From Minisyncoccota bacterium (lineage in GTDB: Bacteria; Patescibacteriota; Minisyncoccia; Phycocordibacterales; Phycocordibacteraceae): DNA of 64,000 bases. The notes below the pieces were generated by a model. It did not search any database. It was not told where the DNA came from and saw only the letters and a program-made list of their open reading frames with translations. The stretch covers positions 3,877-67,876 of the forward strand of contig DASPLK010000005.1 of the NCBI GenBank assembly GCA_035627595.1, read 5' to 3'. Positions 1 to 64,000 of this stretch are shown one piece after another. How positions within the stretch are numbered: the stretch's first letter is position 1; each line of letters begins with the position of its first letter. The translations under genes and the position numbers were made by a program.

Positions 1-1
1 G

Positions 2-670
2 AAGGGTACGTATGCGCTTGTCGTTGCGGTACCGGGACTCGCTGCGCTCATCCTTTTTGCGACTTTCAACAACTTCCTCGGGGGTTCGTTCATGGCGCTC
101 CTTGATCCATACGGACTTTCAATGGTCTCAGTAGAGCTTTGGGGCTTCATTCTCGGAGCACTCAGCTTCTCGTTTGTCTTCGGCGGTATGGCGATCGCAA
201 AATGGGGCCTCGGCAAGAACCCATTGCGCACCATGCTCACTGCCAACGTGATCATCTGGATTGCATGTATCCTGTTCACCATTCAACCTCTTCTCTGGCT
301 CCTTATCGCCGGAATGTTCGTATGGATGTTCACCATGCCTTTTATCGAGGCATCGGAGCATACGTTAATACAGAAAGTAGTGCCCTTTGAGCGCCAGGGC
401 CGCGTATTCGGATTCGCACAGAGCGTTGAACAGGCGGCGTCTCCTTTAACCGCGTTCCTCATCGCTCCACTTACCCAGTTCGTGTTTATTCCATTTATGA
501 CGGTAGGCGTTGGAGCAGAGGTGCTTGGCCCCTGGTTTGGAACCGGTATGGCGCGCGGCATCGCGCTCGTGTTCACCGTTACCGGTTTCATCGGCCTTAT
601 AGCAACGATTCTAGCGTTTGCCTCTCGCCCATACCGATTACTTTCAGAGAGGTACCAGGAGCCAGCATAA
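2..670 (+). CDS. MFS-type transporter, C-terminal fragment (5' end truncated by the window edge)
   Basis: The reading frame is open from the first base of the window. The product is hydrophobic and multi-helical, and the FERQGRVFGFAQSVEQAASPL segment is typical of the MFS C-terminal half. Antisense ORFs within it were rejected. Confidence 0.55.
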   Translation, partial: KGTYALVVAVPGLAALILFATFNNFLGGSFMALLDPYGLSMVSVELWGFILGALSFSFVFGGMAIAKWGLGKNPLRTMLTANVIIWIACILFTIQPLLWLLIAGMFVWMFTMPFIEASEHTLIQKVVPFERQGRVFGFAQSVEQAASPLTAFLIAPLTQFVFIPFMTVGVGAEVLGPWFGTGMARGIALVFTVTGFIGLIATILAFASRPYRLLSERYQEPA

Positions 671-698
671 GAAAAGAGCCCCGTCTGGGGCTCTTTTC

Positions 699-1058
699 TT
701 ATGCGCTAACGATTCCTGAGAACCCGCCGTAGTGCATCTTCTTCATGCTAAAGAGCGGCGTCTCCGGTTCAATCTCCGCCATGCGCGGATCGGCCATAAG
801 CTTTTTCATGACCTGATCGCGATGCGCACGGCTCTTGAACTCTGCGACGGCGACTACTACCGTCTCGCCGTCCTTAGGCTTTGCAGCTTTTACAAAGGAC
901 TGCAATCCCTCTTTGGCCTCAAGGTCGTTACCCATGAACTCGTTATACGAAAGCATGCCGTGCTCTTTGGCGATCTTGCCGAACTTCGCCGCTACCTTCT
1001 TGTATGCGGGAATGTTTGCTTCGGGAACTGGCAATAGGTAGAGATCGATATACTTCAT
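699..1058 (-). CDS. DUF1428 family protein
   Basis: 119 aa; the N-terminus MKYIDLYLLPVP and length match the DUF1428/YbaA-like fold as I recall it. Confidence 0.55.
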   Translation of the reverse strand: MKYIDLYLLPVPEANIPAYKKVAAKFGKIAKEHGMLSYNEFMGNDLEAKEGLQSFVKAAKPKDGETVVVAVAEFKSRAHRDQVMKKLMADPRMAEIEPETPLFSMKKMHYGGFSGIVSA

Positions 1059-1113
1059 TATGTTTTGAAAGTTAGTAGAGAGGTATGATACCGCGCTCTA
1101 CTTATCCCCATAC

Positions 1114-1734
1114 CTACAGTCCCAGTTCTTCTCGCGGAATCGCACCTTCTCGCAGTATGTACACCTGGTCACCAACTATAGACACGACCGTGGAGGCTTT
1201 GCTGTCACCTCTTGGTCCTGCGTCAACGACAAGATCAATATGCCTGATGTTAGGTCCAAACTGCACGAGGATGTCTCCAACCGTGGGAGGCGTTGGAAGT
1301 CCAGACATGTTGGCTGAAGTTGCGGTATAGGGGGTGCCGATCAAGTGTGCAAGTGCGAGTGAGAACGGATCGTTTGGAATCCGGATTCCCAGAGTGCCGT
1401 TAAGGAGAATGTCCTCGGGCAGCTTGCCGCTACCGGGAAGAACAATTGTAAGAGCGCCCGGCAGATGCCGCCGCGCAAGCGCACGGGCGGTGTCGTTTAA
1501 CTGCGCATACTCTTCTAATGCATCATGATGTGGCACGACGACGGCAATCGGCTTTTTCGTTTCTCGAGCCTTGAGCGTCTTGAGGCGCTGTATGGCCTCT
1601 TTATTCAGAGCGTCGACCGCAAGGCCATACAGAGTATCGGTCGGATAGAGCACCACTCCGCCACCACTAAGAACACTGGCCGCTTTTTGGGCGGCCTCAT
1701 CAAGAGTTTCTTCGGTCAGGCGAAATATCTCCAT
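1114..1734 (-). CDS. tsaC: L-threonylcarbamoyladenylate synthase (TsaC/YrdC/Sua5 family)
   Basis: 206 aa; the VVLYPTDTLYGLAVDA motif and TATSANMSG region are characteristic of the YrdC domain. Confidence 0.85.
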   Translation of the reverse strand: MEIFRLTEETLDEAAQKAASVLSGGGVVLYPTDTLYGLAVDALNKEAIQRLKTLKARETKKPIAVVVPHHDALEEYAQLNDTARALARRHLPGALTIVLPGSGKLPEDILLNGTLGIRIPNDPFSLALAHLIGTPYTATSANMSGLPTPPTVGDILVQFGPNIRHIDLVVDAGPRGDSKASTVVSIVGDQVYILREGAIPREELGL

Positions 1735-1780
1735 AGCAGTTGAATACTACGCAAAAACACGGTATTGTCGATACGTTCAG

Positions 1781-1856
1781 GCGCGGTTAGCTCAGTTGGT
1801 AGAGCATTCCCTTGACGTGGGAAGGGTCACAGGTTCGAGTCCTGTATCGCGCACCA
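1781..1856 (+). tRNA. tRNA-Val (anticodon GAC), CCA encoded
   Basis: The 76-nt sequence GCGCGGTTAGCTCAGTTGGTAGAGCATTCCCTTGACGTGGGAAGGGTCACAGGTTCGAGTCCTGTATCGCGCACCA folds as a cloverleaf with a 7-bp acceptor stem. The anticodon loop is TTGACGT. Confidence 0.9.
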
Positions 1857-1955
1857 GCTAGAAAGGCCTTCTACCTATGGGAGATCTTCCTCATTACTTC
1901 AGAAGCAACTATCTACAGTTGGAGGTTCATACGTGAATACGCTAGAGTATGCTTC

Positions 1956-2954
1956 ATGTCACAACTCATTAAGACCTTCCTCGTCCCGACTCTCATATCG
2001 TTTGCAGTCCTCATCGGTATATTCTTTTGGGGCGGCTGGGGCGCATTCGCGCTTGCAGTGCTTCTCACCATCCTTGAGGTCACGCTCTCGTTCGATAACG
2101 CGGTCATTAACGCGAAGATACTGAAGCAGATGGACGAGAAGTGGCAAAAGCGCTTCCTTACGTGGGGCATACTTGTAGCCGTCTTCGGTACTCGTCTCGT
2201 CCTTCCTATACTCATTGTTGCTGCGTCTGTCGCGATGAGTCCATGGGCTATCGCTAAACTTGCCGCATTTGATCCAGAAACATACGGACATCTCTTGGAG
2301 GGTGCGCATGTTGCTATCGCAGCATTCGGCGGTACGTTCCTTCTCATGGTGGCGCTTAAGTACTTCTTCGACGATGCCAAGAGCGTGCACTGGATTCGCT
2401 CGGTAGAACGACACCTTGCGCGCTGGGGCCGTATTGAGGCTATTGAAATAGGTCTTGCACTTCTCCTCCTCCTCGGCATCTCATTCTTTGCAGGCAATGC
2501 AGGAACTATTCTCTCAGCCGGAACGATTGGTATTGTTCTCTTTATCCTCATGCAGGGCATTGCGAACTCTTTTTCCTTCGAAGCTGAGAAAGCAGTCGTG
2601 GCGGGAAGCGCGGCGCTCTTCCTCTATCTAAACGTGCTTGATGCCGCATTCTCCTTGGACGGTGTCATCGGCGCATTCGCAATCACGAGCTCACTACCGG
2701 TCATTGTTGCTGGCCTTGGCATCGGCGCGTACTACGTCCGTTCACTTACTATCTATTTTGTGCGCCAAAAAACTCTGGATACACTCGTATACCTTGAGCA
2801 TGGCGCGCACTGGGCAATCCTCGGTCTTGCCGGTGCGATGCTCGTTTCGCTCTTCTATCATGTACCTGAAGCCATCACCGGCCTTGTGGGTCTCGTGTTC
2901 GTCGGGCTTGCAGCTTGGTCGTCGGTTCGCCAGATGCGCAAAGCATCTTCATAG
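1956..2954 (+). CDS. TerC/DUF475-family integral membrane protein
   Basis: Polytopic membrane protein with an LSFDNAVINAKIL motif. The track ORF began at 1812 inside the tRNA-Val; the first ATG downstream of the tRNA (1956, MSQLIKTF) was chosen instead. Confidence 0.55.
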   Translation: MSQLIKTFLVPTLISFAVLIGIFFWGGWGAFALAVLLTILEVTLSFDNAVINAKILKQMDEKWQKRFLTWGILVAVFGTRLVLPILIVAASVAMSPWAIAKLAAFDPETYGHLLEGAHVAIAAFGGTFLLMVALKYFFDDAKSVHWIRSVERHLARWGRIEAIEIGLALLLLLGISFFAGNAGTILSAGTIGIVLFILMQGIANSFSFEAEKAVVAGSAALFLYLNVLDAAFSLDGVIGAFAITSSLPVIVAGLGIGAYYVRSLTIYFVRQKTLDTLVYLEHGAHWAILGLAGAMLVSLFYHVPEAITGLVGLVFVGLAAWSSVRQMRKASS

Positions 2955-2986
2955 ACCCCGCGCCATAGGTGCGCTATAACGAGTGT

Positions 2987-3844
2987 ATGGAGCGCACAAT
3001 TGTCTTTTATCACGGCGGCTGCCCGGATGGTTTCGGGGGTGCCTATGCGGCATGGAAGAAACTTGGCGATACGGCTGAGTATATTGGACTACACCGAGGC
3101 GAGGAGATCCCGGACGTTTCTGGCGCACACACCTACTTCATCGATTTTGTTTACGATAAAGAGATCATGGAGCGTCTTCAGACATCAGCCGCCTCACTTA
3201 CTGCGCTTGATCACCACGAGGGTGTGCGTGAAGTTACTGAGAGCTTGGTACACCACGTATTCGATAACGATCGATCCGGGGCGACTATCGCGTGGGACTA
3301 CTTCCATCCAGGCATACCTACGCCTAAACTTCTCCAATTCATACAGGACGATGATCTCTTCCTCTTTACGCTTCCCGACACGCGCAGTGTTCTCGCATAC
3401 CTTGGCGTGAGCCCGTTTACGTTCGAGTTCTGGGATGAGACCGCACAGAAACTCGACGATCCTGTTGAGGGCGAGATTCTCATCGGCACTATGCGCGCAT
3501 ACGGCGAGTACTTCGAGAAACTTGCACAGCTTGCTGCAGACAAGGCACATCCTGTGCTATTTGAAGGCTACGAAGTCATGTTCGCGACAGCACACCCCTA
3601 TAAGCCGATGAAGTCGCTGGTCGGCAATCTTCTCGCAAAGGCGCATCCGCCATTTGCTCTTGTTGTGGCTGCACATCCAGAAGGGTTTGGTGTTTCGATC
3701 CGGGGCAATGGATCAATTGACGTGTCCCAAATAGCGCAAAAGTACGGGGGCAACGGACACAAGAGCTCTGCTGGCTTCCTTATACCTGCTAATGGTCCCC
3801 TGCCGTGGACGCTTATAGAAGATGATGAAGATACTCGCGATTGA
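2987..3844 (+). CDS. DHH/DHHA1 family phosphoesterase (NrnA-like)
   Basis: The N-terminal DHH region (IVFYHGGCPDGFGGAYAA...DHHEG) and C-terminal DHHA1 GGNGHKSSAGF motif are present. The start is ambiguous between GTG 2969 and ATG 2987. The 3' end overlaps tsaD by 23 nt. Confidence 0.65.
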   Translation: MERTIVFYHGGCPDGFGGAYAAWKKLGDTAEYIGLHRGEEIPDVSGAHTYFIDFVYDKEIMERLQTSAASLTALDHHEGVREVTESLVHHVFDNDRSGATIAWDYFHPGIPTPKLLQFIQDDDLFLFTLPDTRSVLAYLGVSPFTFEFWDETAQKLDDPVEGEILIGTMRAYGEYFEKLAQLAADKAHPVLFEGYEVMFATAHPYKPMKSLVGNLLAKAHPPFALVVAAHPEGFGVSIRGNGSIDVSQIAQKYGGNGHKSSAGFLIPANGPLPWTLIEDDEDTRD

Positions 3845-5012
3845 GACATCGTGCGATGAGACTGCGGTCTCGATACTTGAGGGCATTGAAAAGGACGGCC
3901 ATACCGCGTTCACCATACTCGGCAACGCACTTCTTTCTCAGATAGATATACATAAGGAGTACGGTGGTGTTTTCCCGGCACTAGCCAAGCGTGCACATGC
4001 AGAGAACCTCGTTCCGCTCTTGGCGGCATCACTTGAGGAGGCGGAGCTCCTTCGTGAAGACACGCAGGCACTATCCGAAGAGATGCGCACGCGCATTGGC
4101 GAGATGCTAGTCCGCGAGCCTGAACTAGCAGACGCGCTCTTCGCGTTCATCACGGAAGCAGAAGTTCCGGACATCGATGCAATCGCCGTTACATACGGAC
4201 CGGGACTTGAGCCTGCGCTCTGGGTAGGCGTTAACCTTGCGCGCGCTCTTTCGGTCGCATGGAATAAGCCCATCGTGGGCGTGAATCATCTTGAGGGCCA
4301 CATCCTTTCCTCGCTACTCGTCGGCGAAGAGCGTACATTCACACTTACGCCGCCCTCCCTACCGCTTGTTTCTCTCGTTATCTCGGGCGGACACACGGAA
4401 CTTGTCGTCACAACCGAATGGTCTGCAGGCACTGCGCGCCTTGCGTACAAAAAGATAGGCGAAACCCGGGACGATGCTGTGGGCGAGGCGTACGATAAAG
4501 TTGCTCGCATGATGGGCCTTCTCTATCCGGGCGGCCCGGAGGTCTCACGTCTTGCTGAGGAGGCGCGCGAAGCTGGACTTATCCCTGACTTCTCGCTTCC
4601 ACGCCCGATGATCGACGCGGATAACCTCGATTTCTCATTCTCCGGTCTCAAGACTGCAGTGCTATACCTAATAAAGGAAAAGGGTGAGTTATCCGAAGAC
4701 GACAAGCGCATGATCGCACGTGAGTTTGAGACAGCAGTTGCAGATGTTCTTTGGAAGAAGACCGAGAAGGCACTCGCAAAGACTGCTGCCCGCTCGCTTC
4801 TTATTGGTGGAGGCGTCTCCGCAAACCATAACCTGCGACAGATGTTTGCTGAGAATGCAAAAGAGCTTGGAATTGACTACAGCCTTCCCCACCGTTCGCT
4901 TACCGGCGACAACGCCATCATGATCGCCGTCGCCGGCTACTATCGCGCGCGTGAAAAGACGTACATGGAAATTGAAACATTGCGCGCGGATGGGAATCTT
5001 TCTCTTAGCTAG
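3822..5012 (+). CDS. tsaD: tRNA N6-adenosine threonylcarbamoyltransferase TsaD (Kae1/YgjD family), with insertions
   Basis: The ILAIETSCDETAVSIL N-terminus and GGGVSAN motif identify it. At 396 aa it is longer than the canonical protein. Confidence 0.88.
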   Translation: MMKILAIETSCDETAVSILEGIEKDGHTAFTILGNALLSQIDIHKEYGGVFPALAKRAHAENLVPLLAASLEEAELLREDTQALSEEMRTRIGEMLVREPELADALFAFITEAEVPDIDAIAVTYGPGLEPALWVGVNLARALSVAWNKPIVGVNHLEGHILSSLLVGEERTFTLTPPSLPLVSLVISGGHTELVVTTEWSAGTARLAYKKIGETRDDAVGEAYDKVARMMGLLYPGGPEVSRLAEEAREAGLIPDFSLPRPMIDADNLDFSFSGLKTAVLYLIKEKGELSEDDKRMIAREFETAVADVLWKKTEKALAKTAARSLLIGGGVSANHNLRQMFAENAKELGIDYSLPHRSLTGDNAIMIAVAGYYRAREKTYMEIETLRADGNLSLS

Positions 5013-5023
5013 TACATAGGGAA

Positions 5024-5047
5024 AGGCCCGAGCCGAAGCTCGGGCCT
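5024..5047. terminator. GC-rich hairpin between convergent genes
   Basis: AGGCCCGAGCCGAAGCTCGGGCCT forms a 9-bp stem immediately after the tsaD stop and touches the stop of the minus-strand gene. The flanks are weakly U-rich. Confidence 0.45.
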
Positions 5048-5577
5048 CATATGGCCGCTCTCCTCGAGATGAGACGCATGCCGGGGTACAGTTTGAGTTC
5101 TCCGCTCCGTTGTTGAAACGCGAAATCCGCGGTATCGAACGCGTGGAGCTCCCACCTGCGACGGCGGACACACACGAGCCGTATGCGGATCCAGAGCGTC
5201 GGACCGACCCGAGCGAAGTTAACGAATTCGTCGGAGAAATATCCGACTCGTTCGTTGACCTGGCGCTCCAGCATGTGGATGATGTGCCGCGGATCGCACT
5301 GTGCGTCCGGCTTGTTGAGCAGTTCTTGGAACCGGATGAACGGTTCCTTCCGCACGACCGTGTACACGGTGTGGTGTCCCACCCCCTCACGCTCAATCGC
5401 TGACAAAAGCGGAAAGATCAGACGACGAAATTCCGGCGTCATGATATGTGCTTCCGGCTTCCATTTCAGGTACTGAAGCGGATAGAACGAGCGCGTCAGA
5501 TGATAGCCGTACGCATGCGCGAATTGCCGCATTGGGTAGAATGGACCGACTACGTTGATCCGTCGTTTGGTGTGCAT
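5047..5577 (-). CDS. hypothetical protein (176 aa)
   Basis: ATG 5577 (MHTKRRINVV) is preceded by AGGAGGG with an 8-nt spacer. The longer track start at 5613 has no SD. A weak sulfotransferase-like motif (DPRH) is present but I am not confident in it. Confidence 0.5.
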   Translation of the reverse strand: MHTKRRINVVGPFYPMRQFAHAYGYHLTRSFYPLQYLKWKPEAHIMTPEFRRLIFPLLSAIEREGVGHHTVYTVVRKEPFIRFQELLNKPDAQCDPRHIIHMLERQVNERVGYFSDEFVNFARVGPTLWIRIRLVCVRRRRWELHAFDTADFAFQQRSGELKLYPGMRLISRRAAI

Positions 5578-5659
5578 GGGCTTAGCCCTCCTTTCTGAAG
5601 GTAACCATCCCATACGGGGATAGAAATCTCAACTAAAAGCATATATGGCCCACTTCTGC

Positions 5660-5665
5660 TATATT
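5660..5665 (+). promoter_or_regulatory. putative -10 element (TATATT) for valS, 9 nt upstream of the ATG
   Basis: TATATT lies at 5660-5665 with the valS ATG at 5674. There is no SD in between and no clear -35 element. Confidence 0.3.
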
Positions 5666-5673
5666 CCATAGAT

Positions 5674-7890
5674 ATGGACGAGAAATTCCTCAAGCCGTAC
5701 GACCCTCAGTCGACCGAGCCCCGCATCTATTCTGAATGGGAGAAAAGTGGCTTTTTTAATCCGGATACCTGTGTCGAAGGAGGTCACACCGCCCCGGACG
5801 CTGCCCCGTATTCCATCATCCTTCCGCCCCCGAACGTCACCGGACGCCTCCATATGGGACATGCACTCATGCTCGCCATTGAGGATACCCTGATCCGCTA
5901 CAAGCGCATGCAGGGCCTCCGCACCCTCTGGCTTCCGGGCACCGACCACGCCGCAATCGCTACCCAGTCGGTGGTTGAAAAGCAGATACAGAAGGCCGAG
6001 GGCAAGTCCCGCCATGATCTCGGGCGCGAAGAACTTTTGAAGCGCATCGGAGAGTTTGCGAAGGAGAGCCATGACACTATCGTCAACCAGGTGAAGACCA
6101 TGGGCGCCTCCCTCGACTGGTCCCGCGAGGTATTCACTCTCGACGAAGAGCGCAGTTATGCAGTGCGTACCATGTTCAAGAATATGTATGAGGCAGGGCT
6201 TATCTACCGCGGTCATCGCATTGTGAACTGGGATCCAAAGGGTCAGACCACTATTTCAGATGATGAAATCGTTCACGAAGAGCGCAAGGCAAAGCTCTAC
6301 ACCTTTAGATATGCAAAGGATTTCCCTATTGCCATCTCCACCACGCGCCCAGAGACCAAGGTCGGCGATACCGCAGTCGCGGTGCATCCGGACGATCCGC
6401 GATACAAGGAGTATGTGGGCGAAGAATATTCGTTCACATTCTGTGACGTGCCAGTATCCGTAAAGATTGTCGCAGATCCAGAAGTGGATCCTGCGTTTGG
6501 TACTGGTGCGCTTGGCGTCACACCCGCACACTCTCAGACTGACTGGGAGATTGCTGATCGTCACGACCTACCCCGCCCCCAGGTCATTAATGAATACGCG
6601 AAAATGACCGTGGAAGGTCGCCTTAACAACAAGAAGACCACCGAAGCGCGCGACATGGTCGTTGAGTGGCTTGCGGAAGAAGGTCTTCTTGAGAAAGAAG
6701 AAGAGATATCCCAAAATATCTCTACCGCTGAGAGGACCGGCGGCATTATTGAACCCCTGCCTAAATTGCAGTGGTTTATCGCGGTCAATAAGCCGTTTGC
6801 GCTCCGACACTCCAAGATCCCGGGTATACAGGCTGGGGAGGATACTTCGCTACGCGACATCATGCACAAAGCAGTCTCCCCTGAAGGCATCACTGTGATG
6901 CCAGAGCACGCGGAGAAGACCTATTTCCACTGGGTCGAGAATCTGCGTGATTGGTGCATCAGCCGACAGATCTGGTACGGGCATCGCATTCCTGTTTGGT
7001 ACCGAGGCGAAGAGATGTACGTTGGTGTTGAAGCGCCAGAGGGTGAAGGATGGGAGCAGGATTCAGACACGCTCGACACCTGGTTCTCCTCAGGTCTTTG
7101 GACCTTCTCCACCATGGGCTGGCCAAAAGCATGGAACGACCAGACAGGTGAAGCAGAGCAGGGTTCGGACCTAGCTATCTGGCGACCCACCGACGTCCTT
7201 GAGACCGGATACGACATCTTGTTCTTCTGGGTAGCGCGCATGATTCTCATGACCGGGTTTGCGCTTGGTGAACTTCCCTTCAAGCGTGTATACCTGCACG
7301 GCCTCGTGCGCGACGCTCAGGGACGCAAGATGAGCAAGTCTCTGGGCAACAACATGGATCCTCTTGAGGTGACCGCGAAGTACGGTGCAGATGCCGCACG
7401 CATGGCACTTATCGTCGGCAACACGCCAGGCACCGACATGCGCATCAGCGAGGACAAGATCAAGGGCTACAAGCACTTTGCAAACAAGCTCTGGAACATC
7501 GCGCGCTTTATCTTCGAGAACACAGAGGACGCAGATGTAGCTGCTCCGCTCACTGAGACAGATACTGCACTCCGTGCAGAATTGGATACGCTCGCAACGG
7601 AAGTTACGCAGGACCTTGAGGCGTACCGCATCTACCTGGCCGCAGAAAAGCTCTATCACTACGCCTGGGACCGGCTAGCTGCAGAGTTGATCGAGGAATC
7701 TAAGAGTATTTTCCAAGGCACAGACGAAGCAGCGAAGGCATCCCGCAAGGCGGTGCTGCTCTCCATCCTTACGGACCTCTTGAAGCTTCTTCACCCGTTC
7801 ATGCCATTTGTCACCGAGGAGATCTGGAAGAGCATCGACCCTTCTACCCCGCTCATGGTCACCCGCTGGCCTGCTAGAATAGAGGGGTGA
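5674..7890 (+). CDS. valS: valine--tRNA ligase (short form lacking the C-terminal coiled coil)
   Basis: HMGH (PPPNVTGRLHMGHAL) and KMSKS motifs are present, with editing and anticodon-binding regions. Length is 738 aa. Confidence 0.95.
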   Translation: MDEKFLKPYDPQSTEPRIYSEWEKSGFFNPDTCVEGGHTAPDAAPYSIILPPPNVTGRLHMGHALMLAIEDTLIRYKRMQGLRTLWLPGTDHAAIATQSVVEKQIQKAEGKSRHDLGREELLKRIGEFAKESHDTIVNQVKTMGASLDWSREVFTLDEERSYAVRTMFKNMYEAGLIYRGHRIVNWDPKGQTTISDDEIVHEERKAKLYTFRYAKDFPIAISTTRPETKVGDTAVAVHPDDPRYKEYVGEEYSFTFCDVPVSVKIVADPEVDPAFGTGALGVTPAHSQTDWEIADRHDLPRPQVINEYAKMTVEGRLNNKKTTEARDMVVEWLAEEGLLEKEEEISQNISTAERTGGIIEPLPKLQWFIAVNKPFALRHSKIPGIQAGEDTSLRDIMHKAVSPEGITVMPEHAEKTYFHWVENLRDWCISRQIWYGHRIPVWYRGEEMYVGVEAPEGEGWEQDSDTLDTWFSSGLWTFSTMGWPKAWNDQTGEAEQGSDLAIWRPTDVLETGYDILFFWVARMILMTGFALGELPFKRVYLHGLVRDAQGRKMSKSLGNNMDPLEVTAKYGADAARMALIVGNTPGTDMRISEDKIKGYKHFANKLWNIARFIFENTEDADVAAPLTETDTALRAELDTLATEVTQDLEAYRIYLAAEKLYHYAWDRLAAELIEESKSIFQGTDEAAKASRKAVLLSILTDLLKLLHPFMPFVTEEIWKSIDPSTPLMVTRWPARIEG

Positions 7891-8606
7891 TCGAGTCTAT
7901 TCCACTAGAAACCATAGGATTCGCCTTCCTCGGAGGCGTGCTTCCCGTTTGGCTCTGGCTCCACTTTCTTCTGAAGGAGGATGCGCGCTGTCCGGAGCCG
8001 CGCTCCATGATTATTGTCGCCTTCGTCGCCGGCATGCTCTCTGTCGTCGCATCGCTCCCGCTTGAGACCTGGGTCGCCTCATTCCTTCCAAGCGGTAGCC
8101 TCGCCATCATCATTGCCTGGTCAGCAATTGAGGAGTCCATGAAGTATCTTTTGGCGGCGCTACTGGTACTGTGGCGACGCGCAGTCAACGAGACTGTAGA
8201 CCTCGTCATCTACATGATTACGGTTGCACTCGGATTCGCGGCTCTGGAAAATACACTTTTCTTGCTTGGTCCGTTTGCAGAGGGTCGCATTCTCGATGGA
8301 CTTGCGCTCAACAATTTGCGCTTTGTCGGTGCAACACTATTGCACGTAGTTGCGTCTGCGATGATCGGTTTCGCACTTGCAGCAGCATACGTTCGCGGTC
8401 GCAGCGTACGTCTTCTTTTTGTTTCAGTCGGACTTATCCTTGCGATTGCATTGCATGCCTTGTTTAATTTCCTTATAATCGCACCAGATGGCTCGCAAAC
8501 GCTTACAGCGTTCTTCCTCGTCTGGACGGGTGCCATCGTGTTTTTCGCACTGTTCGAGATACTGAAATATTTCCGGTATCGCCACTTACCAAAGAACACT
8601 TGCTGA
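7887..8606 (+). CDS. PrsW-family intramembrane metalloprotease
   Basis: A multi-TM protein carrying an EExxK motif (SAIEESMKYL) and FxxxH/H motifs (FVGATLLHVVASAMIGF). The GTG start overlaps the valS stop (GTGA). Confidence 0.6.
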   Translation: MIESIPLETIGFAFLGGVLPVWLWLHFLLKEDARCPEPRSMIIVAFVAGMLSVVASLPLETWVASFLPSGSLAIIIAWSAIEESMKYLLAALLVLWRRAVNETVDLVIYMITVALGFAALENTLFLLGPFAEGRILDGLALNNLRFVGATLLHVVASAMIGFALAAAYVRGRSVRLLFVSVGLILAIALHALFNFLIIAPDGSQTLTAFFLVWTGAIVFFALFEILKYFRYRHLPKNTC

Positions 8607-8613
8607 TCGTCTT

Positions 8614-9117
8614 ATGAAAAAGCGCTCCATCTTCGAACGTCTTTCCGGCACCGTCTCGGCCGCTGATGACTACGACTCATTCGACGACGAGTATCAGGCA
8701 CCCGCGCCGGTACGTCGTATGGCGCCGAGCGCCAGCGCTCCCGCTCGTCCTGCCATACAGGAACAATTTGAAGAGGAGCCGGTTGAGAGCGGCCAGCTCC
8801 CGGTTGATATGTACCAGACACCCAACGAGATAGTTATTCGCACGTTCATCGCGGGTGTTAGGCCTGACGAGATTAACGTATCTATAAGTCGCGACATGGT
8901 GGTGCTTGAAGGTTCACGCGCGACGGCGGAGAGCGTCTCTGATTCGGACTATTTCCACCAGGAGCTCTTCTGGGGCTCGTTTGCCCGTACGATCCTTCTT
9001 CCCCAGGAAGTAGATGTAGATGGCGCTACCGCAGGCGCAAAGGATGGACTTCTCACCTTGGTATTGCCGAAGCTGGATAAGGCACGGCAGACTAAGTTGC
9101 GCGTCAAAGCAGGATAG
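8614..9117 (+). CDS. Hsp20/alpha-crystallin family small heat-shock protein
   Basis: It has an alpha-crystallin domain (VDMYQTPNEIVIRTFIAGV...GLLTLVLPK) and a disordered N-terminus. Confidence 0.85.
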   Translation: MKKRSIFERLSGTVSAADDYDSFDDEYQAPAPVRRMAPSASAPARPAIQEQFEEEPVESGQLPVDMYQTPNEIVIRTFIAGVRPDEINVSISRDMVVLEGSRATAESVSDSDYFHQELFWGSFARTILLPQEVDVDGATAGAKDGLLTLVLPKLDKARQTKLRVKAG

Positions 9118-9145
9118 CAAAACGGTCCCCTCGGGGCCGTTTTGC
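9117..9145. terminator. bidirectional intrinsic terminator
   Basis: GCAAAACGGTCCCCTCGGGGCCGTTTTGC is a hairpin flanked by A/T runs on both sides, sitting between the convergent hsp20 and DUF2914-like genes. Confidence 0.7.
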
Positions 9146-10225
9146 TTAACGCATGATCTCGCTCAGGGATGGTGGTACGTATACCTCTTCTACCGTAAAC
9201 TCGTGCCTTCCGATGGTCTGACCCTCGGCTGTCTTTATGGATACGCGCCAACGGCCAGGCTCCGGGTTTGTCTTAACGCTGTACCCACGGTATCCCTCTG
9301 CCCTGCCGCCGGAAACCGGAAACGACACACGATTTACTGTCTGCCACTTCCCGTCGCGGAGATGCTCCCATTGGTGCACCACGGTCGCAGAAAAGCGTAT
9401 GGGAGCGAAGACCGCGCTATATGCGTAAAGGGGCGCGCCAGGGACGTGGTGCACGGTGACAGGCCTATAGAACTCCCACCAGGGACGCTCCGGTTCGGCA
9501 AGGACACGGTATCCGTCCGGCACCTTCTCAACCAGGTGGTATATCCGAACGTCTTTAAGGCCAAGCGGTAGAGGTGGAATAAGGCCCGTAAAATACGCGC
9601 CATTCATCAGTACGACTATGGCAACACTACTTAGGATTATCTGACGGAATCCCTTTCTGAATCGGCTCTCGCCCACACGGTACAGCACTAAGAGGAAGAT
9701 GAGGAATGCCGAGAGTGCGATGGCGCTACTAAGTCCAAACACCCATGGGCCAAGCTTCCCGATGAAAAGCGGAAGCGCGAATATCACGTACGCATAGAAA
9801 CCAAAGAAGAAGAGCGTTGTCTGGAATGCCAGGTGGTCTCGATATGAGCGGAAGATCTCGTTTCCAAAAAATACGACTGCCAGAAGCAGCAGGAATGGCC
9901 AGGAGACGCCGAGTACGGCTCCCTTAGTGTAGAAAATCAGTGAGCCGGAAAGGATGGCGCCAATCTCATACTGAATAAAGAGGGGCAAGAGAACGAGGAG
10001 TGTTTGGCTGATGCGCCCGGGACGCTCCCTTCTATGTGAAGCGAGGTAGTGCGCAAGGAGGATCGCTGTGCCTCCAAAAATCAAATACACCGTAAAGATG
10101 AGGTTTACGATACTAACCTCAAGGAGCGTGAACGCGGCAATGTCGCCTATAAACCCGGCAAGAAAAAATACGGACGAGAGCCAGCGTTCGTTTCGTTTCG
10201 CCCACGCTAGAAGGGCTTGATTCAT
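9146..10225 (-). CDS. polytopic membrane protein with a C-terminal soluble domain (DUF2914-like)
   Basis: 359 aa with about eight TM helices followed by a roughly 150-aa soluble C-terminal domain. Its start codon abuts the tRNA-Phe 3' end. Confidence 0.55.
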   Translation of the reverse strand: MNQALLAWAKRNERWLSSVFFLAGFIGDIAAFTLLEVSIVNLIFTVYLIFGGTAILLAHYLASHRRERPGRISQTLLVLLPLFIQYEIGAILSGSLIFYTKGAVLGVSWPFLLLLAVVFFGNEIFRSYRDHLAFQTTLFFFGFYAYVIFALPLFIGKLGPWVFGLSSAIALSAFLIFLLVLYRVGESRFRKGFRQIILSSVAIVVLMNGAYFTGLIPPLPLGLKDVRIYHLVEKVPDGYRVLAEPERPWWEFYRPVTVHHVPGAPLYAYSAVFAPIRFSATVVHQWEHLRDGKWQTVNRVSFPVSGGRAEGYRGYSVKTNPEPGRWRVSIKTAEGQTIGRHEFTVEEVYVPPSLSEIMR

Positions 10226-10302
10226 TGGTGCTTGGGGGCGGATTCGAACCGCCGACCCTTCGCTCTTCAGGCGAATGCTCTAACCAACTGAGCTACCCAA
10301 GC
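10226..10302 (-). tRNA. tRNA-Phe (anticodon GAA), CCA encoded
   Basis: The 77-nt sequence GCTTGGGTAGCTCAGTTGGTTAGAGCATTCGCCTGAAGAGCGAAGGGTCGGCGGTTCGAATCCGCCCCCAAGCACCA has a CTGAAGA anticodon loop. Confidence 0.9.
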
Positions 10303-10341
10303 AGTAGAGGCATCCTACCATACGGCATCCTGTTTTTCACC

Positions 10342-10614
10342 CTACTCCCTGCCTGTATACAGGCGGTATGCCTCCTCGATCATATCGGCTGAAGGAAGCC
10401 CCATAACGCTCGCACCGGCCCCTTTAGTAAGGGAGTCGAGGATAGGACCGATGAGTAGAAGCGGTAGGATGATGACTACGGTCCAGATCACTACCTTGGT
10501 CCAGAATGCGATGCGGCCGATGCGCCGCATCTGATGGAGCATCTCGTTATTCTCACGGGTAACCGCAATGTTCTCTTTAAGAAGCGCCTCAAGTGAATCG
10601 TGTTCTTTGTTCAT
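10342..10614 (-). CDS. small membrane protein, hypothetical
   Basis: 90 aa from MNKEHDSL with one TM helix. It lies 3 nt downstream of the DoxX stop. Confidence 0.45.
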   Translation of the reverse strand: MNKEHDSLEALLKENIAVTRENNEMLHQMRRIGRIAFWTKVVIWTVVIILPLLLIGPILDSLTKGAGASVMGLPSADMIEEAYRLYTGRE

Positions 10615-10616
10615 AG

Positions 10617-11075
10617 TTACGCAGAAACGACACACACGCCGTTCTTCTTTATACAAAAGAGGCCGCTACACTTATCACACTCCATTGTGTAGAGCGCGTA
10701 TCGACCAGAACCGATAAGTACAACCCCAATCATGGTGGCAGCCAAGAGCAGCTCGAACTCGGCCGCCGCAAACATAGAGCCGCCGCTAATGAGTAGTGCG
10801 GCTATTATCATTTCAATGCCGAGGACGCCGGCAAAAACGCGTGGCGCGATACCAAGTATGAGCGCGACACCACCCAATATCTCAAGCCAGGCGATGAATA
10901 TAGCAATCAGGGGCGAAAACCCGAGAGTATCAAAGAGCATAATGGTTGCGCTCATATCAGCGATTTTCTGATACCCATGAGAGAGAAATATGGAGCCGGC
11001 TGCGACACGCACGAGCAAAAGACCCGCAGAGCGGTTATAGAATATTTTGCTCACCCGACGTATGGCTGGCTGCAT
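10617..11075 (-). CDS. DoxX family membrane protein
   Basis: Four TM helices; the LLLVRVAAGSIFLSHGYQK N-terminus is typical of DoxX. Confidence 0.7.
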   Translation of the reverse strand: MQPAIRRVSKIFYNRSAGLLLVRVAAGSIFLSHGYQKIADMSATIMLFDTLGFSPLIAIFIAWLEILGGVALILGIAPRVFAGVLGIEMIIAALLISGGSMFAAAEFELLLAATMIGVVLIGSGRYALYTMECDKCSGLFCIKKNGVCVVSA

Positions 11076-11109
11076 GAAGTGCGTGTCCGATGAGTATAGC
11101 ACTAGGGGA

Positions 11110-11775
11110 CTATTCTGCCTTTAAAAGACAGGCTTTTAGCTCATTTGTCTCCGTCCAACCGCACTCACCGCTAGGCTGGCGCTCACAGGTAGCGCCCCTG
11201 TAGCAGGCGTATGATTCCCGATATTCGCAGGTAGAGACAATGTCTGGCCTGTCGCTACACAGATGCATAGAGCAGCCGCCGACATAACACGTTGTGGGAG
11301 CGGGTGTAGGCGTGGGCGTGGCTATGTCACGCTCTTCTATGAAAAATGTAAGGCGGTAGTCCCCTTCAGCTATATCTTGTCCCGAGCGCGTCTCAGGCGC
11401 TACGCTCGCAAAAAGGACTTCCTCCGCCTCAGTGGTGACGCTGTTTCCAAGCGTAATGGTATTAGTGCTTGTACCCATGCCAGATACTATCTCAACATCT
11501 GCACGGACGGTTCCCGCCTGAATACACTGTACGTCAGTCGGGCACCGACTGTCTTCAATGATAGAGAGCGGCGTGACCCGCAGATTCTCAAAGAGAGCGG
11601 ACTCCCCGAGCGCGAGCGTCACTTCGCCGTACTGGCGCACCTGAGGGGCCCCTTCGGTTGTGGTAGCAACCCCAAGCGGTGACTCGGGCCGTGCATAATC
11701 GTATGCCGCGTAGGCGACCGCTCCTAGGGCAATAGCTGCTATGGAGACAAACAGGATGATATACGGGCGGTTCAT
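11110..11775 (-). CDS. secreted or membrane-anchored protein with a C-terminal cysteine-rich module
   Basis: It has an N-terminal signal/anchor helix. The C-terminus carries ten Cys residues (RCPTDVQC...CYVGGCSMHLCSD...CEYRESYACYRGATCERQPSGECGW...KAC). No family was recognised. Confidence 0.55.
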   Translation of the reverse strand: MNRPYIILFVSIAAIALGAVAYAAYDYARPESPLGVATTTEGAPQVRQYGEVTLALGESALFENLRVTPLSIIEDSRCPTDVQCIQAGTVRADVEIVSGMGTSTNTITLGNSVTTEAEEVLFASVAPETRSGQDIAEGDYRLTFFIEERDIATPTPTPAPTTCYVGGCSMHLCSDRPDIVSTCEYRESYACYRGATCERQPSGECGWTETNELKACLLKAE

Positions 11776-11833
11776 ATGCCTTTCACCTTTAAAAATTAAG
11801 ACGGGTACGGCAGAGCTTTCTGTCCGGTCTACG

Positions 11834-11907
11834 GGTGCCCCCGCTAGGAATCGAACCTAGATCATCGCGTTAGGAGTGCGAAGTTCTATCCATTGAACTA
11901 CAGGGGC
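11834..11907 (-). tRNA. tRNA-Arg (anticodon CCT)
   Basis: GCCCCTGTAGTTCAATGGATAGAACTTCGCACTCCTAACGCGATGATCTAGGTTCGATTCCTAGCGGGGGCACC has a CTCCTAA anticodon loop with one A:C mismatch closing the anticodon stem. The CC is encoded but not the terminal A. Confidence 0.75.
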
Positions 11908-11924
11908 GACGTCCGAAGACTAAC

Positions 11925-11947
11925 ACAAAACCGCGCTCTTCGCGCGG
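11925..11947 (-). terminator. intrinsic terminator downstream of the glutaredoxin gene
   Basis: The minus-strand RNA reads GCCGCGCGAAGAGCGCGG followed by UUUUGU. Confidence 0.65.
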
Positions 11948-11970
11948 CTCTATGGCTCCTTATAACGCCC

Positions 11971-12213
11971 CTAGGCAGCTGCGCCAAAAAGGGATTCGAG
12001 CTTCGGCTTATCGAAGCCAACGATGACTTCCTCGTCCACTAGGATGACCGGAACGCCCATCTGGCCGCTCTTCTGAATCATCTCCTGACGCTTATCAAGG
12101 TCTGCTGCAACGTTGTGCTCAGTGTAGCTAATGCCCTTACCAGCAAGGAACTCCTTGGTCATCTGGCAAAAATGGCAGGTTGGGGTGCTGTAAATTGTGA
12201 CGTTCTTATCCAT
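11971..12213 (-). CDS. glutaredoxin-like protein (NrdH/Grx family)
   Basis: 80 aa with a TPTCHFCQ redox motif and thioredoxin fold length. Confidence 0.75.
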   Translation of the reverse strand: MDKNVTIYSTPTCHFCQMTKEFLAGKGISYTEHNVAADLDKRQEMIQKSGQMGVPVILVDEEVIVGFDKPKLESLFGAAA

Positions 12214-12261
12214 ACAAAGTGTTTAGTAGGGGCAGTATAGCATATGGGCCCTGGGGATAAC

Positions 12262-12819
12262 TTAGCGTCTGTTGCGCCCAATATTATCCTCGTGATTTAG
12301 ACGCCCTAGTGCGGCCGTGCGCGATACCTGACGGTTTTGTTCAGCAAGTTTTATCTTGTCTTGATCAAGCTTGCGCTTCAGCGTCGGTATACGGGAAGTG
12401 ATTTCGCGGATACGCGCTCGCATTTTCTCCATTCTCGTCTGCGCTTCGCGCTCTTTTGCACTACCTGTGCGCTGCGCATGTTCCATGCGCCGCTCCACCC
12501 CCTCCGCCTCACGCTTCATACGCTCGGCCTCTTCGCGTTTACGCTGCGCTTCGTCAAGCGCGTGTCGTGCTTCAGATTCAAGCCGTGTAGCCTCCCGAAG
12601 ACGGTACTCCGCCTCGCGCGCAAGCTTCTCCGCTTCCTCGTCCGTGCTCCCTGCATCATGCACCGCTGCAGAAGCCCGGTGCAAATCGGTCTCTGCTTGA
12701 CGCTTCTCAGACTCCGTACGCCGAAGCTCATCCTGAAGGGTAGCTAGTTCGCGCTCCTCACGTGCAATTTCTGATTGCAACCGATCACGCTCGCGCTCCA
12801 TTTGGAAGATGTCTGCCAT
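12262..12819 (-). CDS. coiled-coil protein, hypothetical
   Basis: 185 aa, E/R/A-rich with a heptad character (ERERDRLQSEIAREERELATLQDELRR...). Confidence 0.5.
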   Translation of the reverse strand: MADIFQMERERDRLQSEIAREERELATLQDELRRTESEKRQAETDLHRASAAVHDAGSTDEEAEKLAREAEYRLREATRLESEARHALDEAQRKREEAERMKREAEGVERRMEHAQRTGSAKEREAQTRMEKMRARIREITSRIPTLKRKLDQDKIKLAEQNRQVSRTAALGRLNHEDNIGRNRR

Positions 12820-12844
12820 GACTCTATGGTATCACTTATGCCAG

Positions 12845-12915
12845 TGCGGAATACGAGAATCGAACTCGTACCTGATGCTTGGGAAGCATCCGTTCTACCA
12901 CTAAACTAATTCCGC
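12845..12915 (-). tRNA. tRNA-Gly (anticodon CCC), no CCA encoded
   Basis: The 71-nt sequence GCGGAATTAGTTTAGTGGTAGAACGGATGCTTCCCAAGCATCAGGTACGAGTTCGATTCTCGTATTCCGCA has a TTCCCAA anticodon loop. Confidence 0.85.
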
Positions 12916-12918
12916 TTT

Positions 12919-13278
12919 CTACCAGATCCCGAACCATCCCAAAGTCTTTTTCCACCAGGGCAGCGTAGGAGTTGTGGTTGCCTCTTTAGGGGGCACCACG
13001 ATGATAACCTCCTCTCCGGGACGCGCAACTCCATACGTCTCCCGCAAGGTCGCCTCATGTCCACGTTCGGTACTGAGCTCCTCAAGGTTCCCCTCCAAGG
13101 TTGCTTCGCGCTCTCGAAGGATGCGTAGCTGCTCCTGAGTCTCTGCTGCCGCATGTCGGGCTACCTCTTCCTTCCTGAAGATGCCAAACACCATGAAAAG
13201 AAGCCACACGATGACAAGTGCGAGTATGCCCGCGATGAGGTATTCGCGCGCACGTGTCTTATGTGTCTTACGGGGCAT
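12919..13278 (-). CDS. septum formation initiator family protein (FtsB/DivIC-like)
   Basis: One N-terminal TM helix, a coiled coil, and a C-terminal RETYGVARPGEEVIIV motif resembling the FtsB/DivIC signature. Confidence 0.6.
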   Translation of the reverse strand: MPRKTHKTRAREYLIAGILALVIVWLLFMVFGIFRKEEVARHAAAETQEQLRILREREATLEGNLEELSTERGHEATLRETYGVARPGEEVIIVVPPKEATTTPTLPWWKKTLGWFGIW

Positions 13279-13296
13279 AGCCCCAAGTATAGCAAG

Positions 13297-15090
13297 CTAG
13301 CGCTCGCTATCCTGGACCATCTTCATAAAGACGTCCTGGGGAATGTCCATCTTTGCATGTTCGCCACGGCGCTTCTTTCCCTTCTTCTGCTTCTCGAGGA
13401 GCTTCATCTTACGGGTGATGTCGCCGCCATACAGATAGCCGGTGACATCCTTGCGAAAGGCGGATAGGGACTTGGAAGCGATGATGCGTCCCATAGCGAA
13501 CGCCTGGATCTTTGTCACGAACTGCTGGCGCGGCAAAATATTGTTGAGCTTCTCCACCATGCGCTCCCCTTCCTCTTGGACCCTGCGTCGGGCAACCACG
13601 CGCGCAAATGCTGGCACAGTCTCCTCCGCGACATGTATATCAAGCTTCACGACGTCTGCTGGTCGCTCATCAAGGAACTCGTACGAAAGCGATGCGTATC
13701 CAGAAGAGACGTTCTTCACACGGTCAAAGAAACCGCGCATAAGCTCGCGGAGCGGCATCTCTGCGACAAGCTCCATGCGTCCATCCAAGTGCGCTTGGCT
13801 GCTCATTACCGCACCCTCGTGGTCATGGAAGAGCTGGATCATGCCGGACAAAGATTCGGGCGGCGTGATAAGCACGACTTTCACCCACGGCTCTTCAATT
13901 GCGGTGATATCACCAAACGGCGGGAACTTTGAAGGCGTGTAAATAGTCTCACGCTTCCCATTCTTATTTGTAACAATGTACGCGATTGTTGGGATTGTAA
14001 CGATAAGCGTCAGGTTAAATTCACGCTTCAAGCGCTCGGTAACAATCTCAAGATGGAGCATGCCCAGGAAACCGCAGCGGAAACCACGACCAAGGACGCC
14101 CGAGGACTCTTCCTCAAACGAGAGCGAAGAATCGGAGAGCCTGAGGCGCTCAAGTGCGAGTCGCAGCTCAGAAAGATCATCCTGACTTTCAGGATATACC
14201 GAGGCCCACACGACCGGACGTGGGCGCGCGAAGCCCTCCAGAGGCGGGGTAACGGCTCTGTCGGATAGGACGGTATCACCCACCGCAACGACGCCCGCCT
14301 CCTTCACTCCAGTCACGATGTATCCAATCTCACCAGCAGCAAGTTGCTCGGTCGGAAGTTCGTCGGGCATGAAAATACCTGTCTCAAGTGCGGTGAAGCG
14401 CTGGTTAGCAGCAGCGAATTTGAGTACGTCTCCCTTTTTCAAAGTGCCGTCAAAGACGCGCGCGAAGACAGCGATGCCGCGATGGGTCGAGTATGAGAAA
14501 TCAAAAATGAGCGCGCGCGTATCGCCGCTACCTTCTCGTGGAGCAGGCACTCGAGCGATAATCGCTTCCAGAAGAGCCTCGACGCCCTCGCCGGTCTTTC
14601 CAGAGACAGCAAGCACGGTCTCAGGATCTACTGACAGCAGCTCAGCAAGCTCAATAGAGACATCATCCACGCGAGATGCAGGCGCATCGATCTTTGAGAG
14701 CACAGGGATGATGGTACAGCCCGCGTCCTTGGCCATTTGAAGCGTGGTCAGGGTCTGTGCCTGCACGCCCTGGGTAGAATCTACAAGCAAGACGACGCCC
14801 TCGACTGCGGACAATGCGCGCGAAACTTCGTACGCAAAGTCGATATGGCCCGGGGTATCGATGAGGTTCAAAATATATTCCTCGCCGTCCTTAGCACGGT
14901 ACTTCATCCTGGCCGGCTGCATTTTGATGGTGATTCCGCGCTCGCGCTCAAGGTCCATCTTGTCCAAGACCTGGTCGCGCATCTTTCGAGCCTCTATGGT
15001 GCCGGTACGCTCAAGGAGCCTATCGGCAAGTGTAGACTTGCCGTGGTCAATGTGCGCGATGATGGAAAAGTTGCGGATGCGATTGGTCAT
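13297..15090 (-). CDS. lepA: elongation factor 4 (LepA)
   Basis: IIAHIDHGKSTLADRLL G-domain, 597 aa, with the LepA C-terminal domain. Confidence 0.95.
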   Translation of the reverse strand: MTNRIRNFSIIAHIDHGKSTLADRLLERTGTIEARKMRDQVLDKMDLERERGITIKMQPARMKYRAKDGEEYILNLIDTPGHIDFAYEVSRALSAVEGVVLLVDSTQGVQAQTLTTLQMAKDAGCTIIPVLSKIDAPASRVDDVSIELAELLSVDPETVLAVSGKTGEGVEALLEAIIARVPAPREGSGDTRALIFDFSYSTHRGIAVFARVFDGTLKKGDVLKFAAANQRFTALETGIFMPDELPTEQLAAGEIGYIVTGVKEAGVVAVGDTVLSDRAVTPPLEGFARPRPVVWASVYPESQDDLSELRLALERLRLSDSSLSFEEESSGVLGRGFRCGFLGMLHLEIVTERLKREFNLTLIVTIPTIAYIVTNKNGKRETIYTPSKFPPFGDITAIEEPWVKVVLITPPESLSGMIQLFHDHEGAVMSSQAHLDGRMELVAEMPLRELMRGFFDRVKNVSSGYASLSYEFLDERPADVVKLDIHVAEETVPAFARVVARRRVQEEGERMVEKLNNILPRQQFVTKIQAFAMGRIIASKSLSAFRKDVTGYLYGGDITRKMKLLEKQKKGKKRRGEHAKMDIPQDVFMKMVQDSER

Positions 15091-16766
15091 TGGTTCGGAC
15101 CGCCGAGTATGGAACCGGACGGCGGTAGAGCTCGAGTCGAGGTGAGCCTGCGTAGCGTCTGGTAGAGGTCCCGGAACTCTCTGTTCTCCAGAAGGACGAG
15201 AACCGCTGCAGAAACGACTAGACCCACCATACCAGCGACTGCGCCCTGCGTGAAGACCAGGAAGAGATTCGACAACGGCGCGATGTTGCCCATGAAGGAC
15301 AGCGCGCCATAAGCGGCAGATCCGCCAAGGATTGCGGCGCCCATGCCCTCAAACAGCGGACGGATGAGATCTTTGCCTACTCCGGGGGCTACATCCTTAA
15401 GAGTCGCAAATGCTATTACGCCCATCACGAGCTGGCCGACCAAGGCACCAAGCGCGATCAAGAGAATCTCGCTTCCCGGCACGTCCTCTACTCTAAAGAG
15501 TCCTTCCACGAAATATCGGACTAGGGGCTCAGCGCGCGCAAGAGCCAAGAAGCCCCAGGCGCATGCCCCTGAGATAAGCGCGCCGCCAAGTTGAATAAGG
15601 AACGGATTCCAGGAACGCCCAGACGCGTAAAATGCACGCGAAGCGAGCAGAACGAATCCTTGCGCCACGAGTGCCATGACAAGTATGGCGAGCACCGCTG
15701 CAGTGAGTCTCGTCGCATCCCAGTCAAATGCACCCGATCCGAGGATGATGCGCACGAGATGCGCCCTCAGGACAATGAACAGGACAAGCGCTGCGGACGA
15801 CCAGAAGATGAGGTGGCGCGCTGCGGCAGTAAGAGTTGCCCTGAACTCTTCGAATTTCTTCTGCCCCACCTGCTCGGCAAGCACGGGAAAGGCCGCGGTC
15901 GCGTAGGATGCGCCGATGAGCGCGAGCGGCACTGCCTCTAGGTTCGCGGCAAATGTGAACACGGCGACGCTTCCCTCTCCGACTCCTGCTGCGAGCACTG
16001 TAAGAAGGAGCATGGTGACCGCACTCATCGCAAGGGCAAGTGAACGCGGCGCGGAATCCGCCACGACATCCTTAAGGAGCGAGAACCGCGGCAGGCACAG
16101 ACGCGGGGTCAATCCCGCCTTCCATACGACCGGTAGGTGTATGGATACATGGAGCACCGCGCCTGCGATGACACCCCAACCGATACCGATAAGCCCGTAG
16201 ATCGGGTAAAGGAACACGGTTCCCGCGATAATGCCAAGGTTGTACAGCACCGGCGAAAGCGCGAACAAGAAGAACTTGCGCTCAATCTGCGTTACGGACG
16301 TGAGGATGCCCGAAAGCCCAAGCAAGAGCGGCTGTACCAGAAGAAGCCGTATGAGCAGCACGAACTGGTCAGCCTCGCTTGAGGATGCGAAGTCTGGGAA
16401 GAACGTGAACGCAATATCTCGGGCAAACACTGCAAGCACGAGACACAGCACGCCCCCGCCTATAAGTAGGAACGATGCTGTCTCGGATATGAGCACCCGT
16501 GCGTCTTTCTTCCCTGATGAGGCAATACGCGGAATGAGCACGTATGCAGACACCAGGGAGGCGACGAGTGCAAACACAAGATCCGGAATCTTGAACGCTG
16601 CGTAGTAGAGGTCGAGCGTCTCAGATGCGCCAAACGTGTGCGCGAAGATACGATCCCTCAACAGCGCAAGCAGCTGGGATGCAAGCGTGAGCGCAGCAAG
16701 CAAGTACGCGGCCTGATGTAGGCCGCGTACCGGTGCTGTTAGTCGTCCAAATATCTTGCGAACCAT
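15087..16766 (-). CDS. murJ: lipid II flippase MurJ
   Basis: 559 aa with 14 TM helices. The N-terminal LLRDRIFAHTFGASETLDLYYAAFKIPD matches MurJ/MviN. The start overlaps the lepA end by 4 nt. Confidence 0.85.
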   Translation of the reverse strand: MVRKIFGRLTAPVRGLHQAAYLLAALTLASQLLALLRDRIFAHTFGASETLDLYYAAFKIPDLVFALVASLVSAYVLIPRIASSGKKDARVLISETASFLLIGGGVLCLVLAVFARDIAFTFFPDFASSSEADQFVLLIRLLLVQPLLLGLSGILTSVTQIERKFFLFALSPVLYNLGIIAGTVFLYPIYGLIGIGWGVIAGAVLHVSIHLPVVWKAGLTPRLCLPRFSLLKDVVADSAPRSLALAMSAVTMLLLTVLAAGVGEGSVAVFTFAANLEAVPLALIGASYATAAFPVLAEQVGQKKFEEFRATLTAAARHLIFWSSAALVLFIVLRAHLVRIILGSGAFDWDATRLTAAVLAILVMALVAQGFVLLASRAFYASGRSWNPFLIQLGGALISGACAWGFLALARAEPLVRYFVEGLFRVEDVPGSEILLIALGALVGQLVMGVIAFATLKDVAPGVGKDLIRPLFEGMGAAILGGSAAYGALSFMGNIAPLSNLFLVFTQGAVAGMVGLVVSAAVLVLLENREFRDLYQTLRRLTSTRALPPSGSILGGPNQ

Positions 16767-16773
16767 CCCTCAG

Positions 16774-19242
16774 TTACCGGGTTGCCGGCGTGGTGGTGGA
16801 CTGCGTAGAGGGCTGAGTACGTGCGCCCTGCGGCTGCGTCGTGGTATCCGTCACCGGAACCTGCGGAATACCGAGTGCGCCTAGTCGAGATGCTGGATAC
16901 GGGTTCCTGTTCTGACGGAGCATAGCGAGGTCCTCTGCGACCGCCTGTGCATTCTCTGGCGACAGCGAAGCTACCGTTTCAAGTTGCTCTACGGCTGCAG
17001 GGAACTGTCCCGCAAGCGCGTATGCGACTCCGAGGAAGAAGCGGGCGTTTGCGTACTGTGGGTTGAGCTCGACTGCGCGCGCAAGTGCGGCGATAGCGCC
17101 CTGCGTATCACCGGTACCTGAGCGGAGGATACCGAGCTGGAAGAGCACCACCGGATCGTTCGGTGCGAAGAATGCTGCTGATTCTGCGGCCTGAAGGGCC
17201 TCAGATGCCTTACCCTGCGCAACCTGAAGCTGCGAGAGGAGGAAGATGGCCTGGGTGTAGTCCTGCTTGAGCGCGATCGCCTGCATGAGGTACTCCTCAG
17301 CGGCTGCTGGCTGCTCATTCGCTATCTCAAGCTGCGCGAGAATATACGGTAGGGTCGGATTGGTCGGATTGAGTTCCAATGCACGGAGGTACGCAGTCTT
17401 CGCGTTCTCATATGCCCCATCGATATCAAGCGGCACGACCGCCTGGTACACATTGCCGAGCAGGGTCCAGTTCTGGTAGCTGTCTGCGCGGAGGCGGGTT
17501 GCGGTGATCGCAGCATCGATACTGCTAGAAAGCGCAGTCTGGAAGCGCTGCTGGCGCTCTGCAGCTGGGAGCGACGTATCGTTTGCGACCTGGTTCATAC
17601 GTGCCATCCCAACCGTTGCGAGGAGCTGGTACGCACGATCAGATGGTGCAAATAGGAGCGCGCGTTCAGTTGCCTGCTCAGCTGCCTCAAGGTTGTTTGC
17701 GGACAACGCCTGCGCACCTTCTACGTATGCGATCTCAGCAAGGTAGCGGTTCACGACCGCGTATGCGGCGACCACAGACGCAAGAAGGAGGAGGGTAAGC
17801 GCAAACACCACCACGAACCCGACCCGCGGATTACGCGAGAAGATAATGCCCCATTCGTGCCTTCCCTTCCCATGCCTAAGCGATGAGATGAAAACACCGA
17901 CCATGAGGAACCCAGCGGCAAGGACAGCCGGACCGGGGACCGAGAATGTCATGAGGACGAATACGTACAGCGCGCCGGTAAATGAAGCGATGGATACGAA
18001 GCGCGCAAACGAATCTTCCGGAGCCCTAAAGAGCAACGAGCGGAGGCCGATCCAGAGGAAAAGGCCGATGAAGGAGAGCCATGCGAGCGCGCCCAAGGCT
18101 CCTGTTGTTACGAACGACGTCGGAATAAGACCGATACCAGATACGAAGTCGACATTCCAGAATACGGTCTCATTAAGTGCGCGGTCACGGAACTTGAGCC
18201 ACTGCGTGCTAAAGGTTGCAGGACCTGAACCGAAGATTGGGGACGAAGCATACGTGTGGCTGCCAACATCAAACGTCGACTGCCATGACGGACGTACATC
18301 AAGATAGTTCGCGCCCATCGCGGTAGACAGAGCGCTACCGATCGTTGCACTGCCGATAAGGAAGAAGAGCGCGATAACGAGCGTCACCAAAGGCGCGACC
18401 AGTGACTTGCCGTCCAAGTTGCCAGAGACCGGCTCGAAATCAGCATCAAGCGTTGTGACACCTTCAAGATCGGCCTCATCGGAGACTGGGCCGCGGCGCA
18501 TAATCGCCTCAATGAAAAGTCCAAGCGCCGTGAGGGCGATAAGGGCCCACACGAATACTGCGTTCACGACAGCAACTGCAAAGAGGCCTACGGCGATGAG
18601 AATCCAGAGGAAGATGCGCATGCGCTTCCCAAGGGCAAGGAAGCGGATAGCGAGAAGCGAGGTGATGATACCAAGGCCTGCCATCATGCCGAGATCCGAG
18701 AATGAGCCGACGATATTTGAGGTCGCACTAATTGTGGTCGGTGATACCTTCGCAAGGAAAAGTATGACGACTTCGGATACGAGTACGATCGCGAATGTTA
18801 TGAGCGCGATTTTGAAGAAGGATTGGTACTGGTCCACTCTACGCAGTACGAGCGCTGCAAGAGTTCCAAGCGAGGCAAGGATCAACATGAAGCCGAACGT
18901 ATCCGCTTCAAGCTGACTCCCGAAGAATGAGTGCATGACCCCGGCGCTTGAGAACAGCGTCGAGATAGCGTACGCGAGCGGCACAAGCCACATAGCACCT
19001 ACAAGCGTGATAGGTGGGACGATGACATTACCGCGAGTGAGCCGCGCGAGAATGAAGAGCATGAGAGCGACAAGACCGCCTGCCGCAAGAATGGAAACTT
19101 TCGTATAAAGGAACGGAAATGCGCCGAATGGCATAAACGCCACTGTTGCGAGAAGGCCCGTCACCGCGAGCACCCAGATGGATGCGGTATCGAACGAGAA
19201 GCGCTTTGAAGGCGCACCTGCCGCGTGTGTTTGATCGTACAT
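16774..19242 (-). CDS. O-antigen ligase (Wzy_C)-like polytopic membrane protein fused to C-terminal TPR repeats
   Basis: 822 aa. The first ~500 aa are multi-TM; the final ~320 aa carry TPR-like repeats (AAEQATERALLFAP..., YLRALELNP..., LARAVELNPQYANARFFLGVAY...). Confidence 0.65.
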   Translation of the reverse strand: MYDQTHAAGAPSKRFSFDTASIWVLAVTGLLATVAFMPFGAFPFLYTKVSILAAGGLVALMLFILARLTRGNVIVPPITLVGAMWLVPLAYAISTLFSSAGVMHSFFGSQLEADTFGFMLILASLGTLAALVLRRVDQYQSFFKIALITFAIVLVSEVVILFLAKVSPTTISATSNIVGSFSDLGMMAGLGIITSLLAIRFLALGKRMRIFLWILIAVGLFAVAVVNAVFVWALIALTALGLFIEAIMRRGPVSDEADLEGVTTLDADFEPVSGNLDGKSLVAPLVTLVIALFFLIGSATIGSALSTAMGANYLDVRPSWQSTFDVGSHTYASSPIFGSGPATFSTQWLKFRDRALNETVFWNVDFVSGIGLIPTSFVTTGALGALAWLSFIGLFLWIGLRSLLFRAPEDSFARFVSIASFTGALYVFVLMTFSVPGPAVLAAGFLMVGVFISSLRHGKGRHEWGIIFSRNPRVGFVVVFALTLLLLASVVAAYAVVNRYLAEIAYVEGAQALSANNLEAAEQATERALLFAPSDRAYQLLATVGMARMNQVANDTSLPAAERQQRFQTALSSSIDAAITATRLRADSYQNWTLLGNVYQAVVPLDIDGAYENAKTAYLRALELNPTNPTLPYILAQLEIANEQPAAAEEYLMQAIALKQDYTQAIFLLSQLQVAQGKASEALQAAESAAFFAPNDPVVLFQLGILRSGTGDTQGAIAALARAVELNPQYANARFFLGVAYALAGQFPAAVEQLETVASLSPENAQAVAEDLAMLRQNRNPYPASRLGALGIPQVPVTDTTTQPQGARTQPSTQSTTTPATR

Positions 19243-19320
19243 ACGTATATATGAATGCCCTTGTTAATGTCTATCAGTATAGCGCATGGCAGTTTTATGA
19301 AGTTTTCCCCGGTGGATACG

Positions 19321-19351
19321 AAAACACCCGCCTTAAAAAGGCGGGTGTTTT
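19321..19351 (-). terminator. intrinsic terminator of rnpB
   Basis: AAAACACCCGCC(TTAAAAA)GGCGGGTGTTTT is a perfect 12-bp stem followed by a U-run in the minus-strand RNA. Confidence 0.75.
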
Positions 19352-19359
19352 CATGTTCG

Positions 19360-19681
19360 AGACCGGTCCGATAAGCCGAATTCTGTACTCCTTGCGGAGT
19401 GACGACCATCTATCTGGGACCCCGGTTACCCGAGGCCTCAAGCGGCGCTCCCTCAAAAGAGGGCACGGCCTTGCACAGAGGTAAGGATTTAGCCGTTTCA
19501 TTCCTGCCTTCCAGCAGGCCTCATCCCAAGGGGATGCCTTTGGCTTTCGCCTCCGGCGTTTCTGCTCGCACCTCGCGGATCGCTCCGTGCGGGGGTTACC
19601 CGCTACCCTGCTGCTTGTTTCCAAGCCTGTGTTCGGACTTTCCTCTAGCTAACAAGTAGCCAGCGGTCGTCTGGACCGGTA
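19360..19681 (-). ncRNA. rnpB: RNase P RNA (bacterial type A)
   Basis: The minus-strand RNA starts ACCGGUCCAGACGACCGCUGGCUACUUGUUAGCUAGAGGAAAGUCCGAACAC, which contains the P4 5' strand. It includes AGCAGGGUAGCGGGUAACC, AGCAGAAACGCC and CCAGAUAGAUGG, and ends ACAGAAUUCGGCUUAUCGGACCGGUCUCGAAC (P4 3' strand with P1 pairing). The ends are approximate to within ±3 nt. Confidence 0.8.
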
Positions 19682-19745
19682 TATGCATTATACCATAATG
19701 AGAAAGAGCTGCCAACGCAGCTCTTTCTCTGGCACAGACCTTGAA

Positions 19746-22115
19746 TTAGATCTCGCAGACTCCCGACACACACGCGAGCTCCCTCTTCATCTCAGTCTCG
19801 TCCTGGCGCTCGTATGCGTAGAGCTTTCCGTAGTCGATGTGCTTGTAGCGCTTGACCATATCCTCGTACGTTTCCTTGGAAATCGGCTCGTACGGCGCGA
19901 GGCGGTAGACGTGGTTGCTTCGAGGAAGGAACGAGAGGCCACCGACGATGTCCCAGTTCTCGTATACCCAGTTGGCGACACTGATCCACTCATCATCACC
20001 GACCGAGATCGTAACTGATGGGTTGTGCTCGGTGTAGTTCTCCTTCACGAGCTTCCAGTGCTCAAGCTGATCGAGTGCGGTGATGTCGTCCTTGGAGATA
20101 GCGCCGTCTGGGCTCTTTACCGGGAACTCAAGCACGTACGTGTTCGCGGTCTCTTCCTGCTGGCCGACTTCCGGGTAGTACGGAACGCCCTGGTCCTTGA
20201 GCATCTTGAAGAGTGAGTCGGTAGCGCTGATGCGGATGCGGCGGATGTAGTACGGCGCGTGGCGCGGGTGCATACCGGATGCAACACCCAAGGTCTGAGA
20301 GACGGTGCCAGACGGCTTCACACAAGTGATAGAAGTCGACTGATTAATGCCGAAACGCTCTGCGTACTTCTTGTTGACCTTGATGGTCTCCTTCTTCATT
20401 GCGTCGAGGACCTTCGCGTCACGCACGGTCGCACAATCCCACTGACCGGTGATAGATACACCGAGAAGGCGCTCTGCCTTACAGTTGTCAGTCCACTCCT
20501 TAGAAAGGTACTGGAGGTTCACGAGGGTCGACTGGTAGGTGCCGAGGATAGTTGCAAGACGTGCTTTGCGGATGAGTGTCTCCTGCGTATCGCCTGCGCG
20601 CGCCACGACCTCGGTAAGGTTGCAGAACTGCTTAGACTTGAGGATGATCTCGCCGCACGGGTTGGTACCTGCAGGACCGATGACGCGGTCATTCTTGATG
20701 TACCCGCTCTTGCTCCAGAACTCCTTCCGGCGCTCCGGAAGCTGACCCATAAGGCCGCCACGATTGAAGATGCCGCGCTCGCCGGTCCCGCTCTTCATGA
20801 GCGCAACCCACTCGTCCATGAACTCTGCGTTCGTCGGCTTGTAGTGATAGACCGCAGAATTGTTTGCAATTGCACGATGTGGATCGGTCATGTAGAACTG
20901 GCCCTTCTTCGCGTCACGTACGAGCTCGTCGTCAAGGTCCGACAAGGAGATCATTGCAGAGCGACGGACACCACCGGCAACCACACACTCGCCGATCTTG
21001 CAGATCACGTCATGCGCATCAATGTTGCGGAGACGGCGGCCCTGGCGGGAAAGGATACGCTCGCGGGAGAACGCAAGAAGGTTACGAAGTGGCTCAGGAC
21101 CAGATGCTTTGCCGCCCATCGTGTTGAGACGTGCGCCTGCTGGGCGGACCTGAGAGAAATCAAAGTCGATGTCCTTTCCATCGAACCAGGTCTTGAGGCC
21201 GAGCGTAAGCGCATCACACCAACCTTCCTTGGAGTCAGCGACGACATGGGTCGGGAGCTTCTCGCCAGACTGGTATGCAATCTGCGGTAGTGCCTGGATG
21301 TTCGCGCTCTCAACCGAGTAGCCGACGCCGGTACCGCACATGGAGATGTACATGATCTCAGCAAAGTCTCCGAGCTGAGATGGGGCGATGTAGGAGCAGT
21401 TGTATGCCGCGACGTTGCAGCGGCGTGCTGCGGTGCCTGCGAACTGCATGAGGCGCATCGATGGCATGATCTCCTGGTTCAAAATAGCTTCGCGAAGTTC
21501 GTTGTACTCCTTCGTCGTGAGCTTGTCGCCAATGTTCTCGCGCATGAAGTCGAGATAGCGATCCACGGTTTCTACCCAGGTCTCACGGCGGCCTTCGTCA
21601 TCTTTCCACTTTGCGTATGTACGGAGGTATACGAACTCGCCAAGCGCATTGTTCTTAAAGTACTTCTTGCTCTCCTCAGAGAGTGCACGGACACGCTCGG
21701 GAACCTCGACCTGCTCATCGCGCATCTGCGCGCGCTTATCACGGTACAAAATGTACGCCTTTGCCGTCGCTGTGAAGTCGTTCAACATGAGCTGCTTCTC
21801 AATGGCATCCTGGAGTCCCTCGACGGTCGGAAGGAAGTTCTTGTACTTCTTTCCGAAGCGGGCGATTTCGCCTGCGACTTGATGCGCGACCAAAGTAGCG
21901 TCTTCTGCGCCACCTTCGCCTGCAGCGATCATCGCCTTGTGGATTGCAGCAACAATTTTCTCAAATGAGAATGGTGCGATCCTGCCATCACGCTTCTCAA
22001 CCTGCGGGATGAGGTCGCGATACCGCTTCGTCTCCTTACTTTCAACAACTTCCGCAACTACAGGAGCTGCCTTCTTGGTAACGGTGCGAGCGGATGTCTT
22101 TGCGGATTTTGCCAT
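19746..22115 (-). CDS. nrdJ: adenosylcobalamin-dependent ribonucleoside-triphosphate/diphosphate reductase (class II, NrdJ) with an N-terminal ATP-cone
   Basis: About 790 aa. The ATP-cone is KRDGRIAPFSFEKIVAAIHKA...YILYRD; the class II core includes GTNPCGEI and the SGVCEI C-terminus. Start chosen at MAKSAK (22115); the alternative is 22163. Neither has an SD. Confidence 0.88.
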   Translation of the reverse strand: MAKSAKTSARTVTKKAAPVVAEVVESKETKRYRDLIPQVEKRDGRIAPFSFEKIVAAIHKAMIAAGEGGAEDATLVAHQVAGEIARFGKKYKNFLPTVEGLQDAIEKQLMLNDFTATAKAYILYRDKRAQMRDEQVEVPERVRALSEESKKYFKNNALGEFVYLRTYAKWKDDEGRRETWVETVDRYLDFMRENIGDKLTTKEYNELREAILNQEIMPSMRLMQFAGTAARRCNVAAYNCSYIAPSQLGDFAEIMYISMCGTGVGYSVESANIQALPQIAYQSGEKLPTHVVADSKEGWCDALTLGLKTWFDGKDIDFDFSQVRPAGARLNTMGGKASGPEPLRNLLAFSRERILSRQGRRLRNIDAHDVICKIGECVVAGGVRRSAMISLSDLDDELVRDAKKGQFYMTDPHRAIANNSAVYHYKPTNAEFMDEWVALMKSGTGERGIFNRGGLMGQLPERRKEFWSKSGYIKNDRVIGPAGTNPCGEIILKSKQFCNLTEVVARAGDTQETLIRKARLATILGTYQSTLVNLQYLSKEWTDNCKAERLLGVSITGQWDCATVRDAKVLDAMKKETIKVNKKYAERFGINQSTSITCVKPSGTVSQTLGVASGMHPRHAPYYIRRIRISATDSLFKMLKDQGVPYYPEVGQQEETANTYVLEFPVKSPDGAISKDDITALDQLEHWKLVKENYTEHNPSVTISVGDDEWISVANWVYENWDIVGGLSFLPRSNHVYRLAPYEPISKETYEDMVKRYKHIDYGKLYAYERQDETEMKRELACVSGVCEI

Positions 22116-22236
22116 AGAGAAATGCGTGACGTGATAATAGGCGTCAGGACCTGAAGTGAACATGGAGGAACCGACGTAGGAGAATTGTACCCCTGTTCAT
22201 CTGGGGTGTCGTGGGGACATCGCACTCGAAAACGTA

Positions 22237-22719
22237 TTAGGGATTCGGCAAGTAGATCACGGCGCCCACGTCCCATCCGCGCTCGCGCGCATACCCCGCG
22301 CGCGTTTCAAGGACACGCGATACAGGCTGCGGTGGATAAAAGACATTTGGATACGTATCGGGGGAAACTCCGTGCTCGATACCCAGGATCTCTCCTGTGT
22401 CTGATAGCCAGATAATGTCTATAGAAATATGCATGTCCTTCATCCAGAAGCCATGCATATCAGTTGCTTCAAACACAAAAAGCATACCGTAGTCGTCCGG
22501 AATCTCGGTTCTACCTGAGAGTCCCTGCTGTCGCTTCTCGAACGTATCCGCTATCTCGAATTTAATATCACCCTCATGGGCGTATGTGACATCCATATCG
22601 GACACGACATCTGCTCTATTGGACACACTCAACAGGTGCGCAGCGCTGACTAAAATGCCGCCGAGCACGAGAAATGCGAAACCGAATATAAGGAAGGGAT
22701 TTTTCTTAAAAAAGGTCAT
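22237..22719 (-). CDS. DUF192 domain protein
   Basis: 160 aa with a signal anchor, a DTFEKRQQGLSGR...MHGFWMKDMHISIDIIWL core. Confidence 0.65.
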   Translation of the reverse strand: MTFFKKNPFLIFGFAFLVLGGILVSAAHLLSVSNRADVVSDMDVTYAHEGDIKFEIADTFEKRQQGLSGRTEIPDDYGMLFVFEATDMHGFWMKDMHISIDIIWLSDTGEILGIEHGVSPDTYPNVFYPPQPVSRVLETRAGYARERGWDVGAVIYLPNP

Positions 22720-22746
22720 ACATTTGAGTATACCTTTCGGATCGAG

Positions 22747-22833
22747 CGGAGACGGCGAGATTCGAACTCGCGAGGGGTTTTACCCCCTACCCGCTTTCCA
22801 AGCGGGCGCACTCGACCACTATGCGACGTCTCC
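22747..22833 (-). tRNA. tRNA-Ser (anticodon GGA), long variable arm, no CCA encoded
   Basis: 87 nt: GGAGACGTCGCATAGTGGTCGAGTGCGCCCGCTTGGAAAGCGGGTAGGGGGTAAAACCCCTCGCGAGTTCGAATCTCGCCGTCTCCG. Confidence 0.9.
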
Positions 22834-23130
22834 GTAGGGATTGTTATACCACAACCAAATGGAAAAGAGCGACGCATGAGCGCCGCCCTTCCGTTTCGCC
22901 GAATCTGGTCCTACCAGATTCCCGAGCCTTTATGCTTTCTCTTGCGAGGAAGCGTACTCATCGTTGGCGCGCAGGCCTGCCGCATGGACTGGCCGCACGC
23001 TTTCAGACGATCGAACTGTCGCTCGCGGTCCAGCAGAGTCCAGGCTGCATGCAGCCTTCTGCCGCTCAATCCCTGGAACATGGGAGAGGACGCGGAGTTG
23101 GAACGAAACGTCGTATCAGTCATGTACAAG

Positions 23131-23158
23131 CTCCCCCTGGCGGAAATGCCAGGGGGAG
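23131..23158. terminator. strong hairpin 30 nt downstream of the htpX stop
   Basis: CTCCCCCTGGC(GGAAAT)GCCAGGGGGAG is a perfect 11-bp stem. The flanks are only weakly U-rich. Confidence 0.5.
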
Positions 23159-23187
23159 ATTATAACACGGTAATGAAAGTTTACAAG

Positions 23188-24075
23188 TTAGCGCCCAAGT
23201 AGTGCGGCTACGCGCTCTTCCACCGGAGGATGTGTCGCAAATAGTCTATTCACGAACTTCCCTGCTGTAGCTCCAAACGGATTGGCAATGAAGAGGTGCG
23301 CGGTCGCATGATTCGCGCTTTGCATGGGCCGGTTGTATCCCGCGATCTTTTGAAGTGCAGAAGCAAGGCCTTCTGGGTACCGAGTCAAAAGCGCACCTGA
23401 GGCATCTGCGAGGAATTCGCGGCGCCTGGAAACCGCAAGCTGTATCAACTGGGCTGCAATAGGCGCAAGAATGATGCCGACTACCGCAAGGATAAGGAAG
23501 AGCACGTTGCCTTTTCCGTTGTCACGATTGCCACCCCCAAATAGCGACATGCGCAGGAAGATGTCAGCGACAATTGCGATGAAGCCCGCAAGCACCACGG
23601 CGACCGTCATGACGAGCATGTCGCGATTCTTGATGTGGGAGAGTTCATGTGCAATGACACCCTCCAATTCCTGGCGGTTCATCATGGCAAGAAGGCCTGT
23701 AGTCGCGGCGACAACCGCATGTTTCTCGTTACGGCCGGTCGCAAACGCGTTCGGTGCTGGGTCGTCGATAACGTAGAGCTTGGGCATTGGAAGACCTGAG
23801 GCAATAGAGAGGTTCTCCGTAACCGTGTAGAGATCAAAGTATTCCTCGCGGGTCGCGGGCTTCGCCTTGGTCATCGAAAGCACGACCTTATCGCTGAACC
23901 AGTACGCCCAGAAGTTCATCAGGATGGAGATGCCAACCGCAACATAAAGGATAATGGGACTGTCGTAATACCAGGAGATTCCCCAACCGATCGCGATAAC
24001 CAGGAGGAAGAACCCGAGCATAAGGCCCCAGGTCTTCCACACATTCTCTGAGCGTTCTTGGTAGAGCGTTGCCAT
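23188..24075 (-). CDS. htpX: zinc metalloprotease HtpX (M48 family)
   Basis: HELSHIKNRD zinc-binding motif, four TM helices, 295 aa. Confidence 0.9.
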   Translation of the reverse strand: MATLYQERSENVWKTWGLMLGFFLLVIAIGWGISWYYDSPIILYVAVGISILMNFWAYWFSDKVVLSMTKAKPATREEYFDLYTVTENLSIASGLPMPKLYVIDDPAPNAFATGRNEKHAVVAATTGLLAMMNRQELEGVIAHELSHIKNRDMLVMTVAVVLAGFIAIVADIFLRMSLFGGGNRDNGKGNVLFLILAVVGIILAPIAAQLIQLAVSRRREFLADASGALLTRYPEGLASALQKIAGYNRPMQSANHATAHLFIANPFGATAGKFVNRLFATHPPVEERVAALLGR

Positions 24076-24094
24076 ATCTTATATAGACGAGTTA

Positions 24095-24415
24095 CTACGC
24101 ACTTTCCTTCTTTTCGAACCGATCTTTGTCGCGAGTGCGACATTTCTCCATCACCGTCTTGAATTCTTCATCTAGATCGATGCCTTGTGCATTTGCAAGA
24201 CACATTGCCGTAAAGATGACGTCCATGAGCTCTTTGCCGAGCTCTTGCCGCGCTTCCTCCTCCTTCTTCGGCTTATCGCCGTAAAGATGGTTTAAGAGGC
24301 GACCGAGCTCACCCACCTCTTCCGCGAGCCGCGCAAACTGTGACAGAGGCGACCAATACGGGACCTTGTACTCCTGAACCCAGGAGTCTATCTCTTTCTG
24401 CGCGTCTTTTAGCAT
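24095..24415 (-). CDS. MazG-like nucleotide pyrophosphohydrolase (small all-alpha NTP-PPase)
   Basis: 106 aa with EEVGELGRLLNHLYG and ELMDVIFTAMCLANAQGIDLDEEF motifs. Confidence 0.65.
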   Translation of the reverse strand: MLKDAQKEIDSWVQEYKVPYWSPLSQFARLAEEVGELGRLLNHLYGDKPKKEEEARQELGKELMDVIFTAMCLANAQGIDLDEEFKTVMEKCRTRDKDRFEKKESA

Positions 24416-24419
24416 GGAG

Positions 24420-24980
24420 TTAGAACGCGACCTTCACCGGCTCGCGTGCTGCAGCTTCTGCCTCTGTAAGCTCGAAGAGATCCATCTGCTTGAAGGAGAA
24501 CATACCGCCCACGATGTTGCCTGGGAACTGCTCTAGGCCCGTATTAAGCGCCATGACGTTCTGGTTGTAGAAGCGGCGGGCTGCCTGGATCTTGTCCTCG
24601 GTGTTCGCAAGCTCCTTCTGAAGCTCGAGGAAGTTCGCATTGGCCTTAAGGTCCGGGTACGCCTCGGCGACCGCGAAGATACTCTTCAAGGCGCCCGTGA
24701 GCATGTTCTCGGCTTCCGCATGTTCGTCTACCGACTGCGCGCCCATAGCGGCAGCGCGTGCCTTGGTGACGTTCTCAAATGCCTGGCTCTCATGCGTTGC
24801 GTAGCCCTTCACAGTCTCCACGAGATTCGGGATGAGGTCGTAGCGGCGCTTCATCTGCACCTCGATATCGGACCATGCTTCTTTGGCGCGATTAATGAGC
24901 GCAACAAAGTGATTGTAGCTAAAGATTACCCAGAACACGAGTACGGCGAGGATGCCGAGGACGATGTATAGGATGGTCAT
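24420..24980 (-). CDS. lemA: LemA family protein
   Basis: 186 aa with an N-terminal TM helix. Canonical LemA-HtpX adjacency. Confidence 0.8.
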   Translation of the reverse strand: MTILYIVLGILAVLVFWVIFSYNHFVALINRAKEAWSDIEVQMKRRYDLIPNLVETVKGYATHESQAFENVTKARAAAMGAQSVDEHAEAENMLTGALKSIFAVAEAYPDLKANANFLELQKELANTEDKIQAARRFYNQNVMALNTGLEQFPGNIVGGMFSFKQMDLFELTEAEAAAREPVKVAF

Positions 24981-25000
24981 ATACCTATAGTGTATGAAGT

Positions 25001-25040
25001 CTCAACATAAACACAAGAGCCGCCTATAGGCGGCTCTTGT
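25001..25040 (-). terminator. intrinsic terminator of groEL
   Basis: ACAAGAGCCGCC(TATAG)GCGGCTCTTGT is followed by GUUUAUGUU in the minus-strand RNA. Confidence 0.7.
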
Positions 25041-25059
25041 GTTACCCGATGTTCTTACA

Positions 25060-27020
<1,961 letters not shown>

Positions 27021-27028
27021 AGCAATGA

Positions 27029-27054
27029 AAAAGCTAGCTTTTGATAAAAGCTTT
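27029..27054. promoter_or_regulatory. array of inverted AAAAGCT half-sites in the groES 5' leader (non-CIRCE operator candidate)
   Basis: AAAAGCT|AGCTTTT is a 14-bp perfect palindrome (27029-27042). It is followed by GAT AAAAGCT TT, so AGCTTTTGATAAAAGCT (27036-27052) forms a second 7-3-7 inverted repeat. This lies 9-34 nt upstream of the groES ATG. Confidence 0.45.
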
Positions 27055-27103
27055 GGGTTTGAAGTCACCCATGCCAACGCAGTATGCGCTAGCGGTAGCT
27101 ATA

Positions 27104-27131
27104 AGTATATGAAGAGCGATAGTTGGGTCAA
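27104..27131 (-). promoter_or_regulatory. putative sigma-70-type promoter of groES-groEL
   Basis: The minus strand reads TTGACC-16nt-TATACT about 85 nt upstream of the groES ATG. Confidence 0.45.
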
Positions 27132-27141
27132 GATGCGATAC

Positions 27142-27170
27142 TTGACATTTGTCCATTTATTATGCAATAT
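27142..27170 (+). promoter_or_regulatory. putative promoter of the divergent small ORF (TTGACA-17-CAATAT)
   Basis: TTGACA lies at 27142-27147 with CAATAT at 27165-27170. The implied leader (~125 nt) is long, so this is uncertain. Confidence 0.3.
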
Positions 27171-27201
27171 AAATTCAACGCGACTCAATTGGAGATTAGG
27201 A

Positions 27202-27594
27202 ATGCGCGAGTTCTTTATGGCTATGGTCGTATCCACTAGCTTCCTGGCTGCCCTGGCGACCATACGCCAATACCTTCGAGTGCGGGATATGGAGGTGCGA
27301 CTGAATCCCGCATGGCTGGAAAGACTTCCCGCATCCTCGCAGGAATATCTGCGGAGTGGGGAAAAGTTTAGGCTGCAGCTACAAAGGCTGTCGCTACCCT
27401 ACTTTCCGATCTATGTTTCGTTCATCGTTTCTGCGGCCGCGCTGCTTCAGAGCTTCAAGCTTGATCCGATCTGGTTCTACGCCTGCGCACTTGGAATATC
27501 GCTCAACTTCCTCAGGAAGTTCGGCCGTATTACCAGCGAGATGATTGAGGAGCTGGAAGAAGACGAGTACACGGCCCGCCAGTACCGCAACTGA
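27202..27594 (+). CDS. small membrane protein, hypothetical (130 aa)
   Basis: GGAG-7nt-ATG start with two TM helices. It is followed by a strong intrinsic terminator. The long overlapping track ORF 26761..27594 was rejected. Confidence 0.55.
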   Translation: MREFFMAMVVSTSFLAALATIRQYLRVRDMEVRLNPAWLERLPASSQEYLRSGEKFRLQLQRLSLPYFPIYVSFIVSAAALLQSFKLDPIWFYACALGISLNFLRKFGRITSEMIEELEEDEYTARQYRN

Positions 27595-27604
27595 CATCAG
27601 ACAC

Positions 27605-27636
27605 CGCCCCCGGATCACCGTTCTGGGGGCGTTTTG
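27605..27636 (+). terminator. intrinsic terminator
   Basis: CGCCCCCGG...CTGGGGGCG stem followed by TTTT. Confidence 0.7.
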
Positions 27637-27684
27637 CATACCCTTGCCCCCCTATACCCCTTCATGATAGGCTCTTTCCTACAG

Positions 27685-27915
27685 ATGGAGACACTCAAGG
27701 CGATACTGCCGTACATAGAAATCACCCTCTCCCTTCTCCTTATTATAGGGATCGTGCTTCAACAGCGCGGTGCCGGCCTCGGAGGAGCGTTTGGCGGTGA
27801 CAATTTCGCATCGACGTTCTACAAGCGCCGCGGGGCGGAGAAATTCCTTTTCAACGCCACAATCGTTATTGCGGTCCTTTTCGTCGCATCGGCGATCGCC
27901 GGGTTCCTCATCTGA
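27685..27915 (+). CDS. secG: preprotein translocase subunit SecG
   Basis: 76 aa from METLKAILPYIEITLSLLLIIGIVLQQRGAGLGGAFGG, the classic SecG glycine-rich loop between two TM helices. Confidence 0.8.
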   Translation: METLKAILPYIEITLSLLLIIGIVLQQRGAGLGGAFGGDNFASTFYKRRGAEKFLFNATIVIAVLFVASAIAGFLI

Positions 27916-27928
27916 TAGGAAACCCTAC

Positions 27929-29653
27929 ATGCGCTATAGCTGGAGACAGCTCACGGACCGACACGAACAACGTACTCGCTTTCCTCTTATAGAGGACGCG
28001 GTTTTGTATATTCGTAGCCTCCCGCCGAGCGACCGGCTAATCGCATACGTGCTCACAGGCCTTGCAGGCCTTTCCGTACTCGTCGGCCTCTTTGCCCTTC
28101 AGCGTTCGTTCCTCATCGAAGAGCCTGCCTATGGCGGCAGCTTCACCGAGGGGCTCGTCGGGACGCCTCGATTCATTAATCCGCTTCTTGCGCTTACTGA
28201 TACCGATCGCGACCTCGCGCGTCTGACGTACGCAGGACTCATGGGCACCAGTGGCGACGGTACTCTCGTTCCAGTGCTTGCAGAAAGCTACACGGTCGCG
28301 GATACCGGACTCGTGTATACGTTCACACTTCGTGCGGATGCCCAGTTCCATGACGGAACGCCCGTAACCGCAGAAGATGTCGTGTTCACCGTTCAGAAGG
28401 CGCAGGACCCGGGGCTGAAGAGCCCTGAGCTCGCCAATTGGTCGGGCATACGCGCAGAAGCTGTCGACTCACGTACGGTGCGCTTTACCCTCCCGAGGGC
28501 ATACGCGCCGTTTCTTGAGAAGACCACCCTGGGCATCCTGCCTTCGAGCCTATGGCGAGATGTATCGAACTCACAGTTCCCGTTCTCTCCTTTAATGGTG
28601 CGTCCGGTGGGTGCCGGCCCCTTCAAAGTCGAGAATGTTCGTCAGAACAAGGAGGGCTTTATCACAGGCTATACCCTCTCTGCTTTTGGCGAATACGCGC
28701 TCGGTCGTCCGTATCTCGATCGCATTTCGTTTGCGTTCTTCGATGAAGAGGACGCTCTCTCATTTGCGCTCAGGAACGGAAGAATCGACAGCGCGTACGG
28801 TGTCGCACGCGAGGGCGCGCTTGAGGCTCCGTACGCCCGCGTGTTCGGAACGTTCTTCAACGAGAACGCCAACCCGGTCTTCGCTGATGCTGATGTGCGC
28901 CGTGCGCTTTCGCTTGCAATAAACCGCGAGGCCATCACCAATGTGATACTTGGCGGCTACGCGACCCCAATTGCAGGACCCGTGCCACCAGGTAGCGGTA
29001 TCGAGCTTACGCCGATACCGACTGCGGAGAACCGCATCCGTGCGGCCGCAGACATCCTGGAGGAAGCCGGATGGACGTACGACGACGAGGCGCGCCTTTG
29101 GGACAATCCGGACGTTGAGGCAGAACTGCGCGTCACGCTGCGGACCTCAAACGTACCGGAGCTAAAGACCATCGGCCAGCAGATCCAGGCAGATTGGGCT
29201 GCACTTGGGGTACCGACTTCGCTTGAACTTTTTGAGCCGTCGGATCTCACGCAGAACGTCATTCGTCCGAGAAACTACGATGCCCTTCTGTTCGGTATGA
29301 TCGTTGGGCGTGACCGTGATCTCTATGCGTTCTGGCACACCCAGGAGCGCTCTGATCCAGGCCTTAACATTGCGCTCTACAGCAATACTGAAGTGGACGC
29401 ATTGCTTGAGCGTCTGCGAACCCAGAGCGACCCTGCGGTACGCAGTGAAGCTCTGCAAGCGATCGAAACCGCAATTGCAAGCGACTACCCAGCAGCCTTT
29501 ACGCACGCGCCTACCTTCGTGTACGCAGCGCCTAGAGGAATGAAGGGTATCGAGCTTCCGCAGATAGGTGCACCTTCTGACCGATTCGCGACAGCGGCCT
29601 CCTGGTATCGCAATACACAGGAAGTGTGGCCCATCTTCGCGAAGCGTCAGTAA
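27929..29653 (+). CDS. ABC-type solute-binding protein family 5 (peptide/nickel SBP fold) with an N-terminal TM anchor
   Basis: 574 aa from MRYSWRQ. One TM helix is followed by an SBP_bac_5-like domain. No permease or ATPase genes are adjacent. Confidence 0.75.
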   Translation: MRYSWRQLTDRHEQRTRFPLIEDAVLYIRSLPPSDRLIAYVLTGLAGLSVLVGLFALQRSFLIEEPAYGGSFTEGLVGTPRFINPLLALTDTDRDLARLTYAGLMGTSGDGTLVPVLAESYTVADTGLVYTFTLRADAQFHDGTPVTAEDVVFTVQKAQDPGLKSPELANWSGIRAEAVDSRTVRFTLPRAYAPFLEKTTLGILPSSLWRDVSNSQFPFSPLMVRPVGAGPFKVENVRQNKEGFITGYTLSAFGEYALGRPYLDRISFAFFDEEDALSFALRNGRIDSAYGVAREGALEAPYARVFGTFFNENANPVFADADVRRALSLAINREAITNVILGGYATPIAGPVPPGSGIELTPIPTAENRIRAAADILEEAGWTYDDEARLWDNPDVEAELRVTLRTSNVPELKTIGQQIQADWAALGVPTSLELFEPSDLTQNVIRPRNYDALLFGMIVGRDRDLYAFWHTQERSDPGLNIALYSNTEVDALLERLRTQSDPAVRSEALQAIETAIASDYPAAFTHAPTFVYAAPRGMKGIELPQIGAPSDRFATAASWYRNTQEVWPIFAKRQ

Positions 29654-29727
29654 TTTTCATAGCACGATGCATACGCATCCATGCTTTAATCAAATTTAAA
29701 TCGTTATCTACGTAACCTACTCTAACT

Positions 29728-31647
29728 ATGTCAGCAGCACCTGCGCCGGCACCGGCGCCACAGAACTCCCCCGCTCCCCATTCCTCAAATCCACGCCCTG
29801 AGGGCAAGCCTCGCTCCCGTGGAGGTCGTGCTCGCAGCGGCGAACGACGCAGCGGGCCCAATCCGCGCGGTGGACGTGGAAGCCGTCAAATGCGCCGGCC
29901 TATGCACCGCCCAGGCGGCCCTTCTCAGATGACCGGACAGAAGCGCGCGGCCGACTACAACCCGGCAGATCCGGGCGCTAACGTTGTCCGCATCGTTCCT
30001 CTAGGCGGCGTTGAGGAAGTGGGACGCAACATGTTTTGCGTCGATACCAACGGCGACATCTTCGTCTTTGACGTGGGCTTCCAGTTCACGAGCGAGGATG
30101 AGACCCCGGGAGTCGACTATGTCCTCCCGAATACCAAGTACCTCGAGATGAACCAGCACCGGGTGCGTGCCGTGTTCATCACGCACGGTCACCTGGACCA
30201 TATCGGCGGCATTCCCTTCCTTATGAACCGCTTCGGCAATCCCCCTATCTACACGCAGAATCTTTCTGCGGTCATGATCGCTAAGCGTCAGGAGGAGTAC
30301 CCGGATATGCCTAAGCCAAACCTTGTCGTGGTCGAACCAGGTTCGACCCACACCATCGGCAGCACGAGGGTTCACTTCTTCCCCGTGACGCATTCGATTC
30401 CAGACTCGATGGGTATCGCTGTCGAGACGCCATACGGCAACGTCATCGCAACGGGCGACCTCAAGGTCGACCACCATGATGAGGTCATCACCCCTGCAGA
30501 GGTAAAGAAGTGGGGCGAGCTCGGCAAGCAGAAGAACCTTCTCTTTATTGCCGACTCCACCAACGCTGAGATCGCCGGATTCTCCGTCCCGGAGCGCAAA
30601 GTCCACGAGACGCTTGAAGAGATTTTGAAGACGGTGAAGGGACGCCTCATCATCGGCACCTTCGCATCGCAGTTCGAGCGCATGATCAAGATCATCGAGA
30701 TGGCCGAGCACCATGGCAAGAAGATCATCATGGAGGGACGGTCTATCAAGACTAACCTTGAGATCGCGCAGAAAACCGGCCTCCTTACCGTTAAGAAGGA
30801 AACCTTCATCAGCGCGCAGGAAATCGGCGACTACTCTCCCGATAAGATTGTCATCCTCGCGACCGGTGCGCAGGGTGAGGAGTTTGCTGCGCTCATGCGC
30901 ATGTCGACGAAGCAGCACAAACACATCACGCTTAATGAGCGTGATACGGTAGTGCTCTCCTCCTCGGTTATTCCGGGCAATGAGCTATCGGTCCAGAAGC
31001 TGAAAGACAACCTCTTCCGCAGCAAGGCGACTCTCATTCATTACCGCACCAGTGACGTGCACTCCGGCGGCCACGGCCGCGCAGGCGAGCTCGTCTGGAT
31101 CAATCAGCAGGTGAACTCGGCGTTCTTCATGCCGGCGTACGGCTACTACTCGATGACCGCATCGCATGCTAAGGCAGTCGAGCAAGCAGGCAGGCCACGA
31201 GAATCAATCATCCTTGCTGAGAACGGCATGGTCATTGATATCATCGACGGCGAGCGATACGAAGTTCATAAGGACAAGGTCCCGTCCGCTCCCCTAATTG
31301 TGGACGGCTTCGCAATCGGCGACATGCAGGAAGTAGTCATCCGCGATCGCCAGATGCTTGCTAAGGATGGTATGTTCGTCATCATCGCGACGGTTAACCT
31401 AAAGACAGGAAAGCTTCGCAAGTCCCCCGACATCATTTCCCGCGGTTTCGTATATCTCAGGGAATCGCAGGACATGCTGAACGAGGCGCGTCTTCTCATC
31501 AAGAAGACGGTTGAGGATTCGACAAAGGGCATGAACCCGGTCGACCTCGACTACGTGAAGAACCAGCTCTCCGATACGGTTGCCGGCTTCCTCTTCTCGA
31601 GGACCAACAAGGCACCGATGGTGATTCCGGTCCTGATTGGCGTCTAA
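29728..31647 (+). CDS. rnj: ribonuclease J (metallo-beta-lactamase/beta-CASP) with a ~95-aa Arg/Gly/Pro-rich N-terminal extension
   Basis: HGHLDHIGG motif, beta-CASP and C-terminal domain. The N-terminus is low-complexity (PRSRGGRARSGERRSGPNPRGGRGSRQMRRP). Confidence 0.9.
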   Translation: MSAAPAPAPAPQNSPAPHSSNPRPEGKPRSRGGRARSGERRSGPNPRGGRGSRQMRRPMHRPGGPSQMTGQKRAADYNPADPGANVVRIVPLGGVEEVGRNMFCVDTNGDIFVFDVGFQFTSEDETPGVDYVLPNTKYLEMNQHRVRAVFITHGHLDHIGGIPFLMNRFGNPPIYTQNLSAVMIAKRQEEYPDMPKPNLVVVEPGSTHTIGSTRVHFFPVTHSIPDSMGIAVETPYGNVIATGDLKVDHHDEVITPAEVKKWGELGKQKNLLFIADSTNAEIAGFSVPERKVHETLEEILKTVKGRLIIGTFASQFERMIKIIEMAEHHGKKIIMEGRSIKTNLEIAQKTGLLTVKKETFISAQEIGDYSPDKIVILATGAQGEEFAALMRMSTKQHKHITLNERDTVVLSSSVIPGNELSVQKLKDNLFRSKATLIHYRTSDVHSGGHGRAGELVWINQQVNSAFFMPAYGYYSMTASHAKAVEQAGRPRESIILAENGMVIDIIDGERYEVHKDKVPSAPLIVDGFAIGDMQEVVIRDRQMLAKDGMFVIIATVNLKTGKLRKSPDIISRGFVYLRESQDMLNEARLLIKKTVEDSTKGMNPVDLDYVKNQLSDTVAGFLFSRTNKAPMVIPVLIGV

Positions 31648-31663
31648 CGCCACACATACGCAC

Positions 31664-31693
31664 AAAGCGCCGCCTTCATGGCGGCGCTTTTGC
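31664..31693 (+). terminator. intrinsic terminator of rnj
   Basis: AAAGCGCCGCC(TTCAT)GGCGGCGCTTTT. Confidence 0.75.
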
Positions 31694-31718
31694 TATTGCG
31701 GGTGCTACACTGCTCCTG

Positions 31719-32873
31719 ATGCGTCCGCGCTTCGCTCTTTCTCTCGGCAATTTCTTCGTCTGCGTACACCATGCGCTGATGCTCTATATCACGACGCCCT
31801 TTCTGGCTACCGTGATGCCTGAGAATTTCATTGGCCTTGTTCTATCTCTAGGCGCACTCTTCTCGCTTTGTGCATTTCCATTTGTGCCGCGCCTCGTGCG
31901 CAACCTAGGCGCGAGGCGCCTAGCGTTGTGGAGCATAGGTCTCAGTGCCTGTTTCGTACTTTCTCTTGCACTTAACCTGCCGCCCCTTGCGGTAGTCTTT
32001 GCGTATGCGTTATTTTTTGCGCTTACCCCTATCAATGCTTATTTTCTCGACCTGTTACTCGAGGCAGCTACAAAAGGCGCCGGCGAAACCGGGCGCGTTC
32101 GTACGCTTTTCATTACCTTTGGTAATCTCGGGTACTTAAGCTGCGCGCTAGGTATAGGACTCCTGCTAGGCAGTGGAGACACGTACGCGAATATCTTCTA
32201 TATTGCCGCGGTCGCACTCATACCATTCCTTCTGATGCTTCGGTTCGCGCATGTGCCTGACGGTGATCCGCCACGGTTCGCGCACATCCTTGAGGTAGCG
32301 CATTGCCTCATCAAGGATAGAGATTACAAGGCGGTAGGTGTCGCATATCTCACGCTCCAGTTCTTCTTTAACCTTGTCCCGTATTTCATACCACTCTACC
32401 TCCACACGGTCCTCGGCATCCCCTGGAGCGAGCTTGGATGGATATTTGCCGTTATCGTCATACCGTTTCTTCTGCTTGAATACCCTGCAGGCTGGCTTGC
32501 CGATAAGGTATTGGGCGATCAGGAGCTTATGGCGATAGGCTTTCTTGTCATGGGCGCAGCGACTGCAGCGATCGCGTTCACAACGGCCGCAACACCCATT
32601 CTTGCCATTGGCGCTGTACTTTTTGTATCTCGCATCGGCGCGGCGCTCGCCGAAGCCATGTGCGAGACGCACTTCTTCAGACGCGTATCCGAACGCGATG
32701 CAAACTCGGTTGGGGTATTCCGCATGATGCGTCCCATGGGCGCTGTTGCTGCACCTCTTACCGCGAGTGTCTTCTTGAGCGTCTCAAGCTTCAACATTAT
32801 GTTTTTCGTGGTTGGCCTAGGCATCATTGTCTTTGGCGTTGCGGGAGCCCTCTCCATTAAGGATGTACGCTAG
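31719..32873 (+). CDS. MFS transporter
   Basis: 384 aa with 12 predicted TM helices. Confidence 0.8.
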   Translation: MRPRFALSLGNFFVCVHHALMLYITTPFLATVMPENFIGLVLSLGALFSLCAFPFVPRLVRNLGARRLALWSIGLSACFVLSLALNLPPLAVVFAYALFFALTPINAYFLDLLLEAATKGAGETGRVRTLFITFGNLGYLSCALGIGLLLGSGDTYANIFYIAAVALIPFLLMLRFAHVPDGDPPRFAHILEVAHCLIKDRDYKAVGVAYLTLQFFFNLVPYFIPLYLHTVLGIPWSELGWIFAVIVIPFLLLEYPAGWLADKVLGDQELMAIGFLVMGAATAAIAFTTAATPILAIGAVLFVSRIGAALAEAMCETHFFRRVSERDANSVGVFRMMRPMGAVAAPLTASVFLSVSSFNIMFFVVGLGIIVFGVAGALSIKDVR

Positions 32874-33673
32874 TCCTTGAGGCAATAGACGCCATTACGT
32901 TTTTCTACGAGACCCTCACGAACAAGTTTCAGAAGTTCCGCTGATACCTGCTCTTTCCGCTCTTCGCCTAGTATGGTGCTGAGGGAGCGCTTAGTGCCTG
33001 CCGCTAACGTGCGCAGTATGGCACCTCGAGCTTCACGGCTAGAACCCTTGAATGCGGTTTGTTTTACATACCCTCGAACTTTGTGGTTCGTGCGTACCCC
33101 GTTTCGCTTCAAGTGACTGCCGTAGTCCATGAGCGCCCACTGCCATTCTCGAGCCATGCCCTTAGGCTGCGCTTTCTCAAGCACTGTGCGTATCTCGCTA
33201 TCCGCAACCGACTCCTGGTCTTGGAAGCAGTGATGCACGATAACAGTGCGGATGTTCGTCTCTAAAAGTAGCGTGTCTTCGTTATATGCAAATGCGGCCA
33301 CAGCACCCGCGGTATACGGGCCTACGCCAGGCAAGCGCTCGAGTGCCACTGCCGTCTTTGGGAAACTGCCACCATATTCTGTGACAACTGTCCGCGCAGC
33401 CTCATGGAGCATCTTTGCTCTGCGGTTATACCCAAGTCCCTGCCACACTCGTAGTACATCCGAGAGTGGCGCATCTGAAAGCGTCTGGACGCTTGGGAAA
33501 CGCTTGAGAAACTTCCCGTAGTATGGAATGACACGCTCGACCTGTGTCTGCTGTAGCATCACCTCGGAGATAAGAATCTTGTACGGGTCGCGCGTCTTAC
33601 GCCACGGAAGCGTATGGCGTCCGTATTCTTTATAGTAGGAAAGGACGAGTGTCCTAAGCTTCCTCGGCGTCAT
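32870..33673 (-). CDS. MutY-like HhH-GPD DNA glycosylase (short form lacking the Fe-S cysteine cluster and the C-terminal MutT-like domain)
   Basis: YYKEYGRHTLPWRK, ISEVMLQQTQV (E37 equivalent), GLGYNRRAKMLHEAA and the LPGVGPYTAGAV helix-hairpin-helix are present. There are no Cys ligands after the HhH. Start chosen at MTPRK (33673); the ORF is open further upstream. Confidence 0.7.
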   Translation of the reverse strand: MTPRKLRTLVLSYYKEYGRHTLPWRKTRDPYKILISEVMLQQTQVERVIPYYGKFLKRFPSVQTLSDAPLSDVLRVWQGLGYNRRAKMLHEAARTVVTEYGGSFPKTAVALERLPGVGPYTAGAVAAFAYNEDTLLLETNIRTVIVHHCFQDQESVADSEIRTVLEKAQPKGMAREWQWALMDYGSHLKRNGVRTNHKVRGYVKQTAFKGSSREARGAILRTLAAGTKRSLSTILGEERKEQVSAELLKLVREGLVEKRNGVYCLKD

Positions 33674-33887
33674 TTGCGACCGACTCGACGTGAGTGATCG
33701 TTGAAGCCTCAGGGATGATGATAGCCGCGATGATATAGACGATAACACCCGGAATAATCGCAGAGAAGATAATGATGAGGAGATACGCGAGGCGCAGGAT
33801 GACCGGGTCGATATTAAAATACTCGCCCAGTCCGCCAAGGACGCCTGCGAATATTCTGTTCTCCCTGCTTCTGTAGAGTTTCTTCAT
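33654..33887 (-). CDS. PspC-domain protein
   Basis: 77 aa: RIFAGVLGGLGEYFNIDPVILRLAYLLI followed by a TM helix. Confidence 0.7.
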   Translation of the reverse strand: MKKLYRSRENRIFAGVLGGLGEYFNIDPVILRLAYLLIIIFSAIIPGVIVYIIAAIIIPEASTITHVESVANDAEEA

Positions 33888-33904
33888 CAGCCCAGTATAC
33901 CAAA

Positions 33905-34591
33905 TCAGGCTTCCAAGACCGCGTCCTTGACCTCTACCACTACCTTCCAGTCGTGCTGACGTGCATGTTTCAAGAGACGCTTGGTCGGATTGAACGCAAT
34001 CGCCTCGTCCACGAGCTCGAGCATGGAAATGTCGCTCTCGCTGTCGCCTACCGCGATCGAGTTCGTGAAGGAGAGCTTCTCCTTCTTCACCGCCCGCTGC
34101 AGTACCGATCCTTTATTGAATATGATGTGCTCGTCGACGATATTGCCCGTGAAGCGGCCTGATGCCCCAGTCTCAAAGAATATGCCGTAGCTCTTATCGA
34201 ACCCGAGCTCGTACCCGAATCCATCGACGATAAACTTCGGGGATCGTGAGACGGCAAGGAGGAAGTACCCTTCGTCTTTCAGCTCACGCACCAGATCCCG
34301 CGTATAGCGGAACACGTGATCCTTCTTCGCTTCGATGATCTCTCCGGCGATGTCCGCCACCTCCCCGTACGGAACGCCCTTTCCGTACTTTGCGAAAGCC
34401 TCTACGGTCTTGTCTATGTACGCATCGATGCCGGAGCCAGACTGCTCGTACTTCTGCTTTGCGGACGCATAATGCCTAGCTGCCAAAGGTGGCAGCACGC
34501 CCCTTCTAACAAGCTCCTCGACAAGCTCTCCGAGGAGAAAGGAGCGGGATAGGGTCCCATCTATATCGAACGCGGCGACAGATTGAGCCAT
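33905..34591 (-). CDS. HAD-superfamily hydrolase (subfamily IB-like)
   Basis: AAFDIDGTLS motif I and a GDSESD motif IV. Confidence 0.8.
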   Translation of the reverse strand: MAQSVAAFDIDGTLSRSFLLGELVEELVRRGVLPPLAARHYASAKQKYEQSGSGIDAYIDKTVEAFAKYGKGVPYGEVADIAGEIIEAKKDHVFRYTRDLVRELKDEGYFLLAVSRSPKFIVDGFGYELGFDKSYGIFFETGASGRFTGNIVDEHIIFNKGSVLQRAVKKEKLSFTNSIAVGDSESDISMLELVDEAIAFNPTKRLLKHARQHDWKVVVEVKDAVLEA

Positions 34592-34624
34592 TACGTATAT
34601 GGTACCGCATCATAAATGTCCACT

Positions 34625-34653
34625 TTGACTTTGGCCAAGGGCGGGCGTAGGGT
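34625..34653 (+). promoter_or_regulatory. putative promoter of the orphan ORF (TTGACT-17-TAGGGT) embedded in a G-tract leader
   Basis: TTGACT lies at 34625-34630 with TAGGGT at 34648-34653. Weak; the leader region 34639-34662 holds five GGG tracts. Confidence 0.25.
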
Positions 34654-34688
34654 GGGTACGGGAGATTGTTCCTGGGAGGGTTATAGAA

Positions 34689-35168
34689 ATGCAAACAGTT
34701 ATTCCGCAACTGGAAGCCGCCAACGTGGACCAGGCCGACCGGCTTGTCCAAGCGCTCGCTCGCCACGGCTTCATCGCCTCGGTGATCAAGCCGGACTTCT
34801 GCGACGACGCCAGCGATCCGCGGCCCTGCATCCCCGCCTTCAAGATGAAGGGCGGGAAAGAAGAGCAGGAGCGGCTCACCAATCTGGTGATCGCCTTCTA
34901 CGAAGACCATCCTGTGCCGGCCGACGACAACAAGTCGGACACGCAGCTGATGGTGGAGGCCCTGGACGACGACGAAGGTCTCGACCGCGAGCTCGAGTTC
35001 GAGTATGAGCTAGGCTTCAACGACACCGAGTCGATCGTCGGCCTGCCGTACGAGCTGTTCGAACACGTCGCGGGGCTGGGCGGTTCTATCGAGGACCGCC
35101 GCCAACGGAAGATGGGCCGGTTCGCCGACTTCCTGTTACAGCATCCTGTTCAACCCCGCGCCGAGTAG
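34689..35168 (+). CDS. orphan acidic protein (159 aa), compositionally foreign (very high GC3)
   Basis: GGGAGGG-8nt-ATG start. About 31 D/E against about 16 K/R residues. Nearly every codon ends in G or C, in contrast to the neighbouring genes. It is followed by its own intrinsic terminator. No recognisable family. Confidence 0.6.
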   Translation: MQTVIPQLEAANVDQADRLVQALARHGFIASVIKPDFCDDASDPRPCIPAFKMKGGKEEQERLTNLVIAFYEDHPVPADDNKSDTQLMVEALDDDEGLDRELEFEYELGFNDTESIVGLPYELFEHVAGLGGSIEDRRQRKMGRFADFLLQHPVQPRAE

Positions 35169-35180
35169 GCGCGGGAGCCG

Positions 35181-35220
35181 AGGCCGCCGTTCCCCAAAAG
35201 GACGGCGGCCTTTCCTATTT
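35181..35220 (+). terminator. intrinsic terminator of the orphan ORF (its tail overlaps the nth stop)
   Basis: AGGCCGCCGT(11-nt loop)ACGGCGGCCT is a 10-bp perfect stem followed by TTCCTATTT. Confidence 0.7.
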
Positions 35221-35883
35221 AGCTTTCGGCCACTTGAGTGCCGCTTCCGGATACAGCTTAGTCAGGGGATGCGCGGCACAGTCGTGCGGAAGTGCGGAGC
35301 ATACGTACCTACCGTAGAGGACAAGTCCGTTATTTACATATTTCCAGTCATCCTTGGGAGCGAGCTGTTCCAGGTCCTTAGAAATCTTCGTGAGGTCGGT
35401 GTTATCAGTAAGGTCAAAGCGGAGCGCAAAGCGCCTTACATGCGTATCAGTAGGAATACCCTCCCAAATGTCGTAGAGCTCGCCAAGAATGACGTGCGCG
35501 GTCTTGTACGCTACACCCGGCAGTCGTACTAGCTCCTTCTCCGTTTTTGGAACCTTTCCCTTAAACTCGTCGCGCACCATCCTCGCCGCAGCGACAATAT
35601 GCTTCGCCTTGGTCCTGTGGAAAGTAATAGAGGAGGTCTCCTTGCTGAAGGTTTCCACGTCCGCCTCCGCAAAATCGCTCACTGTCTTGTACTTCTTCCA
35701 GAGGTCTTTCGTAACGGCATTCACTTTCTTATCCGTACACTGCGCAGAAAGTATGACGCTTGCAACCAATTGAAATGGCGTCTTATAGGTGAGCTCGGTC
35801 TTGGGATCTGGATGTGCCTTCTTTAAATAAGTAAGCATCCTCTTCAAGCGCGCCTTGCGCTCCTTAAACTTCTCCGGACTCAT
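35215..35883 (-). CDS. nth: endonuclease III-like HhH-GPD glycosylase (Nth family) with a degenerate Fe-S motif
   Basis: LPGVAYKTAHVIL with the lysine, and a catalytic Asp in PTDTHVRR. Only two Cys residues (YVCSALPHDC) replace the canonical C-X6-C-X2-C-X5-C. Confidence 0.78.
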   Translation of the reverse strand: MSPEKFKERKARLKRMLTYLKKAHPDPKTELTYKTPFQLVASVILSAQCTDKKVNAVTKDLWKKYKTVSDFAEADVETFSKETSSITFHRTKAKHIVAAARMVRDEFKGKVPKTEKELVRLPGVAYKTAHVILGELYDIWEGIPTDTHVRRFALRFDLTDNTDLTKISKDLEQLAPKDDWKYVNNGLVLYGRYVCSALPHDCAAHPLTKLYPEAALKWPKAK

Positions 35884-36353
35884 GCAACGGACATGCTCTT
35901 AAGGTCCTCGAGTACCTCTGCAGCATGCCCTTCTGGCTTCACATTCTCATACACCTTTCGTATGACGCCTTGAGGATCAACTAAAAATGAAGTGCGCAGA
36001 ATGCCTTCGTATTCCCTCCCCATAAATTTCTTATCTCCCCACACGCCGTACGCATCAATTGCGACCCTCTCCTCGTCCGCCAAAAGCGGGAATGCGAGCT
36101 CGTACTTTTGAGCAAACTTCTTATGGCTTTTGACGCTATCAGCGGATATGCCGAGCACCACCGCACCCAAAGAGGAGAGATCTGGGTCCGCGTCTCGGAT
36201 AGCGCACGCTTCTTTGGTGCAACCAGGCGTATCGTCTTTCGGATAGAAATAGACCAGCACCCACTTTCCGCGGTACTGGCGAAGTGCGTGTATAACTCCA
36301 TCCTGGTCTGGAAGTGCAAAATCGGGAGCGGCTGTATCTACGGTTGGAATCAT
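35880..36353 (-). CDS. bcp: peroxiredoxin Bcp (PrxQ)
   Basis: FYPKDDTPGCTKEACA active site, about 157 aa from MIPTVD. Confidence 0.85.
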   Translation of the reverse strand: MIPTVDTAAPDFALPDQDGVIHALRQYRGKWVLVYFYPKDDTPGCTKEACAIRDADPDLSSLGAVVLGISADSVKSHKKFAQKYELAFPLLADEERVAIDAYGVWGDKKFMGREYEGILRTSFLVDPQGVIRKVYENVKPEGHAAEVLEDLKSMSVA

Positions 36354-36355
36354 AC

Positions 36356-37510
36356 CTATTCGTCGCGCCTCCACGCGAAGCGGTACGCGATCTTAGCAAG
36401 CGCGCCGGCACAAACGATCATAAATAGGAACACCACTAGTCCGCCAACGACAGGTATGAGGGTAAGAAGATAGAGGAGGAACATACCGAGGACCGCAGCC
36501 TTCCATGTTGTCTGGGTGCGGTTCGTCGCCACCTTAAGAAGTGCAGAGCCGGCTAGGAGTGCGGCGTACACGTATGCGAGCATGATAAGGAGAAGATAGA
36601 GCGCGAGGAGTATCAGCGCGACTCCAATACCAACGAAAGAAACCATGAGGAGGATGAGAAGTACTGGGGTTGCAACAAAGAGCGCGAACCCAAGAAGCGC
36701 GAGCATCAGGAGACGGCGAGGCTCCCTGATGAGCGTCATGGCAATCATGCGCTCCGAGAGACGCGGGAAGAGACCAACCACAAGCCCTGCGGCGACCAAT
36801 GCCGCGAGCGCTTTCACGAGGAAGAACACGCCAGCACCAGCAAGCGCATAGCGCGCAGCTTCCTCCTGTGATGGTAGATATGTCGCGGCTCCCGTGTATA
36901 CCGCACCACCCTCTATGACCGCTCCCTGTGCTATGGTCGCCTCTTGCGGCGCGTTGTAGCGGAATGCGCCTTTAATGCGCGTGCCATCCGCGACCGTAAC
37001 GCGGTCACTTGCTGAGACGGAAATATTTCCTGAGAACTCTCCAGCGATAAACACATCGCTTCCGTATACGGTGACGTTCCCCGTCGCACCTTGCGTGATG
37101 CGCACCGTTCCGCCCATGACCTGTATATCGCGCGCGGGGGCACTTACGAGGACCACGCCGCCAAGTGCTGCGACATCGCCTGCTACCGGAGCGCTGATGA
37201 TGACGCGCGCGCCAGCTGCGCGCGCGTCTCCTTCGACAGCGGCATCGATATCAAGCGTACCGCCAGCAAGTAGGACATCGCCTGCTACTGGCGCTTCGAT
37301 AACAATGTTTGCTCCGACTGCGGATAGATCAGCAGGAACAGGTGCTCGAACGGTAACGCTCGAGCCTGCCAGATAGGTATTCCCTGCCGGGACCTCGGAA
37401 AGTATGAGGTCGCGCTCGCCCTCGAGCGTAGCACCGAGTACGAGCCCCGGCGTTAGGAGGATGACGGCCATCAGTAGGAAACCGCGCATCATATGCATAT
37501 ATGGTATCAC
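36356..37510 (-). CDS. bactofilin-like beta-helical repeat domain fused to a multi-TM C-terminal domain
   Basis: Signal peptide, then repeated V-x-A-P-V-A-G-D-V/GG-T-L-D-I repeats typical of polymer-forming bactofilin-like folds, then about five TM helices. Its stop lies 2 nt from the bcp start. Confidence 0.5.
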   Translation of the reverse strand: MIPYMHMMRGFLLMAVILLTPGLVLGATLEGERDLILSEVPAGNTYLAGSSVTVRAPVPADLSAVGANIVIEAPVAGDVLLAGGTLDIDAAVEGDARAAGARVIISAPVAGDVAALGGVVLVSAPARDIQVMGGTVRITQGATGNVTVYGSDVFIAGEFSGNISVSASDRVTVADGTRIKGAFRYNAPQEATIAQGAVIEGGAVYTGAATYLPSQEEAARYALAGAGVFFLVKALAALVAAGLVVGLFPRLSERMIAMTLIREPRRLLMLALLGFALFVATPVLLILLMVSFVGIGVALILLALYLLLIMLAYVYAALLAGSALLKVATNRTQTTWKAAVLGMFLLYLLTLIPVVGGLVVFLFMIVCAGALAKIAYRFAWRRDE

Positions 37511-37575
37511 GCATGATCTCGAGGTCTACCCAGACCTTCACGGCCGCTTCCCCTATGGAATAGTATGGAACATAT

Positions 37576-37977
37576 ATGGATTCTACTGATGAAAAGGCTT
37601 GGAAAGAGAGGCTGAGCGAGGAGGAGTATCGCATTCTTAGAGAACACGGGACCGAGGCACCTTTCTCGGGTGCGCATTTAGATAATCACGAATCGGGCAT
37701 GTACCGCTGCAAGGCTTGTGGCACCGCTCTTTTCTCCTCTGATGCAAAGTTTGAGTCTGGGAGCGGCTGGCCTTCCTTCACTGATCCTGCGGTCGCGGAA
37801 AATGTCGGCCTGCGCGAGGACGCCAGCTACGGCATGCAACGCACAGAGGTCTTTTGTAAGAACTGCGGTGGGCACCTCGGACACCTATTCTATGACGGGC
37901 CGAAAGAAGCGGGCGGCAAGCGCTATTGCATCAACTCGGTGAGTCTTGAGTTTGAGAAGGAGTCTCGCACCCAATAA
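37576..37977 (+). CDS. msrB: peptide-methionine (R)-S-oxide reductase MsrB
   Basis: CKACGTALF, GWPSF and CKNCGGHLGHLF motifs, the last carrying the catalytic Cys. Confidence 0.9.
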   Translation: MDSTDEKAWKERLSEEEYRILREHGTEAPFSGAHLDNHESGMYRCKACGTALFSSDAKFESGSGWPSFTDPAVAENVGLREDASYGMQRTEVFCKNCGGHLGHLFYDGPKEAGGKRYCINSVSLEFEKESRTQ

Positions 37978-38935
37978 CGGTTCTACCGTCGCGTTCCATC
38001 TTCACCCGAGTCTCTTTGTATGAGAGTGTCGTATCGTCACGTACTTTCGTTGCAGTAACGGTCACTACAAGTCCGCAACTCACCTCTTCATTCCAGTACT
38101 GGTCAAATACAAAATTGCCGAGCGAATAGTATGCGCGCAACGTATCCATATCCTTCACAGAGCCAATTACATGTGGATGCGTTCCAATGACTAGGTTAGC
38201 GCCCGCATCCTTAAGCCGCGTAAGAAGTGCATCTATGCGCGGCGCAGGCTCCGTTGTGTACTCCTCACCCCAGTGCGCCATAACGACTATTAGATCCGCG
38301 CCGCTGCGTCTGGCGTCTCGTATTCCTTGCATCGTCCACTCCTCTTGCCATCCGAGGAATTCGTTATACCCGACGAATGCCGCCTTTATACCGTTCACCT
38401 CACGTACAACGGGTGCAATGTCTGCTCCGTTTGGGTCACCTATGTAGGCGATACCTGCATTTGTCAGATGGCGCTTTGTGCTTTCTACGCCTGATGCGCC
38501 GAAATCTCGCATATGATTGTTTCCAATCGAGACGAGATCAAATCCGAGCGACGAAAGCATGCTTGCTGAGGTCACGGGGAACGTGAAGCGCATATTATTC
38601 AGATCCCCTACTTTTGTACCCCCTGATACTGAGGCACTGTCTGTGATAGGTCCTTCAAGATTGCCCGCAGTCACATCCGCCTGTTCAAGGAGATCTCGAA
38701 CACCCCCAAAAACATGCATAGACCCTTTGGTCTGCAGCACTTGGCGTATGTACCTGTCGAGCATAATGTCGCCTACGAACACGAAGGTAGCGACCTGCTC
38801 TTCCGCGGGTTCTGCACTGGCGACCGACACATCAGAATGCTCCGCAATCGGGAACATGAAGAACAGAGATGCAAGGAGTACAGAGACTAATGGAACGGCA
38901 AGTATGGAGACTGCGTGCTCCTTGAAAAAGGTCAT
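37931..38935 (-). CDS. CapA-family (PGA_cap) metallophosphatase-fold protein
   Basis: Signal anchor followed by FVGDIMLDR...GNNH...HWGEEY...GTHPH motifs. Its 3' end overlaps msrB convergently by 47 nt. Confidence 0.72.
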   Translation of the reverse strand: MTFFKEHAVSILAVPLVSVLLASLFFMFPIAEHSDVSVASAEPAEEQVATFVFVGDIMLDRYIRQVLQTKGSMHVFGGVRDLLEQADVTAGNLEGPITDSASVSGGTKVGDLNNMRFTFPVTSASMLSSLGFDLVSIGNNHMRDFGASGVESTKRHLTNAGIAYIGDPNGADIAPVVREVNGIKAAFVGYNEFLGWQEEWTMQGIRDARRSGADLIVVMAHWGEEYTTEPAPRIDALLTRLKDAGANLVIGTHPHVIGSVKDMDTLRAYYSLGNFVFDQYWNEEVSCGLVVTVTATKVRDDTTLSYKETRVKMERDGRTVIGCETPSQTQDSPS

Positions 38936-39369
38936 AGGCGATGTCCGTACAGACGAAGTGCGCTCGGGAGCTGCGAGTGCAGGGGTTCAGGAAGTGCGTC
39001 AAGCGCAAACCATTGGATGTCATCAAACTTATGCGGTTCGCCATTTTGTACCTGAGCGCGATCTATACGCACCTTAAAATCAAGCGCTATCCAGTGTGTT
39101 TTCTCTCCCGCGTGTTCGCGATGCACATCGCGGTACCCGAGAAACTCGTACTCAAGCACGTCCGTGCAAAGCTCCTCCCGTATCTCCTTACGAAGGGTGT
39201 TCTCAACGGAGTCGTGAAGCTCGACCGCGCCAGCCCCGCCGTCCCAGGCACCGTGTTCATCACGACAGTTCGTGCTTCGCTTTTGAAGAAGATAGTTGCC
39301 TTCGCCGTCATGGCAGAGGTACGTAACGGTAATACCAATGTGATCGATTCCCTTTCTCATATGTGACAC
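38932..39369 (-). CDS. NUDIX hydrolase
   Basis: Nudix box GGAVELHDSVENTLRKEIREEL. Confidence 0.8.
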   Translation of the reverse strand: MSHMRKGIDHIGITVTYLCHDGEGNYLLQKRSTNCRDEHGAWDGGAGAVELHDSVENTLRKEIREELCTDVLEYEFLGYRDVHREHAGEKTHWIALDFKVRIDRAQVQNGEPHKFDDIQWFALDALPEPLHSQLPSALRLYGHRL

Positions 39370-39824
39370 GCTGCTTCGGGATGCTTTTCTGCATACCGCT
39401 GGTGGTATTCCTCAGCTCGCCAAAACGCAACCGCGGGTGTTACCTCTGTGGCGATGGGCGCCTGGTACTTAGGCGCAACTTCTTGTGCGACGCGCTCTGC
39501 AACCTCTCTTTGATTCTCGCTCGTATAAAAAATAGCTGAGCGGTATTGGGTGCCGACATCGGGCCCCTGTCTATTTACCTGCGTCGGGTCATGTATCTCA
39601 AAGAATCTCTGCACGAGCGACTCGTACGGAACGATGGAAGAATCGAAGAGCACATGTACCGCCTCGGCGTGTCCGGTCGCACCGGTGCACACCTGCTCGT
39701 ATGAAGGGTTCTCGCGTCTTCCGCCCGTATACCCGGACTCTACATCGATTACGCCAGGGACACTGCGAAAAGCCGCCTCCACTCCCCAGAAACACCCTGC
39801 TGCAAATACCGCTTCTTCCTGCAT
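39357..39824 (-). CDS. msrA: peptide-methionine (S)-S-oxide reductase MsrA
   Basis: AVFAAGCFWGVEAAF active-site motif. Confidence 0.9.
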   Translation of the reverse strand: MQEEAVFAAGCFWGVEAAFRSVPGVIDVESGYTGGRRENPSYEQVCTGATGHAEAVHVLFDSSIVPYESLVQRFFEIHDPTQVNRQGPDVGTQYRSAIFYTSENQREVAERVAQEVAPKYQAPIATEVTPAVAFWRAEEYHQRYAEKHPEAACHI

Positions 39825-40006
39825 GTAACCAGTATATCTCCCAGAAGGTTATAGGGGGTAGAGCGCCTTCCTCTTTGACAGCCTGCCGGACACCTCTCCC
39901 CATATCGGCAGGTATCTCCTGCCCGTATGGGGGGAGGAAGCAAGACGATGAGCGTCTTTGCGCGCGCTGGTCCCGCGCGTATAACGCCCTCCCCGATTAT
40001 CCACCC

Positions 40007-40228
40007 ATGCCATTCTTTCAGGCACTCGGGCTCGGGGTTGCAATCATCGTCTTGAAGCTTCTTACCCCCGTGCTCTTTTCCGAAATAGAAGCCACTGCCA
40101 TTCTTTTTCTGCGAGGCGCGCAGACCAGTGCTACAGCTGCCACAGAGCTCGCTGCTAGTGTCGGGCAAGTAAGGGTCGATAACGAGAGCCCTCTGGTACT
40201 GCCGCGCGCACCGCAGATACGCGAATAG
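40007..40228 (+). CDS. possible small membrane or hypothetical protein (73 aa)
   Basis: ATG 40007 (MPFFQALGLGVAIIVLKLL...) with a stop 2 nt before a strong bidirectional terminator. No SD. Low confidence; this could instead be a noncoding leader. Confidence 0.3.
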   Translation: MPFFQALGLGVAIIVLKLLTPVLFSEIEATAILFLRGAQTSATAATELAASVGQVRVDNESPLVLPRAPQIRE

Positions 40229-40229
40229 C

Positions 40230-40261
40230 AAACGGGCCGGACACAATTGTCCGGCCCGTTT
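40230..40261. terminator. bidirectional terminator hairpin
   Basis: AAACGGGCCGG(ACACAATTGT)CCGGCCCGTTT. Confidence 0.65.
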
Positions 40262-40271
40262 CCATTAAGCA

Positions 40272-40640
40272 CTAGTCCTGCTTCTTTGCCAGGAAGCTGC
40301 TGCCGATGAGAAGAACGGCAAGACCGACATGGAGCCAGTGGTCTGCATGATTCATATGAACGATGCCCAGGAGTTCTCCCTCTTCCGGAATCATGAGGAA
40401 GCCGAGCACCGCCAGCACGAGATACACGATACCGAGTATCATGAGCCACAGCGCCGAGGCTGCTTCATTTTTGAATGCGACCACAAGGAGAATCACACCG
40501 AACAATAGGTGCACGAGATTGTGCATGAGGTCGGTCTCGAACAAGGCACCTTCAGGGCCTACGAGCGGGTTTGGCACGAAGCCAAGGAGGCCGACAAGTA
40601 CGAACATGGCACCAAATACAATTGCGAGCGTTTTAGCCAT
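40272..40640 (-). CDS. DUF4383-like small membrane protein
   Basis: 122 aa with four TM helices; the N-terminus MAKTLAIVFGAMFVLVGLLGF. Confidence 0.5.
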   Translation of the reverse strand: MAKTLAIVFGAMFVLVGLLGFVPNPLVGPEGALFETDLMHNLVHLLFGVILLVVAFKNEAASALWLMILGIVYLVLAVLGFLMIPEEGELLGIVHMNHADHWLHVGLAVLLIGSSFLAKKQD

Positions 40641-40698
40641 ACAGAGGGTATCCGTTACTTTCTAAGGAATGCTCCGGAGCTAAGTATAGGCAGCGTCG

Positions 40699-41166
40699 CT
40701 AAATGCCAGATGAAGAGCCCTGGCCTCCTTTAAATGCGTTGGTTCCCTCCTTTTCCCGCTGATGTATCTCTTCCTCTGTAAGCCCAAAATAGTGGCCGAC
40801 CTCATGCCAGAGCGTCTCTGCGGTTACTCGGCGTATCGCCTCGTCAAATGTCTCTTCGCCATGCAGATCCTCCCGCGCCTCATCAAGAATGGGGAGACGA
40901 TAAAGCGTTATGGTATCCGGCAGGGTCATGCCGATCCCGTATCCCTCCCCGCGCTCAGTGTTTGGTATACCGCGGTATATGCCTAAGAGCGTTCCTTCTT
41001 CGACACCCTCCTCTACGAGCTCTGCGTCAGTCGGCGCATCTTCAACAAGAAGCGCCACATTCACAATCCGCTCTTTGTAAGGGGATGGGACGTTGTCCCA
41101 CATCTCATATGCAAGCTTGCTAAAGGCTTCGCTATCCATACACGCGATTATTCCCCGTTTCGCCAT
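40699..41166 (-). CDS. zinc metallopeptidase-like protein (COG3824/MtfA-like HExxH)
   Basis: 155 aa with an AETLWHEVGHYFGL motif. Confidence 0.55.
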   Translation of the reverse strand: MAKRGIIACMDSEAFSKLAYEMWDNVPSPYKERIVNVALLVEDAPTDAELVEEGVEEGTLLGIYRGIPNTERGEGYGIGMTLPDTITLYRLPILDEAREDLHGEETFDEAIRRVTAETLWHEVGHYFGLTEEEIHQREKEGTNAFKGGQGSSSGI

Positions 41167-41178
41167 TCTCGTCCACGC

Positions 41179-41868
41179 ATGGTTTATACTTGGCGGATGC
41201 GTATCAAAGCAGCACGGTTCGCGAAGTTTGGCGGCATCGCCATAACACTTGGCGTTCTCATCATCATTACGGTTTTCTTTGACCTCGAAGCGCTCCGCGA
41301 TCAGATTGCAAAAGCAGGTGTTTGGGCGCCACTCCTATTTATCCTTCTCAAGGCATCGACGGTTGTGGTTGCGCCGTTGTCTGGCGGACCTCTATACCCT
41401 CTTATCGGCGCATTCTTCGGGTTTGGGCCCGGCCTTGTATACGCCATCATTGGTGACTTTATCGGCTATACCATCGCCTTCTTCATCAGCCGTAAGCTCG
41501 GCTACCCGGTCGTACGCAAGTTCATCGAGAGTAACGAGCGCAGTCTTCTACCAAAGATCGTTAAGCACGTGGGCACGCCTGCCGGATTCTTTCAAGCATG
41601 CATCTCGCTTGGGTTCGTACCGGACCTCCTTTCTTATGGCGCCGGTCTTTCAAAGCTTCCCTATCCTATATTCATCAGTATCATCGCACCGCTATCTGCG
41701 GTTGTTTCTACTGTGCTTGTACTCCTTGGCGCATCCTTTGGCGACGGGGACTCTGCAGCACACTTCCTTATTGTTCCTGTAGTCGCCATTCTCTGTATGT
41801 CGGTAGGCGGATACTTCTTCTTGCGAGCAGTTACGAAGAAGGACCCTGCGGAACCCCCTACGCTTTAG
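41179..41868 (+). CDS. TVP38/TMEM64 (DedA/SNARE-associated) family membrane protein
   Basis: Multi-TM protein with PLSGGPLYPLIGAFFG and the conserved DedA core. Its start lies 12 nt from the divergent gene's start. Confidence 0.7.
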   Translation: MVYTWRMRIKAARFAKFGGIAITLGVLIIITVFFDLEALRDQIAKAGVWAPLLFILLKASTVVVAPLSGGPLYPLIGAFFGFGPGLVYAIIGDFIGYTIAFFISRKLGYPVVRKFIESNERSLLPKIVKHVGTPAGFFQACISLGFVPDLLSYGAGLSKLPYPIFISIIAPLSAVVSTVLVLLGASFGDGDSAAHFLIVPVVAILCMSVGGYFFLRAVTKKDPAEPPTL

Positions 41869-42395
41869 GAAGCGAATGTCGTGAACGCAGCAAGCGCTTT
41901 GTCGATATGCGCGAGCGTGTCTTCATCTACGAACCTGCCGTCCTGAACCTTATCTTGTGCAAACCCGACATAGAACTCAGGTTGGCCTAGTACGCGCGCA
42001 TCGAGGTAGAGAAGAATCTTCTTAAGCTCATACTGCGCAAGTGCGGTGGAAATGTTTCCGACAGACGCGCCGGCGATAAAGACAGGCTTCCCGACCCAGG
42101 CATTGTCGCCATAAGGGCGGCTTGTCCAGTCTATAAAGTTCTTCAACGCTGCCGTCGTTGAGCGATTGTGCTCAGGTGTCACCAGGATGACTCCGTCTGC
42201 ATTACGAATATCAGCCTTCACGCGAGACACCTCCTCAGGGAATGAGACCTCAAGGTCTTGGTTGTAGAGCGGAAATTGGATATCTCCCAACACAAGTGTT
42301 GTATCTTCGGGTGCGCGGTCAACAAACGCGCGAGCAAGTGCGGTGTTGTATGAGTCCTTACGTAGGCTTCCGGAAAAAACTAGAAATGTACGCAT
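41865..42395 (-). CDS. NAD(P)H-dependent FMN reductase (flavodoxin-like fold)
   Basis: VFSGSLRKDSYNTALARAF N-terminus, 176 aa from MRTF. Confidence 0.78.
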   Translation of the reverse strand: MRTFLVFSGSLRKDSYNTALARAFVDRAPEDTTLVLGDIQFPLYNQDLEVSFPEEVSRVKADIRNADGVILVTPEHNRSTTAALKNFIDWTSRPYGDNAWVGKPVFIAGASVGNISTALAQYELKKILLYLDARVLGQPEFYVGFAQDKVQDGRFVDEDTLAHIDKALAAFTTFAS

Positions 42396-42454
42396 ATGTG
42401 TATAGTTAAGGTCTTTTAATACCACGTGCGTAATGAAGACTAAGTGTGCATAAC

Positions 42455-42480
42455 AAAAGCGCCCCAGTTGGGGCGCTTTT
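42455..42480. terminator. bidirectional intrinsic terminator
   Basis: AAAAGCGCCCC(AGTT)GGGGCGCTTTT. Confidence 0.75.
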
Positions 42481-42500
42481 GCAGAACCAGTGAACTTTAA

Positions 42501-43187
42501 CTAGAGCTCTGCTTCAATAGCGGCCTTCACTACATCATAAGGCTGTGCGCCGTTGATGAAGGTAGTACCCAGAATGGAGCCAGGAGTGCCCTGGATACCA
42601 AGCCTCACACCCTCCTCATAGTCTGCGTCGATAGCAGCCTGGTACTCGGCCTTCTTATCGTTCATCAAGCGCTCGACGCGATCAGCATCCACGCCTTCAA
42701 TAGCAGCTGCGAGAGCCTTTACGTTTGGAAGCGTCTCGTCAGTGATACCCGCGACTGCCGTGTGCCACGCATTGAAGTGCTCAGGATATGCCTCCCACAT
42801 AGCGCGACCGAAGAGTGCCGTATTAGTTGAGTCCGGGCCCTGGAACTGGAAGTCCTTGAGGACGATACGGACCTTGCCCGTGTCAACGTAATCGCGCTTA
42901 ACCTGCGATAGGGTTTCGGTCTCAAACGACTTGCAGAATGGGCACTGGTAGTCGTACCAGACCGCCATAGTTACAGGCGCGGTCGGGCTACCGATGTATG
43001 GCGACCCTGCGGTCGTTACATTTTTAATATCAACCTCCATCTGCTGCGGCGCCTCGCCGCCGAGATCTGCTGTACGTGGTGCACCATTACCACCGAAGTA
43101 GAACGCTCCGCCTAGGATGAGCGCGCCTACGACAATGGAAAGCTGCATTGAATATTTCTCCCAGAAACTAGTTCCCTTCTCGGTCAT
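42501..43187 (-). CDS. DsbA-family thiol:disulfide oxidoreductase, membrane-anchored
   Basis: TM anchor followed by a WYDYQCPFCKSF CxxC motif. Confidence 0.8.
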   Translation of the reverse strand: MTEKGTSFWEKYSMQLSIVVGALILGGAFYFGGNGAPRTADLGGEAPQQMEVDIKNVTTAGSPYIGSPTAPVTMAVWYDYQCPFCKSFETETLSQVKRDYVDTGKVRIVLKDFQFQGPDSTNTALFGRAMWEAYPEHFNAWHTAVAGITDETLPNVKALAAAIEGVDADRVERLMNDKKAEYQAAIDADYEEGVRLGIQGTPGSILGTTFINGAQPYDVVKAAIEAEL

Positions 43188-43258
43188 ACGTAAATGCGTA
43201 GATACTTAGTAGCAACCCTACTAGGATACCCCCTTGCCGCCCGTTCCCAAAGCGGGGA

Positions 43259-43684
43259 CTATGCGGCTTTCTTTGTGGTTTTGGTCGCTTTCTTTGCAGA
43301 TTTCTTAACGGCTTTCTTTGCGGTGCTCCCTGCCGAATCCAGCTCTCGTCCAAGCTCCTGCCAGTTCTTCTTTAATTCTTTCGCGGCAGCCTTAAGTTCC
43401 TGGGCATCCACGTTTCTTGCGCCGACATAAGCGGCTGCGGCAGTGTCTACGATCGCAGCAACTGAGTGCTTATCCAGCTTCTTGAGCTTTTTTGTCTCCT
43501 TTAGCACATCTGCCTTCATGCCCCGCGCCCACTTGGCAGCGGCAGCGCGATGTTTCTTCGCATCCTTTGCACCATAGAAGTAGTATGTCGCCGCTGCGGC
43601 GGCACCAGCAGCAACTATTCCCGCTCCTATTTCTGCGGCAATAATCGCATCTTTGTTCTTTGTACTTCCTTTCTTTGTTGCCAT
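43259..43684 (-). CDS. Ala/Lys-rich hypothetical protein (YtxH-like?)
   Basis: 141 aa, low-complexity K/A-rich with an N-terminal hydrophobic stretch. Confidence 0.45.
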   Translation of the reverse strand: MATKKGSTKNKDAIIAAEIGAGIVAAGAAAAATYYFYGAKDAKKHRAAAAKWARGMKADVLKETKKLKKLDKHSVAAIVDTAAAAYVGARNVDAQELKAAAKELKKNWQELGRELDSAGSTAKKAVKKSAKKATKTTKKAA

Positions 43685-43703
43685 AAGTATTACGTTTTAC
43701 TCG

Positions 43704-43976
43704 CTACCGCAGATTCGTGATCAGACGCCTTCCTGCCTTTGTTACGAGCGAAAGAAGATTTCCCACTTTGAACCCTTCTATCCGCGCCTTCGCGCGCACA
43801 TCATCGATGTCGCTGATAATCGCCTTGGCCTCACCCTCCACGTCGCGCGCAATTCGTTCGAGAGTTCTCAGGAGCCGCACGACGTAAAAGAGCACGAGCG
43901 CAATAAGTGCGCCAATGACGATGACCACGATAGTCGTCACGATAAAGAAGATGTCCATCTGTAGAAATGCGTCCAT
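43704..43976 (-). CDS. DUF948-like small membrane protein
   Basis: 90 aa with an N-terminal TM helix and an amphipathic tail. Confidence 0.5.
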   Translation of the reverse strand: MDAFLQMDIFFIVTTIVVIVIGALIALVLFYVVRLLRTLERIARDVEGEAKAIISDIDDVRAKARIEGFKVGNLLSLVTKAGRRLITNLR

Positions 43977-44033
43977 GTCTGCCGGCTAATGTTCGCAGTA
44001 TCGGCTGAAAGAGCTGTAGCACGCATGAATAGC

Positions 44034-44069
44034 AAAAGAGCGCTCCGTGTTGGAGCGCTCTTTTGTTTT
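44034..44069. terminator. bidirectional intrinsic terminator downstream of the helicase gene
   Basis: AAAAGAGCGCTCC(GTGT)GGAGCGCTCTTTTGTTTT. Confidence 0.75.
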
Positions 44070-44073
44070 AGGC

Positions 44074-45372
44074 TTAACGCTTCTCGATGAACGTGAGCGC
44101 CTTGCCGGTCTTGCCCGCGCGGCCGGTACGGCCGATGCGGTGGGTATAGTCCTCGTACGTACCCGGGAGATCGAAGTTGATCACGTGGGATACGCCCGAG
44201 ATGTCGAGGCCGCGAGCCGCGACATCGGTCGCAACCAGCACCTGGACATGGTCAGCCTTGAAGAGGCTAAGTGCCTTCTGGCGCTTACCATGGGTCTTAT
44301 CGCCATGGATGCTTTCTGCCTTCACACCTGCACGCATGAGGTCCTTAGTGAGACGCTCGACGCCATGCTTGGTGCGTCCGAAGACAAGCACCTTATCGAA
44401 CTCAGGGTTCTTCAGAAGGTCCACGAGAGTCGTGAACTTCTGCTCAGAGCCGTTACAGTAGACGACGTCCTGATCGATGGTTGCCGCGGTCTCCCGGGTC
44501 TTAACCATGATGCGGACTGGGTCCTTAAGGAAGTCGCCGATGAGGCGCTCGATATCGCGCGACATGGTCGCGGTGAAGAAGAGCGTCTGGCGATCCTTGG
44601 ACATCTTGCCGACGATGAAGCGCATGTCTGGGATGAATCCCATATCGAGCATGCGGTCTGCCTCATCGAGAACGAGTGTCTCGAAGTCTGCAAAGTTGAG
44701 CTCGCGACGCTCCTCAAGGTCCTTCAAACGTCCCGGCGTACCGATGACAAATGCAGGCTTGCGACGTAGCTGGCGGATCTGCGGCTCAAGGCCTGCGCCA
44801 CCCACACAGACGACTGCGGAGATACCGAGACGCTTAGCGAATCCGTAGAACTCGGCCTCGATCTGGATAGCGAGCTCGCGGGTCGGTGCCATGATAAGGA
44901 TACGCTCATCCTTCCCAAGCGCGCGCATCTTCAATACCTTGTCGATGAGCGGAATAAGGAAGGACGCGGTCTTTCCGGTACCGGTGTTTGCGATACCGAC
45001 GACATCCTTACCCTGGAGCACCTCCGGAATAGACTGGTCCTGGATCGGAGTCGGGGTCATGTATCCCTTGCCGAGTATGTTCTCCTTCAGCTGGCTGTCG
45101 ATCTTGAAGTCAGCAAAGGTGTGCACCGGAGCGTACACCTCCACCTCCTGCTGAGGCTGAGCCTTGTTAATGAGCATCGAAATATCGACGTTCATTTCCT
45201 GATAGTTGCGCTTGCCACGAGAGTTGCCTCCCGAGCGAGGTGCGCCTCCTCCGCCTGAACGGCGAGGAGAGGAGCTGCCTCCGCCCTTGCGGCGGCGCTG
45301 GCCCTCAGGAAGAGGACCCTTGTAGTGACGAGGCGGACGTGCGTCCGTACGTCGGATATATGTTATAGCCAT
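44074..45372 (-). CDS. DEAD-box ATP-dependent RNA helicase with an Arg/Gly-rich N-terminal low-complexity region
   Basis: Q-motif (FADFKI...TPIQ), GTGKT, DEAD (VLDEADRMLDMGF), SAT (TAT), HRIGRTGRAG. Start chosen at MAITYIRR (45372). The track ORF extends to 45795 but would run through a promoter-like element, a 15-bp hairpin and the upstream gene. Confidence 0.85.
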   Translation of the reverse strand: MAITYIRRTDARPPRHYKGPLPEGQRRRKGGGSSSPRRSGGGGAPRSGGNSRGKRNYQEMNVDISMLINKAQPQQEVEVYAPVHTFADFKIDSQLKENILGKGYMTPTPIQDQSIPEVLQGKDVVGIANTGTGKTASFLIPLIDKVLKMRALGKDERILIMAPTRELAIQIEAEFYGFAKRLGISAVVCVGGAGLEPQIRQLRRKPAFVIGTPGRLKDLEERRELNFADFETLVLDEADRMLDMGFIPDMRFIVGKMSKDRQTLFFTATMSRDIERLIGDFLKDPVRIMVKTRETAATIDQDVVYCNGSEQKFTTLVDLLKNPEFDKVLVFGRTKHGVERLTKDLMRAGVKAESIHGDKTHGKRQKALSLFKADHVQVLVATDVAARGLDISGVSHVINFDLPGTYEDYTHRIGRTGRAGKTGKALTFIEKR

Positions 45373-45527
45373 ATTGATTCTTTCGTTGAAACGTCCGCAG
45401 AGGGGCGCGATCGTATGATGTAATTCCCCAGTCTCGAGAGTTTCGAACATTTCCTCTAGAACACTTTCTGCGTTCGGTCCCGAGATACTCTCAAGACGGC
45501 AAACTTTTGGAGGACTGTGGTAGCTAA

Positions 45528-45556
45528 AATATAGCACAAACCTTATATATGCGCAA
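45528..45556 (-). promoter_or_regulatory. putative promoter of the helicase gene (TTGCGC-17-TATATT), giving a ~150-nt 5' UTR
   Basis: The minus strand reads TTGCGCatatataaggtttgtgcTATATT. Confidence 0.4.
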
Positions 45557-45558
45557 GT

Positions 45559-45591
45559 AGCAATGAACCCCGCATCGCGGGGTTCATTGCT
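45559..45591 (-). terminator. perfect 15-bp hairpin 17 nt downstream of the small K-rich gene
   Basis: AGCAATGAACCCCGC(ATC)GCGGGGTTCATTGCT. No U-run follows; it may act as a terminator or an RNA stabiliser. Confidence 0.5.
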
Positions 45592-45608
45592 GTCGTCTGA
45601 TGCGGAGC

Positions 45609-45908
45609 TTAGGAGTTTCTCTTTCTTGTCTTGGCCGCTTTCTGTGCGGAGGCTTTCCGTGCTGCTTTGGGTCGTGCTGCTGATGCCTTGCCTCCCTTTA
45701 CTCCGCCCTTCTTGGATGGGGATGTGTCCTTTTTCTGTCCGCGGCCGGAGCCGCTCTTCTTTCCGCCTTTGTCCTGTTTGTTTACCGTAGCCCACGCGCG
45801 TGCCTCTGCTTCTTTTTCGGGCACGCCGCGCTTCTCGTAGCCTTCTTCGATATGCTCAGCCTGGCGCTTTTGCTTATCGGTGTAGGCTGATTTGTCGCCA
45901 CGGGGCAT
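45609..45908 (-). CDS. small Lys/Gly-rich basic protein, hypothetical
   Basis: 99 aa from MPRGDKSAYTDKQKRQAEHIEEGYEKRGVPEKEAEARAWATVNK followed by a KGG-rich tail. I recall seeing this conserved N-terminal motif widely among bacteria, but the family is not named with confidence. Confidence 0.55.
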   Translation of the reverse strand: MPRGDKSAYTDKQKRQAEHIEEGYEKRGVPEKEAEARAWATVNKQDKGGKKSGSGRGQKKDTSPSKKGGVKGGKASAARPKAARKASAQKAAKTRKRNS

Positions 45909-45914
45909 AGGACG

Positions 45915-46067
45915 TTAGGCTACCGGGTTCCTGCCCTGGATGAGGCGAACGAGGAACATAATGACGGCTACCACGAGGAGGAGGTGGATGAATCCGCCGA
46001 GGGTGTAGCTCGTCACGAGGCCAATGGCCCAGAGAACAAGCAATAGAATTGCAATGGTTGCTAGCAT
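45915..46067 (-). CDS. lmo0937-family micro membrane protein (50 aa), absent from the ORF track
   Basis: MLATIAILLLVLWAIGLVTSYTLGGFIHLLLVVAVIMFLVRLIQGRNPVA, the typical lmo0937/DUF family sequence. Confidence 0.6.
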   Translation of the reverse strand: MLATIAILLLVLWAIGLVTSYTLGGFIHLLLVVAVIMFLVRLIQGRNPVA

Positions 46068-46153
46068 AGCGATTTCTTATCCGGATAATCCTTCCGCAAG
46101 CGATGGCCTACGGAATACAAAAGTTAAGACGCTGGGTATTACCGGTTCTTACG

Positions 46154-46181
46154 AAAAAACGGCTTACCTAAGCCGTCTTTT
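46154..46181. terminator. bidirectional intrinsic terminator downstream of typA
   Basis: GAAAAAACGGCTT(ACCT)AAGCCGTCTTTT. Confidence 0.7.
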
Positions 46182-46203
46182 CATGAGTACTTTATGAAGC
46201 AAT

Positions 46204-47988
46204 CTAGCGCCTCGCTTTAGCACGAGCAGACTCAGTCAGTTCCTGCTTCCTCAAGCGTACGCTCTTGGGCGTAATCTCAAGGTATTCGTCGCTCGCCATC
46301 ACCTCAAGACCGCGCTCGATCGTAAGATCAAACGGAGGCACGAGATTGATTGCCTCATCGTTACCGGAGGAACGGACGTTGGTGAGGTTCTTACCCTTAG
46401 TCGGATTCACGAGCATCTCTTCGCCCTTAGAAGTGTTTCCAATGACCATACCCTCGTACACCTCGGTTGCAGGACCAATGTAAAGAAGGCCACGCTCTTG
46501 AAGACCCCATAGCGCATAGCCAAGTGCCTTGCCTGGGGCCATGGAGACCATGGAGCCGACCTGGCGCTTCTTGATCTCGCCGGCGTACGGCTGGAAGCCA
46601 ACCACGCGCGAGGAGATAATGCCTTCGCCCTTCGTATCGATAACGAACTGGTTGCGATAGCCGAGGAGGCCGCGCGTCGGTCCTAGGAGCGTGAGACGAA
46701 CGGAGTCATCGTGCTGCGTGAGATTCTGGAGGATGAAGGCACGGGTGCCCAGGCGCTCAATAATAGCTCCCTGATACTCGCTCGGGATGTCGATAATGAC
46801 CTCTTCGAACGGTTCAAGCTTCTGTCCTTCCTCCTCGCGGATGATGACCTGAGGCTGGGAGACCTGCATTTCGTAGCCTGCACGGCGCATGTTCTCCAAG
46901 AGAATGGCGACGTGGAGCTCACCGCGACCAGATACCTTAAAGGAGTCAGGCGAGACGAAATCAATCTTAAGTCCCACGTTCACCTCAAGCTCGCGCTCAA
47001 GATATTCGCGAAGCTGACGGCTCGTAACGTACTTCCCTTCCTTGCCCGCAAATGGAGAGTTATTAACGAGGAAGTTGAGGGTAATGGTGGGTTCATCGAC
47101 TGCAATAGCAGGCAAAGGCTCTGCGGCTGTATCTGTGGTCACGGTCTCGCCGATAAAGATGTCGGAAAGTCCGGCAATCATGACGATGTCACCCGCCTGT
47201 GCTTCTGTTGCCTCGACACGCTCAAGACCGTTGAAAGTGAAGAGCTTTGTGAGCTTTCCCGTACGCGCTTCGCCCGTTGGCTTCTTCACGGTCACATTAT
47301 CGGTAGCGCGAATAGAACCTTCGTACACGCGCGCGATTGCAAGACGTCCAAGGAAGTTATCGTACGCGAGATTGAACGCCTGGAGGCGTAGCGGCTTCTC
47401 AAGCATCTCGGGTGTGGAAGCCGGCGGCACGAGTTCAAGAATAGTATCGAGAAGCGGGGTGAGATCTTTACGCTCGTCAGCAAGCTCCTTCATAGCAACG
47501 CCCTCGCGGCCAATTGCGTAGACGGTCTTGAAGTTAGCCTGCTCATCAGAAGCGCCAAGCTCAAGGAAGAGTTCCAGTACCTGTTCTTCAGCGCGCGCAG
47601 GATCTGCAGCTGGCTTGTCTATCTTATTAAGTACGAGGATAGGCTTGATGCCGAGTTCAAGGGACTTCTTAAGCACGAAACGAGTCTGCGGCATTGGGCC
47701 TTCCTGAGCATCCACAACCAGAAGGACCGAGTCGATAGAGCGCAAAACGCGCTCGACCTCGCTACCGAAGTCTGCGTGTCCTGGCGTGTCTACAATGTTG
47801 ATCTTCGTATCCTTGTAGGTAACGGAGGCGTTCTTGGAGTAAATGGTAATGCCGCGCTCGCGCTCCAAGGTATTGGAATCCATAGATACGCCCTCATGCG
47901 CGGCGCCCGTCTGGCGTAGCAGTGCGTCGGTAAGCGTGGTCTTGCCATGATCCACGTGGGCGATAATTGCGATGTTTCGTATCTCCAT
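46204..47988 (-). CDS. typA: translational GTPase TypA/BipA
   Basis: [19 protein letters not shown], 594 aa, with the BipA C-terminal domain. Confidence 0.95.
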
Positions 47989-48115
47989 AAAATAAAAGAG
48001 GCCTGGGGCCTGTTACCGACACAATACCTCTATATATATAGGAGCGTCAATGAAGCCATGCTATAACTCCTTCGGATCTATACCGTGGGTCCGTAACCGA
48101 GAGATGGAGGGTGCT

Positions 48116-48799
48116 ATGCGCATCCAGCCAAAACGGGTCCGCGCAGTCATCTTCGACTACGACGGGCCACTGAGCAATTCCTTCAACCACGGCCTGCGTA
48201 TGCTTGCCACACTCGCGCGCAAGCGGGGCCTGGCGTTCACGCCCCGCATCGCGAAACGGCTCATCCGCACCTGGGGGCTGAAGGGCAACGAGCTCATCGC
48301 CAAAGCGTTCGGCATATCTCTCGATGAGGGCACGGTGCTCTATCGTGAGTGGTCGGAAGCTGAGAAACTGACTCCGTGCGGGCTCGTGCCGATGGCGCGG
48401 GAAACCTTGCAGGATCTGCGCGAGCGAGGACTGGTCAACACCATCCTTACCTCGCGCCCCAGCTGGGCGCTTGCGCATTCGATCGATGCTGAGGGCATAA
48501 AGGAACACTTCGCGCACATCGTTACAACGTGCGACACAGAGTTCCATAAGCCCCATCCGCGGTCGTTCGACTGTACGATGGAGCTCCTCGGAAGACGCGG
48601 CGTCCGTGAGGATGAATGTGTCTTTATCGGCGATACGTTCGTCGACATCGATGCAGGGCGGGCACGCGGTGTGACGACATTTATCGTACGCACCGGCCCA
48701 TACGCGTTCTTCGATCACAAGGACTTTGACCCCGACCACATGATTCCATCGGTTGGTCATCTCGTGCCGCGACTCAGGGATCTCAACTATTCCCTGTAG
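48116..48799 (+). CDS. HAD-superfamily hydrolase (beta-PGM/phosphatase-like)
   Basis: GGAGGG-5nt-ATG start, VIFDYDGPL motif I, and a GDTFVDIDAG motif IV-like region. Confidence 0.75.
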   Translation: MRIQPKRVRAVIFDYDGPLSNSFNHGLRMLATLARKRGLAFTPRIAKRLIRTWGLKGNELIAKAFGISLDEGTVLYREWSEAEKLTPCGLVPMARETLQDLRERGLVNTILTSRPSWALAHSIDAEGIKEHFAHIVTTCDTEFHKPHPRSFDCTMELLGRRGVREDECVFIGDTFVDIDAGRARGVTTFIVRTGPYAFFDHKDFDPDHMIPSVGHLVPRLRDLNYSL

Positions 48800-48834
48800 T
48801 CAAAAGGGCTCCGCTTTGGCGGGGCCCTTTCTGC
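48800..48834. terminator. hairpin between convergent HAD and mltG
   Basis: AAAGGGCTCCGC(TTTG)GCGGGGCCCTTT has one mismatch. Confidence 0.5.
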
Positions 48835-49848
48835 TTATCTTAGATAGGTTTCGACATTCGCCTTATGCTGCGCGTAGTTTGTGGAGCAGTGTATCTGTCC
48901 ATCGTAATCATGCAGATAGTAGAGACAATCGGTCTGATCAGGGTTCAATACAGCGCGGATGGAATCGAGACTCGGGTTGGCGATCGGGTGCGGCGGAAGC
49001 CCCGTGTTCTGATAAGTATTAAAGGGAGACTCCAAGTATTTGTCTTCGGACTGAGGCACCGGCCACCATTTCTCTTTGTTGCCCCGTACATACTGCAGCG
49101 TCGCATCCACTTGTAGGAGCATGTCACGGTCGATGCGATTCCAGAGTATCGCTGCAACGAGTGCCTTGTCGTTCTTCGCCGCTTCCCGTTGAACAAGTGA
49201 CGCAAGGTTCACAACATCAGTCCAGTCCATTCCCTTTTCCGCCGCTTCATTTGCGTATGGTGCAAAAACTTCCTGGAATCTCTTGCGCATTCGCTCAGCA
49301 ACTTCCTTAGGCGATTGATCGGTTGGTATGAGGTATGTATCGGGATAGTAGACGCCCTCAACAAACGACGGGGAGGGTGCGGTATGCACGTCTATCCATT
49401 CCCTCTTCTCTTCCTCAGTCCACGTAAGGTGCTCCCCAAGCAGCTCCGCAATCTCTTCCTTACGCATACCTGGGGTTACCGTGACCCATGCAATTGAAGG
49501 GGTGCGCGCAAGCATGTCGGCGATCGCAAGCGTATCCATAGCTCGTGATATACGATATCCACCCGGCCGTATCCTCTCATTACCCCCTCCGCGGTATGCA
49601 GCATTAAATGCAAACGAACTGCGAATGAATCCTTCGTCTTCAAGACGATTAGCAACGTCACTTACGCTCGTTCCCGGCGCTACTAAAAATTCCTGAGAGA
49701 GCGCTGAGTCATCGACCGGGCCAAATAGATATGCGTATCCCAAGAGCGCCACGAAGAGGAACGCTAGAAAGCCGAACGCAATGCGCCGTGGGGTAAATCG
49801 GCGCCGTAGAGTAGGAACGCTCATTGGTGAGAGTGTACCATCGACCAA
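48835..49848 (-). CDS. mltG: endolytic murein transglycosylase MltG (YceG family)
   Basis: N-terminal TM anchor followed by the YceG domain. Confidence 0.82.
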   Translation of the reverse strand: MVDGTLSPMSVPTLRRRFTPRRIAFGFLAFLFVALLGYAYLFGPVDDSALSQEFLVAPGTSVSDVANRLEDEGFIRSSFAFNAAYRGGGNERIRPGGYRISRAMDTLAIADMLARTPSIAWVTVTPGMRKEEIAELLGEHLTWTEEEKREWIDVHTAPSPSFVEGVYYPDTYLIPTDQSPKEVAERMRKRFQEVFAPYANEAAEKGMDWTDVVNLASLVQREAAKNDKALVAAILWNRIDRDMLLQVDATLQYVRGNKEKWWPVPQSEDKYLESPFNTYQNTGLPPHPIANPSLDSIRAVLNPDQTDCLYYLHDYDGQIHCSTNYAQHKANVETYLR

Positions 49849-49869
49849 ACGAAGAATATGGCGTATACA

Positions 49870-49898
49870 TTGACATTTTTATAAAAATCGAGCATAGT
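49870..49898 (+). promoter_or_regulatory. putative promoter (TTGACA-17-CATAGT) ending 6 nt before the adaptor-gene ATG, a leaderless candidate
   Basis: TTGACA lies at 49870-49875 and CATAGT at 49893-49898, with the ATG at 49905. There is no SD. Confidence 0.4.
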
Positions 49899-49904
49899 AT
49901 TTTC

Positions 49905-51479
49905 ATGCAATTCGTTTCAATAGTTAAGTCCGGGGCATCTCGGACTTCCTCTCGTATTATTGGCGTCACTAATGGTGTCTGGAGACGCTACAGGGGCCTT
50001 TCTAAGCGCTGGCAGGTAGCCATCGCGGTACTTCTTGCTGTCCTTCTCGTCGCGCTTTTCATGCTACTTGGCGGAAGCAAGCCGCAGTCAGCAACCAATT
50101 CACTTCGCACGGTAACTCTGGAGAGTGTTGGCGCCCTCTCAGGTAACGGCAGTTCCGTTTCTGTCATCGGAACTGTCCGGTCCGTGTCCGAAGCGCAGGT
50201 ACTCGCGCAATCTGGCGGCACGGTTCGCAGGGTGCATACACAAATTGGATCACGTGTTCCGGCAGGCTTCGTGATCGCAGAGCTTGAGAATGCGAGCGAG
50301 CGAGCGGTCGTTCTTCAAGCACAGGGTGCGTACGAAGCAGCACTCGCTTCCCGTTCCATAACTCTCCTCCAGGCAGACAACACCAGTGCTTCCCTTTCCG
50401 AGACCGAGCGCTCAGTTCGCAACACATACCGCAGCGTCTATACCACCGTTGATAATGCGCTTGAGAATTATGTCGATCCTCTCATGTCGGGCGTTGATCG
50501 CGTTTCAACTGTTGGCGCGGATCTAACGGAGCAGCGTGCGGAAATTCGCAACTTGATGAACCAATGGCGCTACTCGCTTGAGCGCGCCGAGTCCGAGAGC
50601 CCAGAAGTTCTTCTCGCACGAGCTGAAGAAGCGTCCCGTGCAGTCACTGAATTCCTTGGCGAACTCGCACGTGCTGTGAACTCAAACAACTCAGACGCAA
50701 CCGCGACCCAGCGCTCCGGTGTTGCGACCGCGCGCACGAGTATCGACAGCGTCCTAGCGACTCTTTCTACCCAGCGCGATGCTCTTCGCGCAGCTCAAAC
50801 TGCGGCAGACGTCGCTGACCGCCAAACAACTTCTACAGATTCACGGACCGCAGGTGCAGACGCTTCCGTAAAGCAGGCCCTTGGTTCACTCCGCCTTGCA
50901 CAGGCGAACCTCGAGAAGACCATTGTCCGTGCACCTATCGCGGGCACGGTGAACTTCTTGCCTATTCGCGTAGGAGACTATGCAACCTCATTCCAGCATG
51001 TCGCGACAGTTGCAAACAATGGATCTCTTGAGGTCGTCGCGTATGTTTCGGAGGGTGACCGTGAGCTTATTTCCGTCGGCGAGAAGGTGACTGTTGAGGA
51101 TGACCATCAAGGCGTTATCACCTCCATCGCCCCTGCTCTTGATCCGACCACCAAGCGCATCGAGGTTCGCATTGCTGTTACCGGTGGCGAGGGTCTCGTC
51201 AATGGCCAGAGCGTACGTATTGCGTTTAGGAACGTGGTAGCAAGTGAAGCGCCTACCCAAGGCCCAGTTCTGCTTCCCTTGGCTGCAGTGAAGCTTCGTA
51301 CGGACGACCGCGTAGTCTACACAGTAGATGACGCAGGTCGCCTGGTTGCCGTACAAGTTGAAATCGGCGAGGTGCGGGGCGACCGCATCGAGATACTCTC
51401 CCCGCTTCCGCTTGAGGTGCGCATCGTGACTGATGCTCGCGGTCTTGCCGAGGGACAGCAGGTCAATGTCGCAGACTAA
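49905..51479 (+). CDS. efflux RND transporter periplasmic adaptor subunit (HlyD/MFP family)
   Basis: TM anchor, then long coiled coil, then a beta-barrel region (IVRAPIAGTVNFL...). Confidence 0.8.
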   Translation: MQFVSIVKSGASRTSSRIIGVTNGVWRRYRGLSKRWQVAIAVLLAVLLVALFMLLGGSKPQSATNSLRTVTLESVGALSGNGSSVSVIGTVRSVSEAQVLAQSGGTVRRVHTQIGSRVPAGFVIAELENASERAVVLQAQGAYEAALASRSITLLQADNTSASLSETERSVRNTYRSVYTTVDNALENYVDPLMSGVDRVSTVGADLTEQRAEIRNLMNQWRYSLERAESESPEVLLARAEEASRAVTEFLGELARAVNSNNSDATATQRSGVATARTSIDSVLATLSTQRDALRAAQTAADVADRQTTSTDSRTAGADASVKQALGSLRLAQANLEKTIVRAPIAGTVNFLPIRVGDYATSFQHVATVANNGSLEVVAYVSEGDRELISVGEKVTVEDDHQGVITSIAPALDPTTKRIEVRIAVTGGEGLVNGQSVRIAFRNVVASEAPTQGPVLLPLAAVKLRTDDRVVYTVDDAGRLVAVQVEIGEVRGDRIEILSPLPLEVRIVTDARGLAEGQQVNVAD

Positions 51480-51482
51480 AGT

Positions 51483-54400
51483 ATGATCCCCCTTTGGCAG
51501 TTTTTCCTCAACAAGCATCACTTCACGATGCTTCTTATGGCCGTCCTTGTAATGGGCGGTATCTTTGCTGCCATCATGATCCCGAAGGAATCGTCCCCGG
51601 AGGTCCAGATTCCAATGGGTATCGTTACAACCGTGCTTCCTGGCGCCTCTGCGGAGGATGTTGAGGAGCTGATCACAAACAAGCTTGAGGACCGCATCAT
51701 TGGCCTCGAGCGCGTCTCTCGCGTCACTTCAACTTCTGGTGACGGAGTCTCCTCAATCACCGTCGAGTTCGATGCTAGTGCAAATATCGAATCGTCCATC
51801 CAGCTCCTAAAGGATGAAGTAGATAAGGCGGAGGCAGAGCTTCCAGCTGAGGCTGAGGACCCGATGGTCACCGATGTTAACTTTGCTGACCAGCCTATTC
51901 TTATAGCCTCCATCTCTGGCGATCTCGCGCCAGCTGAGCTTACTGCGCTTGGCAACGCCGTGAAGGACGAGATTGAACGCGTGCCTGGTGTCTCTTCTGT
52001 CGCTCTTACTGGTGTTCGTGAGCGTCAGGTGCAGGTAATTGTCGAACAGGCAAAGCTTCGCCAGTACGGCCTCTCACTTTCTGATGTCACGACCGCAATC
52101 CGCACCTCGGGTATTGCAACGCCTTTGGGTTCGATTCGTGTATCTGGCGTGGAATATGCAGTGCGTCTTGAGGCGGGCGCAACCGAGGCTGAGGACATCG
52201 CAAACGTAGCATTGACGGGTCCAGGCAGCACGGCGCTTCGTGTTCGTGATGTTGCCAACGTGGTGAACGGTCTTGAGGATCCGCGCACGTTTTCTCGAGT
52301 TTCAGTGGAAGGCAACCCTTCGCAGCCCGCCCTTACCCTTTCTATATTCAAAAGCCGCGGCGGTAACATCGTTGACACTGGCCACGCCATTAAGGATCGC
52401 CTTGCAGAACTCGAGCAAACGACCCTAGCAGGCACGAAGACCGTTATTTCATACGATGCATCCAAAGATGTCGAACATGACCTCACTGAGCTTACGAGGG
52501 TCGGCATGGAAACAATGGTGCTTGTCATGCTCGTCCTTTTTCTTACACTCGGCTGGCGCGAGTCCCTCGTTGCCGCGGTCTCTGTTCCGCTATCATTCCT
52601 CATCGCATTTATCGGGTTGTGGGCCAGTGGAAACACCATCAACTTCATTTCTCTCTTCTCCCTCATCCTTGCGATCGGTATTTTGGTGGACTCGGGCATT
52701 GTCGTTGTGGAGGCGTTTCATACTCGCCTTGTAAAATACGGCAATAAGTATCAGGCGGCTCTTGCGGCGATTAAAGAGTACGCATGGCCGCTTATAGCCG
52801 GCACGTTTACTACGATTGCAGTATTCGTGCCGCTATTCTTCCTCTCCGGTATTGTCGGCAAGTTTATCGCGTCCATTCCCTATACCGTTATCTTTGTGCT
52901 CCTGGCATCTATCTTCGTTGCGCTTGGCCTTGTACCGCTGCTTGCGATCTACTTCGTCCGCAACACGCTCTCTGCGACGGAGAAGCGCCAAGAGGAGTAC
53001 AACGAACGGGCGCGCGCATGGTATGAGAATTATCTTCGCGGTCTTCTTGGGGATCGTAAGCGCGAGAATCGCTTTCTTCTCATCATCGGCGTGCTCTTTG
53101 TAGTTGCGCTCATGCTTCCTGCAATTGGCGTAGTAAAAGTAGTGTTCTTCCCTTCAGACGACTACGGCCTTCTTTACGCATCTATCGAGAAACCTCAAGG
53201 TACCGAGCTTTCAGACACCGACATTAGTGCGCGCGAGGTCGAGGAAATCCTCTATCAGGATCAGCGCATTGCATCGTTTGTAACTGAGGTTGGCTCGGGC
53301 AGCTCCTTCACAGGTACCGGTGCTGCAAGCGGGGCGAAGCTAGCGAACGTCACCATTAATCTTGTGGATGAGAGTGAGCGCAAGGAATCGAGTGATGAAG
53401 TGATGCAAGATATCCGTGAGAAGCTCTCGGCAGTCACCTCTGCCGCCGTTACCGTGTCCTCCCCTACCGGCGGCCCGCCAACAGGTAAACCAATCTCTGT
53501 TACATTTGCAGGCGATGATATCGGTGAGCTCACTCAAACCGTTGAGGCTGCGGCGCAGACCCTATCTGAAATACCCGGCGCGACCAACATTCAGACGAGC
53601 GCGCGCGACGACAGCGCCGAGTTCAAGATCGAGATCGATTCTGCAAAGGCGACCGAGCTCGGCGTCTCTCCTGCTGCCGCAGCAGATACGCTGCGCACCG
53701 CGCTCTTTGGCGCAAAAGCGACCGACATTCGAACTGAAACTGAAGATATCGAGGTACGTGTAAAACTTAATCTCAATCCGGCATACCAGCAGCCTGAGGA
53801 GACCAACGAAACCACCATTGAGGCCGTTCGCGAGCTAACCGTGCAAGGCACGCGCGGTCCGGTACCACTTTCAGCATTCGCTACTATCTCTTACGAGCAG
53901 GCAAATACTGCCATTCGACACGAGGGCGGTATGCGGACCGCAACACTTGAGGCTGATGTTGCACCAGGAGCAAACGCGCTCCAGGTTATGCAGACGTTCT
54001 TGAATCGCATGGAAGAGACTTCGCTTCCGCCGAGCGTAGAGATGAAAGTCGGAGGCGAGACAGAGGATGTAAATAAGTCATTCATTGAAATGGCAGTCGC
54101 GCTCCTCGCTGGTGCAGCACTCATGCTTGCCATCCTTGTCCTTGAATTCAATTCCTTCCGCCAGTCGCTCTACCTGCTTCTCATCATTCCGCTATCCCTC
54201 ATAGGGGTCATGGCAGGTCTAGCTATCACGCGATCACCGCTCTCCTTCCCATCAATGCTCGGTGTCATCGCGCTTGCCGGCGTCATCATCAACCATGCCA
54301 TCATTCTCATGGATTCAGTCGCCCGCATCGGACGCGCAAGCGAAGGCAGGACGCTTACCGACGTTGTCATCGAAGCATCGGCATCGCGCCTGCGCCCGAT

Positions 54401-54602
54401 CGTTCTCACAACCGTGACGACCGTGGTTGGTATGATTCCACTATCATTCGTCTCAGCGCTCTGGGGGCCTCTAGCGTTCTCTATCATGTTCGGCCTTGCG
54501 TTCTCCATGATCCTCACACTTGTGGTGATTCCAGTCCTCTACCACCGCTGGCCAGGCAAGCGCGTTAAGGCGCAGTTCGAGGGCAAGGGTGCTGCTCTAT
54601 AG
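51483..54602 (+). CDS. efflux RND transporter permease subunit (AcrB/AcrD family)
   Basis: 1039 aa with 12 TM helices and two large periplasmic loops. Confidence 0.9.
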   Translation: MIPLWQFFLNKHHFTMLLMAVLVMGGIFAAIMIPKESSPEVQIPMGIVTTVLPGASAEDVEELITNKLEDRIIGLERVSRVTSTSGDGVSSITVEFDASANIESSIQLLKDEVDKAEAELPAEAEDPMVTDVNFADQPILIASISGDLAPAELTALGNAVKDEIERVPGVSSVALTGVRERQVQVIVEQAKLRQYGLSLSDVTTAIRTSGIATPLGSIRVSGVEYAVRLEAGATEAEDIANVALTGPGSTALRVRDVANVVNGLEDPRTFSRVSVEGNPSQPALTLSIFKSRGGNIVDTGHAIKDRLAELEQTTLAGTKTVISYDASKDVEHDLTELTRVGMETMVLVMLVLFLTLGWRESLVAAVSVPLSFLIAFIGLWASGNTINFISLFSLILAIGILVDSGIVVVEAFHTRLVKYGNKYQAALAAIKEYAWPLIAGTFTTIAVFVPLFFLSGIVGKFIASIPYTVIFVLLASIFVALGLVPLLAIYFVRNTLSATEKRQEEYNERARAWYENYLRGLLGDRKRENRFLLIIGVLFVVALMLPAIGVVKVVFFPSDDYGLLYASIEKPQGTELSDTDISAREVEEILYQDQRIASFVTEVGSGSSFTGTGAASGAKLANVTINLVDESERKESSDEVMQDIREKLSAVTSAAVTVSSPTGGPPTGKPISVTFAGDDIGELTQTVEAAAQTLSEIPGATNIQTSARDDSAEFKIEIDSAKATELGVSPAAAADTLRTALFGAKATDIRTETEDIEVRVKLNLNPAYQQPEETNETTIEAVRELTVQGTRGPVPLSAFATISYEQANTAIRHEGGMRTATLEADVAPGANALQVMQTFLNRMEETSLPPSVEMKVGGETEDVNKSFIEMAVALLAGAALMLAILVLEFNSFRQSLYLLLIIPLSLIGVMAGLAITRSPLSFPSMLGVIALAGVIINHAIILMDSVARIGRASEGRTLTDVVIEASASRLRPIVLTTVTTVVGMIPLSFVSALWGPLAFSIMFGLAFSMILTLVVIPVLYHRWPGKRVKAQFEGKGAAL

Positions 54603-54611
54603 CAGAGGTTC

Positions 54612-55259
54612 TTACTTGTTCTCCTCTACAACCTTCTCAAGCACCGGATCAAGCGGTGTATTAGGCGTATGCGGCGTAAGGTAGAAGTAGCCAATGACAG
54701 CTGCGACGAGCGCACCTATCGTATTAACGATGAAATCCCACATCGTATCGTTCAAGCCGTCCTTCTGCATGTCCATGTTAAACAGCTGATCACCCGTAAA
54801 CTCGAATACCTCCCAGAGTACTCCGATCATGAGTGAGAATGAGAACGCAAACAGCGATAGTACGATCGGCTTGGCGCGTATGGTCTGTTTTGAGACAGAC
54901 AGCATGAGCACAATGAGACCTAGGAGCCCGAACGCGAAGGCTGAGCCCGAGTGAAGCATCACATCCCACCACCACACGTCGTAGTAGAAGCGGTTTGCTT
55001 CTCCAAGAAACAAGGTCGCGTATACGAACAGGGCGAGCGCAATCGAAAAGATGCGCGGCACGTACACGCCCGTCTTTGCCTGAAGCGGTAGTGGTAGAAG
55101 AATGAACACGACCGTTACCGCTGCCAGAAACGCAGACTGCCAATTCTCCGCCATAACAGCGCCGATAATGGCCGGCACTAGCGAGAGCACGAGTAGCGAG
55201 AGCAGCAGGAATGACCAGTTACGCCAGTTCTCTGGTAGGAGCGATTTCATCACATCCAT
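54612..55259 (-). CDS. multi-TM membrane protein (DUF2238/YjdF-like?)
   Basis: 215 aa with about six TM helices. The family assignment is uncertain. Confidence 0.45.
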   Translation of the reverse strand: MDVMKSLLPENWRNWSFLLLSLLVLSLVPAIIGAVMAENWQSAFLAAVTVVFILLPLPLQAKTGVYVPRIFSIALALFVYATLFLGEANRFYYDVWWWDVMLHSGSAFAFGLLGLIVLMLSVSKQTIRAKPIVLSLFAFSFSLMIGVLWEVFEFTGDQLFNMDMQKDGLNDTMWDFIVNTIGALVAAVIGYFYLTPHTPNTPLDPVLEKVVEENK

Positions 55260-55262
55260 GCG

Positions 55263-55955
55263 CTACATGAGCGGCACCTCAATAAGCAGGAACGATGCAG
55301 AGGCAGGTGCGACTAGCGCCAGATCTTCCTCTTCGACCGCTATTGCGTCGCGTGCTTCAAGCGCGACACCGTTTACAGTAACGCTCCCATCAATGACGAA
55401 CAGGTACGTGCCCCTACCCTCACCTACTTCATGCACGAGCGACATGCCTGCGGTTAGGTTTCCGCGATAGAGCAACGCGTCCTGATGAATCATGAGCGAT
55501 CCGTCCCTCCCATCACCCGAGACTAAGAGAGTGAGTGTCTGTTCGGTACCGAATGATTTTTGATCATACCGCGGGGCAACTCCTCGAGTTTGAGGTTCGA
55601 TCCAAATCTGGAAAAGCTTAAGCGCCTCGTCCTCGCGATTGAACTCGCCATGGACCACGCCAGTTCCAGCCGACATTACCTGCACTTCCCCAGCTCCCAC
55701 ACGCGCATTCGTACCCATGCTGTCTTCGTGCGTTACTGCGCCCTCTTCCACAATCGTGACAATTTCAAAGTCAGCATGCGCATGCATGTCGAATCCTCTC
55801 TTGGGAGCAACCACATCATCGTTCAGGACACGCAGAGCACCGAACCCCATACGTTTAGGGTCGTGCCAGTGGGCAAAACTGAAGCTGTGGCGAGTGGTAA
55901 GCCAGTCATAATCTGCTCCCCCTCGTGTGTGTGCGCGGTGTACGGTTATAGCCAT
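55263..55955 (-). CDS. pirin family protein (cupin)
   Basis: HRAHTRGGADYDWLTTRHSFSFAHW...FDMHAHADFEIVTIVEEG are the cupin metal-site motifs. Confidence 0.85.
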   Translation of the reverse strand: MAITVHRAHTRGGADYDWLTTRHSFSFAHWHDPKRMGFGALRVLNDDVVAPKRGFDMHAHADFEIVTIVEEGAVTHEDSMGTNARVGAGEVQVMSAGTGVVHGEFNREDEALKLFQIWIEPQTRGVAPRYDQKSFGTEQTLTLLVSGDGRDGSLMIHQDALLYRGNLTAGMSLVHEVGEGRGTYLFVIDGSVTVNGVALEARDAIAVEEEDLALVAPASASFLLIEVPLM

Positions 55956-55977
55956 AGCCTAAGCCTAGCACTACTGG

Positions 55978-56511
55978 CTAGACCGCTAGGGTGTAGACAT
56001 CGGTGTCGACCGCACCGCACTCCTCAAGCACCTGCCGCGCATCATGCTCGGTATGAGCAGCGACGAGGATATCACCCTCGCCAACGCGGTCCGCATAGTG
56101 CTGGGCTTTTTCAGTGCCAATGCCTAAATTAGCGAGCGCGCCAATGACTCCGCCGGCAGCGGCTCCTGTTGCAGCACCTGCTGCTGTAGTCCCCACGGCG
56201 CCCGTAAGCCCGAGCATGGTTGCAAGCGGCCCTGCAGCAAACAAAGGACCTATGACAGGCAGAATACCTGCGACGGTTGCAAGACCAGCAATAGCGCCGA
56301 TTGTTCCGCCTACCATCGCCCCTTTCCCAGCACCTTCGACGGGCGTCTTACTTGCGATATCGCCTGCATCCACTTCCTGCACTTCGCCCTCAGTATTACG
56401 GTAGATATAGGAAATGTCGTCTGTTGGCACCTTGAGCTCATTATGGAGACGGTTAATAGCAGCCTCTGCGTTGCCGCGATCACTAAAGAGTCCGATGGTC
56501 ATCTGCTTCAT
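55978..56511 (-). CDS. YflT-domain general stress protein
   Basis: MTIGLFSDRGNAEAAINRLHNE... N-terminal YflT domain with a Gly/Ala-rich membrane-like segment. The start is ambiguous (56511 or 56502). Confidence 0.6.
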   Translation of the reverse strand: MKQMTIGLFSDRGNAEAAINRLHNELKVPTDDISYIYRNTEGEVQEVDAGDIASKTPVEGAGKGAMVGGTIGAIAGLATVAGILPVIGPLFAAGPLATMLGLTGAVGTTAAGAATGAAAGGVIGALANLGIGTEKAQHYADRVGEGDILVAAHTEHDARQVLEECGAVDTDVYTLAV

Positions 56512-56518
56512 ATGCAAA

Positions 56519-56552
56519 GAGTACGGTTACGGGTATATCCGTAACCGTACTC
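56519..56552 (-). terminator. perfect 14-bp hairpin between the upstream gene's stop and the YflT start
   Basis: GAGTACGGTTACGG(GTATAT)CCGTAACCGTACTC lies 30 nt after the upstream stop and ends 7 nt before the YflT start codon. Confidence 0.5.
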
Positions 56553-56581
56553 ATGTGCGTATGAACGCGAGGTTAATCGCC

Positions 56582-56971
56582 CTAGAGAAGACCGAACCCA
56601 ATCGCGGTTAGGTAAACACCGACGATGAGCGCAAAGATGCCTCCGAAGGTGAACCAGGCCTTGAAATCGAGCGCCTTGTACATCTTCGCAACTGTCCTAT
56701 CTGACGCGATCATATAGAACGCTCCTTCAAGTACCAGCATCCACCCAAACAGGGACACCAGAGATGCCGCGGCTGAGGTCCAAACATTGTGCGTGAGCAC
56801 AATGAACAGACCGGCTACGAGCTCGAGCGTGCCAACGATAAGCCGCTGTAGCGGATCCTTTGCAAAAGCACCGAGGATCGGGACGAAGAAACGCTGGCGC
56901 GTCCAGATAGCGATGCCACCCACGATCAGGTAGATACCGAATACCTGGGAGAGCAGAGTGGTTAGTTCCAT
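56582..56971 (-). CDS. DoxX-like small membrane protein
   Basis: 129 aa with four TM helices. Confidence 0.5.
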   Translation of the reverse strand: MELTTLLSQVFGIYLIVGGIAIWTRQRFFVPILGAFAKDPLQRLIVGTLELVAGLFIVLTHNVWTSAAASLVSLFGWMLVLEGAFYMIASDRTVAKMYKALDFKAWFTFGGIFALIVGVYLTAIGFGLL

Positions 56972-57000
56972 ACGTTATGGTTACGGCTATACCTTAATGA

Positions 57001-57035
57001 TAAACGACAGAACCCCGCCTAAGCGGGGTTCTGTC
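57001..57035 (-). terminator. intrinsic terminator downstream of the DoxX gene
   Basis: GACAGAACCCCGC(CTAA)GCGGGGTTCTGTC is followed by GUUUA in the minus-strand RNA. Confidence 0.7.
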
Positions 57036-57054
57036 GATAACTATATGACCCTAG

Positions 57055-57477
57055 TTACTTGCGCTTCATTCGCGCATCAACTGATATTTTGCCCGGACCC
57101 GTTATCACGATCGAGATACATGATACGAGGATGAGCAAGATAAACTCGTAGCCGCCAGGGCCCGTGAATCCGTTAGGCAGATGAACAGCGACAAGCGCGA
57201 CAAGCGCGACGAACGCAAGCACCTTTGCCACCCAGTGTGTGAATGCGCCGAGGATGAGAAGGATACCGCCGCCGATCTCCGCTGCTATAAGAAGTACGGC
57301 AAGAAGACCTGGTACCGGGAAGTTCATACCAGCAAGGAATGCCTCGATGCCCGGAACACCACCGACAAACTTCTCCCATCCGTGGACGAGGAAGATCGCA
57401 CCGACAACAACCCGCAATAGAAGTGGCGCGAGGTCGGCGAACTTTTTGCTACAAGCACAGTTAAGAATTTGCTTCAT
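57055..57477 (-). CDS. DoxX family membrane protein
   Basis: LLLRVVVGAIFLVHGWEKF N-terminus and four TM helices. Confidence 0.75.
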   Translation of the reverse strand: MKQILNCACSKKFADLAPLLLRVVVGAIFLVHGWEKFVGGVPGIEAFLAGMNFPVPGLLAVLLIAAEIGGGILLILGAFTHWVAKVLAFVALVALVAVHLPNGFTGPGGYEFILLILVSCISIVITGPGKISVDARMKRK

Positions 57478-57554
57478 GTGTCTACACGTTGAGTTCGTAA
57501 TACCCCTCTAGTGTACCCCTTCATGAACTGTCGAGGTGGGGATTTCTCAGCGAA

Positions 57555-58238
57555 CTAGGTACGACGAGAAAGCTCCTTCTGCAAGGCTGCCAGGATGTCC
57601 TTCAGAACCGCTATGCGCTGCCCGGCACTAAATTCCTTCGTTAATCGTAGGTACGGGTCAATGACCTTGCCATTGTCCCTGATCTCAAAGTGCAGGTGCG
57701 GAGCGCCGCCAGACGCGTTACCCGTATTTCCAACATAGCCAATGAGGTCGCCCGCTTTAAGGACCGTGCCAGGCTTTACGCCCTCAGCGATCGCATCAAG
57801 GTGCATGTACGCGAACGTCTCGCCTCCCGGATTTGCGGTATATACATATATACCCGCACTTTCACCTGTGCCGGTACGCGTCACCACCGCATCAGTCGGC
57901 GATGCTACGAACGCACCCTTGGGGGCCATAATATCGAGCCCTTCATGCGTACGAGTTCCACCCCCGCGCACGTCACCGAAATTGCGCGCCAGCTGTGCGG
58001 GAGATACGCCAAGGAGTACTGGAATCGGGAGATTCTTAACTACATCATCGTCGAGCTTCCGTATGGCGCGCTCAACGGCACTTGAGTACCGCGAACGATC
58101 GCTGCGCTGCGTATGACTGATAATTTCTGTATATGACCCGTACGATGTCGTACGCGTTGCTGCGTGCGCATCAATGGGCGTGCTAACAAAGAGCGCACCA
58201 ATAAACATCAGCCCCAGGCTGATTTGTTTGAATATCAT
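57555..58238 (-). CDS. M23 family metallopeptidase (LytM-like)
   Basis: HEGLDIMAPKG...GNTGNASGGAPHLHFEI signature with a signal peptide. Confidence 0.8.
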   Translation of the reverse strand: MIFKQISLGLMFIGALFVSTPIDAHAATRTTSYGSYTEIISHTQRSDRSRYSSAVERAIRKLDDDVVKNLPIPVLLGVSPAQLARNFGDVRGGGTRTHEGLDIMAPKGAFVASPTDAVVTRTGTGESAGIYVYTANPGGETFAYMHLDAIAEGVKPGTVLKAGDLIGYVGNTGNASGGAPHLHFEIRDNGKVIDPYLRLTKEFSAGQRIAVLKDILAALQKELSRRT

Positions 58239-58330
58239 AGTGAGTACGTATGACTAGATGACTAGAGTGCTACCGTACTCAAATAGACGTGCGCGTGGGC
58301 ACGCTCTTTCAGTGAACCTTCATGAAGTAG

Positions 58331-59122
58331 CTAGAGCTCCGAAAGCGAGGTAACGCGAACGACAGCGTCAATGTTGTACGAAAGCCAATAGTCCATGGGT
58401 GCCAGATGCTCTGCCGGCACAAAGGTTCCCTCAATATGCACCTCCTCTCCCGTGACCAATCGCGACATAATATCGCTTGATTGAAGGACGGTGAAATCGA
58501 GTGCGTAGTGCCTGCCGTCTAATGCCTGGAGGCCAAGCGCACACTCCTCGGACTCTACGGTATCAACTCTTGGAAGGCATACGTACGTGCCCGTTACGGT
58601 ACGGCGCTCGGGGACGGCAGTGTAGCTGCCCTTGGTTGCGTCTTGTATGAGCCAATCGCCGTTGCGCATTACGAGTGTGAGTGCGACCGGATATACCGCA
58701 ACAGGCGCGTCGCTTGCGCTCGTAACTTCTATGACGGTACCGAGCACCGTGTATGTCTCGTCTATGTTTCTGTTGATTGTGCCGATATCAATGCGCTCAG
58801 GCCAAGGTGATGAGGTGGCGCGACCGAAGGCAAGCATAGGATCTGCCTTCCACACAGCCAGCAGCTCTGGTGTCACCAAGTTGGTGTAAGCAGCATCCAG
58901 TTGCTCAGAAAGTACATCCCCTTCTGCGGTGAGTGACACATTCTGTAGTGCTTCGCCAAAGAGCTGGACCGCTTGAGCCACGTCCGCGGAATAGTCGACG
59001 CCTGCTGCCTTGCGTATGGCTAGTCCTGAAATACCGGCCACAAGGAGGATGAGTAGCGCAGCGCTCAGGCTTATCTTCTGATACTTGGTGAGGTGCGCGA
59101 AGTGCATATCAAAAGTATACAC
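58331..59122 (-). CDS. membrane-anchored hypothetical protein
   Basis: 263 aa with an N-terminal TM anchor. No recognised motifs. Confidence 0.5.
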   Translation of the reverse strand: MYTFDMHFAHLTKYQKISLSAALLILLVAGISGLAIRKAAGVDYSADVAQAVQLFGEALQNVSLTAEGDVLSEQLDAAYTNLVTPELLAVWKADPMLAFGRATSSPWPERIDIGTINRNIDETYTVLGTVIEVTSASDAPVAVYPVALTLVMRNGDWLIQDATKGSYTAVPERRTVTGTYVCLPRVDTVESEECALGLQALDGRHYALDFTVLQSSDIMSRLVTGEEVHIEGTFVPAEHLAPMDYWLSYNIDAVVRVTSLSEL

Positions 59123-59132
59123 CCCTTAATGC

Positions 59133-59588
59133 CTAGGACTCAGGCAGATCCTTGTGCTTCGGCTGGGCCTTTACGTGCGGTATGCGCGGCACGACAAGTG
59201 AAGCTATGCCGGCAACGGCAGCGATAAAGAAGTACCCGAAACCTATGGCCATACCAATGGCGCCTGCATACCACAGGCTCGCTGCAGTGGTGAGGTTCTT
59301 TACGCTCGCCCCTTCCTTAAGAATTAGACCAGCTCCTAGAAAGCCGATACCCGAGACGATCTGTGCTGCGATACGGGAAGTCGACATGGGGTCAACGAGC
59401 ATGGAGAGCGTCGTAAAGAGCATGGCGCCTGCAATAACGAGGATGTGCGTACTGATACCCGCATCCTTGCCGCGGCTCTCACGCTCGGCGCCGATCGCAT
59501 ATCCAAGCGCAATCGAGAGGACAAGACCACCGAGGAACTGAAGTTCGACAAGGCCAATCACACCAAAGAAAATATTCGGGTCGGTCAT
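59133..59588 (-). CDS. MgtC/SapB family membrane protein
   Basis: The conserved MgtC N-terminal region is present. Start chosen at MTDPNIFF (59588); the track start at 59672 would overlap the divergent ADH gene. Confidence 0.65.
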   Translation of the reverse strand: MTDPNIFFGVIGLVELQFLGGLVLSIALGYAIGAERESRGKDAGISTHILVIAGAMLFTTLSMLVDPMSTSRIAAQIVSGIGFLGAGLILKEGASVKNLTTAASLWYAGAIGMAIGFGYFFIAAVAGIASLVVPRIPHVKAQPKHKDLPES

Positions 59589-59651
59589 ATGCGAGGAGTA
59601 TAGCACCGCGTTCACACCCCATTCACTGCCCGTTCCGGATAGTTGCGACAT

Positions 59652-60833
59652 ATGAAAGCTGTCGTATTTCACGGGCGCAACTCGATACGCATCGATACTG
59701 TTCCAGACCCGATTATCAAAGATCCTAAAGATGTCATCATTAAAATAAGTTCAACGGCCATATGCGGCTCCGACCTGCACCTCTATGACGGATTTATACC
59801 GACCGTAGAACACGGCGACATATTTGGCCATGAGTTTATGGGTGAGGTCGTCGAGATTGGCTCTGACATTACGCGACTCCAGATTGGCGATCGCATCATT
59901 GTCCCTTTCATCATTACGTGCGGTATATGTGAGTTTTGCACACGCGGTTTCTGGTCCCTATGCGACAACACTAATCCGAACAAGGAGATGGCTGAGAAGG
60001 TGTACGGGTACTCTCCTGCTGGCTTCTACGGATACTCTCATATGTTCGGCGGATACTGCGGCGGACAGGCGGAGTATGCCCGCGTACCCTTTGCTGAGAC
60101 GAGCGTCTTTAAGGTGCCCAAAGACCTTCCGGATGAAAAGCTGCTCTTCCTCACAGATATATTCCCGACCGGATACATGGCAGCAGAGAATGCGGACATC
60201 CCTCCTGGCGGCGTTGTTGCGGTTTGGGGCGCAGGTCCAGTCGGACAATTTGCAATACGCTCAGCCTTCATGCTCGGCGCGAGCCGTGTCATAGCCATCG
60301 ATCGATTTCCAGAACGATTGGAAATGGCGCGCGCAGGCGGCGCGGAGACAATTGACTATGAAGACGATGCCAAAGTCTCTGAGGCGTTGAAGGAGTTAAC
60401 AAACGGTAAGGGCCCTGACTCTAGTATTGATGCGGTAGGCATGGAAGCACACGGTGCAGGCGCACTTGGGGGCCTTATGGATGCCTATGATAAGGCTAAA
60501 CAAGCAGTGATGCTGGAAAGCGATCGCCCCACCGCCCTTCGCCAGGTGCTCTACTGTGCGAAGAAGGGTTCGACCGTCTCTATTCCAGGCGTATACGGTG
60601 GGCTCGTCGACAAGTTCCCTATCGGCATGGCATTCAATAAGGGCCTAACGCTTAAGATGGGTCAGACACACGTGCAGCAGTACGTACCGCTCCTTTTAGA
60701 GAAGATCGTCACGGGAGAATTCGATCCGTCTTTTGTGGTAACGCACCGACTGTCACTTGATGAAGCGCCACACGGCTATGAGATCTTCAAAAAGAAAGAG
60801 GATCGGTGTGTGAAAGTGGTCCTCACTCCCTAA
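59652..60833 (+). CDS. zinc-dependent alcohol dehydrogenase (formaldehyde dehydrogenase-like, glutathione-independent type)
   Basis: [12 protein letters not shown], a structural-zinc Cys cluster ([15 protein letters not shown]) and a GxGxxG Rossmann motif (WGAGPVG). Confidence 0.85.
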
Positions 60834-61432
60834 TCAATGGAGAGCGTGCTCGCGACTTCGCTGACCGCATCTGCGCGTGAAGTCTCCATATAGGTCGGAA
60901 GCGGCTGGTATATGAGAAGAACAGCAGTCTCTGATCCATCTTTCTCATAGGGGAAGGCATACACAGGGCCAAATGCGTAGGTATCGGTCTCCCCGGTGGA
61001 GAACGTCGTCTCAGCAAGCGTTAGATAGAGCTCAAGGCCAGTGTCGCCAGAAACGGTAGTGAATGCAGTTTGATCTACAACATCCGTACAGTTGAGCGTT
61101 TGGTCTGGTCCATCTGCAGCACAAAGAGTTTTCGCCCGTTCAATTGCAAAAGCCTCGAAGCTCTCGTACTCGCCAAAGCTCTCCTGAAAGGATACGTCCA
61201 CGACCGAAGTGAACGACTCCCCTTCTCGTGTTCCAACTGAAATATTCTCCGGCGTATACTCGTTAGTGGTAAGTCCCTCCGGATACGTAAACGAGTAACC
61301 GTATGTCTGGTTCTCGTATCTAAGCTCTGATTCAACGATAGGCGCTTCAGGAGTTGTACGAGAAAAGGCGTAAATGCCGCCAAGGACAGCTGCTGCGATG
61401 AGGGCACCGATAACGATTTTCACAGTGTTCAT
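60830..61432 (-). CDS. membrane-anchored hypothetical protein
   Basis: 200 aa with an N-terminal TM anchor and an acidic T/E-rich body. Confidence 0.5.
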
Positions 61433-61492
61433 GGAAATTAGTGGTGAACTTGGTAACGTGAAAGGAAGTTAGGAACGTAGTATACCGAACAC

Positions 61493-62608
61493 ATGCAAAG
61501 AATACCGAATGTAGCCCGTGCGCTCCTTGTCATTGCCGTAGTCCTGGTAGCGGGCACGGCTCTTTATATAACACTTGGCAAAGAGGAAAGGATGCCTGCG
61601 CGTACGCTTGATGCATCCTTACCAAAGGAAGCGCTCACCGAGATTGCGGGCAATCTTGAAATACCTTGGGATATTGCATTTATTGATGACGGCCTGCTCG
61701 TATCTGAACGCACCGGGAACGTGGAACTCATACGTGCTGATGGAAGCCGAAAGGAGATACCTATAGAAGGCGTGCACGATCGGGGCGAGGGTGGTCTCTT
61801 GGGCCTCACCCTCCATCCAGATTTTAAGCGTACCGGCTACGTGTATCTTTACATGTCCTCCCCAGCACAGGATGGCACCACCAACCGCATCGTTCGGTAT
61901 CGCTATGAGGACGAGGCTCTTACGGAAGATCGCGTCATACTTGAGGGCATCCCGGGCGCTATTTACCATGATGGCGGCAGAATGGAGTTTGGTCCTGATG
62001 GCTATCTCTATGTCACCACAGGCGACGCGACCGAACCGTCCATTGCTCAAGACCTCTCTTCGCTCGGTGGAAAGATCCTGCGCATGACCGATGACGGCGC
62101 ACCGGCTCCGGGTAACCCGTATGATTCGCTCATCTATTCCTATGGACATCGCAACCCTCAGGGCCTCGCCTGGGACGCAGCAGGGCGCCTTTGGAGTACA
62201 GAGCACGGCAGGTCAGGCGTGCAGTCAGGGCTTGATGAGATAAATCTAATTGAGGCGGGTGCAAACTACGGATGGCCTACTATCGAAGGAGACGCCGAGG
62301 AAGAAGGCATGCGTACGCCGGCACGCCACTCAGGCACTCGTGACACCTGGGCTCCTGCAAGCCTCGTGTACCATAAGGGTTCCCTATACTTTGGCGGTCT
62401 TCGCGGCGAAGCTCTATATGAAGCAGTGCTCGACGGCACGCGCGTTACGGAAGTGAAAGAGCACTTTGCGGAAACCTATGGCCGCATACGCACCGTGCGC
62501 CTTTCGCCGGATGGTTACCTCTATATCACCACAAGCAATCGTGACGGTCGCGGAAATGCAGACGACGCGGACGATCGCATCATCCGCGTCGATCCTGCAA
62601 GCCTCTAG
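61493..62608 (+). CDS. PQQ-dependent sugar dehydrogenase (soluble glucose/sorbosone dehydrogenase beta-propeller family)
   Basis: PWDIAF...GGLLGLTLHP...GGKILR...GHRNPQGLAWD motifs. Confidence 0.78.
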   Translation: MQRIPNVARALLVIAVVLVAGTALYITLGKEERMPARTLDASLPKEALTEIAGNLEIPWDIAFIDDGLLVSERTGNVELIRADGSRKEIPIEGVHDRGEGGLLGLTLHPDFKRTGYVYLYMSSPAQDGTTNRIVRYRYEDEALTEDRVILEGIPGAIYHDGGRMEFGPDGYLYVTTGDATEPSIAQDLSSLGGKILRMTDDGAPAPGNPYDSLIYSYGHRNPQGLAWDAAGRLWSTEHGRSGVQSGLDEINLIEAGANYGWPTIEGDAEEEGMRTPARHSGTRDTWAPASLVYHKGSLYFGGLRGEALYEAVLDGTRVTEVKEHFAETYGRIRTVRLSPDGYLYITTSNRDGRGNADDADDRIIRVDPASL

Positions 62609-63883
62609 CTATTTGGCGTACACGAAGAATACCTGTCCGCCGTGGTCATCTGTGACGAAGAATGAATCTTCGTCGTGCTGAAGAATGTCGACCGGACGCG
62701 CAACACGCTTGCCGTCTGCATCGAGGAATCCATCCATAAAGACTTCCTGTATTCCGTCAGGTAAGACGCGCATGATGCGATACCCATGCCCTATCTCCTC
62801 GCGGAAAGAGCCGTGGAGGGCGACGAGGAATGAATTGCGCAGCACCGAATGCGCACTGGCGTCAAAGTACTTGAGGCCAAGGGGCGCCGTGTGCGAACCG
62901 AACGCCGCGAATGAGCGTGGCACATCCGTCTGACAGTCGATGTCCTTCCTTTCCCACTCTTGGATAGTCTCATCAAGCTTCTCGCCGCGGGACTCGTAGC
63001 AGTACGGCCAGCCGTAGTGCTTTCCCTCCTCAATGAGATACATGGTGTCGTCCGGGTCATCAACGCCCAGATGATCAACGCCGTTCTCTGTCGCGTAGAG
63101 TGCTCCGCGAGCCCACTCAAGCCCTACCATGTTCTTTGTGCCTTTTGCATAAACGCGGATATTCTCGCCGTCTGGATCCATGGCAAGGATCATGGCACGC
63201 ATCTCACTCTCAGGCTGCTCGCACGCATTGCAACCACTACCAACTGAGACATACAGCGTGTCATCAACAAACAAGAGCGTACGCGTAATATGCCAGACAA
63301 TACCGTCTGCCTCTGGACTCTGCCAGTCCTCAAAAGTCGCTATAACTTCGCCCGTACCGCGCGGTGCCGTGTCCCCTGCCTCATAGCGATGACGTACGAG
63401 ACGGTCGGTAAGGGTGTAGTAGATCCAGGTGACACCCTCGGCATCCGTATAGAACGCAACTGAGTTAGGACCGCGCAGGTCTGAGAGGAACGTGCTCTTC
63501 TTCTCAAAGCGCATCGTCTCTTCGTTAAAGTCCTCGAGCACGTATATCTTTCCTTCGCGCGAGAGGTTCATATTAACGAGATCTGGCACGAATAGGCGGC
63601 CATCTGGACTCATGGTCATGAAGCGTGCTTTACCGAGCCCATCGGCCGCGATAGTCGCTTCAAACGGCTCAGCGATGCGGAACGCAGCCTCAGTACCGTC
63701 TGAGAGCGTAATAGTGCGGGACACGAGATTGATTGCTTCCGGAGCTTCCTCAACCTGCGGCAAGCCCTCAAGTGTTCGTTCTGGCTTTCCTTGCGTAAGG
63801 CCCCAGCCAACGACAACCGCAAGTGCGGCAAGGCCAACGGCTATGGCTATCGGACTAAGTGTCTCTGAAGAATGCTTTGTCAT
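62609..63883 (-). CDS. PQQ-dependent sugar dehydrogenase paralogue (SGDH family)
   Basis: TM anchor followed by a beta-propeller with ENGVDHLG and related motifs. Its stop codon directly abuts the stop of the convergent paralogue. Confidence 0.75.
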   Translation of the reverse strand: MTKHSSETLSPIAIAVGLAALAVVVGWGLTQGKPERTLEGLPQVEEAPEAINLVSRTITLSDGTEAAFRIAEPFEATIAADGLGKARFMTMSPDGRLFVPDLVNMNLSREGKIYVLEDFNEETMRFEKKSTFLSDLRGPNSVAFYTDAEGVTWIYYTLTDRLVRHRYEAGDTAPRGTGEVIATFEDWQSPEADGIVWHITRTLLFVDDTLYVSVGSGCNACEQPESEMRAMILAMDPDGENIRVYAKGTKNMVGLEWARGALYATENGVDHLGVDDPDDTMYLIEEGKHYGWPYCYESRGEKLDETIQEWERKDIDCQTDVPRSFAAFGSHTAPLGLKYFDASAHSVLRNSFLVALHGSFREEIGHGYRIMRVLPDGIQEVFMDGFLDADGKRVARPVDILQHDEDSFFVTDDHGGQVFFVYAK

Positions 63884-64000
63884 AGGCTACTGTGTGCGAG
63901 TAAAGATAAGCACGCCGCCCCGGCCCATATACGTAAGTTCAAGCCGTTCAGGCGTGAGCGCATCAACCTTGAAATACAGTGGCTCAACCCCTTCCTCTTC

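Follow-up and report, generated by a model that had tools for sequence, protein, structure and literature searches.

RNase P, a universal enzyme, trims tRNA precursors at their 5' ends. Among its bacterial RNA subunits, P6 is regarded as a hallmark of type A and the L5.1-L15.1 contact as a hallmark of type B (PMC5066622), and P5.1 has been tabulated as occurring in type B only (PMC2858038). Type C, described from Thermomicrobium and the Chloroflexi, keeps P6, P16 and P17, has P10.1 and a P15.1/P15.2-type element, and has lost P13 and P14 (PMC7191817, PMC2858038). Diverged RNase P RNAs are carried by CPR genomes. Lui et al. (2021, PLoS Comput Biol, PMC8172020) describe many of these RNAs as lacking P13, P14, P16 and P17; the CCA-binding (UGG) motif was missing in 23 of 35, and RF00010 found 10 of 35 only with scores under its thresholds. 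They also report missing or extended helices and single diverged RNase P RNAs in CPR genomes. The RNA described below extends this published picture and overturns nothing in it.

The window, i.e. the whole stretch of 64 kb that was analysed (G+C content 54.7%), comes from a Patescibacteria (Paceibacterota/Parcubacteria-like) genome, and the region 19682..19356 on its minus strand is almost certainly rnpB, the gene of the RNase P RNA subunit. An Rfam cmscan of the whole window matched this region to RF00010 (bacterial RNase P class A) from position 1 to 367 of the 367 model positions, with 124 bits, above the gathering score of 100 (E 1.7e-37). RF00010, not RF00011, was the best model after Rfam clan competition. 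The only other Rfam matches in the 64-kb window were five tRNAs, leaving a single RNase P match. The score was only modestly above the threshold because several regions were treated as local ends. The initial annotation had proposed an RNase P RNA here, and the match over the full model length and above the curated threshold bears this out. The universal RNase P signatures that it had listed on the minus strand were all found (GAGGAAAGUCCGAACAC at 19644..19628, AGCAGGGUAGCGGGUAACC, AGCAGAAACGCC, CCAGAUAGAUGG and ACAGAAUUCGGCUUAUCGG), its P4, P1 and terminator were real, and the core helices covaried in 33 relatives. Annotation of rnpB fills in a housekeeping gene expected of every complete bacterial genome. 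The features are, in the order of transcription:

19687..19715, minus strand: predicted sigma-70-type promoter, near consensus, TTGGCA-17-TGgTATAAT.
19362..19680, minus strand: rnpB, 319 nt including both strands of P1, delimited with RF00010, the hand-built structure and covariation.
19680-19673 with 19369-19362, minus strand: P1, ACCGGUCC paired with GGACCGGU in the hand-built structure.
19632..19640, minus strand: P4 5' strand AAGUCCGAA with bulged U19637, inside GAGGAAAGUCCGAAC, pairing with UUCGGCUU at 19380-19373.
19613..19626, minus strand: hairpin at the P5.1 position, GCUUG-GAAA-CAAGC, between P5 (19631-19628) and P7 (19608-19604).
19576..19608, minus strand: P7 5' strand (19608-19604), P8 (19603-19589, loop UAACC) and P9 (19587-19576, loop GCGA).
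19558..19573, minus strand: P10 5' strand AGG (19573-19571), P11 5' strand UGC (19570-19568) and J11/12 GAGCAGAAAC.
19503..19557, minus strand: three adjacent hairpins, H1-H3, in the place of P12 in the hand-built structure.
19557-19536, minus strand: H1, with a base of 2-3 bp, an internal loop and then GGC-GAAA-GCC.
19535-19523, minus strand: H2.
19518-19503, minus strand: H3, CCUGCU-GGAA-GGCAGG.
19484..19500, minus strand: J12/13-type UGAAAC (19500-19495), P11 3' strand GGCUAAA and P10 3' strand CCU (19486-19484), with no P13/P14 between.
19444..19477, minus strand: P5 3' strand UGUG (19477-19474), J5/15 CAA and the P15 region in the hand-built structure.
19470-19468 with 19446-19444, minus strand: P15, GGC/GCC, 3 bp.
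19418..19437, minus strand: P18, GGCCUCGG-GUAA-CCGGGGUC, with a GNRA loop.
19387..19400, minus strand: P19 hairpin ACUCC-GCAA-GGAGU, between the P2 3' strand (19407-19401) and ACAGAA (19386-19381).
19318..19354, minus strand: intrinsic-terminator-like hairpin with a perfect 12-bp core, AAAACACCCGCC/GGCGGGUGUUUU, extending up to 17 bp and ending in UUUUCGU.

The P1 pairing of ACCGGUCC with GGACCGGU, proposed earlier, was found to close an RNA of 319 nt (19680..19362), in agreement with the previous estimate of about 320 nt. Upstream of it, a TTGGCA -35 hexamer (19715-19710) was separated by a 17-nt spacer from an extended -10 element, TGgTATAAT (TG at 19695-19694, TATAAT at 19692-19687). The hexamers match the consensus in 11 of 12 positions with the TG present, and two sites were found in the region against 0.7 expected. 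The predicted start falls on A19682-A19680, A19680 being the first base of P1. Promoters matching at least 9 of 12 positions were present in 20 of 34 RNAs, the window RNA included; in most of them, as in the window, the -10 element ended 41-48 nt before the P4 motif. The terminator hairpin starts eight nt beyond P1 and folds with -27.4 kcal/mol (z = -9.2). The 12-bp perfect stem of the earlier description was found as AAAACACCCGCC/GGCGGGUGUUUU, and the minimum-energy fold stretched it to 17 pairs. A consensus terminator scanner missed this rnpB terminator, which was picked up by folding, presumably because the scanner counted the T-run within the stem. A downstream hairpin with a T-run was present in 28 of the 34 RNAs (window included). 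Since promoter and terminator recur in relatives, the organisation as a separate transcription unit is conserved. The gene thus appears, from its sequence signals, to be transcribed independently from its own promoter to its own terminator, as is the stand-alone rnpB of E. coli. Transcription would start at about the first P1 nucleotide, and the hairpin and U-run would end the transcript approximately 10-45 nt past P1, after which the 3' tail would be trimmed, by analogy with E. coli rnpB.

Relatives were collected by scanning one genome for each species with a pattern that required the two P4 strands at a gap of 225-255 nt; this gave 119 loci (numbered with an L). The loci closest by blastn were from Patescibacteria: Parcubacteria bacterium C7867-008 (L058, 76% identity), several Paceibacterota, Kaiserbacteria and others. 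The gene order DUF192 - ribonucleotide reductase (RNR) - rnpB - TPR membrane protein - MurJ recurred at six loci (L058, L063, L090, L114, L027 and L113), and the same neighbourhood without the RNR was present at four (L003, L035, L087 and L119). This conserved gene order supports the orthology of the rnpB genes. The upstream gene (19746..22163, minus strand), previously labelled nrdJ, encodes an ATP-cone-bearing adenosylcobalamin-dependent ribonucleoside-triphosphate reductase. It matched TIGR02505 with 312 bits, below the cut-off of 340, and is best described as a class II RNR. For the downstream protein of 822 aa, the proposed O-antigen ligase function was not upheld, as no Wzy_C family was found in Pfam or NCBIfam and its matches were to TPR families at the C-terminus only. 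A motif search of the 64-kb window found neither rnpA nor rpmH.

The secondary structure of the window RNA was built by hand, with all pairs canonical. Helices of fixed length were mapped onto a MAFFT alignment of the window RNA and 33 relatives (34 sequences), and variable hairpins were treated as segments anchored by conserved flanks, each of which was folded separately. Standard pairs filled 93.5% of cells, compared with 34-43% in controls with the partners slid by 1-3 columns, and the covariation score was 0.497 versus approximately 0.1. None of 500 shuffles reached any of these measures. Changes on both sides were observed in 37 of 58 pairs, including all pairs of P1, P2 and P18 and some in P5, P7, P8, P9, P10 and P15. 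Covariation was found for the core helices P1, P2, P3, P5, P7-P11 and P15, and the compensatory changes in the 33 related RNAs lend the core of the structure the covariance support that had been sought for it. That P4 did not vary among the relatives is due solely to the search pattern, in which both of its strands were fixed. The maintenance of the reduced architecture by compensatory substitutions in dozens of species indicates purifying selection on structure. The catalytic core (P4 with U19637, J5/15, J18/2 and ACAGAA) is intact and under structural selection, as are J11/12 and J12/13.

These data bear on the reading of the locus as a decaying rnpB relic in a genome that has a second rnpB or a protein-only RNase P (HARP) elsewhere. 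Such decay would account for a score of 124 bits, which is low for type A, for the missing P6/P16/P17 and L15 GGU, and for the failure to find rnpA in the 64-kb window. It is highly improbable, as all universally conserved core elements are intact, compensatory substitutions have preserved this reduced form in dozens of species, and promoter, terminator and synteny are conserved. Moreover, Lui et al. (PMC8172020) report single RNase P RNAs of just this diverged kind from CPR genomes.

In the catalytic domain, the P4 pseudoknot (AAGUCCGAA/UUCGGCUU) has eight of eight pairs canonical and the bulged U expected of conserved regions I and V; in its GAA/UUC extension both strands differ from the usual GGG/CCC. 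Between P5 and P7, the window RNA has a hairpin that is an insertion relative to the RF00010 model (-6.8 kcal/mol, z -4.0). Non-CPR type A RNAs in the scan have approximately 8 nt there, a stretch which in canonical type A carries the P6 5' strand, whereas the window RNA has a 5-bp, GAAA-capped hairpin. In 45 of the 49 CPR-type relatives the insert folded into a single hairpin, whose stem varied and whose loop was not conserved (GNRA in 12 of 45). Compared with dinucleotide shuffles, the inserts had a median z of -2.8, and 34 of 47 were more stable than at least 95% of the shuffles. By phylum, the hairpin at the P5.1 position was present in 54 of 57 CPR-labelled RNAs versus none of 50 RNAs from other phyla.

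A single P15 hairpin stands in for P15-P16-P17, with 19 nt compared with 44 in the RF00010 model. Beyond the 3 bp of P15 come an internal loop, with CGUG on the 5' and AGC on the 3' side, and a distal hairpin, CCCUC-UUUU-GAGGG, at 19463-19450. P15 was 99% paired across the alignment, with GC to AU changes on both sides, and the loop strings GUG and AGN were conserved among 49 relatives. In P18, all eight pairs showed changes on both sides and 96% were paired; its loop, GUAA, is the GNRA loop of class A, and L8 reads UAACC. P19 is a stable hairpin (-7.0 kcal/mol, z -5.7) that about half of the relatives have as well, while the rest read CCACGACAGAA, like E. coli.

The P6 pseudoknot with P16/P17, regarded as the type A hallmark, was not found in the window RNA. 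A residual P6-like pairing of GCA, just 5' of P7, with UGC on the 5' side of the P15 internal loop was considered and rejected: about 10 of 34 RNAs keep the three pairs, and changes in the 5' triplet are uncompensated. A kissing interaction of the GAAA loop at the P5.1 position with the distal P15 UUUU loop was also discarded, as the corresponding loops of relatives are non-complementary (e.g. GCAA/GCAA in L058 and L087).

The L15 GGU motif, which pairs with the tRNA 3'-CCA, was absent from the window RNA, and a GGU in the 3' loop was seen in only one of 49 relatives. Some other CPR RNAs keep a simple AAAUUUGGUAG loop in L15. With this motif lost, substrate anchoring is presumably CCA-independent. 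Among the five tRNA genes of the window, CCA is encoded in those for tRNA-Val and tRNA-Phe and not in those for Arg, Gly and Ser; judging from these gene sequences, a CCA-independent enzyme would presumably suit the three without it.

In the specificity domain, P8 was 100% and P9 approximately 98% paired, changes having occurred on both strands of each, and P10 covaried from AGG/CCU to AGA/UCU and GGA/UCC. J11/12, the first T-loop-like element (conserved region II), reads GCAGAAACG (19565-19557), and J12/13 (conserved region III) reads UGAAAC (19500-19495); they flank the P12 position and were kept as CAGnRACG and UGnAAC in 49 of 49 CPR-type relatives. The segment between them formed three hairpins in 35 of these relatives and one in the other 14. 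Where there were three, a GNRA loop capped H1 in 34 of 35 and H3 in 33 of 35, and each hairpin had 18-20 distinct closing-pair combinations. Relative to dinucleotide shuffles the three-hairpin segments had a median z of -3.7, and 30 of 35 surpassed at least 95% of the shuffles. The window's own segment is individually weak (z -1.8, with 6 of 100 shuffles equally stable), so that support for it is mainly comparative and comes from the relatives. A single-sequence minimum-energy fold placed an outer GCCG/CGGC stem around the three hairpins. This stem was rejected, since CGGC is invariant while its 5' partner varies and covaries instead with the 3' strand of H1.

UGAAAC directly adjoins GGCUAAAUCC in the window RNA and across the clade, and the hairpins, whether one or three, all precede UGAAAC. 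Canonical type A RNAs in the scan have the order J11/12 - P12 - GUGAAAAG - P13 - P14 - GGCAAACCCC. As all hairpins lie before J12/13, the three hairpins occupy the position of P12 and not the canonical position of P13/P14. The adjacency of J12/13 and P11 was found in 55 of 57 CPR-labelled RNAs, whereas 45 of 50 RNAs from other phyla had P13/P14 after J12/13. Together, the hairpin at the P5.1 position and this adjacency were present in 53 of the 57 CPR-labelled RNAs, i.e. they are clade-wide.

With class A RNAs (RF00010; E. coli M1 RNA and Thermotoga maritima P RNA), the window RNA shares P1-P5, P7-P11, P15 and P18 with its GNRA loop, the P4 pseudoknot with the bulged U (GAGGAAAGUCC...ACAGAA..GGCUUA), J5/15 GUGCAAG, J18/2 AGAUAGAUG, a UAAC-type L8 loop and a GNRA L9. 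It differs from them in lacking the P6 pseudoknot, P16/P17 and the L15 GGU, in the hairpin inserted between P5 and P7, and in having no P13/P14 after J12/13 and three hairpins before it. With 319 nt, it is shorter than the A-type mean of approximately 374 nt (PMC7191817). This compactness results from the loss of P6/P16/P17 and the rebuilding of the S-domain. The earlier designation as a compact type A RNA holds for the sequence and is incomplete for the structure, in which P6/P16/P17 have been lost, the S-domain rebuilt, and a hairpin at the P5.1 position and P19 gained. The window RNA is type A by sequence and Rfam, not by full architecture: three structural marks of type A are missing, namely P6/P16/P17, the canonical P13/P14 placement and the L15 GGU.

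A junction in which J12/13 runs straight into P11 is the layout of type B and archaeal RNAs. The S-domain junction of the window RNA is arranged as in type B (B. subtilis). Further traits shared with class B (RF00011; Bacillus subtilis) are a hairpin between P5 and P7, the absence of P6/P16/P17 and of P13/P14 after J12/13, and P19. A type B (Bacillus-like) or type C RNA might therefore be suspected in place of type A, all the more as P5.1 has been listed for type B alone (PMC2858038) and the missing P6 is the type A hallmark (PMC5066622). This assignment is extremely improbable. Of the type B elements P5.1 with P15.1, P10.1 and P15.2, only a hairpin at the P5.1 position was found; P10.1 is absent because P10 and P11 are contiguous (19573-19568), and without P15.1/P15.2 an L5.1-L15.1 contact is impossible. 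Type C keeps P6/P16/P17, which are missing here together with P10.1. In addition, RF00010 won the clan competition, and the primary sequence of P4-P5, P8, P18 and J18/2 is type A-like.

Within type A, the junction is shared with RNAs that have a minimal S-domain, both from Planctomycetales (L034) and from CPR genomes with one hairpin (L042, L090). These read ACAGAGACGA - hairpin - GUGAAAC - P11 3' strand and have one hairpin versus three in the window RNA; L034 also still has a long P15-P17 region containing GGGUAGGC, which the window RNA lacks. With the CPR RNAs of Lui et al. (2021, PMC8172020), the window RNA shares the lineage, low RF00010 scores and the loss of P16/P17 and of the CCA-binding motif. 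The most extreme of those published examples lack P12-like, P15 and P18 elements, whereas the window RNA keeps them. In the literature searched, the coverage of which was incomplete and took in part of Lui et al., neither the P5.1-position hairpin nor the row of three hairpins ahead of J12/13 was found to be described for CPR RNAs.

The intergenic gap, estimated earlier at roughly 500 nt, measures 503 nt (19243..19745, between the downstream gene start at 19242 and the upstream gene stop at 19746) and contains only short ORFs on both strands. A small protein-coding gene at 19146..19484 (+), 19399..19659 (+), 19295..19624 (-) or 19161..19409 (-), with an incidental RNA signal, would find room in these ORFs of 82-112 codons, but is effectively refuted by the RF00010 match (E 1.7e-37), by variation among relatives that follows paired compensatory helix changes and not codon position, and by the lack of any Pfam match even at E<=1 for these four ORFs and for 19683..20018. 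The ORFs had rightly been called spurious, and the exact gene model of promoter, 319-nt RNA and terminator given here replaces the ORF calls across 19146..19659.

We tentatively suggest that the clade-wide features define a Patescibacteria-wide and formally undescribed architectural class of RNase P RNA derived from type A, a proposal that we consider somewhat less probable than an even chance. Its members may have in common (i) a hairpin at the P5.1 position that replaces the P6/P16/P17 pseudoknot module, (ii) J12/13 joined directly to P11, a layout also seen in type B and archaeal RNAs, (iii) a GNRA-capped array of three hairpins, in most members, where P12 normally stands alone, and (iv) in P15, a conserved internal loop, GUG/AGN, in the place of the GGU that pairs with CCA. 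If correct, the class would represent a third independent bacterial way of bracing the catalytic and specificity domains. In the CPR RNase P RNAs, a hairpin at the P5.1 position has taken the place of the P6 module, the S-domain has been rebuilt, and the CCA-binding loop has been lost in company with tRNA genes that do not encode CCA. They are a natural experiment in exchanging the periphery while the catalytic core stays fixed.

The RNA folds into two domains: a catalytic one with P1-P5, P15, P18 and P19, centred on the pseudoknot of P4 with its bulged U, and a specificity domain with P7-P11 and the three hairpins, which bears J11/12 and J12/13. On the model of established RNase P biology and solved structures, the specificity domain would read the T/D-loop elbow of the pre-tRNA. 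The 5' leader would then be cut by phosphodiester hydrolysis at +1, by the P4/J5-15/J18-2 core acting with RnpA (encoded elsewhere) and Mg2+. Contacts of L18 with P8, L8 with P4 and possibly L9 with P1 would join the two domains. The tertiary bracing lost with P6 and P13/P14 is probably made up for by the P5.1-position hairpin and by the GNRA loops capping H1 and H3.

The clade-wide architecture is a modest lead for RNase P specialists and for the design of covariance models. RF00010 detects the clade only marginally, and a CPR-specific covariance model would improve completeness checks of CPR genomes. The proposed class, if real, would explain RF00010 scores at or below the threshold: of the 18 relatives that were scored, 14 reached 101-136 bits and four fell below 100.

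Nine RNase P RNAs of the CPR carried a single hairpin between J11/12 and J12/13 (L042, L043, L051, L053, L070, L090, L091, L100 and L116, loci from the P4-strand pattern scan). The P12 position of these RNAs was occupied by a 4-bp stem with the conserved hexaloop UUNAGU (UUAAGU, UUCAGU or UUUAGU), and four of the nine (L043, L053, L100, L116) scored below the RF00010 gathering threshold. The same minimal S-domain junction was found in L034, a locus of an uncultured member of the Planctomycetales, in the order ACAGAGACGA, GCCCC UUCACU GGGG, AGUGAAAC and P11 3' strand, so loss of P13/P14 is not confined to the CPR. Despite this CPR-like junction, L034 retained a long P15–P17 region with GGGUAGGC. 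The RNA of L038, labelled uncultured Candidatus Saccharibacteria, had a canonical type A layout, with no hairpin in the P5–P7 interval and with P13/P14 present 3' of GUGAAAU. This layout was absent from the remaining CPR-labelled RNAs. The contig may have been mislabelled or have come from contamination, or L038 may be a genuine exception.

P15 also varied within the CPR. In L012, L021, L084 and L086 it was capped by a simple 11-nt loop (AAAUUUGGUAG or AAAUAUGGUAG) that kept the GGU, whereas the window's clade had a GUG/AGN internal loop with a distal hairpin. The CPR thus contain two distinct P15 solutions. The window contained five tRNA genes:

1781–1853, plus strand: tRNA gene
10229–10302, minus strand: tRNA gene
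11836–11907, minus strand: tRNA gene
12845–12915, minus strand: tRNA gene
22747–22833, minus strand: tRNA-Ser(GGA) gene (also delimited as 22746–22833), upstream of the RNR-rnpB block

CCA was encoded after tRNA-Val and tRNA-Phe only, and not after tRNA-Arg (CCC), tRNA-Gly (CUG) or tRNA-Ser (CUC). CCA encoding was mixed in the same genome whose RNase P RNA is without the CCA-pairing GGU.

Three further features surrounded rnpB and the class II ribonucleoside-triphosphate reductase (RNR) gene:

16774–19242, minus strand: 822-aa protein gene, downstream of rnpB
19700–19729, minus strand: perfect 13-bp hairpin, GAGAAAGAGCUGC-GUUG-GCAGCUCUUUCUC
22237–22719, minus strand: DUF192 protein gene, upstream of the RNR-rnpB block

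The hairpin (−24.6 kcal/mol, z −7.0) lay 17 nt 3' of the RNR stop codon, and no U-run followed it. Its loop and 3' arm contain TTGGCA (19715–19710), the −35 hexamer from which rnpB is predicted to be transcribed, so one stretch of DNA would serve both to terminate or stabilise the RNR transcript and to initiate that of rnpB.

In the 822-aa protein, labelled an O-antigen ligase, family matches were limited to TPR hits at the C-terminus; no Pfam or NCBIfam family matched the first ~600 aa, leaving that label unsupported. The protein was kept beside rnpB and MurJ in many Paceibacterota (25–64% identity). A DUF192 gene was also upstream at L058, L063, L087 and other loci; the tRNA-Ser(GGA) gene lay upstream of the RNR-rnpB block in the window. 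DUF192-rnpB linkage was found in ~30 retrieved CPR loci, including loci without the RNR gene.

Follow-up and report, generated by a model that had tools for sequence, protein, structure and literature searches.

The groESL operon in the window (the whole 64-kb stretch of DNA that was analysed) is preceded by a leader whose conserved unit, as judged by comparison with related sequences, appears to be a set of three hairpins ending in a near-invariant box beside the start codon, and not an array of three half-sites. In kind it belongs with the cis-regulatory leaders of heat-shock operons, and its family is undescribed. The reading that we favour, with a probability of about one half, is that the leader acts at the RNA level, as a module for the initiation and control of translation on a leadered mRNA without a Shine-Dalgarno sequence.

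The groESL operon and the repeat array

Both genes are encoded on the minus strand: groES at 26709..27020 (103 aa; P0001 is 100% identical, PF00166) and groEL at 25060..26694 (544 aa). They are separated by a pyrimidine-rich spacer of 14 nt without a Shine-Dalgarno sequence, and a terminator-like hairpin followed by TTTAT was read from the sequence 3' of groEL (25011..25042, minus strand). A motif scan identified the groES -35 box TTGACC at 27126..27131 and the -10 box TATACT at 27104..27109, both on the minus strand, with 10/12 positions matched; the sense strand of the upstream region reads TTGACC-16-TATACT tatagctaCCGCTAGCGCAtacTGCGTTGGcaTGGGTgacttcaaACCCAaAGCTTTTatcAAAAGCTAGCTTTTTcattgctATG. 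In relatives the -35 box is CTTGACC or CTTGATT, 16–17 nt from the -10 box in 19/19 close relatives, and the -10 box is TATACT or TATAAT. The promoter proposed in the preliminary description is thereby confirmed. The placement of the repeat between this promoter and the groES ATG also stands, with the start codon itself at 27020-27018 on the minus strand rather than at 27021.

The same intergenic region serves a divergent gene for a small protein of 130 aa (27202..27594, plus strand), as had been described, with its own -35 box TTGACA at 27143..27148 (plus strand) lying back to back with that of groES. Hydrophobic stretches seen by eye suggest a membrane protein, and the Pfam search returned no match for it. 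A GTCAAx-N8-10-CTTGAC pair is present in most relatives; the back-to-back boxes of the window (27126-27148, TGTCAAG-N9-CTTGACC) have counterparts there despite divergent small proteins that are not homologous. The divergent neighbours share 11–25% identity with no clear homology, and the small protein was accordingly rejected as a conserved partner or regulator.

Positions 27029-27054 of the plus strand read AAAAGCTAGCTTTTGATAAAAGCTTT. AAAAGCT occurs here three times, at 27029-27035 (+), 27036-27042 (-) and 27046-27052 (+), and the three alternating copies with two overlapping inverted repeats reported earlier are exact at 27029-27052. Two of the copies form a perfect 14-bp DNA palindrome, AAAAGCTAGCTTTT (27029..27042), which in most relatives is 10 bp long (AAGCTAGCTT), and 27036-27052 forms an inverted repeat whose 7-bp arms are 3 nt apart. 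The arrangement AAAAGCT-N0-6-AGCTTTT is found once in the window and in 0/100 dinucleotide shuffles. The heptamer itself, with 9 copies in the window against 7.3 expected, is not over-represented, so the clustering is the non-random part. A second GCTAGC at 27088-27093, within the first hairpin of the leader, gives rise to an 18-nt imperfect direct repeat detected by a repeat finder; it is shared by the window, L081 and L083 only and, not being conserved, is probably incidental.

Search for known heat-shock control elements

The CIRCE inverted repeat (TTAGCACTC-N9-GAGTGCTAA) was sought over the whole 64 kb with up to 3 mismatches and gave no match. As a positive control, the same search target is present in L053, a more distant GroES relative (64% identity) in a record labelled Gammaproteobacteria, where a canonical AGCACTC-N9-GAGTGCT follows the -10 box and precedes the groES start (L053:2944-2966); no hrcA was found in the 3 kb upstream of this CIRCE-bearing groES. 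For HAIR (CTTGAGT-N7-ACTCAAG) there were 2 matches at 3 mismatches in the window, which corresponds to chance level, and none in the groES leader. The earlier statement that groES carries neither CIRCE nor HAIR is thus borne out. The CtsR box (RGTCAAA-NAN-RGTCAAA) gave a single match in the window at 3 mismatches, at 43481, below chance level. The GTCAAG/CTTGAC pair at 27126-27148 is inverted and corresponds to the two -35 boxes.

A Pfam scan of the approximately 65 window proteins returned no HrcA (PF01628), HspR/MerR-type regulator, CtsR or sigma factor. In the groES leader, Rfam gave no match at E-values up to 10, RNA thermometers (ROSE, FourU etc.) included; across the window only tRNAs and RNase P RNA passed the gathering score. 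The RNase P RNA is of class A (124 bits; 19356-19682, minus strand), and an overlapping ORF of 109 aa (19295-19624) is probably spurious.

The leader in related genomes

From genome and metagenome collections, and from contigs encoding close GroES homologues, 179 loci were gathered. By its GroES homologues the window, from an uncultivated bacterium, belongs to Patescibacteria/Paceibacterota (Kaiserbacteria-like metagenome-assembled genomes). Sixteen distinct leaders, that of the window included, share a common architecture, with GroES proteins 76–93% identical to that of the window (the window, L081, L082, L083, L084/L004/L166, L167/168, L163/173/174, L170/171, L175, L176, L177-179, L003, L001, L002, L165 and L161/162). 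From the 5' side, the order is CTTGACC-16/17-TATAMT, a hairpin P1 a few nucleotides after the predicted transcription start, and a second hairpin P2 of the form GGG...CCC. There follow AAGCUUUUA (site 1), a loop of 3–8 nt and RGAAGCU or GAGCU (site 2), sites 1 and 2 forming a third hairpin, P3, and then AGCUUUUU (site 3) and CAU-N3-5-AUG. The leader as a whole folds better than its shuffles (z = -3.2), its whole-structure covariation score was reached by 0/500 shuffles, and 82% of cells are paired in the leader structure compared with 34–46% in slid controls.

The perfect triple AAAAGCT repeat is a property of this genome only. In all relatives the middle copy (site 2) has one or two of its A's replaced by G, giving RGAAGCT or GAGCT, and the first copy (site 1) is degenerate (AGCTCTT, GGCTTT, TGCTTAT, CGCTCTT), with a spacing of 11–14 nt between the two sites. 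Near-invariance across the relatives is limited to GCTAGCTTTTT. The proposal of a triple half-site operator is weakened by these differences: the operator for a dimeric regulator suggested in the preliminary description loses its three-half-site form, and a simple dimeric operator on AAGCTAGCTT is kept as a tentative reading. Its alternative suggestion of a structured RNA leader gains support from the covariation of P1 and P2 in relatives and from the folding of the leader.

A covariance model of the leader (R1) matches groES leaders only, with weak matches at the groES of more distant clades. The expected conservation upstream of groES was found for the core of the motif, and the expected recurrence at other heat-shock promoters was not, with no further occurrence at hsp20, htpX or elsewhere in the window. 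Two loci, L164 and L172, have no box although their GroES is 85–86% identical to that of the window, which indicates that the box is dispensable or replaceable. The groESL leader appears from these comparisons to be clade-specific and evolutionarily labile.

The near-invariant box

The box GCUAGCUUUUU (27028..27038, minus strand) comprises the end of site 2 together with site 3, was defined by invariant alignment columns and lies 12 nt before the AUG. Its first nine bases, GCTAGCTTT, are present in 14/16 distinct leaders and all eleven in 12, with shorter T-runs in L165 and L161 and a variant, GCTATCTTTT, in L001/L002. In L169 the box is GCUACGCUUUCAU and the DNA palindrome is broken. A search of 943 kb of pooled related DNA found GCTAGCTTT in groES leaders only, apart from one in-gene chance match, and in the window AAGCTAGCTT has 1 copy at up to 1 mismatch. 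Since both the box and the leader model are confined to groES, the element is not one held in common with the hsp20 or htpX of the window.

The palindromic core spans 10 bp in 11/16 distinct leaders; in three others it is 8 bp long, and in L161 it is 6 bp. Its central 8–10 bp are symmetric and near-invariant and its outer positions are asymmetric, in lineages that are not independent of each other: A, G or C on the A-arm, and T on the other arm, constant in 14/16 leaders. The core of the AAAAGCT palindrome is, on this sequence evidence, a candidate for a new control element of heat-shock genes.

The distance from the box to the ATG is 10–13 nt, and that to the -10 box 37–70 nt. The insertions and deletions between box and ATG are not multiples of three, from which it follows that the region is not coding. 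Gene calls in P0004, P0010, P0011, P0014, P0017 and the window (ORF 26709-27077) extend GroES to 116–140 aa from an upstream TTG, GTG or ATG. An N-terminal extension of GroES through the leader (P0004, 140 aa; P0010, 124 aa; P0017, 122 aa) was rejected because of the box-ATG distances of 10, 11, 12 or 13 nt, and these extended calls are an annotation artefact. Also rejected, as not conserved, was an upstream ORF of 12 codons that in the window ends in the box (ATG GGT ... AGC TAG): L082, L083, L084 and others lack its ATG, and in L081 it runs in frame into groES. The box was also inspected by eye as a possible sigma-54 site or additional promoter and discarded, with TAGC in place of the essential TGGC and a TTGCT that is not conserved.

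The three hairpins

P1 (27073..27093, minus strand) is a stem of 9 bp closed by a UAC loop, identified by folding and covariation, a few nucleotides from the predicted 5' end of the mRNA. In the alignment 97.7% of its cells are paired and 8/9 pairs show changes on both sides, with a sequence that differs between lineages; the covariation of P1 thus appears strong. P2 (UGGGU/ACCCA; 27054..27071, minus strand) was identified by folding and has conserved GGG and CCC. Its sequence is replaced with the hairpin kept in L163 (GAGG/CCUC) and L165 (GGCAC/GUGCC), and covariation appears to support it in part. P2 is lost in L161, where the box is still 11 nt from the ATG.

P3 (27036..27052, minus strand) is formed in both minimum free energy and centroid folds by site 1 (AGCUUUU, 27052-27046), the loop AUC and site 2 (AAAAGCU, 27042-27036). 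It is predicted in 14/15 box-bearing leaders that were folded, at approximately -2.6 to -4.6 kcal/mol, and the stems of L175 and L001 are weak. Changes in P3 are mostly G-U-tolerant. In L169 AGCUU/AAGCU has become GCGUU/AACGC, with three pairs changed on both sides; apart from this locus, no Watson-Crick compensatory change was found in P3. In the model-guided alignment 74% of its cells are paired, and the local fold is not better than that of shuffles (z = -1.3, 19/200). P3 is an AU-rich hairpin of weak predicted stability. Pairing of site 2 with site 3 as an RNA hairpin yields 0 to -2 kcal/mol across leaders (-0.4 in the window) and was rejected on that account.

The predicted mean unpaired probability of positions -18 to +6 rises from 0.52 at 10 °C to 0.55 at 45 °C, with similar values for the orthologues. 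As the AUG region is not sequestered and the unpaired fraction is nearly constant over this range, the predictions do not support a classical thermometer. Three other candidate features of the region were set aside: a DnaA box (TTATCAAAA) in the P3 loop, which is not conserved among relatives; base-pairing between box and AUGGC start (GCUA/UGGC, from RNAalifold), where 3–4 invariant pairs closing a loop of 13–16 nt are negligible; and long-range pairing with the groES-groEL spacer, in which CUAGC is not conserved.

Translation starts in the window

Shine-Dalgarno-like motifs precede about 10/64 window genes. Many window genes have a TATAxT-like hexamer 5–10 nt before the ATG, a proximity that suggests leaderless mRNAs, and genes inside operons have pyrimidine-rich upstream regions; the groEL of relatives is preceded by, for example, UCCUCUAUCUAU. 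Within this genome, groES is thus unusual for its long leader and not for lacking a Shine-Dalgarno sequence. Close relatives use GGAGGA for some genes. The fetched loci contained no 16S rRNA with which complementarity to the leader could be sought.

The stress gene hsp20 (8614-9117, plus strand) starts 7 nt after prsW (7887-9117 for the pair, plus strand) and is without the groES motif. The same holds for lemA-mazG-htpX (23188-25050, minus strand), located after the terminator-like hairpin of groEL; the ATG of lemA is directly preceded by a TACACT/TATAGG sequence.

An RNA-level element or a DNA operator

In the RNA-level reading, the palindrome would be the 3' module of a conserved, structured 5' UTR of approximately 80 nt in the groESL mRNA of one Paceibacteria clade, transcribed from a promoter of sigma-70 type. 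P1 would shield the 5' end of the mRNA, a role suggested with the gene for RNase J (29728-31647) in mind, 3 kb from the leader. P3 and the U-rich box would make up a ribosome-loading region on an mRNA without a Shine-Dalgarno sequence, in which P3 stops the U-tract from base-pairing with the purine run of site 2. The single-stranded tract GCUAGCUUUUU-CAU may then be the landing or recognition site for initiation, with the box read sequence-specifically by the ribosome (S1) or by some RNA-binding factor. The 14-bp DNA palindrome would arise since AGCU, the core of every site, is self-complementary and is flanked by A's on the 5' side in site 2 and by U's on the 3' side in sites 1 and 3. We infer these roles in translation and stability, as well as any response to heat; a heat response through the AU-rich P3 is possible, but the predictions do not support one.

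Several observations argue for this reading. Covariation is strong in P1, and P2 persists where its sequence has been replaced. The box is anchored to the ATG (10–13 nt) and not to the -10 box (37–70 nt). The variable spacing of 11–14 nt between sites 1 and 2 favours RNA, as it can be tolerated by a hairpin loop and not by a phased multi-site operator. Most substitutions in site 2 are from A to G opposite U, which keeps the pairing in the sense RNA only, and L169 has changed sites 1 and 2 together, breaking the DNA palindrome. Conservation is asymmetric, with the U-arm constant in 14/16 leaders and the A-arm variable. Shine-Dalgarno-like motifs are scarce, and in every relative the sequence around the groES and groEL starts is rich in pyrimidines. 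Counting against it are the weakness of P3, with 74% of its cells paired, and a start region that is predicted to be open from 10 to 45 °C. The RNA model also leaves the near-invariance of GCUAGC and the perfectly palindromic core without explanation.

A protein bound to double-stranded DNA would explain both of these features, which makes a DNA operator a serious rival, if on balance a less probable one. Here AAGCTAGCTT, extended to 14 bp in the window (AAAAGCTAGCTTTT), would bind a dimeric repressor that has replaced HrcA-CIRCE in this clade; the bound repressor would block RNA polymerase in the leader, with AAGCTT of site 1 as an auxiliary site. The core is a perfect 10-bp palindrome in 11/16 leaders, and a conserved 10-mer is palindromic by chance in approximately 1 in 1000 cases. 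It contains CTAG, a step that bacterial genomes seldom use and that is characteristic of operators, those of trp and met among them; in the pooled 943 kb, GCTAGC falls short of expectation approximately 3-fold (68 sites versus about 230 expected). Replacement would make sense in that CIRCE is absent here and present at the same gene in the more distant L053, and CIRCE is also found in 5' untranslated regions. Nor does RNA structure account for the palindromy, since a hairpin of site 2 with site 3 is worth approximately 0 kcal/mol. Set against this, the site is about 60–70 bp downstream of the -10 box, at a distance that varies (37–70) while that to the ATG is fixed. A near-invariant centre with variable outer positions on one arm is the reverse of the usual helix-turn-helix pattern; the asymmetry of the arms is consistent across lineages, and the L169 box is recognisable even though its palindrome is broken. 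No second copy was found in the 64 kb (hsp20 and htpX included), estimated at about a tenth of the genome, or in 943 kb of relatives, and no regulator gene was found among the window genes.

It is improbable that the leader is a transcription attenuator or pause site, in which P2 and P3, each followed by AGCUUUU, would be weak temperature-labile terminators or NusG-type pause hairpins that limit read-through into groES at low temperature. A loose terminator scan does flag P2 with AAGCUUUUAU, UUUUU follows P3 after 3 nt, and AU-rich stems would melt on heat shock; but the stems are of 5–7 bp with few G-C pairs, the U-run is in both cases set off from the stem by AGC or AAGC, and no alternative anti-terminator was found. 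Attenuation would also cripple the sole promoter of an essential, highly expressed operon and leaves the invariance of GCUAGC without explanation.

Least probable of all, and disfavoured by the conservation, is that the element has no specific function, having arisen by chance in a leader rich in A and T or as a side effect of AGCT being self-complementary. The uniqueness of the perfect triple repeat to this genome, the lack of enrichment of the heptamer in the window and the loss of the element in L164 and L172 would fit such an origin. It is countered by the occurrence of GCTAGCTTT at the same place in 14/16 leaders, where the loops of adjoining hairpins vary freely, and by the 0/100 shuffles in which the arrangement was reproduced.

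Comparison with known leaders

Like CIRCE/HrcA, the element recognised here involves an inverted repeat in the groES 5' UTR downstream of a housekeeping-type promoter. It differs in having no sequence similarity to CIRCE and no 9-N9-9 layout: the arms abut (sites 2 and 3) or are 3 nt apart (sites 1 and 2), the element is anchored to the ATG and not to the promoter, and no hrcA was seen in the window.

The E. coli rpsA leader has three hairpins and no Shine-Dalgarno sequence. The groES leader resembles it in its several conserved hairpins, with A/U-rich single strands between them, in the absence of a Shine-Dalgarno sequence from a highly expressed gene and in a start region that is open beside a hairpin. 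The two are unrelated in sequence and taxon, and no autoregulating protein is known for the groES leader; the resemblance would be one of working principle only. With the FourU and ROSE thermometers there is a shared U-run and a weak AU-rich hairpin in a heat-shock gene leader. The U's of those thermometers pair with the Shine-Dalgarno sequence or the AUG, whereas the groES leader has no Shine-Dalgarno sequence, an AUG that is predicted to be open at all temperatures and no Rfam match. Stabiliser hairpins at the 5' terminus are known from the ompA and aprE leaders. P1 is similarly stable, covaries and lies a few nucleotides from the predicted 5' end, with RNase J encoded nearby; this likeness covers P1 only and not the palindrome.

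Other groES leaders and implications

In 23 more distant Paceibacteria, TGTGGATAAC lies directly after the groES -10 box (TATACTGTGGATAACTT), about 80–100 nt before the groES ATG (e.g. L036:2907-2916), and is followed by a variable hairpin (L020, L023, L029, L031-L033, L035-L037, L039, L041, L045, L052, L071, L094-L096, L103, L105, L106, L108, L112 and L129). Read on the other strand, this sequence is a perfect DnaA box (TTATCCACA). Being promoter-anchored and conserved, the DnaA-box-like element may represent another leader type, in which it would be an operator or a 5'-end motif. A third type was seen in L005-L009 and L011-L016, where TTATTCATTTATATA is conserved some 10 nt ahead of the groES ATG and the 30 nt before that ATG contain no Shine-Dalgarno sequence. 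At least three other leader types, namely CIRCE, DnaA-box-like and TTATTCATTTATATA, are therefore found at groES in neighbouring clades, so that control elements seem to turn over rapidly at a single essential operon.

It is conceivable, and we put it forward tentatively, that a clade of Paceibacteria has swapped HrcA-CIRCE for an undescribed leader, either a three-hairpin translational RNA with a factor-read GCUAGCUUUUU or the operator of a new heat-shock repressor, and that sister clades differ, for example in having a perfect DnaA box at the transcription start. Bacteria of the candidate phyla radiation possess very few regulators and cannot be cultivated on their own, and we found no literature on heat-shock regulation in this group. 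The conserved leader described here is confined to groESL, has no Rfam match and is positioned relative to the start codon, in a genome with hardly any Shine-Dalgarno sequences. It offers a testable handle on how chaperone synthesis is controlled in bacteria of the candidate phyla radiation, and on how translation starts on their leadered mRNAs.

Follow-up and report, generated by a model that had tools for sequence, protein, structure and literature searches.

RNase J, the main RNA-degrading enzyme of the tiny-genome Paceibacterota (CPR) bacterium to which the window (the whole 64-kb stretch of DNA that was analysed) belongs, carries an N-terminal tail that is translated, under selection and predicted to be disordered, is specific to its lineage and probably acts mainly as a polycationic RNA-capture arm. 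Disordered appendages organise bacterial mRNA decay, as in the C-terminal domain of RNase E, the N terminus of RNase Y and the N terminus of H. pylori RNase J. The tail described here is arranged with an (AP)4 cap at the N terminus followed by a variable R/G/P-rich spacer, a basic motif (consensus RQIRRTLRRP) and an ordered core-adjacent motif (KKxADYxP), termed blocks A to D (Table 1).

Catalytic body and layout of the tail

The rnj product is, by its conserved metal ligands, a catalytically intact RNase J with the HxHxDH metallo-β-lactamase domain, the RNase J-type β-CASP insertion and the C-terminal domain all present. Pfam assigns Lactamase_B to aa 99-250 of the 639-aa protein (E=1.3e-16), RNase_J_b_CASP (PF22505) to aa 304-429 (E=2e-42) and RNase_J_C (PF17770) to aa 537-638 (E=2.8e-24), with no Pfam domain assigned to aa 1-98. 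The metal motif HGHLDH at aa 153-158 is invariant among 95 homologues (H153, H155, D157 and H158), as are the further metal ligands. B. subtilis RNase J1 (PDB code 3zq4) aligns over query aa 89-637 to residues 11-553 of its 555-residue chain (E=8.5e-131), and in the PDB chains from Bacillus, Staphylococcus, Streptomyces, Thermus, Deinococcus and Mycobacterium it is chain residue 5-25 that aligns to query 80-89, in agreement with the original prediction that canonical RNase J has no such extension. Among the solved chains a long N-extension occurs only in full-length H. pylori RNase J (PDB code 8cgl). The conserved core begins with VVRIVPLGGVEEVG at aa 86, with ~86 residues placed before the start of the solved RNase J structures.

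Table 1. Positions of features of rnj and of the DEAD-box helicase gene in the window
Feature	Position	Strand	Basis or remark
Intergenic leader of rnj, AT/C-rich, without Shine-Dalgarno	29654..29727	+	sequence
rnj, full length, 639 aa and stop	29728..31647	+	ORF, Pfam, 3zq4 match
Block A, start codon and cap M-S-A-(AP)4, aa 1-11	29728..29760	+	first ATG, conservation
Block B, variable and indel-rich R/G/P/S spacer, aa 12-46	29761..29865	+	gappy alignment
Block C, arginine-rich basic motif, here RGGRGSRQMRRPMHRPGGPS, aa 47-66	29866..29925	+	conserved Arg
Block D, ordered core-adjacent motif KRAADYNPADPGANV, aa 67-86	29926..29985	+	conservation, AF2
Internal ATG (M59), start of public 581-aa annotation	29902..29904	+	not a conserved start
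Predicted N-terminal tryptic peptide of full-length RNase J, (M)SAAPAPAPAPQNSPAPHSSNPR			
DEAD-box RNA helicase, 432 aa	44074..45372	-	ORF; NCBI P0274 has the same 432 aa
Helicase N-tail, ~62 aa, R/G-rich, basic	45187-45372	-	second such tail in the window

The segment aa 2-73 is the most extreme in composition among 13,085 segments of 72 aa from the 39 ORFs of the window, with R+G+P at 54% (mean of all segments 18%, sd 5), hydrophobic residues at 4% (mean 36%, sd 8) and a net charge of +14 (mean -1.4, sd 4.2). Over the tail as a whole, 4-9% of residues are hydrophobic and the net charge lies between +12 and +14, with Pro (19%) and Ala (13%) as frequent as Gly. The absence of any hydrophobic stretch rules out a signal peptide or membrane anchor. 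The low-complexity extension of the original prediction is real, the quoted PEGKPRSRGG...GPSQ corresponding to aa 24-67 with its extreme composition; its predicted length of ~95 aa was too generous, since this RNase J exceeds canonical ones by about 75-85 aa and the flagged interval took in the first 8 residues of the core.

The description of the tail as RGG/RGR-like holds for the R/G-rich composition and not for an RGG motif. RGG/RG classes (tri-RGG, di-RGG, tri-RG and di-RG) are defined with spacers of 0-4 residues, and the window protein, with two isolated RGG triplets, has neither the di-RGG nor the tri-RG cluster of an RGG/RG-motif region and satisfies the di-RG definition only. Among 109 long homologues tri-RGG occurs in 9, di-RGG in 36, tri-RG in 55 and di-RG in 84. 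The tail is thus like eukaryotic RGG/RG regions in being R/G-rich, disordered and positive, and differs from them in these motif classes and in its high share of Pro and Ala. The R/G low-complexity picture also missed three conserved non-RG motifs, namely (AP)4, R-x-[IM]-R-R and DYxP.

Two AF2 runs, with alignments of 95 and 99 sequences, gave pLDDT <50 and no DSSP elements for aa 1-72 of the window protein and aa 1-69 of P0008, which has a consensus-type block C; low AF2 confidence serves here as a proxy for disorder and no proof of it. Together with low hydrophobicity and high net charge, this places the first ~70 residues as a predicted intrinsically disordered region. No helix of more than 3 residues, and no membrane-targeting amphipathic helix, is predicted in aa 1-70.

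Two of the four blocks, A and C, form conserved motifs within the disordered part. For block A, M-x-x-(AP)3-5 is present in 106/109 long homologues, and a six-frame reading of 582 kb of related DNA shows (AP)≥3 at RNase J N termini only. A metagenome-wide DNA pattern scan for M-x-x-(AP)4 gave at least 121 matches; four of those listed are RNase J N termini of this clade and the others listed are unrelated high-GC low-complexity sequence or short ORFs rather than a second protein family; the scan is uninformative on partner discovery. Block B has pLDDT <50 and a pN/pS of 0.72, yet 64 species share its composition and net charge. The clade consensus of block C is RPGRVSRQIRRTLRRPxGPS. R57 and R61 are kept in ≥95% of sequences, while R47, R56 and P62 reach 87-93%, and 59/109 homologues contain the motif R.[IML][RQ]R.[LM].R. 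Block C is degenerate in this genome (RQMRRPMHRP), with Pro58 where the clade has Thr, which counts against a strict helical arginine-rich motif. Folding of block C as a helix on the core was also rejected, as the consensus-type sequence in the P0008 run formed a turn of just 3 residues with pLDDT <50.

Block D differs from the preceding blocks in being ordered. Y77 and P79 are invariant among 95 sequences and [DE]YxP is present in 108/109 homologues. In the P0008 model, the better of the two, residues 71-80 (~73-82 here) have a mean pLDDT of 89 and run into the first core strand (E84-91), compared with a mean of 69 for aa 71-80 in the window protein's own model. In these models the ~15-residue motif appears continuous with the metallo-β-lactamase core, and the originally predicted disorder therefore stands for aa 1 to ~70 and not for the core-adjacent residues.

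Comparison with known systems and distribution in CPR

The closest comparison is the H. pylori extension (132-136 aa) of the minimal RNase J-RhpA degradosome, which likewise precedes the metallo-β-lactamase domain in an RNase J that is canonical in other respects. This extension is needed for full activity in vitro and not for helicase binding (PMC3592473), and it is predicted to be disordered and is not resolved by cryo-EM (PMC10700544). In both systems the extension is predicted to be disordered and is lineage-specific, and a DEAD-box helicase with a predicted disordered tail coexists with it. Substantial differences occur. The CPR tail is shorter and the 85-aa tail searched alone has no match in Pfam and no PDB chain at E<=10, with full-length 8cgl in the library, so that no sequence homology to the Helicobacter-type extension is detectable; its own motifs, (AP)4, RQIRRTLRRP and DYxP, are likewise without a Pfam or PDB match. 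The helicase tail is C-terminal in RhpA and N-terminal here, and H. pylori also has RNase Y. The CPR tail matches the Helicobacter type in position and in predicted disorder. Published papers call the RNase J N-extension "unique" or "specific to Helicobacter" (including PMC10700544), a status that is contradicted in kind by the CPR tail.

The C-terminal domain of RNase E (the E. coli degradosome and Caulobacter BR-body scaffold) is similarly a disordered, Arg-rich extension of the chief nuclease of mRNA decay, in which short conserved motifs are set in variable low-complexity sequence. It belongs to an unrelated nuclease, lies at the opposite terminus and spans 400-500 aa compared with ~70 aa here, and the CPR tail has neither its membrane-targeting amphipathic helix nor mapped partner sites. 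RhlE1 and RhlE2 of P. aeruginosa also have a basic disordered region on an RNA enzyme, and such regions help RhlE helicases to bind and unwind RNA (PMC11260450); these extensions are C-terminal and on helicases, whereas those described here are N-terminal and on both helicase and nuclease.

Across CPR, basic N-tails of 30-330 aa are patchily present on RNase J, a breadth that is based on 80 loci and a few named matches. Many CPR RNase J proteins have no tail at all, for example that of Portnoybacteria (558 aa), and the commonness of tailless enzymes indicates that the tail is dispensable for RNase J function in small genomes. The tail would be a gain specific to a Kaiserbacteria-like clade of Paceibacterota and one case of a wider, patchy tendency in CPR to basic RNase J N-tails. 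This large clade has an RNase J extension that is unrelated to that of Helicobacter, strongly conserved and rich in motifs, and the patchy continuum suggests that tails were gained repeatedly and convergently in lineages which, on the account of a published survey, keep just three ribonucleases, RNase J, RNase III and PNPase (genes rnj, rnc and pnp; PMC12641178). It is this survey that gives relevant support to the originally predicted lack of RNase E or Y, as their absence from a window of 64 kb carries no weight.

Proposed function and assembly-based alternatives

A polycationic RNA-capture arm is the proposed main function of the tail, RNA binding being suggested by charge and composition. 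A tail charge of ~+12 beside an acidic catalytic body (~-5) would raise the local RNA concentration at RNase J and keep substrates in place for both 5'-exo and endonucleolytic cleavage, with the arginine-rich motif of block C as the putative chief RNA contact and the R/G/P spacer providing flexible reach. Such an arm would have counterparts in the H. pylori N-extension and in the Arg-rich segments that RNase E carries in its C-terminal domain. RNA capture cannot account for (AP)4, which is the most strongly conserved part yet is uncharged. The cap is a short linear motif in its own right, which should adopt the shape of a polyproline-II type rod and could serve in partner docking or in keeping proteases from engaging the free disordered end.

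It is plausible that the tail acts in a degradosome or condensate, and that protein-protein or multivalent assembly is its primary purpose is a possibility to which we give low confidence. In such a scaffold (AP)4 and block C would recruit the DEAD-box helicase, perhaps PNPase or the ribosome, and the R/G spacers of both proteins would drive RNA-dependent clustering, giving a counterpart of the RNase E C-terminal domain that is centred on RNase J. The helicase of the window does have the similar tail of the original prediction, which is conserved and is the second most extreme in composition in the window. Its homologues begin with MATTYI[RV]R followed by an RG-rich spacer and then GKRNYQEM, the net charge ranging from +9 to +18. 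Some sources annotate this helicase as RhlE-like. Both tails lead from a conserved motif at the N terminus through an RG spacer to another conserved motif beside the core, and invariant short motifs in disordered regions typify partner-docking sites; no motif common to the two tails was found, however, and the rnj and helicase genes are unlinked, lying 12.4 kb apart on opposite strands with no operon. From other systems, the disordered region of RhlE2 binds RNase E and phase separates (PMC11260450), whereas the H. pylori N-extension is dispensable for both helicase binding and ATPase stimulation (PMC3592473). The absence of an RNase E-like membrane-targeting or amphipathic helix from the RNase J tail also argues against a scaffold.

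A more specific proposal is that the (AP)4-capped RNase J tail and the MATTYIRR-capped helicase tail form the halves of a minimal disorder-based RNA-decay hub in Kaiserbacteria-like CPR, with an evolutionary origin separate from those of the Helicobacter extension and the RNase E C-terminal domain, and with the (AP)4 polyproline-II rod docking a partner. This is offered as speculation; if it is true, RNase J, not RNase E or Y, would be the degradosome scaffold in a major uncultured bacterial branch.

In Firmicutes the 5' end of 16S rRNA is matured by RNase J, and a tail tethering the enzyme to ribosomes or pre-ribosomes, for 5' maturation of rRNA and for co-translational decay, was also considered; the helicase gene moreover adjoins bipA, the gene of a ribosome-assembly GTPase. 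Such roles of RNase J would be important where ribosome biogenesis factors are few, and CPR keep rnj with about half the usual number of these factors (PMC12641178). This support is purely circumstantial, the tether is indistinguishable from generic RNA binding on these data and it leaves (AP)4 unexplained, making it an improbable account of the tail.

Selection on the tail and the start of translation

The synonymous sites of 64 species-level loci are saturated (pS about 0.6-0.7). Block A has a pN of 0.10 and a pN/pS of 0.17, compared with 0.18 in the core, and all four Ala and all four Pro codons are in use there; blocks B-D have pN/pS values of 0.56-0.72. The tail measures 92±11 aa and carries a net charge of +11.6±1.8 (range 9-17), the charge being positive throughout genomes of 37-65% GC with Lys partly substituting for Arg at low GC. 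GC content correlates only weakly with the Arg/Lys share (rho 0.24, p=0.04), and the relation is therefore taken qualitatively only. By this pattern of substitution the tail region is genuinely translated and under purifying selection, and it is the charge of the tail rather than its sequence that selection holds.

Functionless drift, in which neutral low-complexity accretion is tolerated because the segment is disordered, would be consistent with the fast evolution and many indels of blocks B-D and with the continuum of CPR tail lengths from 0 to >300 aa, but it is very improbable given that (AP)4, R57, R61, Y77 and P79 are invariant or nearly so, that net charge is kept within +9 to +17 and that the tail is retained across a clade with saturated synonymous sites. 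An RNA-level cause of the GCNCCN repeat or of the leader was rejected. An Rfam search of both gave no match and no sigma-70 promoter-like or terminator-like match was found in the leader, which together with the free third positions of the repeat indicates that selection acts on the protein.

An in-frame stop at 29713-29715 makes ATG 29728 the earliest possible start of rnj, and in all 64 loci xx(AP)4-5 comes directly after the first ATG, marking this codon as the true N terminus of RNase J. The alternative that translation begins at M55, M59 or M68, with the upstream frame an untranslated leader, is close to refuted. It would agree with the NCBI entry P0002 (581 aa, 100% identical), which begins MHRPGGPSQ at M59, and with the short annotation of 12 of the 120 closest database homologues, the other 108 being long. 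The columns aligned to the internal Met residues, however, are mostly Ile, Leu and Gln, that of M59 being Leu in 61% of homologues with M55 and M68 not conserved either, and the frame with ATG and (AP)4 has stayed open in 64 species despite saturated synonymous divergence. The missing Shine-Dalgarno before ATG 29728 is uninformative and was rejected as a peculiarity of rnj, because such motifs precede only about 4 of the 39 genes in the window. Short entries lie on DNA encoding the full extension, as for P0085 (576 aa) on the contig of L003, where the sequence reads MSTAPAPAPAP.... By the same comparison the NCBI 581-aa model has a truncated start. Alignment of homologues places the extension in essentially all close relatives, which removes the mis-prediction that the original prediction had allowed for. 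About 10% of the family's database entries, including the NCBI model of this genome, start at non-conserved internal Met residues and so lose the tail.

Translation start and catalytic core of RNase J

The rnj gene lies beside genes for a solute-binding protein and an MFS transporter, and the features of its product are collected in the table. The core motif VVRIVPLGGVEEVG runs from aa 86, no Pfam domain is assigned to aa 1-98, and the peptide quoted in the original prediction corresponds to aa 24-67. Across 95 aligned homologues there is no variation in the HGHLDH metal motif or at the other ligand positions, so that the enzyme looks catalytically intact from its sequence. In all solved chains of model-organism RNase J bar one, chain residue 5-25 aligns to query residue 80-89, the sole exception being the full-length Helicobacter pylori enzyme (8cgl), in which the core starts from residue 144. 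The extension predicted at ~95 aa is therefore real and lacking from canonical RNase J, but its excess over the canonical enzymes is ~75-85 residues.

Features of RNase J, its upstream region, and other genes of the window (aa, residues of RNase J)
Feature	Position	Strand	Description	pN/pS
rnj ORF	29728..31647	+	639-aa product	
Block A	aa 1-11		cap, M-[ST]-x-(AP)4 in 106/109 long homologues	0.17
Block B	aa 12-46		spacer, indel-rich; R, G, P, S-rich; positions poorly conserved	0.72
Block C	aa 47-66		arginine-rich motif, consensus RPGRVSRQIRRTLRRPxGPS	0.63
Block D	aa 67-86		core-adjacent motif, KKxADYxPxxPxxNV	0.56
RNase J core	aa 87-639			0.18
Lactamase_B	aa 99-250		Pfam	
RNase_J_b_CASP	aa 304-429		Pfam	
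RNase_J_C	aa 537-638		Pfam	
Stem-loop	~29666-29679		GATGC-atac-GCATC	
SBP_bac_5 protein	27770-29653	+	longest-ORF start GTG	
HhH-GPD glycosylase	32870-33838	-	longest-ORF start TTG	
DEAD-box helicase	44074..45372	-	432 aa; NCBI start identical (P0274)	
Helicase N-tail	45187-45372	-	first ~62 residues, R/G-rich, net charge +12	

An in-frame stop four codons 5' of the ATG at 29728 makes this the earliest possible start. The nearest database relatives share 76-94% identity and are labeled Candidatus Paceibacterota, Parcubacteria, or Patescibacteria; 108 of the best 120 are called with an extension of 74-122 aa and 12 begin at an internal Met. The DNA of 80 species-representative loci was read directly, and 64 loci have x-x-(AP)4-5 right after the first ATG past the upstream stop, which argues against the extension being a mis-prediction. 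All four codons are in use for both Ala (GCA 112, GCT 74, GCG 62, and GCC 17) and Pro (CCA 94, CCG 71, CCC 51, and CCT 49) of the AP repeat, and synonymous divergence between species has reached saturation (pS 0.58-0.74), so that the conservation of the tail sequence reflects selection. Translation from an internal Met, which the original prediction had named as its refutation, finds no conserved start, because the family has Ile, Leu, and variable residues at the positions of M55, M59, and M68. NCBI models the identical protein (P0002, 581 aa) from M59 (29902-29904), and a second short NCBI model (P0085, 576 aa) comes from the same contig as locus L003, where the DNA ahead of it encodes MSTAPAPAPAP...; both are start-site miscalls. 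Approximately 10% of the closest database entries are truncated at a non-conserved internal Met with DNA encoding the full (AP)4-capped extension. At aa 55-59 (29890-29904) the window genome and its closest relative, P0001, have RQMRRPM (Pro58 and two Mets) in place of the clade consensus RQIRRTL, a lineage-specific change creating internal ATGs that mislead gene callers.

No Shine-Dalgarno sequence is present ahead of ATG 29728, an uninformative absence since such motifs are found in only ~4/39 window ORFs of at least 200 aa (25 nt upstream). Upstream of many window starts the sequence is rich in AT/C and poor in G, in some cases with TATA-like strings near the ATG, and the pattern suggests that the lineage initiates independently of Shine-Dalgarno sequences or on leaderless transcripts. 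The ~55-60 extra S/R/L-rich residues given to both the glycosylase and the SBP_bac_5 protein by their longest-ORF starts look like over-extended start calls and not real tails, the true starts likely being MTPRKLRTL... and near MRYSWRQL..., in that order.

The rnj leader has no RNA family and no promoter signal. A scan of -90..-30 relative to the rnj start (loci L001-L077) shows a short stem-loop (5-9 bp), often 45-60 nt upstream of the ATG and differing in sequence among species. The motif GTGC[AG] occurs in 25/64 loci, mostly at -50 to -40, where shuffles expect 4.7±2.0, and the overall upstream hairpin score is a weak signal only ~2 sd above shuffles. The hairpin could terminate the preceding gene or could have a protective or regulatory role at the 5' end of the rnj mRNA.

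Composition and predicted disorder of the tail

Across 64 species the tail has a length of 92±11 aa and an R/G/P/A content of 17%/16%/19%/13%, with 9% hydrophobic residues compared with 36% in the catalytic body and a net charge of +11.6±1.8 (range +9 to +17) compared with -4.7. Residues 2-73 are the most extreme of 13,085 72-aa segments from the ORFs of the window in R+G+P content and hydrophobicity, with the helicase tail second. The low-complexity, R/G-rich character claimed for the region is thus borne out, but RGG-like is a loose description because by RGG-motif definitions this protein is di-RG only; among 109 homologues, 36 have di-RGG and nine tri-RGG motifs. In block C, at least 95% of sequences keep R57 and R61, and in block D Y77 and P79 are invariant; block C of the window genome, RGGRGSRQMRRPMHRPGGPS, is somewhat degenerate with Pro at position 58. 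The (AP)≥3 repeat occurs 69 times in six frames of 582 kb of related DNA, always at RNase J N termini, indicating a dedicated motif and not a genomic habit.

AlphaFold2 was run on the window protein (95-sequence alignment) and on the consensus-type homologue P0008 (99 sequences). The former has pLDDT <50 and no secondary structure over aa 1-72, and the latter has pLDDT 33-43 over aa 1-69, where the sole element is a three-residue helical turn within block C. P0008 residues 71-80 (~73-82 in the window protein) have a mean pLDDT of 89 and run into the first core strand, E84-91; in the window protein's own model aa 71-80 reach only 69. The predicted disorder accordingly covers ~70 residues and falls short of the whole extension, as block D appears in these models to extend the core at its N terminus as an ordered segment.

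Function of the tail and the helicase of the same window

The sequence comparisons establish that the N-terminal region of an apparently intact RNase J is translated, conserved, polycationic, and predicted to be disordered, and that it contains three or more constrained motifs. With its net charge held within limits next to a catalytic body that is acidic, and with the arginine-rich motif, RNA binding is the most economical reading, in which the tail would capture or tether RNA and raise RNase J activity. The H. pylori extension, which it resembles in kind, is needed for full activity in vitro but not for RhpA binding or for ATPase stimulation (PMC3592473), and RhlE helicases, with their basic disordered regions, are a second precedent (PMC11260450). 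Searched by itself, the tail gives no match to a Pfam family or to a PDB chain at E≤10; no homology to the H. pylori extension is thus detectable, and the tail is not a member of that family. In published papers an N-extension on RNase J is called unique or specific to Helicobacter, and the titles and abstracts of literature on RNase J and Patescibacteria or the candidate phyla radiation (CPR) describe no such tail. RNA capture leaves the uncharged, invariant (AP)4 cap unexplained; speculatively, this would be a polyproline-II rod for partner docking or a cap hindering protease engagement of the free disordered end.

A degradosome or condensate role, as originally suggested, is a legitimate but rather improbable rival for which the evidence is circumstantial. 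The DEAD-box helicase does carry a similar tail, as claimed, which is conserved, disordered, and N-terminal, and the ~100 homologues have MATTYI[RV]R..., an RG-rich spacer, and then GKRNYQEM (net charge +9 to +18), so that the helicase tail is laid out like the RNase J tail with different motifs. The genes lie on opposite strands with 12.4 kb between them, the helicase gene adjoining bipA. The likeness to the RNase E C-terminal domain is by analogy, and RNase E scaffolds have a membrane-targeting helix, which the RNase J tail lacks. Genes for RNase E, G, and Y are indeed missing from the window, although 64 kb is too small to establish their absence from the genome; a published survey gives rnj, rnc, and pnp as the ribonucleases preserved by CPR (PMC12641178). 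A six-frame scan finds R/G-rich segments in RNase J, the helicase, and one open frame of 152 codons, probably no gene, and in no other annotated window protein. Some helicase homologues have an additional upstream segment (…SAYEAGM[KR]FA…).

Distribution of RNase J N-terminal tails

The (AP)4-capped tail marks a clade sharing ≥72% identity in the core, with genomes of 47-65% GC and with Kaiserbacteria, Paceibacterota, Parcubacteria, and Minisyncoccia among its record titles. In Paceibacterota further removed (48-61% identity, 37-41% GC), RNase J carries basic tails that are unrelated to it, 47-110 aa long, with more Lys and a net charge of +13 to +22. Many of the nearest RNase J in a 50%-identity representative library (roughly 30-58% identity) carry basic low-complexity N-extensions (60-330 aa, net charge +6 to +29), which are absent from the canonical ~550-560-aa entries. 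The 97 matches of a CPR-centered profile search form a continuum of N-tails (≤15 aa in 29, 16-39 aa in 38, and ≥40 aa in 30), and 558-aa Portnoybacteria proteins have none. Basic N-tails are therefore frequent but patchy on CPR RNase J, and the motif-bearing version is clade-specific. A pattern scan of metagenomes was set aside, as unrelated high-GC sequences dominate among the matches listed.

Very long N-extensions of 160-350 aa are present in the RNase J representatives P0149 (874 aa), P0169 (908 aa), P0179, P0211, and P0269, and some are A/K/P-rich with repeated KRRGRPPKN (AT-hook-like) units. Many of the genomic loci L002, L004-L006, L011, L015 and others, and L024 are titled 'uncultured Candidatus Saccharibacteria' or 'Bacillota bacterium'; the RNase J of these MAGs is 78-82% identical to Paceibacterota/Kaiserbacteria proteins and has the clade-specific (AP)4 cap, and the labels are probably wrong or generic.

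Follow-up and report, generated by a model that had tools for sequence, protein, structure and literature searches.

A compositionally foreign gene in a resident chromosomal slot: probable import of a short allelic tract from a GC-richer sister lineage of Paceibacteria

Why does one short gene look foreign within an uncultivated Paceibacteria genome, and where did it come from? We analysed a 64,000-nt stretch of DNA (hereafter the window) containing an ORF at 34689-35168 on the forward strand, which encodes 159 aa and whose ATG is preceded by GGGAGGG and 8 nt, all as initially annotated. Its GC content is 0.625 and its GC3 is 0.818 (~0.82-0.83 depending on the comparison), the most extreme value in the window, where 66 ORFs have a mean GC3 of 0.603 (sd 0.063). 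Conditioning the expectation on the ORF's own amino-acid sequence and the codon usage of the window gives a GC3 of 0.602 ± 0.039, so that the observed value lies at z = 5.4-5.5 and is reached in 0 of 3000 simulations; the suspected GC3 outlier is thus borne out (0.82 versus 0.60 ± 0.06, z = 5.4). Native genes of the window are over-dispersed too, and RNR and RNase J have similar z-scores because they are long, their absolute GC3 being merely 0.70-0.73. The ORF does not favour the codons used most often in the window: its zLL is -1.4, and RNR, RNase J and LemA score +4 to +9.

The ORF is a real gene. Compared with contig L063, from the closest relative of the window, it shows 23 nucleotide differences, 17 of them at codon position 3, which change 5 amino acids. 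The other five frames of the region would accumulate 6 to 20 amino acid changes, and the -1 frame, with 6, contains in-frame stops in the window and L063 sequences alike; the called frame is therefore the coding frame. Its dN/dS against L063 is 0.09, showing that it is under purifying selection, and it carries the GC1 > GC2 < GC3 signature of coding sequence. That several overlapping frames stay open in such GC-rich sequence could suggest a non-coding stretch open by chance. We give this reading a vanishingly small chance, and comparative data already refute it, since at least 14 homologues are conserved over their full length with in-frame indels, substitutions fall at third positions of the called frame specifically, and the stretch has no Rfam match. 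The product, a predicted cytoplasmic protein, is as strongly acidic as first described (33 D+E versus 16 K+R, net charge ~-17, pI 4.47), and no TM or signal-like segment was found in it (maximum 19-aa Kyte-Doolittle mean 0.94). It has no match in Pfam, NCBIfam, PHROGs, PADLOC or PDB, and NCBI annotates it as 'hypothetical protein' (HYE23405.1).

The gene is flanked by signals that are shared with its relatives. A predicted sigma-70-like promoter at 34625-34653 (forward strand) consists of a -35 hexamer TTGACT (34625-34630), a 17-nt spacer and a -10 hexamer TAGGGT (34648-34653). The -10 hexamer is too weak for a consensus scan; TTGACA-type -35 and TAnnnT -10 hexamers align in 6/8 relatives, and matching hexamers are present by eye in L058, L060 and L061. 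Downstream, a conserved leader motif, GGGAGATTGTTCC(T) at 34660-34673 (forward strand; family consensus GGGAAATTGTTCC), lies immediately 5' of the Shine-Dalgarno sequence GGGAGGG (34674-34680, forward strand), whose equivalent GGAGG is conserved in the relatives. The leader motif is kept in sequence in 9/11 loci. As RNA it would form a weak hairpin (-2.5 kcal/mol) that shows no compensatory changes across loci, and a structural role is unsupported; nor is the motif enriched elsewhere in the window, giving no sign of a regulon.

At the other end, a hairpin terminator at 35180-35212 (forward strand) lies between the convergent stops of the ORF and Nth, and the T-rich tail that follows it runs into the Nth stop (35215-35217), as had been described. 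Its stem has 13 pairs rather than the 10 bp first proposed, 9/13 of them G-C (dG -33.8 kcal/mol, z = -3.0). Over 11 loci the core stem GCCGCC/GGCGGC is essentially invariant, and compensatory changes occur in 5/12 pairs. Most loci have a T tail on the ORF strand, with no clear one on the Nth strand. The hairpin thus combines the G+C-rich stem, T-rich tail and covariation expected of a rho-independent terminator. With a promoter, a Shine-Dalgarno sequence and a terminator of its own, the ORF probably forms a self-contained, independently transcribed unit, in agreement with the initial annotation. Rfam has no match in this region of the window, nor in the non-coding fillers of the corresponding slot in relatives.

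Although the ORF had been called an orphan, an exhaustive HMMER search recovered ~14 full-length homologues of 32-47% identity; a word-indexed search returned the ORF protein alone, and the exhaustive search was needed. The family shares the motifs RHGF, PCIPxF, RLTDLxIxFY, DTxL, ELEFxxELSF, LPxEIF, RxIExRY and RFAxFL, and all members are acidic (net charge -4 to -21). The idea of an island wedged between its neighbours does not hold either, because homologues fill the identical slot in at least 11 related contigs, and in every retrieved context the ORF lies between PspC or HAD on one side and convergent Nth-Bcp on the other. Nth (an Endonuclease III-like HhH-GPD glycosylase; 35215-35883, reverse strand) is the invariant convergent neighbour, adjoining the family member in all contexts that reach that side (the L006 and L008 contigs stop at the ORF). 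The divergent HAD-family hydrolase (33905-34591, reverse strand) is the variable one, being missing from the slot in L004, L007, L008, L009 and L060. Pfam confirms HAD, both HhH-GPD glycosylases (Nth-like and MutY-like), Bcp and PspC. The direct HAD-Nth adjacency that the initial annotation had suggested looking for in relatives, an empty slot with a gap of ~30 nt, occurs in some other species only. Empty or differently filled slots contain no relics of the ORF, and the other small convergent ORFs found there are unrelated to the family.

Carriage of the gene is patchy: it is present in 7/18 members of one Nth clade and in 0/33 outside that clade. On an Nth tree, which is poorly resolved (215 columns), carriers are not monophyletic (bootstrap for carrier monophyly 0/60), and one gain plus losses, or repeated transfer, may account for the pattern. 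Pairwise identities of the ORF protein and Nth are uncorrelated (Spearman 0.22, not significant, over a narrow range). No family member was found in GTDB representative genomes, by a pattern scan and an HMM search of 48 Nth-anchored loci. From these comparisons, the ORF belongs to a small, uncharacterised family that is restricted to a single Kaiserbacteria-like clade of Paceibacteria, has a fixed slot there, is patchily present within the clade, and evolves fast between allele types.

The GC3 of the ORF is decoupled from that of its host across loci. It is the GC3 extreme of its locus in 7/10 loci versus 3.5 expected (P = 0.023). The family as a whole does not have a systematically raised GC3 (mean difference +0.07, Wilcoxon p = 0.15). 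Syntenic homologues of native composition, which the initial annotation had named as evidence against a foreign origin, are present in L002, L007 and L009, and the ORF has a lower GC3 than its neighbours in L003, L058 and L061. L005 and L006 hold high-GC3 alleles despite having low-GC genomes, which requires either repeated import or a GC pressure acting on this gene.

The source of the window's own allele is indicated by its closest relatives, contigs L063, L065 and L066 of a sister lineage with 62% GC. These are collinear with the window over 13 kb (L063 on the right side, L065/L066 on the left) at 79-81.5% nucleotide identity. The sister tract was pieced together from two contigs of one metagenome; L063 and L066 stop within the ORF, 63 nt apart, and codons 25-45 of the sister allele lie outside the comparison. 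Against this background, a tract at ~34520-35215, comprising the 5' end of HAD, the divergent promoter region, the ORF and the terminator, is 85-96% identical, with sliding identities of 92-96% within the ORF. The 340-nt window of the ORF is 93.2% identical, versus 78.2 ± 3.5% and a maximum of 87.1% among 280 flank windows. The right edge of the tract is sharp (35199-35224) and coincides with the terminator, while on the left a patch of 73% identity lies at 34460-34519. Identity is also elevated, to 88-93%, in the non-coding promoter region.

Synonymous divergence shows the same contrast. The dS of the ORF against L063 is ~0.255, whereas values in the collinear flanks range from 0.8 to 2.8 (Nth 1.51, Bcp 1.55, DUF8173 0.99, MsrB 1.2, PspC 1.34, MutY-like 1.33, MFS 1.82); these flank NG86 estimates have reached saturation, and the differing GC3 of the two genomes inflates them; the contrast in raw identity is independent of dS. 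Given pS = 0.55, the probability of as few synonymous differences as seen in the ORF is 7e-10. At the protein level, Nth is 91% identical to its L063 counterpart. The divergence of HAD from the sister lineage is intermediate and patchy, with a dS of 0.63 against L065, blocks of 73% to 95% identity, and a GC3 of 0.71 in the window versus 0.82 in L065. GC3 of the neighbouring genes is 0.52-0.73 in the window and 0.66-0.88 in L063/L065, and that of the ORF is 0.83 and 0.88 in the window and L063, respectively. The AT/GC direction of the differences in the ORF (15:6) mirrors that in the flanks (733:299).

A low dS could also reflect constraint on synonymous sites, and a pair of contigs carrying the same allele, L005 and L064, serves as a control. 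In this pair dS is similar for the ORF (0.21) and for Nth (0.38), and the ORF's dN is ~12 times that of Nth. Between allele types, third positions of the ORF saturate (window versus L064: pS 0.60, dN 0.45; Nth dN 0.134). The dN of the ORF is half that of Nth in the comparison with L063 and 3 to 12 times higher in the others. The ORF is thus under no special synonymous constraint, and together with its low dS this indicates that recombination spread the allele between the two genomes long after their divergence. The tract is less diverged than both of its flanks, constraint leaves this unexplained, and its composition is donor-like.

We therefore favour, at a probability of roughly three in four, the reading that a real gene in a resident slot had its present allele recombined in from the GC-richer sister lineage, and it is this origin that explains its foreign composition. 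The allele with its promoter and terminator (~34520-35215) would have been exchanged by homologous recombination long after the window genome and the sister lineage diverged, plausibly through natural transformation plus RecA-type recombination, and would now be slowly ameliorating towards its lower-GC host. Transfer into the window genome is the most likely direction, with composition as the evidence for it; both lineages may instead have received the allele from a third donor. Recombination and competence genes are retained in Patescibacteria, in which detected HGT comes mostly from other Patescibacteria (PMC12455944). Of the horizontal acquisition first proposed, the exchange therefore stands (92-96% identity in the tract versus ~78-81% in the flanks), while a new insertion from a distant source does not.

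We weighed this import against other origins of the tract. Vertical inheritance, with gene-specific synonymous selection keeping GC3 high and dS low while the genome drifted to lower GC, is unlikely. High-expression codon bias, mRNA structure or GC-biased gene conversion could be its cause, and the consensus-like -35, strong Shine-Dalgarno sequence and strong terminator do suggest good expression; other native genes of high GC3 exist (RNR, RNase J, LemA), as do the high-GC3 alleles of the low-GC genomes L005 and L006. Such selection is hard to reconcile with the control pair, the saturated third positions between allele types and the codon choice of the ORF, which differs from that of RNR, RNase J and LemA. 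Nor would it also raise identity in the non-coding promoter region, lower the dN of the ORF relative to Nth in the L063 comparison specifically, or leave the ORF's GC3 under that of its neighbours in L003, L058 and L061.

An assembly artefact would produce a similar pattern if the ORF segment of a co-occurring GC-richer relative had been spliced in at the conserved leader and terminator, and conserved sequences do lie on both sides of the ORF. The sister-lineage assemblies break within the ORF, the Logan contig of the sample begins inside HAD, at 34185, and SRR7003764, a run of adjacent accession number, contains a second family member (P0011). A chimera would however require two crossovers within ~700 nt, the second restoring the original background. 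Both junctions are crossed without branching in the 155-kb MAG contig and in the independent Logan contig, which is 100% identical over 34185-44947, so that a second assembler reproduces them without a break. At the right edge, no exact match to L063 reaches 31 nt, and the divergence of HAD is graded and mosaic, as expected of a real recombination history. We regard a chimera as highly unlikely, and the engineered or assembly insertion raised initially as unsupported. Still more remote, and largely refuted, is a new insertion from a distant donor or mobile element, such as a phage or plasmid anti-restriction or DNA-mimic gene. Outlier composition and a small acidic product would fit it, whereas the slot is already occupied by homologues in at least 11 related contigs with conserved promoter and terminator, and all known family members fall within one Paceibacteria clade. 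Searches of 50,697 phage records, of 72,556 plasmids and of IMG/VR contigs turned up no relatives, and PHROGs and PADLOC give no match. The locus has no integrase, flanking direct repeat or Rfam element, the first two as already noted, and no tRNA.

With import from the sister lineage as the preferred reading, an apparent alien gene becomes a documented allele exchange between diverged, uncultivated Paceibacteria lineages, with a donor-like relative identified. It offers direct genomic evidence that organisms with such reduced genomes exchange short stretches of chromosome. The analysis also delimits a small protein family, unnamed until now, whose genes have a constant position next to genes for base excision and oxidative stress. 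Fast evolution and patchy presence, often the profile of conflict-related genes, make the family a tractable candidate for CPR biologists. The case further calls for caution, as the GC3 outlier by itself would have read as distant HGT or an artefact.

What the protein does can be addressed tentatively. With low confidence, we suggest that it may be no enzyme and may instead act like an inhibitor or immunity protein, binding stoichiometrically to a partner that is basic or binds nucleic acids. More doubtful is the fuller proposal that the family is a hypervariable inhibitor or immunity-type protein exchanged between lineages, in which the conserved acidic beta-strand region around ELEFxxELSF would bind and neutralise a basic DNA-binding partner under frequency-dependent turnover. 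Candidate partners would be a nuclease toxin or phage protein encountered in an epibiotic lifestyle, or the adjacent HhH-GPD glycosylase, and negative frequency-dependent selection would drive allele turnover at the fixed slot. A DNA-mimic or immunity role would be compatible with the acidity, the allele exchange and the fast evolution; sequence, profile and fold searches gave no support for either. In two AlphaFold models (pLDDT 71 and 66), the acidic segment, residues 87-117, is at pLDDT < 50, and this acidic middle is still unmodelled in the second, a member without the loop insertion.

Among known systems, the locus resembles allele replacement by homologous recombination, a gene-specific sweep, at a variable accessory locus of related bacterial lineages. 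Here, too, a short tract is far less diverged than its collinear flanks and donor-like in composition, its edges lie in or near the conserved terminator hairpin and promoter region, and allele types are highly divergent while flanks are conserved. Classic loci of this pattern encode surface antigens, R-M systems and pherotypes, whereas the present product is cytoplasmic and its carriers are uncultivated Paceibacteria, seen here in metagenome contigs. Like the DNA mimics Ugi, SAUGI, p56, Ocr, ArdA, DMP12 and DMP19, the protein is small, strongly acidic and cytoplasmic, and its gene has DNA glycosylase genes for neighbours; SAUGI, a mimic encoded on a chromosome, sets a precedent by inhibiting a glycosylase (PMC3902945). 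It differs from solved mimics in lacking sequence, profile or fold similarity to them, a comparison of supportive value, because mimics are not one homologous family, and its family is not on phages or plasmids. The glycosylase mimics known to date act on UDG and not on HhH-GPD enzymes. Immunity proteins (colicin Im, CdiI, Tsi and orphan immunity genes) are likewise small, acidic and cytoplasmic, and the family shares their very fast evolution, exchange between lineages and patchiness. Unlike them, it has no adjoining toxin gene in any context and matches neither PADLOC nor any immunity family of Pfam, and the overall dN/dS of the ORF is well below 1. Finally, with no Pfam or NCBIfam assignment and a narrow taxonomic range, it resembles the lineage-specific hypothetical families of CPR/Patescibacteria, from which it is set apart by its fixed slot, conserved regulatory signals and documented inter-lineage exchange.

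We re-measured the compositionally unusual gene of the window, and the features reported in the initial annotation were confirmed: an ORF at 34689-35168 (+) encoding 159 aa, a Shine-Dalgarno (SD) sequence GGGAGGG (34674-34680, +) 8 nt upstream of its ATG, and a hairpin terminator (35180-35212, +; 13-bp stem with 9 G-C pairs, dG -33.8 kcal/mol, z = -3.0) whose T-rich tail extends over the stop codon (35215-35217) of Nth, which is convergent with the ORF. The 159-aa protein is acidic (33 D/E and 16 K/R; pI 4.47) and contains no hydrophobic segment. Its gene is the top GC3 outlier, with 0.818 against 0.603 +/- 0.063 across 66 window ORFs. When its own amino-acid sequence was encoded with codons drawn from the window's codon usage, simulated genes had a GC3 of 0.602 +/- 0.039 and reached the observed value in 0 of 3000 cases. 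Native genes are over-dispersed too. High z-scores occur for RNR, RNase J and LemA, but the absolute GC3 of these genes does not exceed 0.76. Pfam identifies the neighbours as a HAD hydrolase, two HhH-GPD glycosylases (Nth-like and MutY-like), PspC and Bcp/AhpC-TSA. Searches of the locus for tRNAs, Rfam elements, integrases and flanking repeats were negative.

Searches with the protein against Pfam, NCBIfam, PHROGs, PADLOC and PDB sequences gave no match, and among 5.8 billion proteins a word-indexed search matched nothing but the query, which lies on a 155-kb contig and is annotated as 'hypothetical protein, Candidatus Paceibacterota'. However, exhaustive HMMER over 1.84 billion cluster representatives finds about 14 full-length relatives (140-176 aa, 32-47% identity), so the gene is not the orphan it was taken for. 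Family members have the motifs RHGF, PCIPxF, RLTDLxIxFY, DTxL, ELEFxxELSF, LPxEIF, RxIExRY and RFAxFL in common and are all acidic, with net charges from -4 to -21. No member occurs in phage, plasmid or viral-contig collections or among GTDB species representatives. The exhaustive search also hit the 2337-aa protein P0015 by way of six short stretches rich in acidic residues (query positions 67-102), a match that looks like a low-complexity artefact and not like homology. In the relative P0003 (L005:114-644), the annotated N-terminus 'MLPWEGYT' is the translated conserved leader and SD motif, and translation probably begins at the GTG further downstream; the mechanical ORF at L064:84-797 is likewise over-extended.

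In every relative with a fetched contig (L002-L009, L058-L062 and L064), the ORF has the identical place and orientation within the order MFS(+), MutY-like(-), PspC(-), sometimes HAD(-), ORF(+), Nth(-), Bcp(-), DUF8173(-), (VKOR), MsrB(+). The variable member is HAD, not the ORF; what had been read as a newly inserted island is an existing, conserved slot. Relatives also conserve a TTGACA-17-TAnnnT promoter and, directly before the SD, the leader motif GGGAAATTGTTCC, which shows sequence conservation without covariation and is not enriched elsewhere within the window. The inter-stop hairpin is conserved in 11 loci, with an essentially invariant GCCGCC/GGCGGC core and compensatory changes in 5 of 12 pairs. 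The window (34625-34660), the sister lineage (contig L065) and the pair L005/L064 have in common a promoter spacer and -10 of unusually high GC content (GGCGGGCGTAGGGTGG), whereas the spacer is AT-rich in other relatives. The L005/L064 ORF allele is just 50% identical to the window's despite this common promoter type, so promoter type and ORF type appear to recombine independently.

Across 48 Nth-anchored loci from GTDB species representatives, the slot is empty (Nth-HAD gap of ~30 nt) or holds unrelated small convergent ORFs (L018, L024, L037, L052), a D-Ala-D-Ala ligase (L041, L043, L044, L056) or 200-400 nt of non-coding sequence, and throughout Paceibacteria the content of the site downstream of Nth varies. 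Slots without a family member retain no detectable relic of the gene. On the Nth tree, carriers make up 7 of 18 loci in one clade and none of the 33 loci elsewhere, but they are not monophyletic. The slot of L010 holds a membrane protein, one version of the non-coding filler is conserved between L019 and L023, and the ends of the L027 slot sequence are complementary at long range; slot sequences of L010-L056 have no Rfam match. A glmS ribozyme (RF00234, 52.6 bits) on a Kaiserbacteria contig (L046:2721-2914) is unrelated to the ORF.

A conserved oxidative-damage/redox gene cluster surrounds the locus in the window (32870-45000) and in L007, comprising MutY-like, Nth, Bcp, DUF8173/bactofilin-like, MsrB, NUDIX, MsrA, FMN reductase and DsbA/thioredoxin-like genes, with VKOR additionally present in relatives. 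Canonical endonuclease III carries a four-Cys [4Fe-4S] loop. In the window Nth (35215-35883), as in the L063 and L064 orthologues, the C-terminus (...YVCSALPHDCAAHPL...) has two cysteines only, and the window Nth may be an Fe-S-free EndoIII-like enzyme. The mechanical MutY-like ORF (32870-33838, 322 aa) extends into PspC and begins with low-complexity sequence; because its orthologues have 267-269 aa, its true start is probably near 33679.

Compared with neighbouring genes, the ORF has a higher GC3 in the window (+0.21) and in L004, L005 and L006, a native-like one in L002, L007 and L009, and a lower one in L003, L058 and L061 (mean difference +0.07, not significant). Because it varies in both directions, high GC3 is no fixed property of the gene. 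Of 10 informative loci, 7 have the ORF as their GC3 extreme (3.5 expected; P = 0.023), and the ORF's composition is decoupled from that of the host.

A metagenome scan yielded L063 (JGI sample Ga0196976), a contig of a GC-richer sister lineage that is collinear with window 34824-41161 at 79% nucleotide identity and carries an ORF fragment with 96% protein identity. Over 114 codons, the ORF has 93% nucleotide identity, dS 0.255, dN 0.023 (dN/dS = 0.09) and 96% amino-acid identity; the same four values are 82%, 1.51, 0.047 and 91% for Nth, 78%, 1.55, 0.102 and 85% for Bcp, 81%, 0.99, 0.063 and 89% for DUF8173, 76%, 1.2, 0.143 and 80% for MsrB, 76%, 2.8, 0.091 and 85% for PGA_cap, 77%, 2.7, 0.093 and 86% for NUDIX, and 74%, 2.4, 0.131 and 79% for MsrA. 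A 340-nt ORF window is 93.2% identical, compared with 78.2 +/- 3.5% (maximum 87.1%) in 280 flank windows, and identity drops sharply at 35199-35224, in the terminator region and at the stop of Nth. The left flank is covered by L065 and by L066; the latter shares its source metagenome with L063 and breaks off after the first 24 ORF codons. Here the promoter, leader and first 24 codons are 88-93% identical; HAD (33905-34591) is intermediate, with 87% identity and dS 0.63 in patchy blocks of 73%-95%, and for PspC, MutY-like and MFS dS returns to 1.3-1.8. The sister lineage has 62% GC, with GC3 of 0.88 in the ORF and 0.66-0.88 in neighbouring genes that have 0.52-0.73 in the window. ORF differences with AT in the window and GC in L063 outnumber the converse 15:6, and the flanks show an equal ratio (733:299); this is the pattern that amelioration in a lower-GC host would produce. 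HAD has a raised GC3 of 0.71 (z about 3.3), is missing from the slot in several relatives, and may have been exchanged in a separate, older event. Sister-lineage contigs stop inside the ORF from both sides (JGI L066 and ENA L065 on the left, JGI L063 on the right), leaving codons 25-45 (~window 34760-34824) unassembled, which suggests coexisting alleles or micro-diversity in the protein's variable loop.

Low divergence from L063 could also reflect gene-specific constraint rather than transfer. In the L005/L064 pair, which shares one allele type, ORF dS is 0.21 vs 0.38 for Nth and ORF dN is ~12 times that of Nth, and between allele types the ORF's third positions are saturated (pS 0.60) with dN of 0.45 vs 0.134 for Nth. 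These rates indicate that the ORF normally evolves faster than Nth and without strong synonymous constraint, and the promoter, though non-coding, also has the high identity. The ORF's deficit relative to L063 is significant both for synonymous changes (P = 7e-10, taking pS = 0.55) and for non-synonymous ones (P = 2e-12, taking the expected rate). The ORF allele therefore has a much more recent coalescence than the genomes, which means recombinational exchange. An assembly chimera would need two crossovers inside 700 nt and would leave the graded HAD mosaic unexplained; the independent Logan assembly of the sample's run SRR7003767 is 100% identical over 34185-44947 and crosses both junctions unbranched. 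The suspected artefact keeps a small residual probability. The horizontal acquisition first proposed holds as real exchange, but the donor-like copy sits in a close relative. The simplest form of this exchange is an import of the allele, with the GC-rich lineage as donor and the window's lineage as recipient.

Two AlphaFold models (pLDDT 71 and 66; pTM 0.65 and 0.63) share two confident elements, an alpha-beta-beta-alpha module at the N-terminus and a long helix at the C-terminus. In neither model is the conserved acidic middle (residues 87-117), including the alternating strand-like ELEFEYELSF, modelled. The gene has independent strong expression signals, a patchy distribution and inter-lineage exchange, and its acidic product lacks catalytic motifs and evolves fast, with purifying selection within allele types; together these features make a stoichiometric protein binder, inhibitor- or immunity-like, a possible but tentative role, and a putative action specifically on the neighbouring glycosylases is very improbable. 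Chromosomal mimics inhibiting a glycosylase do exist, as in SAUGI (PMC3902945). Patescibacteria keep recombination and competence genes, and their detected HGT comes mostly from other Patescibacteria (PMC12455944). The ORF family is new and unnamed, and the kind of process is already known.
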